Assembly (NCBI GenBank): GCA_005191425.1
Contig: SUPR01000141.1
Location: 1-6,888 of the forward strand
Source of the DNA: Candidatus Helarchaeota ASGARD archaeon Hel_GB_B
GTDB taxonomy: Archaea; Asgardarchaeota; Lokiarchaeia; Helarchaeales; HEL-GB-B
Length of the DNA: 6,888 bases
Reading direction: 5' to 3'
How positions within the stretch are numbered: the stretch's first letter is position 1; every line of letters begins with the position of its first letter. The position numbers and the translations under genes are program-made. This document shows positions 1 through 6,888 of this stretch, piece after piece. A model generated the notes under the pieces. That model ran no database searches. It saw only the letters and a list, made by a program, of their open reading frames with translations, and was not told the origin of the DNA.

Positions 1-922
1 TTTGTTTTTCTGTAATTAGCTGAGCTGTATTTTTTGTGCTTGTACTTATTCTATTTTCTTTTTGAGGAAATGGTCTAAGATTTGTTTTTGACATTTTAGC
101 TACAGCCTGTTCGGAACGCCAAAGTTCATGAGCAAAGTTATTATCTATTATTTTCATAGCTACATTAGAGTGGGCCGAGCTAGAATTATGTGGGTTAGCA
201 GACATTATAATAGAAACAAAATTTTCTCCAGAATCTGCTAAAAAAGTTTTTCTATGATTAGCCTTAAAATTTAAAAGACTTAAATAACTTCTGAGACTAA
301 CTTTATTTGTTGTTTCAGAAAAAGGATGTTTAACCCATCTTGGCCAGGTATGGTTTCCAAGCCATTGAAAGAAAGTTCGCCAAAGTGTAGAATAAACAGG
401 GTTACTATCTCTTAAAGGTTTTAAGTTTGTAATAATAATATTTACTCCAGCTTTTTTTAAGGATTCTAGTTCAGGACTAATATCTCCGCCATAGACAATA
501 TTAATTGGATCTGTTATTAAGTCTATTTGAAGGTTTGGGTATTTAGTTTTTTGTTTTATTAGGGCGCTAGTTAATTCACCGGCCAAGGATCGATAACTTG
601 TAGTCGCCTTACCTAGCCAGGAATTAAAAAGAAACATATCAACTAAAATATACTCTTGGGCATTTTTTATATCCTTTATAAGCTCATCAAATATTTGTTG
701 TTCATGAGCTATGTCGCCTTGATTATCTGTGTATGTTAAATCATATAAAAAATTAATCTGAGAATCTTGGAGAGGGATTTTAGGACTAATGTAGTTTATG
801 TTTTTAGGAAGAGGTTTATTCGTTTGCCAAACAGCAATTAAAAAAAGAAATAAAAATAAAAAGAGAATTATATATTTTTTGTTTAGTTTTTTAAGTTTAA
901 TAAATTTAAGCATAGAGAGCAT
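1..922 (-). CDS. Phospholipase D (HKD) superfamily protein with N-terminal membrane anchor; 3'-truncated by the window edge
   Basis: Hand translation: open from ATG 922 (alternative ATG 913; in-frame TAA just upstream at 923-925) to the edge, 307 codons, no stop. MLSMLKFIKLKKLNKKYIILFLFLFLFLIAVWQTNKPLP...YILVDMFLFN...LNFKANHRKTFLADSGENFVSIIMSANPH. Canonical HxKxxxxD (HRKTFLAD, nt 256-233) followed by SAN. Missing from the ORF track because it has no stop in the window. Confidence 0.9.
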   Translation of the reverse strand, partial: MLSMLKFIKLKKLNKKYIILFLFLFLFLIAVWQTNKPLPKNINYISPKIPLQDSQINFLYDLTYTDNQGDIAHEQQIFDELIKDIKNAQEYILVDMFLFNSWLGKATTSYRSLAGELTSALIKQKTKYPNLQIDLITDPINIVYGGDISPELESLKKAGVNIIITNLKPLRDSNPVYSTLWRTFFQWLGNHTWPRWVKHPFSETTNKVSLRSYLSLLNFKANHRKTFLADSGENFVSIIMSANPHNSSSAHSNVAMKIIDNNFAHELWRSEQAVAKMSKTNLRPFPQKENRISTSTKNTAQLITEKQ

Positions 923-938
923 TTATATTTATAATTTA

Positions 939-947
939 ATTATAGCA
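939..947 (-). promoter_or_regulatory. Extended -10 promoter (TGcTATAAT) for the PLD gene
   Basis: Perfect TGnTATAAT on the minus strand, 16 nt upstream of ATG 922; no clear -35. Confidence 0.6.
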
Positions 948-1043
948 TGGAACGTGGTAGTTTATATTTTTATTGGAGATTGGGATGAAGTTGGAATAGT
1001 ATAGTTAGTAATAGAAATTTAGTTATTTAGATTTATAAGAGTG

Positions 1044-1052
1044 TGGTATAAT
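1044..1052 (+). promoter_or_regulatory. Extended -10 promoter (TGgTATAAT) for the 1082-3494 operon
   Basis: Perfect TGnTATAAT 29 nt upstream of ATG 1082; a second TATAAT at 1057-1062. Confidence 0.6.
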
Positions 1053-1081
1053 TAAGTATAATAAAATTATTTTAAATTAAA

Positions 1082-1681
1082 ATGTTAAAATTAAACATAC
1101 TATTAATAATAATAATTACTGTTTTGTTTTCGGGTTGTTCAATAAATGATAAAGCAAAATTTAATGATATTGACCTTATTAAAACTGATGATTATTATCA
1201 TTTGGACGGTGATAAAATTTATGCTTTTAATAAAAATTTTATTCCTATCGGGGGAACTGGTGGGAAAAGTGATTGGTTTTATCTTAATTATGCTGATTTT
1301 AAAACATTTTTAGTTTTAGGCGGAGGATATGCAAAGGATAAAAATGCTGCATATTTATATAGTCATATAAGTGAATTAAAAAAAATTAAGGATATTGACT
1401 ATGAATCATTTATCTATATAGGGAAACAATTTGCTAAAGATAACAATAAAGTATTTTTCAGAGATAGAATAATAAGTGATGCTGATCCTTTTTCATTTAG
1501 TCTAATTGATGGTCCTAATGATTTTTTTACTAAAGATAAGAATTATGTATATTTGTATGATAAAAAAATTGACGGCTTAAATCCTGAAAGTTTTGAAATT
1601 TTAAGCTGGACAGAAGCTAGGGACAAAAATCATGAATATAAAGTTGATATGAATAAAGGTACGGTTACCATTAATAATTAA
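1082..1681 (+). CDS. DKNYY-repeat putative lipoprotein (199 aa)
   Basis: Signal peptide ending LFSG-C19 (lipobox-like); repeated motifs YAKDKNAAY, FAKDNNKVF, FTKDKNYVY, ARDKNHEY, separated by D(Y/P)xSF-type linkers typical of the DKNYY family. Confidence 0.8.
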   Translation: MLKLNILLIIIITVLFSGCSINDKAKFNDIDLIKTDDYYHLDGDKIYAFNKNFIPIGGTGGKSDWFYLNYADFKTFLVLGGGYAKDKNAAYLYSHISELKKIKDIDYESFIYIGKQFAKDNNKVFFRDRIISDADPFSFSLIDGPNDFFTKDKNYVYLYDKKIDGLNPESFEILSWTEARDKNHEYKVDMNKGTVTINN

Positions 1682-1699
1682 AATATTTAAGCATAAAGT

Positions 1700-3013
1700 A
1701 TGAAAATTAAAATTATTTTTTTGGTATTATTAGTAGCTTTTATTTCTGGATGTAAAAAAGGATTAGTAAAAAGTAATACACCAGAGAAGGAAGCAAGTGT
1801 TGTTAATTTTTCGGATTATATTTTACAAAAAGAAGAAATTCCAGAAAGATTTGTTTTGTTTCCAATTAGTGATTTTTTAAAAAAACAAGGTATTGAGTCA
1901 AATCCAGGTAATTTTACAGATTATAACATTTTAGAAAGTAGATATTTCGGAATAAATATTAAAAGTATTGAAAATATTTATTTTCAAAGTTTATCACGTA
2001 AAAAAATAAATAATCCCAAGATAGAAGATGCTGGTATTGATGTGATGGTTATAAAATTTAATTCCTCGAGTGATATGGAGGCGAATAAGAGTATGATTAA
2101 AAAATCTCAATGTGAGAATAACTGTTATGGTTTAAGCAAGAATAATATCGTTGTTTTAATTGATAGCAATTATAAAGAATTTACAGGGCATTATACTAAA
2201 TATAAGGAAAGAATGGGTCTAGAAGAATTTTATAATACTTTAAAGGCTAAGAATTTAGAAGGGGCTGAAAAGTTTATATCTAAAAAAATAGAAAAAGAAG
2301 TAGAAGAAAATAAAAAAGATTATAATTTAAATAAAGATATTGATTGCTATGAATATCGAGAGGGGCTATCACAAAATTCTTGTTTTGGATATAGCGCAAA
2401 ATTAAATAATGACAAGTCTCTTTGTCGGTATATCAATTCCGAAATAGGTAGAAATATATGTTATCAAAAATTTTATTCAAATAATATTTTAAATTGTAAT
2501 TTAGAATCGTTAATTGTCGCAAAGGATAATTGTTATTATGGCAGTACAATAGGGAAAATGATAAATTTTTGTGATAAAATCAATGATAATAAATTAAGGG
2601 ATAAATGTTATTTTGATTTAGCAATAAAGGGTGGTGATCAGACTTTCTGCGAGGATATTAACGATAGAGATCGAAAAACGATTTGTCTTGAAAATGCCGA
2701 TTGTAATAAGCATACAGATCGTATGAAAAAAATCAATTGTTTTAGCTCTAAGGGACTTTTAACTTTAGATGTATCTTATTGCAAGTATGTAGGTGATGAT
2801 GTATCAAGCCAGGCAGTATGTTATGCTACAATAGCAGAGCTTAGTTTAAACCCAGAATTGTGTGCTAATACTTCTGATTCTGATATGTGCTATTTAATAA
2901 TAGCACCTAAATTTTATGGAAGTGAAAAAAACATTTGCCAAAAAATTAACGATAAAACAAAATTGCAATATTGTTTAGATAAAATTGAAAGATCCAAAAA
3001 AGATGGCTCGTAA
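1700..3013 (+). CDS. Putative lipoprotein with C-terminal array of nine Cys-pair repeats (437 aa)
   Basis: Signal peptide ending FISG-C18 (lipobox). Residues 216-425 hold 18 Cys in a pattern dominated by C-x11-C(Y/F)-x11/13-C. Confidence 0.8.
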   Translation: MKIKIIFLVLLVAFISGCKKGLVKSNTPEKEASVVNFSDYILQKEEIPERFVLFPISDFLKKQGIESNPGNFTDYNILESRYFGINIKSIENIYFQSLSRKKINNPKIEDAGIDVMVIKFNSSSDMEANKSMIKKSQCENNCYGLSKNNIVVLIDSNYKEFTGHYTKYKERMGLEEFYNTLKAKNLEGAEKFISKKIEKEVEENKKDYNLNKDIDCYEYREGLSQNSCFGYSAKLNNDKSLCRYINSEIGRNICYQKFYSNNILNCNLESLIVAKDNCYYGSTIGKMINFCDKINDNKLRDKCYFDLAIKGGDQTFCEDINDRDRKTICLENADCNKHTDRMKKINCFSSKGLLTLDVSYCKYVGDDVSSQAVCYATIAELSLNPELCANTSDSDMCYLIIAPKFYGSEKNICQKINDKTKLQYCLDKIERSKKDGS

Positions 3014-3050
3014 TTTAAAAATAAATTTAAAATATTTTAATTTTATAAAT

Positions 3051-3494
3051 ATGAATAAAAAAAGATTTGGGATTATAGCTTCGGTGTACTTGGTTTTAAC
3101 TCAAGATAATAAAACTCTTTTACTTTTGCGGAAAAACACGGGATTTGAAGATGGGAATTATGGTTTGGTTGCTGGGCACGTTGAGGATAATGAGACCTTA
3201 AAGGAGGCGATGATTCGAGAAGCGAAAGAAGAGGCGGGAATTGATATTAAAGTTGATAATTTAGAATTGCGAAATGTTTTAAATAGACATGAAGTAAGCA
3301 ATGAAAGAGTTGATTTCTTTTTTAGTGTTAATAAATGGGAGGGTGAAATTATTAATAATGAGCCGGAAAAATGTGGTGGATTAGAATGGTTTGATATGGG
3401 CGTTTTACCAGAGAATGTAATTGGATATATTTGGCAGGCCTTGGAGGATGTTAAAAATAAAAGGTTTTATCGGGAGATTGTGGTGGAAAAATAA
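3051..3494 (+). CDS. Nudix hydrolase (147 aa from the probable start at 3051)
   Basis: Canonical Nudix box GHVEDNETLKEAMIREAKEEAGI (GX5EX7REUXEEXGU) and C-terminal NNEPEKC..LEWF...LP motif. The track start at 2985 overlaps the upstream gene and adds a low-complexity N-terminus; ATG 3051 is in frame and more plausible. Confidence 0.92.
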   Translation: MNKKRFGIIASVYLVLTQDNKTLLLLRKNTGFEDGNYGLVAGHVEDNETLKEAMIREAKEEAGIDIKVDNLELRNVLNRHEVSNERVDFFFSVNKWEGEIINNEPEKCGGLEWFDMGVLPENVIGYIWQALEDVKNKRFYREIVVEK

Positions 3495-3529
3495 TATTTG
3501 GATGTGTTGATGTCGTAAATTCGTTAGTA

Positions 3530-3567
3530 AATAAAAAACTGTAGATTTAAATCTACAGTTTTTTATT
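3530..3567. terminator. Bidirectional intrinsic terminator between the convergent Nudix and 202-aa genes
   Basis: Perfect 38-bp palindrome AATAAAAAACTGTAGATTT|AAATCTACAGTTTTTTATT with A6/T6 tracts on the two sides. Confidence 0.8.
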
Positions 3568-3602
3568 ATACTTATATTTAAATGTTGTGCTAGATGCAAA
3601 AC

Positions 3603-4211
3603 CTACAATTCTCCAACCGTAATTTTCCTAATATCTTTATTTGTAATTCCAAGTCCGAGGTCTATTAAAAGATGGAATGCTTCATTTGGTGTTTTTAGAG
3701 GTATGGCGAGTCTGCTTTCAGGATGGATATAATAGTATTCATCTTTTTCGTCTGTATTTAATAGAAATCTTCCGGCTAATTCCTCGGGGAATTTTTTTTC
3801 AAAATATATGTAGTCCACAATTTCCTCAAGGGGCATCTTTTTACTCAGTTTCTTTATAGTTAGCATTGCATCTCTTGGTTTTCCAAGATAATATCTTTTT
3901 GTGTCAATGGGCGAAACATACCAGGCAGCACCATCAGCCTCAATCTGTAAAAGAATTTTTCCTTTAAGTTTTTCTGCTAGATTGATATCTTTAGTTCCAC
4001 TTGTTAATTCTTTTTCTCTTCTGATAGTATTTTTAACATGATTACTCCTTATTTTTGCCATTTCCAGAGTGGAATTCATCAAAAATGTGGTCATTTTTGT
4101 TTCATAATTGATATTGTAAATCGTGCTGCTTAGAATGATATAGGCCACTAAAAACAAACCTAAAAGAATTATTTTAGTAAGATGTTTGTGTTTGCCGCGA
4201 TTTTCCAGCAT
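3603..4211 (-). CDS. Membrane-anchored protein with two ~41-aa internal repeats (LxGxxLL...xY(V/I)xP...P.(D/E)A) (202 aa)
   Basis: N-terminal hydrophobic helix (about aa 14-31). L82-L122 and L145-L185 align ungapped (LKGKILLQIEADGAAWYVSP / LAGRFLLNTDEKDEYYYIHP); ends LGLGITNKDIRKI. I recognise this motif from Patescibacteria (Falkowbacteria-like) surface proteins. Confidence 0.8.
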   Translation of the reverse strand: MLENRGKHKHLTKIILLGLFLVAYIILSSTIYNINYETKMTTFLMNSTLEMAKIRSNHVKNTIRREKELTSGTKDINLAEKLKGKILLQIEADGAAWYVSPIDTKRYYLGKPRDAMLTIKKLSKKMPLEEIVDYIYFEKKFPEELAGRFLLNTDEKDEYYYIHPESRLAIPLKTPNEAFHLLIDLGLGITNKDIRKITVGEL

Positions 4212-4244
4212 ATATTTTATTTAAGAGCTCATTGTCTTCTTTAT

Positions 4245-4253
4245 ATTATAGCA
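4245..4253 (-). promoter_or_regulatory. Extended -10 promoter (TGcTATAAT) for the 202-aa gene
   Basis: Perfect TGnTATAAT 33 nt upstream of ATG 4211. Confidence 0.6.
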
Positions 4254-4300
4254 TATTTTTTTGTTTTTCTGTTTTTTATTAATAAGTTGGTGGAATTAAC

Positions 4301-4326
4301 AAAAAAGTCCCTGATGGGACTTTTTT
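4301..4326. terminator. Intrinsic terminator-like hairpin lying between divergent genes
   Basis: AAAAAAGTCCC-TGAT-GGGACTTTTTT: 11-bp stem including the A/T tracts, 4-nt loop. Confidence 0.7.
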
Positions 4327-4329
4327 ATA

Positions 4330-4361
4330 TGCGGAACCTAGTGGACGATATTATAACTTTT
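4330..4361 (-). repeat. Degenerate tRNA-3'-end-like site B (putative att/recombination remnant)
   Basis: + strand TGCGGAACCTAGTGGACGATATTATAACTTTT; 21/32 ungapped identity to site C; starts TGCGG like the tRNA-Asp 3' end (6461-6465); 4344-4358 matches the T-arm block 6470-6484 at 10/15. Confidence 0.55.
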
Positions 4362-4398
4362 TTAAACAAAATCAGGAATATCATTATGTTCCCAAATT

Positions 4399-4407
4399 TG
4401 ATATAAT
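4399..4407 (+). promoter_or_regulatory. Extended -10 promoter (TGaTATAAT), leaderless configuration
   Basis: TGATATAAT followed by exactly 6 nt (GTAGAC) and then ATG 4414; no SD. Confidence 0.65.
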
Positions 4408-4413
4408 GTAGAC

Positions 4414-5538
4414 ATGGAAGAGGAAATTCAAAAATTAAATAAAAAAGATTATAAGAAAATAGTAATTATAATATTTTTAATTTTATTAATAATTATAGGA
4501 ATTAGTTTTAATAGTGTAATAAGGCAAAATTATAGCTATAAATCACAACTTAATTTTTTGTCAAAAACAAATGAAGAATTTAATAATGCTAATAAAAATA
4601 AAGGTCTTGAAATTGAAATCTGTAACTCTTTAATTAATGAAGATGCGAAGAAAAAATGTTATTTTGCATATGCAATAGAAAATAAAAATGCTGATACTTG
4701 TTTTGGAATGGTTGATTTAACTAAAAAATATAAAACCGGCGATAGTAGCACATATCTTTATCCAGAGAATATATGTGGCAAAGAACTGTTCCAAATAATG
4801 GCTAATGAAGAATTTTGTAAGCAAGTGGAAGAAATCGCTTCAAAAACTCCTATGATTATAGATAGTTGTTATCGCGAAATAATTCCTAAAACATATAAAA
4901 TTGGAAAAGGGACTGTATTAACAAATGAAATAAAAAAACTATTAGATAGTGGTGAACAAATAATAGAAATAAAATTATTATCGAATATTAAATATCCAAA
5001 ATATGTTCATAATAATCAAGTGGAAAAATTTTTTCAATTAGGAAATTTTCAATTTGCATTAATAAATAAAAATAATGGTTTAAAATATATATCGAAAGCA
5101 ACTGGTTTTTCTGGTGTTATATATAAAGAAAAAAATAATGAAGATTGGAAAATATTTTTTGAAATAATAGACAAAGATGATTCTGGTAATAACCCTATTT
5201 ATCTATGGGATGAAGGAAATGAAATTTATATATTGATGGTTCAATGTTGTGGAGCAGGAAGTGGGGAAGGAACGGCTAAAACAATAAAAAGTAATAACGG
5301 TGGAAAAAGCTGGAATATTGATAAATGCTTTTATCACTACACTGGTTATCACCAATATATTTCTGATGGAAGTTATTTGCCTAAAGATTGTATAAGTAAT
5401 GGCAAATGTAATGGATTTATGATTAAAGAGTATTATTATAATCCAAATATAATGAAATTTGAAAATAAAGTTTTTGATTATAAAACCGATGAAAATAAAT
5501 ATTATATAGTTGAGGAGTGTAGTGATATAGTGCTTTAA
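4414..5538 (+). CDS. Membrane-anchored Cys-rich surface protein (374 aa)
   Basis: N-terminal TM helix (about aa 16-33); six Cys at 70-152 including C-x11-CY-x12-C as in the 437-aa protein; C-terminal domain with CCGAGSGEG, an Asp-box-like SNNGGKSW and four further Cys. Confidence 0.8.
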   Translation: MEEEIQKLNKKDYKKIVIIIFLILLIIIGISFNSVIRQNYSYKSQLNFLSKTNEEFNNANKNKGLEIEICNSLINEDAKKKCYFAYAIENKNADTCFGMVDLTKKYKTGDSSTYLYPENICGKELFQIMANEEFCKQVEEIASKTPMIIDSCYREIIPKTYKIGKGTVLTNEIKKLLDSGEQIIEIKLLSNIKYPKYVHNNQVEKFFQLGNFQFALINKNNGLKYISKATGFSGVIYKEKNNEDWKIFFEIIDKDDSGNNPIYLWDEGNEIYILMVQCCGAGSGEGTAKTIKSNNGGKSWNIDKCFYHYTGYHQYISDGSYLPKDCISNGKCNGFMIKEYYYNPNIMKFENKVFDYKTDENKYYIVEECSDIVL

Positions 5539-5560
5539 ATATTTAATTAAATATTTATTT

Positions 5561-5586
5561 AAAAAACCGCCTTTCAGTGGTTTTTT
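5561..5586. terminator. Bidirectional intrinsic terminator between the convergent 374-aa and 240-aa genes
   Basis: AAAAAACCGC-CTTTCA-GTGGTTTTTT; stem with one G-T pair, A6/T6 tracts. Confidence 0.7.
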
Positions 5587-5603
5587 GTTGGAATGATGCT
5601 GTT

Positions 5604-5635
5604 TGCGGGAACTAATAGTCGCAACTCGAATTTTT
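5604..5635 (-). repeat. Degenerate tRNA-3'-end-like site C (putative att/recombination remnant)
   Basis: + strand TGCGGGAACTAATAGTCGCAACTCGAATTTTT; TTTGCGGGA (5602-5610) is identical to 6459-6467 at the tRNA 3' end; 5618-5632 matches the T-arm block 6470-6484 at 10/15; 21/32 to site B. Confidence 0.55.
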
Positions 5636-5641
5636 ATTAAG

Positions 5642-6364
5642 CTAAACAAGTGTTTTGCTATTCCGATATTTTGAATCAGAGAAATAGAGATAACACTCAA
5701 TCGCAAAAATTAAAAGTATTATTTCAATGCTTGTTTCAAATATTTCACCAACTCTCAAGATGTCTTGAGAGTTGGTGTTTATTAGAAAAATTTTATTGAC
5801 TATAGTATTTAATTCTCTGGACAATAGTAAGAGTGTTAGTATAAAAATACTCCCTATTGGAATTTTGAACTTAGAGGTGTATTTTTTTAAAAATGGAAAA
5901 ACCTTAATTAAAAGGGTAAAATAGACAAAATAAATTATAATTAAATATTTACCATAATCAAACAAGGCTCTATTTTTATTGTGAAATAAATTTAAATTAT
6001 GAATATTAAATTCTCTTTGGTAATTGTTTTCTATAAAATATTCTGGAGTGTTAAATTTGAATATCCATTGACCCCAACTTATTTCCTCAAAAAATAAAAA
6101 TAAAAGCGAAACACCAATAATTAAATAAAAAATATATTTTTTATTTTTCCAAAATATATATAAAAATATAATCGATCCCATAAGAGCTGATAATGCTCCG
6201 ATTGTTTCGTATATGCCTCCATCAGTTAAAAGAAATAAAACAAAACTGTCATTACCTGTTAGATGTAGAATAATAGGGATAATGAATAAAAAAGTAATAA
6301 AAAACAAAAGTAATATTTTATATTTAAAAGTATTTACATTTTTTAAAAATTTATTTATATACAT
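5642..6364 (-). CDS. Polytopic membrane protein of unknown function (about 6 TM helices, 240 aa)
   Basis: About six hydrophobic segments; motifs DGGIYE, FFEEISWGQWIF...PEYF..NNYQREFNIHN and GEIFE, which I recognise from an uncharacterised membrane-protein family. Confidence 0.8.
   Translation of the reverse strand: MYINKFLKNVNTFKYKILLLFFITFLFIIPIILHLTGNDSFVLFLLTDGGIYETIGALSALMGSIIFLYIFWKNKKYIFYLIIGVSLLFLFFEEISWGQWIFKFNTPEYFIENNYQREFNIHNLNLFHNKNRALFDYGKYLIIIYFVYFTLLIKVFPFLKKYTSKFKIPIGSIFILTLLLLSRELNTIVNKIFLINTNSQDILRVGEIFETSIEIILLIFAIECYLYFSDSKYRNSKTLV
5746..5777. repeat. Perfect 15-bp inverted repeat inside the 240-aa CDS
   Basis: CACCAACTCTCAAGA-TG-TCTTGAGAGTTGGTG. Confidence 0.9.
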
Positions 6365-6370
6365 ATTTTT

Positions 6371-6379
6371 ATTATACCA
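6371..6379 (-). promoter_or_regulatory. Extended -10 promoter (TGgTATAAT), leaderless configuration
   Basis: TGGTATAAT followed by exactly 6 nt (AAAAAT) and then ATG 6364; no SD. Confidence 0.65.
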
Positions 6380-6429
6380 AGAAAATGAAAAAAGTTAGAG
6401 TGTACAAAGGGAGCTAATAAAATTAACAA

Positions 6430-6457
6430 AAAAGTTGTCCAATATTGGACAACTTTT
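6430..6457 (-). terminator. Intrinsic terminator of tRNA-Asp
   Basis: Perfect 28-bp palindrome AAAAGTTGTCCAAT|ATTGGACAACTTTT a few nt downstream of the tRNA 3' end, reading into TTTTTTGTT on the minus strand. Confidence 0.8.
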
Positions 6458-6462
6458 ATTTG

Positions 6463-6537
6463 CGGGAGTGACGAGGCTCGAACTCGCGACCTCTTGCGTG
6501 ACAGGCAAGCGCTCTAACCAAACTGAGCTACACCCCC
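6463..6537 (-). tRNA. tRNA-Asp(GTC); CCA not encoded
   Basis: GGGGGTG TAGCTCAGTTTGGTTAGAGC G CTTGC-CT GTC AC-GCAAG AGGTC GCGAG-TTCGAGC-CTCGT CACTCCC G: 7-bp acceptor (one G-U), D, anticodon and T arms all pair; discriminator G; followed by CAA rather than CCA. Confidence 0.97.
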
Positions 6538-6568
6538 ACTTCGCTGAAGCTTCGTGGGGCAGTCCCCA
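6534..6568. repeat. GC-rich palindromic (REP-like) element overlapping the tRNA 5' end
   Basis: CCCCAC-TTCGCTGAAGCTTC-GTGGGG-CAGT-CCCCA: two overlapping hairpins share the GGGG tract; the CTTCGCTGAAGCTTCG core resembles dispersed palindromic repeats I recall from CPR genomes. Confidence 0.5.
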
Positions 6569-6634
6569 TTTGACTATCAACAATTGGCTTGTTTTAAATA
6601 AAATAAAATAGCCGTTTTTGACTATCTGAAAATA

Positions 6635-6663
6635 AGAATAACACGCCTGTTTTTATGTGTCAA
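6635..6663 (-). promoter_or_regulatory. Sigma70 promoter for tRNA-Asp
   Basis: TTGACA (6663-6658), 17-nt spacer ending TGt, TATTCT (6640-6635); predicts a start near 6628 and a leader of about 90 nt. Confidence 0.75.
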
Positions 6664-6692
6664 GATTTTGGTATTTTTTGTAAAATAAATTG

Positions 6693-6731
6693 GACATAGG
6701 CCTTTGAAGGCTTTAAACTATGTCTTTTTTT
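6693..6731. terminator. Terminator-like bulged hairpin
   Basis: GACATAG-GCCTT-TG-AAGGC-(TTTAAA bulge)-CTATGTC followed by T7 on the + strand; weaker CAATTTATTTT tail on the minus strand. Confidence 0.55.
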
Positions 6732-6738
6732 ACTTTTG

Positions 6739-6800
6739 TGAAGAGGATTCCGATGTTAAACATCGGTTTGACGAGCATTAATCATGCTCCCATCTCTTCA
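6739..6800 (-). ncRNA. Candidate three-way-junction small RNA (unassigned)
   Basis: P1 TGAAGAG/CTCTTCA (6739-6745 with 6794-6800), CCGATGT/ACATCGG (6750-6756 with 6760-6766), GAGCAT/ATGCTC (6773-6778 with 6784-6789); all Watson-Crick. Minus-strand TGtTATATT (6814-6806) lies 5 nt upstream of P1. Confidence 0.5.
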
Positions 6801-6852
6801 TCTTTAATATAACACTTAGTTATTAAAACTAGATGAAAATAAAAATGTTTTT

Positions 6853-6888
6853 TTAAATTAAACTATTTATTTGTTCTTCTAATATTTG
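6853..6888 (-). CDS. Possible C-terminal end of a gene entering from the right edge (...QILEEQINSLI*)
   Basis: 11 open codons ending in TAA at 6855-6853 with an amphipathic-looking sequence; too short to assign. Confidence 0.3.
   Translation of the reverse strand, partial: QILEEQINSLI

What the first reader, a model, noticed from the sequence alone, without database searches (positions are those of the whole stretch)
4294..6537. Candidate tRNA-Asp-anchored array of single-gene cassettes
Reading in the tRNA direction (minus strand) the order is: tRNA-Asp 3' end, terminator, promoter + 240-aa gene, site C, terminator, [374-aa gene + promoter, inverted], site B, terminator. Seen: each boundary repeats the unit [tRNA-3'-like site + terminator]; B and C are 21/32 identical ungapped, both begin TGCGG like the tRNA end and both match its T-arm block at 10/15; each unit holds one self-contained envelope gene with its own promoter. 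Established: integrases target the T-arm/3' end of tRNAs and leave a displaced 3' fragment at the distal end. Inference: serial, integron-like acquisition of autonomous surface-protein cassettes at tRNA-Asp, by a recombinase acting in trans or since lost.
Basis: partly seen in the sequence, partly recalled or inferred. Interest (0 to 1): 0.8.

Follow-up and report, generated by a model that had tools for sequence, protein, structure and literature searches.

The report
Gene modules stacked behind tRNA-Asp
Behind a tRNA-Asp gene of an ultra-small (Patescibacteria-type) bacterium sit two one-gene modules, each closed by a worn copy of the tRNA's tail plus a terminator; related metagenome contigs carry other genes between the same junction pieces, so this is a small hot spot where single genes are slotted in, by an enzyme not yet identified.

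Summary
The layout is real: tRNA-Asp, terminator, 240-aa membrane-protein gene, site C, terminator, inverted 374-aa surface-protein gene, site B, terminator.

The idea survives on other evidence.
- The tRNA-end-plus-terminator module at A and the module at B align over about 59 nt. None of 40,000 random AT-rich windows scored as high, and no unrelated terminator-like site did.
- Site C is 82% identical over 44 nt to a site in a related contig (L181), although the flanking genes are unrelated. Its 18-base pattern is absent from 401 Patescibacteria genomes.
- Two related contigs (L014, L181) start in tRNA-Asp and hold different genes between the same junction modules.
- L014 has an extra 746-bp one-gene insert flanked by an exact 23-nt repeat of the tRNA end, placed just before the homologue of the window's first gene.

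Best reading (0.65): a tRNA-Asp integration hot spot built by stepwise site-specific insertion of integrase-less one-gene units. It is not an integron: the sites do not fold and no integrase is present. Mobility and the enzyme are unshown. The contig is mis-binned in its 3.5-Mb MAG. This scan has noted similar tRNA-Asp arrays on other Patescibacteria DNA.

The parts
6462..6537 (-). tRNA-Asp(GTC), intact; no CCA encoded
   Evidence: ARAGORN; Rfam tRNA 67.8 bits
6460..6482 (-). Core A: T-loop to 3' end of the tRNA plus two bases (TTCGAGCCTCGTCACTCCCGCAA). This is the stretch that is repeated, exactly or in worn form, at junctions in relatives.
   Evidence: The same stretch is the exact 23-nt repeat in L014 and the 21-nt repeat in G200.
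6421..6457 (-). Terminator hairpin after the tRNA (6430-6457), followed by the distal flank ACTTTTTTGTTAATT (6421-6435)
   Evidence: -14.9 kcal/mol, z -5.5; listed by the terminator scan; the 15-mer is repeated exactly at 4294-4308
6365..6403 (-). Box-like motif ACACTCTAACTTTTTT (6388-6403) and extended -10 TGGTATAAT (6371-6379) of the 240-aa gene. The -10 ends 7 nt before the ATG.
   Evidence: The related box ACTYACTCNAAYNTTT follows the core (with a terminator in three of the four cases) twice each in L014 and L181, and occurs 0 times in 5.5 Mb of background.
5642..6364 (-). Cargo gene 1: 240-aa multi-pass membrane protein (P0002), EEISWGQ family, no Pfam family
5602..5642 (-). Junction site C (GCTTAATAAAAATTCGAGTTGCGACTATTAGTTCCCGCAAA). 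It has the T-loop heptamer and TTCCCGCAA, with a 5-nt insertion relative to the tRNA. It starts in the stop codon of the 240-aa gene.
   Evidence: 36/44 identical to L181 s1; the 18-base pattern is absent from 401 Patescibacteria genomes and from viral contigs; P 0.0025 per 100 nt against the tRNA end
5561..5586 (.). Bidirectional terminator shared by the convergent 240-aa and 374-aa genes
   Evidence: -8.1 / -10.6 kcal/mol, z -2.65 / -2.75
4414..5538 (+). Cargo gene 2, inverted: 374-aa protein (P0001) with an N-terminal membrane anchor, a Cys-rich stretch, and a C-terminal domain that other proteins carry fused to SLH/Big_5 surface domains
4399..4407 (+). Extended -10 TGATATAAT of the 374-aa gene, ending 7 nt before the ATG
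4330..4349 (-). Junction site B (ATCGTCCACTAGGTTCCGCA). It equals CGTCC + ACTAG + GTTCCGCA of the L014/L181-type tRNA-Asp end.
4294..4326 (-). Terminator hairpin after B (4301-4326), followed by the same 15-mer ACTTTTTTGTTAATT (4294-4308)
   Evidence: -16.1 kcal/mol, z -6.4; 15-mer; the A and B modules align over about 59 nt with score 48.5, reached by 0 of 40,000 random windows
3603..4253 (-). Distal flank: 202-aa gene (P0003, Patescibacteria-typical) with its -10 TGCTATAAT (4245-4253). Its 71% homologue also lies beyond the junction sites in L181.

Best explanation
The stretch is the tRNA-proximal end of a small flexible island in a Patescibacteria-type genome.

The 3' part of tRNA-Asp, from the T-loop to the end, serves as a docking site. 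Short self-expressed units were inserted there one after another by site-specific recombination. Each unit has a terminator, a promoter, one gene and a junction site.

Each insertion pushes the older units away from the tRNA. It leaves a junction module between units, made of a tRNA-end-like core followed by a terminator.

In the window there are two units:
- unit 1 is the 240-aa membrane-protein gene, which ends in site C;
- unit 2 is the inverted 374-aa surface-protein gene, which ends in site B;
- the 202-aa gene is the flank beyond the array.

None of the units carries a recombinase. They are therefore either mobilised in trans or fixed remnants.

Shown: the homology of the junction modules, their position at every unit boundary, and different gene content between the same modules in relatives.

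Inferred: the recombination itself, its direction and order, and the enzyme.
For: 1. Module homology inside the window. The A module (tRNA end + terminator + flank) and the B module align over about 59 nt with score 48.5. The maximum in 40,000 random AT-rich 70-nt windows is 39. Among 425 terminator-like sites, only the L014/L181 junction modules score as high. An exact 15-mer sits at the same place in both modules.

2. Site C and L181 s1 are 36/44 identical although the genes on both sides are unrelated. The pattern GCGNCTATTAGN{0,1}TTCCN{0,1}GCA gives 0 hits in 401 Patescibacteria genomes and 0 in viral contigs.

3. B, C, L181 s1 and L014 u2 share a 5-nt insertion at the same place relative to true tRNA-Asp ends (alignment A2).

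4. Gain at the exact site. L014 runs tRNA-Asp end, terminator, a 148-aa gene, an exact 23-nt repeat of the tRNA end (10-32 = 756-778), and then the terminator, box, promoter and gene that are homologous to the window's tRNA-proximal unit. The flank is 50/68 identical and the protein 58% identical.

5. Replacement. L181 runs tRNA-Asp, a DUF6653 gene, s1 and a terminator, ParE/Phd and RecQ (inverted), s2, dCMP deaminase, and then the 71% homologue of the 202-aa gene.

6. The box ACTYACTCNAAYNTTT follows the core twice each in L014 and L181, upstream of four unrelated genes. It occurs 0 times in 5.5 Mb of background.

7. An unrelated Patescibacteria genome (G200) has a 1.37-kb one-gene insert at tRNA-Asp with a 21-nt exact repeat that starts at the T-loop.

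8. The contig is reproducible: an independent assembly shows 5 mismatches in 6,602 bases.
Against: - No recombinase gene is present in the 7.7 kb available. The host genome is unknown because the contig is mis-binned.
- No excision, circle or empty-site reads could be examined.
- B and C are degenerate. Judged only by similarity to the tRNA end, they are no better than a few chance hits elsewhere on the contig.
- The shared 5-nt insertion means the sites are not plain displaced tRNA ends.
- Homology of the flanks after A and B is not predicted by a single simple integration. It needs units that carry their own copy of the core-plus-terminator.
- The comparative case rests on three short metagenomic contigs plus one distant genome.
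- Homologues of the 202-aa and 240-aa genes also occur in other contexts without such sites (L011, L178, L183, L184).
Confidence: 0.65

Rival explanations
1. Expression punctuation. The tRNA-end-like core plus terminator plus box is a regulatory or RNA-processing module (transcript end and restart) that has been copied between genes. Gene content between the modules changes by ordinary homologous recombination or deletion, not by a site-specific enzyme.
For: Every module contains a strong terminator and is followed by a promoter. The modules are as conserved as coding DNA, 74-82% against 68-75%, which fits selection for a function. Flank homology after A and B is expected if the whole module is the unit that is copied.
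Against: The cores show no significant fold (z -0.5, -0.7, +1.15). In L014 and G200 the repeat is an exact copy of the tRNA end that begins precisely at the T-loop, which is the signature of tRNA-targeting integration. Arms of 45-100 nt are short for homologous recombination. The modules were seen only downstream of tRNA-Asp.
Confidence: 0.12
2. Decayed tandem copies of the tRNA-Asp gene. The locus once held several tRNA-Asp genes with their terminators. The distal copies lost their 5' parts, and the genes between them arrived by unrelated means.
For: The A and B modules are homologous beyond the core, through the terminator and flank, as expected for duplicated gene ends.
Against: All relics stop at the same point, the T-loop, with A-rich non-tRNA sequence upstream (alignment A2). 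Random decay would not give this. The relics share a 5-nt insertion absent from tRNAs. L014's repeat is exact while its 5' neighbour is unrelated DNA.
Confidence: 0.08
3. Chance. B and C are fortuitous G+C-rich words next to ordinary terminators in AT-rich spacers, and the genes are ordinary chromosomal genes.
For: B/C 21/32 is at chance level. B against the window's own tRNA gives P 0.08. Scanning the contig gives about as many tRNA-end-like hits as expected by chance.
Against: The module-level A/B alignment is far beyond random and terminator controls. The C/s1 pattern is absent from about 370 Mb of Patescibacteria DNA. The sites sit at every unit boundary in the tRNA's orientation, in three genomes.
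Confidence: 0.05
4. A true integron or an integrase-less attC cluster (CALIN).
Against: No IntI or other tyrosine recombinase on the contig. The sites do not form attC-like hairpins. The units have their own promoters and one is inverted. The sites derive from a tRNA end.
Confidence: 0.02

Closest known systems
Tandem accretion of att-flanked elements at tRNA 3' ends, including integrase-less CIMEs (cis-mobilizable elements) of streptococci (review PMC5704250, read)
   Same: Units without integration genes that keep junction sites, stacked at the 3' end of a tRNA gene. Newer arrivals sit next to the tRNA.
   Different: CIMEs are decayed ICEs or IMEs of several kb, and their att sites are plain repeats of the target. 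Here the units are 0.6-3 kb, mostly a single gene, and share a 45-130-nt junction module (core with a 5-nt insertion, terminator, box). No helper element is known.
Dehalococcoides ssrA-specific genomic islands (McMurdie et al. 2011, PMC3146451, read)
   Same: Many tandem islands bounded by a 20-bp repeat of the tmRNA 3' end. Insertion is in the T-loop. A conserved motif upstream of each repeat does not match the target gene, like GCTTAAYAAAA before C and s1. Some islands lack the integration module.
   Different: Those islands are several kb or more (about 7 kb of cargo was amplified in that study), and 16 of them carry a six-gene integration module with the serine recombinase DsiB. No such module was seen here.
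Tycheposon islands of Prochlorococcus (bioRxiv 10.1101/2020.12.28.424599, read)
   Same: Flexible islands next to tRNA genes in a streamlined genome. Partial tRNAs are scattered through the island from successive integrations. The cargo is adaptive genes.
   Different: Tycheposons carry their own tyrosine or large serine recombinase and often replication genes. The units here carry neither.
Integrons and CALINs
   Same: The logic of an array of short gene units separated by recurrent sites, anchored at one docking site.
   Different: No IntI, no folded attC, own promoters, mixed orientation, tRNA-derived sites.

Membership tests
tRNA-anchored accretion island (CIME-type units) | Direct repeats of the tRNA 3' end bound the inserted segments, in the tRNA's orientation | tested here: met
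   Exact 23-nt repeat in L014 and 21-nt repeat in G200. In the window the repeats are degenerate cores B and C, homologous at module level.
tRNA-anchored accretion island (CIME-type units) | Gene content between the repeats differs among relatives, while the tRNA and a distal flank are kept | tested here: met
   The window, L014 and L181 hold different genes between tRNA-Asp and the junction modules. The P0003 homologue lies distal in both the window and L181.
tRNA-anchored accretion island (CIME-type units) | A cognate integrase in the island or in a helper element of the same genome | not testable with these tools
   None on the 7.7 kb. The true host genome is not available because C49 is mis-binned. 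In G200 one tyrosine and one large serine recombinase gene lie elsewhere.
tRNA-anchored accretion island (CIME-type units) | Excision to a circle and an empty site | not testable with these tools
The runs found hold only 7-12% of the words.
Integron / CALIN | IntI-type tyrosine recombinase next to attI | tested here: not met
   No recombinase family in any ORF of the contig.
Integron / CALIN | attC sites: imperfect palindromes that fold as single-strand hairpins | tested here: not met
   Sites C, L181 s1 and B fold at -3.9, -4.7 and -0.1 kcal/mol, with z -0.5, -0.7 and +1.15.
Integron / CALIN | Promoterless cassettes in one orientation, read from Pc | tested here: not met
   Each gene has its own extended -10 box, and the 374-aa gene is inverted.
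Tycheposon | The element carries its own tRNA-specific recombinase, with or without a replication module | tested here: not met
   The units hold only cargo of no known family: no Pfam family reached significance, and there were no PHROG or PADLOC hits.

The most novel reading that the evidence does not exclude
The junction modules are live recombination sites of an integron-like gene-capture system in Patescibacteria. A recombinase encoded elsewhere in the genome, or on a helper element, excises one-gene units by core-to-core recombination and re-inserts them at the tRNA-Asp end. The tRNA tail plays the part of attI and the type II core (TTCG..TTGCGNCTATTAG.TTCCGCAA) the part of attC. The high conservation of the modules across genomes whose proteins are only 58-71% identical would then reflect selection for recognition by the enzyme.
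Probability: 0.3. Interest if true: 0.85.

Novelty: new variant of a known kind. Interest (0 to 1): 0.6.

Why it matters
Patescibacteria have tiny genomes and few recognised mobile elements, and how they gain surface and accessory genes is poorly understood. A docking site at a tRNA gene that accepts single self-expressed genes, without each gene bringing its own integrase, would be a very economical way to vary the cell envelope. Envelope variation matters for episymbionts and for escape from phages.

Four full-text searches found no description of such arrays in these bacteria. Notes from this scan suggest that the same arrangement recurs at tRNA-Asp and at other tRNAs in many CPR genomes.

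This window adds a small case with direct comparative evidence for gain and replacement at the junctions. It also defines a junction motif that can be searched for.

Tried and rejected
- Relatives of the assigned genome (G001-G040). The 374-aa, 240-aa and PLD-like proteins, the tRNA-Asp and the whole window find nothing there. No other contig of G000 shares proteins with C49 or its relatives. The MAG is therefore not the host, and a genome-wide motif scan in it would be meaningless.
- The search for related loci with the 240-aa family in genome contigs and metagenome contigs gave only 25-56% homologues in many phyla, with no close loci. Both caps are used.
- The look-up of sequencing runs found three runs labelled hydrothermal vent metagenome that hold only 7-12% of the words.
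No read-level test of excision was possible.
- The type II site pattern gave 0 hits in viral contigs and in 401 Patescibacteria genomes. This is useful as a null, but it yielded no new family members.
- Folding the sites as RNA gave no structure signal.
- PHROGs and PADLOC gave nothing for the cargo proteins.
- The contigs of P0006, P0007, P0012 and the 13-kb P0010 contig had no DNA available.
- A tRNA-end-like 24-mer inside the NUDIX gene is treated as chance.
- Among the 25 tRNA-Asp loci scored (of 30 fetched, about 1.5 kb on each side), two show a candidate second copy of the tRNA end downstream (L203, L196). Two further hits (L185, L186) may be neighbouring tRNAs. G200 is a further case outside this set. 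The frequency was not pursued.
Full report
**What the window is**

The 6,888-base window is a whole contig (C49) of a 3.54-Mb, 28% G+C MAG.

- None of its proteins has a paralogue elsewhere in that MAG.
- Its 374-aa, 240-aa and PLD-like proteins, its tRNA-Asp and its DNA find nothing in up to 40 relatives of the MAG, including the same genus.
- The 202-aa protein (P0003) has close homologues only in metagenomes. Its named remote homologues are mostly from Parcubacteria, Falkowbacteria and 'Patescibacteria group' bacteria.

I therefore treat C49 as a Patescibacteria-type contig that was mis-binned. An independent assembly from another sample (L010, 7,454 bp) matches it with 5 mismatches in 6,602 bases, so the sequence is not an assembly artefact.

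**The observation**

- tRNA-Asp(GTC) lies at 6462-6537 on the minus strand.
- A strong hairpin with a U-tail lies at 6430-6457.
- The 240-aa gene lies at 5642-6364 (-).
- A bidirectional hairpin lies at 5561-5586.
- The 374-aa gene lies at 4414-5538 (+).
- A strong hairpin lies at 4301-4326.
- Extended -10 boxes precede all three genes. Those of the two cargo genes end 7 nt before the ATG, so the mRNAs are probably leaderless.

- B/C is indeed 21/32, but two AT-rich spacers of these lengths reach 21 in about 14% of shuffles and of natural AT-matched windows. The opposite strand also reaches 21.
- Ungapped identity to the tRNA end is 11/32 for B and 14/32 for C. I could not reproduce 10/15 for the T-arm block.
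- With gaps and G+C-weighted scores, C matches tRNA-Asp ends at P about 0.0025 per 100 nt. B matches the L014/L181-type end at 0.004 but the window's own tRNA only at 0.08.
- A scan of the whole contig finds about as many hits of that strength as chance predicts.

**Why the boundaries are nevertheless real repeats**

1. Taken as modules (core, terminator, distal flank), A and B align over about 59 nt with score 48.5. The best of 40,000 random AT-rich windows scores 39. Among 425 terminator-like sites from the MAG and all other fetched loci, only the junction modules of L014 and L181 score as high. An exact 15-mer, ACTTTTTTGTTAATT, sits directly after both hairpins.

2. Site C is 36/44 identical to a site (s1) in contig L181, although the genes on either side are unrelated. 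An 18-base pattern covering both sites has no match in 401 Patescibacteria genomes or in the viral contig collection.

3. In a nine-way alignment, B, C, L181 s1 and L014 u2 share a 5-nt insertion (ACTAG / CTATT.G) at the same place relative to true tRNA-Asp ends. These sites form a family of their own, which I call type II cores. They keep the T-loop heptamer and the last 8-9 bases of the tRNA.

**Relatives**

Only a few close relatives exist in the collections.

*L014* (and L177, from a sister run):
- It begins inside a tRNA 3' end. The matched 22-base core of that end differs at only one base from the corresponding stretch of the tRNA-Asp of a Patescibacteria genome (L206).
- There follow a terminator and a 148-aa membrane-protein gene on the other strand.
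- Next comes an exact 23-nt copy of the tRNA end (positions 10-32 = 756-778).
- After that come a terminator, a box, a promoter and P0005, the 58% homologue of the window's 240-aa gene. This flank is 50/68 identical to the window's tRNA-proximal flank.

So, relative to the window, L014 has a 746-bp one-gene insertion exactly at the tRNA end. After P0005 come a further degenerate core, a terminator that is homologous with compensatory changes, the same box, and a Cys-rich protein gene.

*L181*:
- It also begins in tRNA-Asp.
- It reads: terminator, box, DUF6653 gene, s1, terminator, inverted ParE/Phd and RecQ, a further relic (s2: GTTCAAAATCCGTTCCGC), box, dCMP deaminase, and P0011, the 71% homologue of P0003.

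The tRNA and the P0003-type gene thus bracket different contents in the window and in L181.

*Other observations*:
- The box ACTYACTCNAAYNTTT occurs twice each in L014 and L181, always after a core and before four unrelated genes. It does not occur in 5.5 Mb of background. The window has a variant of it after the tRNA.
- Upstream of P0003 homologues in other contexts (L178, L183, L184), the proximal promoter is conserved but the B core and its terminator are absent.
- In a distant Patescibacteria genome (G200), tRNA-Asp is followed by a 1.37-kb insert with one 293-aa gene of no known family. The insert is closed by a 21-nt exact repeat that starts at the T-loop.

**Cargo**

- P0002 belongs to a widespread multi-pass membrane-protein family with an invariant EE.SWGQ motif (EEISWGQ in the window's protein) and no Pfam model.
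- P0001 is unique as a whole. It has an N-terminal membrane anchor and a Cys-rich stretch. Its C-terminal domain (residues about 170-374) has about 190 remote relatives, some of them fused to SLH and Big_5 surface domains. A BNR-like fold is only a weak lead.
- 'Envelope genes with their own promoters' is therefore a fair description.
- None of the cargo proteins matches phage or defence families.

**Mechanism**

The best-supported reading is a tRNA-Asp integration hot spot built by stepwise site-specific insertion.

Three features are the classical signature of tRNA-targeting integration and accretion:
- the sharp common start of all relics at the T-loop;
- the exact repeats in L014 and G200;
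- the conserved non-tRNA motif just upstream of C and s1 (GCTTAAYAAAA).

This signature is described for Dehalococcoides ssrA islands, where a conserved motif also precedes each repeat (PMC3146451). It is also described for CIME-type units (PMC5704250) and for tycheposon islands (bioRxiv 10.1101/2020.12.28.424599).

Several things differ here:
- The units are very small (0.6-3 kb, mostly one gene).
- They carry no recombinase.
- They share a composite junction module.
- The flank after each core is itself homologous. This suggests units that carry their own core-plus-terminator, as cassettes excised core-to-core would.

The cores do not fold (z -0.5, -0.7, +1.15), so they are not attC-like. 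No recombinase lies on the 7.7 kb. G200 has one tyrosine and one large serine recombinase gene elsewhere in its genome, which is a lead only. Whether the window's two units are still mobile or are fixed relics is open.

**Rivals**

- A regulatory 'punctuation' module spread by homologous recombination (0.12).
- Decayed tandem tRNA-Asp copies (0.08).
- Chance (0.05).
- A true integron (0.02).

Each is weighed in its own section of this report.

**Novelty and score**

tRNA-anchored islands with partial-tRNA repeats are well known. A row of integrase-less, self-expressed one-gene units with a conserved junction module in Patescibacteria did not turn up in four literature searches.

Earlier unchecked AI notes of this scan report similar arrays at tRNA-Asp and other tRNAs in other CPR genomes. 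This window is therefore one more small and partly worn instance rather than a first sighting. I rate it a new variant of a known kind, with interest 0.6.

Noticed in passing
window 1-6888 (whole contig C49): The contig is a Patescibacteria-type sequence mis-binned in a 3.5-Mb, 28% G+C MAG. It has no paralogues in the MAG and no homologues in the MAG's relatives. ARAGORN finds only 8 tRNA genes in the whole 3.5-Mb MAG.
   Followed up: partly
window 6738-6802: About 200 nt upstream of the tRNA lies a three-way-junction fold: a closing stem of 7-8 bp and two hairpins. It folds at -24.8 kcal/mol with z -5.2 on the minus strand and z -4.1 on the plus strand. There is no Rfam match at E <= 1. It may be a small RNA or another structured element.
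   Followed up: partly
window 6538-6559 (minus strand); L178 3080-3116: The 22 nt directly 5' of tRNA-Asp (CCCCACGAAGCTTCAGCGAAGT) recur almost unchanged directly 5' of tRNA-Val in a related contig. They can pair with the first bases of the tRNA. This looks like a shared tRNA leader element of unknown role.
   Followed up: partly
window 5746-5777: A perfect palindrome with a 14-bp stem lies inside the coding sequence of the 240-aa gene. The terminator scan lists it on the plus strand. It is not conserved in the L014 homologue.
   Followed up: no
window 4399-4413 and 6365-6379: The extended -10 boxes of both cargo genes end 7 nt before the ATG, and no Shine-Dalgarno sequence is present. The same holds in L014 and L181. 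Leaderless mRNAs are likely.
   Followed up: no
window 3126-3149 (minus strand), inside the NUDIX gene: The sequence TTCAAATCCCGTGTTTTTCCGCAA resembles a tRNA-Asp T-loop plus 3' end and lies in the tRNA's orientation (P 0.0004 per 60 nt). About 0.3 such hits are expected across the contig, so it is probably chance.
   Followed up: partly
L014 640-680; L215 (G200) about 4606-4626 and 5703-5722: The one-gene inserts carry short phased repeats near their ends. L014 has four GTCTA(T/A)T repeats at 10-bp spacing. G200 has paired TGTGTCCA motifs at both ends. These are candidate arm-type binding sites for a recombinase.
   Followed up: no
window 1700-3013, window 4414-4800; L014 1741-2716: The 437-aa protein, the N-terminal part of the 374-aa protein and the L014 protein share a repeated Cys-rich motif (C..I.D...K..CY...A). 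It appears to be a lineage-specific surface-protein repeat.
   Followed up: no

Follow-up and report, generated by a model that had tools for sequence, protein, structure and literature searches.

The window analyzed here is a whole contig of 6,888 nucleotides. It probably carries, on its minus strand, the gene of a small non-coding RNA with its own extended −10 promoter, and the same RNA structure would also form the 3′ end of the mRNA transcribed upstream. Transcription was predicted to start most likely at about 6799-6801, at the first bases of the closing helix P1, from the TGTTATATT box. The RNA, about 120 nt in total length, would fold into a compact three-way junction (6739-6800), followed by a 14-nt A-rich single strand and by a bulged hairpin with a U-rich tail (6681-6724). 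In the sequence-only reading, the element was described as a stand-alone small RNA upstream of tRNA-Asp. The promoter-to-terminator unit stood up to the analysis, but it is probably also the 3′ end of an upstream same-strand mRNA in both lineages in which it was found. Similarly, the position before tRNA-Asp was correct for the window, but no tie to that gene was found, and tRNA-Asp is absent from the second locus.

The contig (C49) belongs to a 3.54-Mb assembly with a G+C content of 28%, in which ARAGORN predicted seven tRNAs in all. The tRNA-Asp was the sole tRNA or tmRNA predicted within the window. Neither a similar tRNA-Asp nor a similar upstream region was detected among the 40 Asgard-type relatives of the bin. 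Exact matches to the tRNA-Asp core were obtained from Patescibacteria and Gastranaerophilales MAGs, and in near-identical metagenome contigs the region adjoined bacterial recA, efp, and rpsF-ssb-rpsR. The RecA encoded beside the region shared 87-90% identity with that of G175, a 1.3-Mb genome that was the nearest reference by RecA, and 82-83% identity with those of Parcubacteria and Falkowbacteria genomes. Because of the bacterial tRNA-Asp core, the neighboring genes, the RecA identities, and the lack of a match in the relatives of the bin, the contig is assigned to Patescibacteria (Parcubacteria/Falkowbacteria-like) and is considered mis-binned into an Asgard archaeal genome. A Patescibacteria origin had been guessed from the letters alone, and the RecA, the tRNA-Asp, and the neighbor genes agreed with it despite the archaeal bin. 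The features of this contig represent bacterial contamination in an Asgard bin and are not to be taken as archaeal.

The upstream gene runs off the contig end, and the window holds its last 11 codons and TAA stop (6853-6888, minus strand; stop at 6853-6855), so this same-strand neighbor was not visible to the sequence-only reading. It was completed by a metagenome contig (L041) that was 100% identical to window 6462-6888 and continued 1.3 kb further. This contig was found by a P1-anchor pattern scan of metagenomes, which gave one true match and five chance matches. The completed ORF (L041 447-1349) encodes a 300-aa lipoprotein with a lipobox signal peptide, belonging to a family that is widespread and conserved in Patescibacteria. 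The junction starts 52 nt past the stop of this same-strand gene, and the unit ends just before the tRNA-Asp promoter. A simple terminator scan found no terminator between the lipoprotein stop and the junction. The lipoprotein gene thus lacks a terminator of its own, and therefore the structure is probably also the 3′ end of its mRNA. The tRNA-Asp promoter, TTGACA-17-TGtTATTCT (6635-6663, minus strand), is separate from the RNA unit, as had been read before, and the same promoter layout precedes tRNA-Asp in three other lineages (L047, L030, and L039).

The secondary structure was consistent with the earlier description, and direct reading of the minus strand confirmed three perfect helices joined by linkers of 4, 6, and 4 nt. 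P1 pairs 6739-6745 with 6794-6800 (7 bp). The second helix, which is the 3′ hairpin, pairs 6750-6756 with 6760-6766 (7 bp, 3-nt loop), and the third, the 5′ hairpin, pairs 6773-6778 with 6784-6789 (6 bp, 5-nt loop). All 20 pairs of the junction core were Watson–Crick. Furthermore, the 5′ hairpin (6773-6789) was extended by pairing of 6790-6792 with 6769-6771, including a G.U pair. In each lineage, this extension carried the hairpin 3-4 pairs further into the junction strands, and the G.U pair was always there. The A-rich linker CAAAAGUAAAAAAA (6725-6738, 14 nt) is single-stranded, with predicted partial pairing to the U-tail. It is followed by the terminator-like hairpin (6693-6724), composed of an outer stem of 7 bp (6693-6699 with 6718-6724), a 6-nt 5′ bulge, and a 4-bp apical stem, with a minimum free energy of −11.2 kcal/mol and a z-score of −3.8. 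The U-rich tail CAAUUUAUUUUA (6681-6692) is the predicted 3′ end. The linker and the hairpin had both been noticed behind the junction, and both were conserved in G175.

The folding energies were compared with those of shuffled sequences. The minimum free energy of the 130-nt stretch was −36.0 kcal/mol on the minus strand (z −5.5) and −35.6 kcal/mol on the plus strand (z −4.75), and none of 200 shuffles matched it. The 63-nt junction alone reached −24.7 kcal/mol on the minus strand (z −5.05) and −21.5 kcal/mol on the plus strand (z −3.8). As a regional null, 150 dinucleotide shuffles of 6540-6888 were folded in every 63-nt window on both strands. The best energies had a mean of −13.7, a standard deviation of 2.3, and a minimum of −23.1, and none of the 150 reached −24.7. 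The fold is real and is not a chance outcome of base composition. A z-score no better than that of shuffled sequence had been named as a point against the element; the values obtained, about −5 to −6, were clearly better.

The extended −10 box TGTTATATT was present on the minus strand at 6806-6814, where the sequence-only reading had placed it. It ends 5-7 nt before P1, and no −35 match was found upstream of it. Each of the window's six other transcription units likewise had a box of the form TGnTAnnnT upstream, at 939-947 (minus), 1044-1052 (plus), 4245-4253 (minus), 4399-4407 (plus), 6371-6379 (minus), and 6635-6643 (minus), and five of the six were TGnTATAAT. They lay 15-40 nt before the unit starts, or about 100 nt in the case of tRNA-Asp. 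This form therefore appears to be the usual promoter form in the window. The window held 39 matches to TGnTAnnnT, compared with 25.7 expected from shuffles. Such boxes turn up roughly every 350 nt on each strand, so position alone is weak evidence. The 12-nt GTGTTATATTAA, which covers the box region, was identical in G175 and had the same spacing to P1, while the AT-rich DNA further upstream could not be aligned between the two. In the most diverged strain, L066, the box read TGcTAcatT: the TG, the TA, and the final T were kept, and only positions tolerated in an extended −10 had changed.

At the other end of the unit, a hairpin with a U-rich tail was found in both lineages. The simple terminator scan made no call on either strand, and the U-tract is interrupted. 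The G175 hairpin has the same shape (a 7-bp stem, a 5-6-nt 5′ bulge, and a short apical stem), and its outer stem differs from that of the window by one compensatory change, A-U to G-C. The homology with G175 stops within about 12 nt past the hairpin, just after the U-tail, where the G175 sequence is AAUUUUUAAUUG. Because the homology spans only the box to the U-tail, the conserved block corresponds to a putative promoter-to-terminator unit of about 135 bp, with an RNA of about 120 nt.

The element was nearly unchanged in seven contigs from different samples. Contigs of this region derive from JGI Ga0164318 and 3300025152, ENA ERZ23491052, ERZ23491059, ERZ2433807, ERZ27227322, and ERZ23499183, and NCBI GCA_029935855.1. 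Among strains, 2 sites varied in the 122-nt RNA, whereas the non-coding DNA around it, 193 nt in all, had 11 variable sites (Fisher p 0.065). L066, which shows an overall difference of about 3.6%, had one private change in the RNA, at loop position 6782, and this was the sole strain-level change in the junction. The one further change in the RNA region was located in the apical stem of the terminator and was common to L066 and three other contigs.

A more distant homolog was found in G175 (L073, about 1511-1645). In a blastn search of 315 genomes of the whole order, it showed 71% identity over 138 nt, from the promoter box through the junction and linker to the hairpin. When a full-length covariance model was derived from the window sequence only, the G175 copy scored 69.8 bits (E 1.5e-13 locally), and the same single-sequence model, run blind against 150 genomes, recovered it at E 1.6e-11. 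The G175 linker AAAAAAAUAAAAAAA was nearly identical to that of the window. Moreover, each homolog folded separately into the same architecture, with z-scores of −5 to −6 in both lineages.

The covariation alignment was model-made and comprised the window type, two strain variants, and G175. In it, 96% of the pair cells were canonical, and 13 of the 34 pairs showed changes on both sides, compared with a mean of 3.2 in column shuffles (0 of 500 as high) and 0-2 in slid-partner controls. Between the window and G175, 17 pairs differed and 14 of the 17 were still canonical, 13-14 of them by two-sided change (null 0.37, binomial p 2e-4); this is one independent comparison, between two lineages, in an alignment fitted to the structure. 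The column identity was 54% for paired and 65% for unpaired positions. Paired columns were less identical than unpaired ones, which is the pattern expected of helices maintained by shape. The alignment indicates that compensatory changes have preserved the structure in an independent homolog, and that the RNA structure, not a coding frame, is conserved. A homolog search in Patescibacteria with a covariation test had been proposed as a check; it yielded the G175 homolog and helices with compensatory changes.

The two copies lie at different loci. In G175, the RNA unit follows the gene of a CDGSH iron-sulfur protein and faces a convergent SHOCT gene, and no tRNA lies near it. An 81-aa SHOCT membrane-protein gene and the RNA unit stand tail-to-tail across a shared hairpin (L073 1603-1915). 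For the neighbor gene of G175, the relatives gave one identical locus, L102. G175 retains the recA-to-rpsF (RecA-to-S6) block, from which lipoprotein, RNA, and tRNA are all missing. What precedes the unit in either lineage, at a distance of 50-65 nt, is a same-strand gene lacking its own terminator.

The minus strand is very likely the strand of the RNA product. It is favored because the order of promoter, junction, and terminator fits only there, and because of the conserved G.U pair of the extended 5′ hairpin, which is found in all copies and is possible on the minus strand only. Not all strand-diagnostic pairs agreed with this, however. Two mismatches would be G.U on the other strand: one, A.C, in the 3′ hairpin of G175, and one, C.A, in the apical stem of the terminator in four of the seven strain contigs. 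In addition, the G175 copy folds better on the other strand (−36.3 compared with −31.5 kcal/mol).

The distribution of the element was narrow. It was a single copy in the assembly, by both BLAST and the covariance model, and there was one copy in G175. G175 was the only match of model R2 among the 40 nearest relatives of G175. The full-length model R3 gave, beyond G175, only a bare terminator and a match inside tuf in 150 genomes, and blastn with both copies as the query gave only A-run noise beyond G175 in the 315 genomes of the whole order. A strict pattern of promoter, P1, and linker matched G175 only among 401 class-level genomes, with 0 control matches. The junction-only model R1 returned chance matches inside coding genes from 150 genomes and missed G175 too. 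No match was found in viral contigs. Overall, about 700 Patescibacteria genomes were searched and contained no further carrier besides G175. Therefore, the element is either young or fast-evolving.

Related loci were also compared. Among other species with this gene order, the closest is represented by L047, whose lipoprotein is 65% identical. It keeps the order of lipoprotein and tRNA-Asp, and at the syntenic spot the junction was absent and a plain terminator followed the stop. The distant lipoprotein loci had neither tRNA-Asp nor the element, and eleven tRNA-Asp loci of Patescibacteria and Gastranaerophilales had the tRNA alone in common. The family as known thus appears to consist of two closely related lineages that carry it at different loci.

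The element was compared with known families and other identities. Against Rfam 15, only the tRNA-Asp passed in the window. Over the element, the best scores at E ≤ 10 were 13-18 bits, compared with thresholds of 44-55, and the result was the same for the G175 copy. The earlier failure to match a catalogued RNA family was thus borne out for both copies by the cmscan-type search. A hammerhead ribozyme was rejected, as the CUGAUGA/GAAA core is missing; the junction strands are AUGG, GUCAAA, and AAUC in the window and AAGA, UUUUAA, and UAU in G175. A leader of tRNA-Asp or of another fixed downstream gene was also rejected, since tRNA-Asp has its own promoter and the next gene in G175 is convergent. 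The neighbors differ between the two lineages, and therefore a cis-regulator of one downstream gene was ruled out. A small coding frame was dismissed because the 30-aa plus-strand frame and the short minus-strand frames were not conserved in G175. A dispersed intergenic repeat (REP/MITE-like) did not fit one copy per assembly or genome.

In the proposed RNA, P1 would close the 5′ end and the junction would serve as a stable scaffold. The surfaces that contact an RNA or protein partner in trans may be the conserved unpaired parts: the A-rich linker, the UUUA loop, and the junction bases AA and AUC. Some small RNAs of enterobacteria, such as MicL and DapZ, are linked to a 3′-UTR, have an internal promoter, and end at the same terminator as the upstream mRNA. 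The element likewise lies behind a same-strand gene, has its own promoter-like box past the stop, and, as read here, would use one terminator for both the mRNA and the small RNA. Unlike MicL and DapZ, its body is a closed three-way junction rather than a linear seed with a terminator. Furthermore, its upstream gene differs between the two lineages and its host is a Patescibacterium. The element is also similar to orphan structured non-coding RNAs, for instance the raiA motif, in being a compact multi-helix unit from promoter to terminator with covariation. Compared with the raiA motif RNA, which is a wide family, it is much smaller, is known from just two close lineages, and matches no Rfam model. 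Another layout is that of the par type I toxin-antitoxin locus of Enterococcus, where RNA I and RNA II form a convergent pair sharing a bidirectional terminator. The tail-to-tail arrangement of the RNA unit and the SHOCT gene in G175 resembles it; SHOCT proteins are not known to be toxins. Unlike par, the window copy has no convergent partner, the tRNA promoter being there instead.

Several other explanations were weighed against a small RNA gene. It is possible, though doubtful, that the junction and the hairpin exist only as the tail of an mRNA and that TGTTATATT is no active promoter. The structure would then act in cis, ending transcription and blocking 3′ exonucleases, on the lipoprotein mRNA in the window and on the CDGSH mRNA in G175. 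This would agree with the short distance to the same-strand gene in both lineages, with no terminator-like site between, and with the plain terminator that occupies the same position directly after the stop in L047. However, the 12-nt −10 box had no changes and kept its distance to P1, in contrast to the unalignable remainder of the spacer, the homology begins at the box and not at the stop codon, and a junction of 63 nt far exceeds the needs of a terminator. A rather unlikely extension of the RNA-gene reading is that of a self-contained, relocatable gene cassette in ultra-small bacteria, comprising the promoter box, the three-way-junction RNA, and the bidirectional terminator. Such a cassette would move between the 3′ ends of unrelated genes, supply their terminator, and make a scaffold RNA that binds a partner. 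Relocation could also take place at the level of DNA only, as a mobile hairpin-rich cassette that inserts at gene 3′ ends, with the helices reflecting single-stranded DNA or cruciforms, or merely a recent common origin. We consider this improbable. The presence of the element at separate loci in two genomes that are closely related (RecA 87-90%), its absence from the RecA-to-S6 synteny of G175, and the T-rich direct repeats flanking the unit in both lineages are consistent with it, and so is the fact that both strands can fold, as the 20 junction pairs of the window copy are all Watson–Crick. On the other hand, the element was single-copy in every contig set and genome examined, no transposase or recombinase was located nearby, and the flanking repeats are low-complexity T-runs that do not abut the homology limits. 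The conserved G.U pairs and the promoter box indicate RNA, and about 45% of the stem positions differ between the copies, so a recent transfer is ruled out.

A product of the plus strand, either an antisense RNA or the 30-aa frame at 6720-6812, with the hairpin and a U7 run as its terminator, is very unlikely. The cleanest U-run (7 U) does follow the hairpin on that strand, two polymorphic or diverged pairs are G.U on that strand only, and the 30-aa ORF spans the junction. Nevertheless, the terminator would precede the junction and would have nothing upstream to terminate, because tRNA-Asp belongs to the opposite strand and is set off by a bidirectional terminator of its own. No plus-strand promoter box was conserved in G175, the ORF was shortened to 12 codons there, and the compensatory pattern is that of helices and not of codons. 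Hardly any likelihood is left for a riboswitch or attenuator of read-through into tRNA-Asp, or for a self-cleaving ribozyme. The order of a junction as the aptamer and then a terminator hairpin is that of a transcriptional riboswitch. In particular, the purine riboswitch aptamer (RF00167) resembles the element in that a terminator hairpin comes after a P1-closed three-way junction of about 65 nt. However, no Rfam model, RF00167 included, scored at E ≤ 10 for either homolog. The junction strands are short and mostly unconserved and hold no hammerhead core; after helix extension they measure 1-4 nt, compared with about 8 nt in RF00167, and with loops of 3-6 nt a loop-loop kiss is impossible. Moreover, the conserved promoter of tRNA-Asp lies between the hairpin and the tRNA gene, and with a convergent next gene in G175 there is no regulated gene downstream for control. 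Compared with these explanations, a minus-strand small RNA gene that doubles as an mRNA 3′ end remains the probable reading.

On the comparisons made here, the element is regarded as a new RNA family among bacterial small non-coding RNA genes that is missing from Rfam. Patescibacteria are uncultured symbionts with tiny genomes of about 1 Mb and little space for non-essential DNA. A literature search found no paper on small RNAs of Patescibacteria. Therefore, a conserved structured RNA with its own putative promoter offers a handle on RNA-based regulation in this group, with its reach limited to the two closely related lineages that carry it among the genomes searched.

Some further features of the region were observed. 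The T-rich repeats around the unit were located at L041 1357-1367 and 1512-1520 (window about 6835-6845 and 6682-6690) and at L073 1490-1498 and 1635-1643, and the G175 repeat, TTTTTAATT, was exact. Such repeats may have arisen by target-site duplication when a cassette relocated, or simply by chance, the DNA being AT-rich. In the tRNA-Asp region (window 6590-6663, minus strand), a small hairpin, ATAGTC-N6-8-GRCTRT, comes no more than about 10 nt after the promoter (TTGAC-N17-TGtTAnnnT), together with a U-run. This arrangement was seen in four Patescibacteria lineages (the window, L047 5049-5118, L030, and L039), and a second GATAGTCAAA copy lies near 6571-6580 of the window. The hairpin may be a conserved leader hairpin, or the arrangement may reflect tandem promoter duplicates. 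Just upstream of the real tRNA-Asp, L047 carries a worn partial copy of its 5′ half (5131-5165). In addition, L041 (end 1740) and L065 (end 1827) stop exactly at the tRNA-Asp 3′ end, the contigs L062-L064 end inside tRNA-Asp, and from L061 5753 onward the genes behind tRNA-Asp differ from those in the window.
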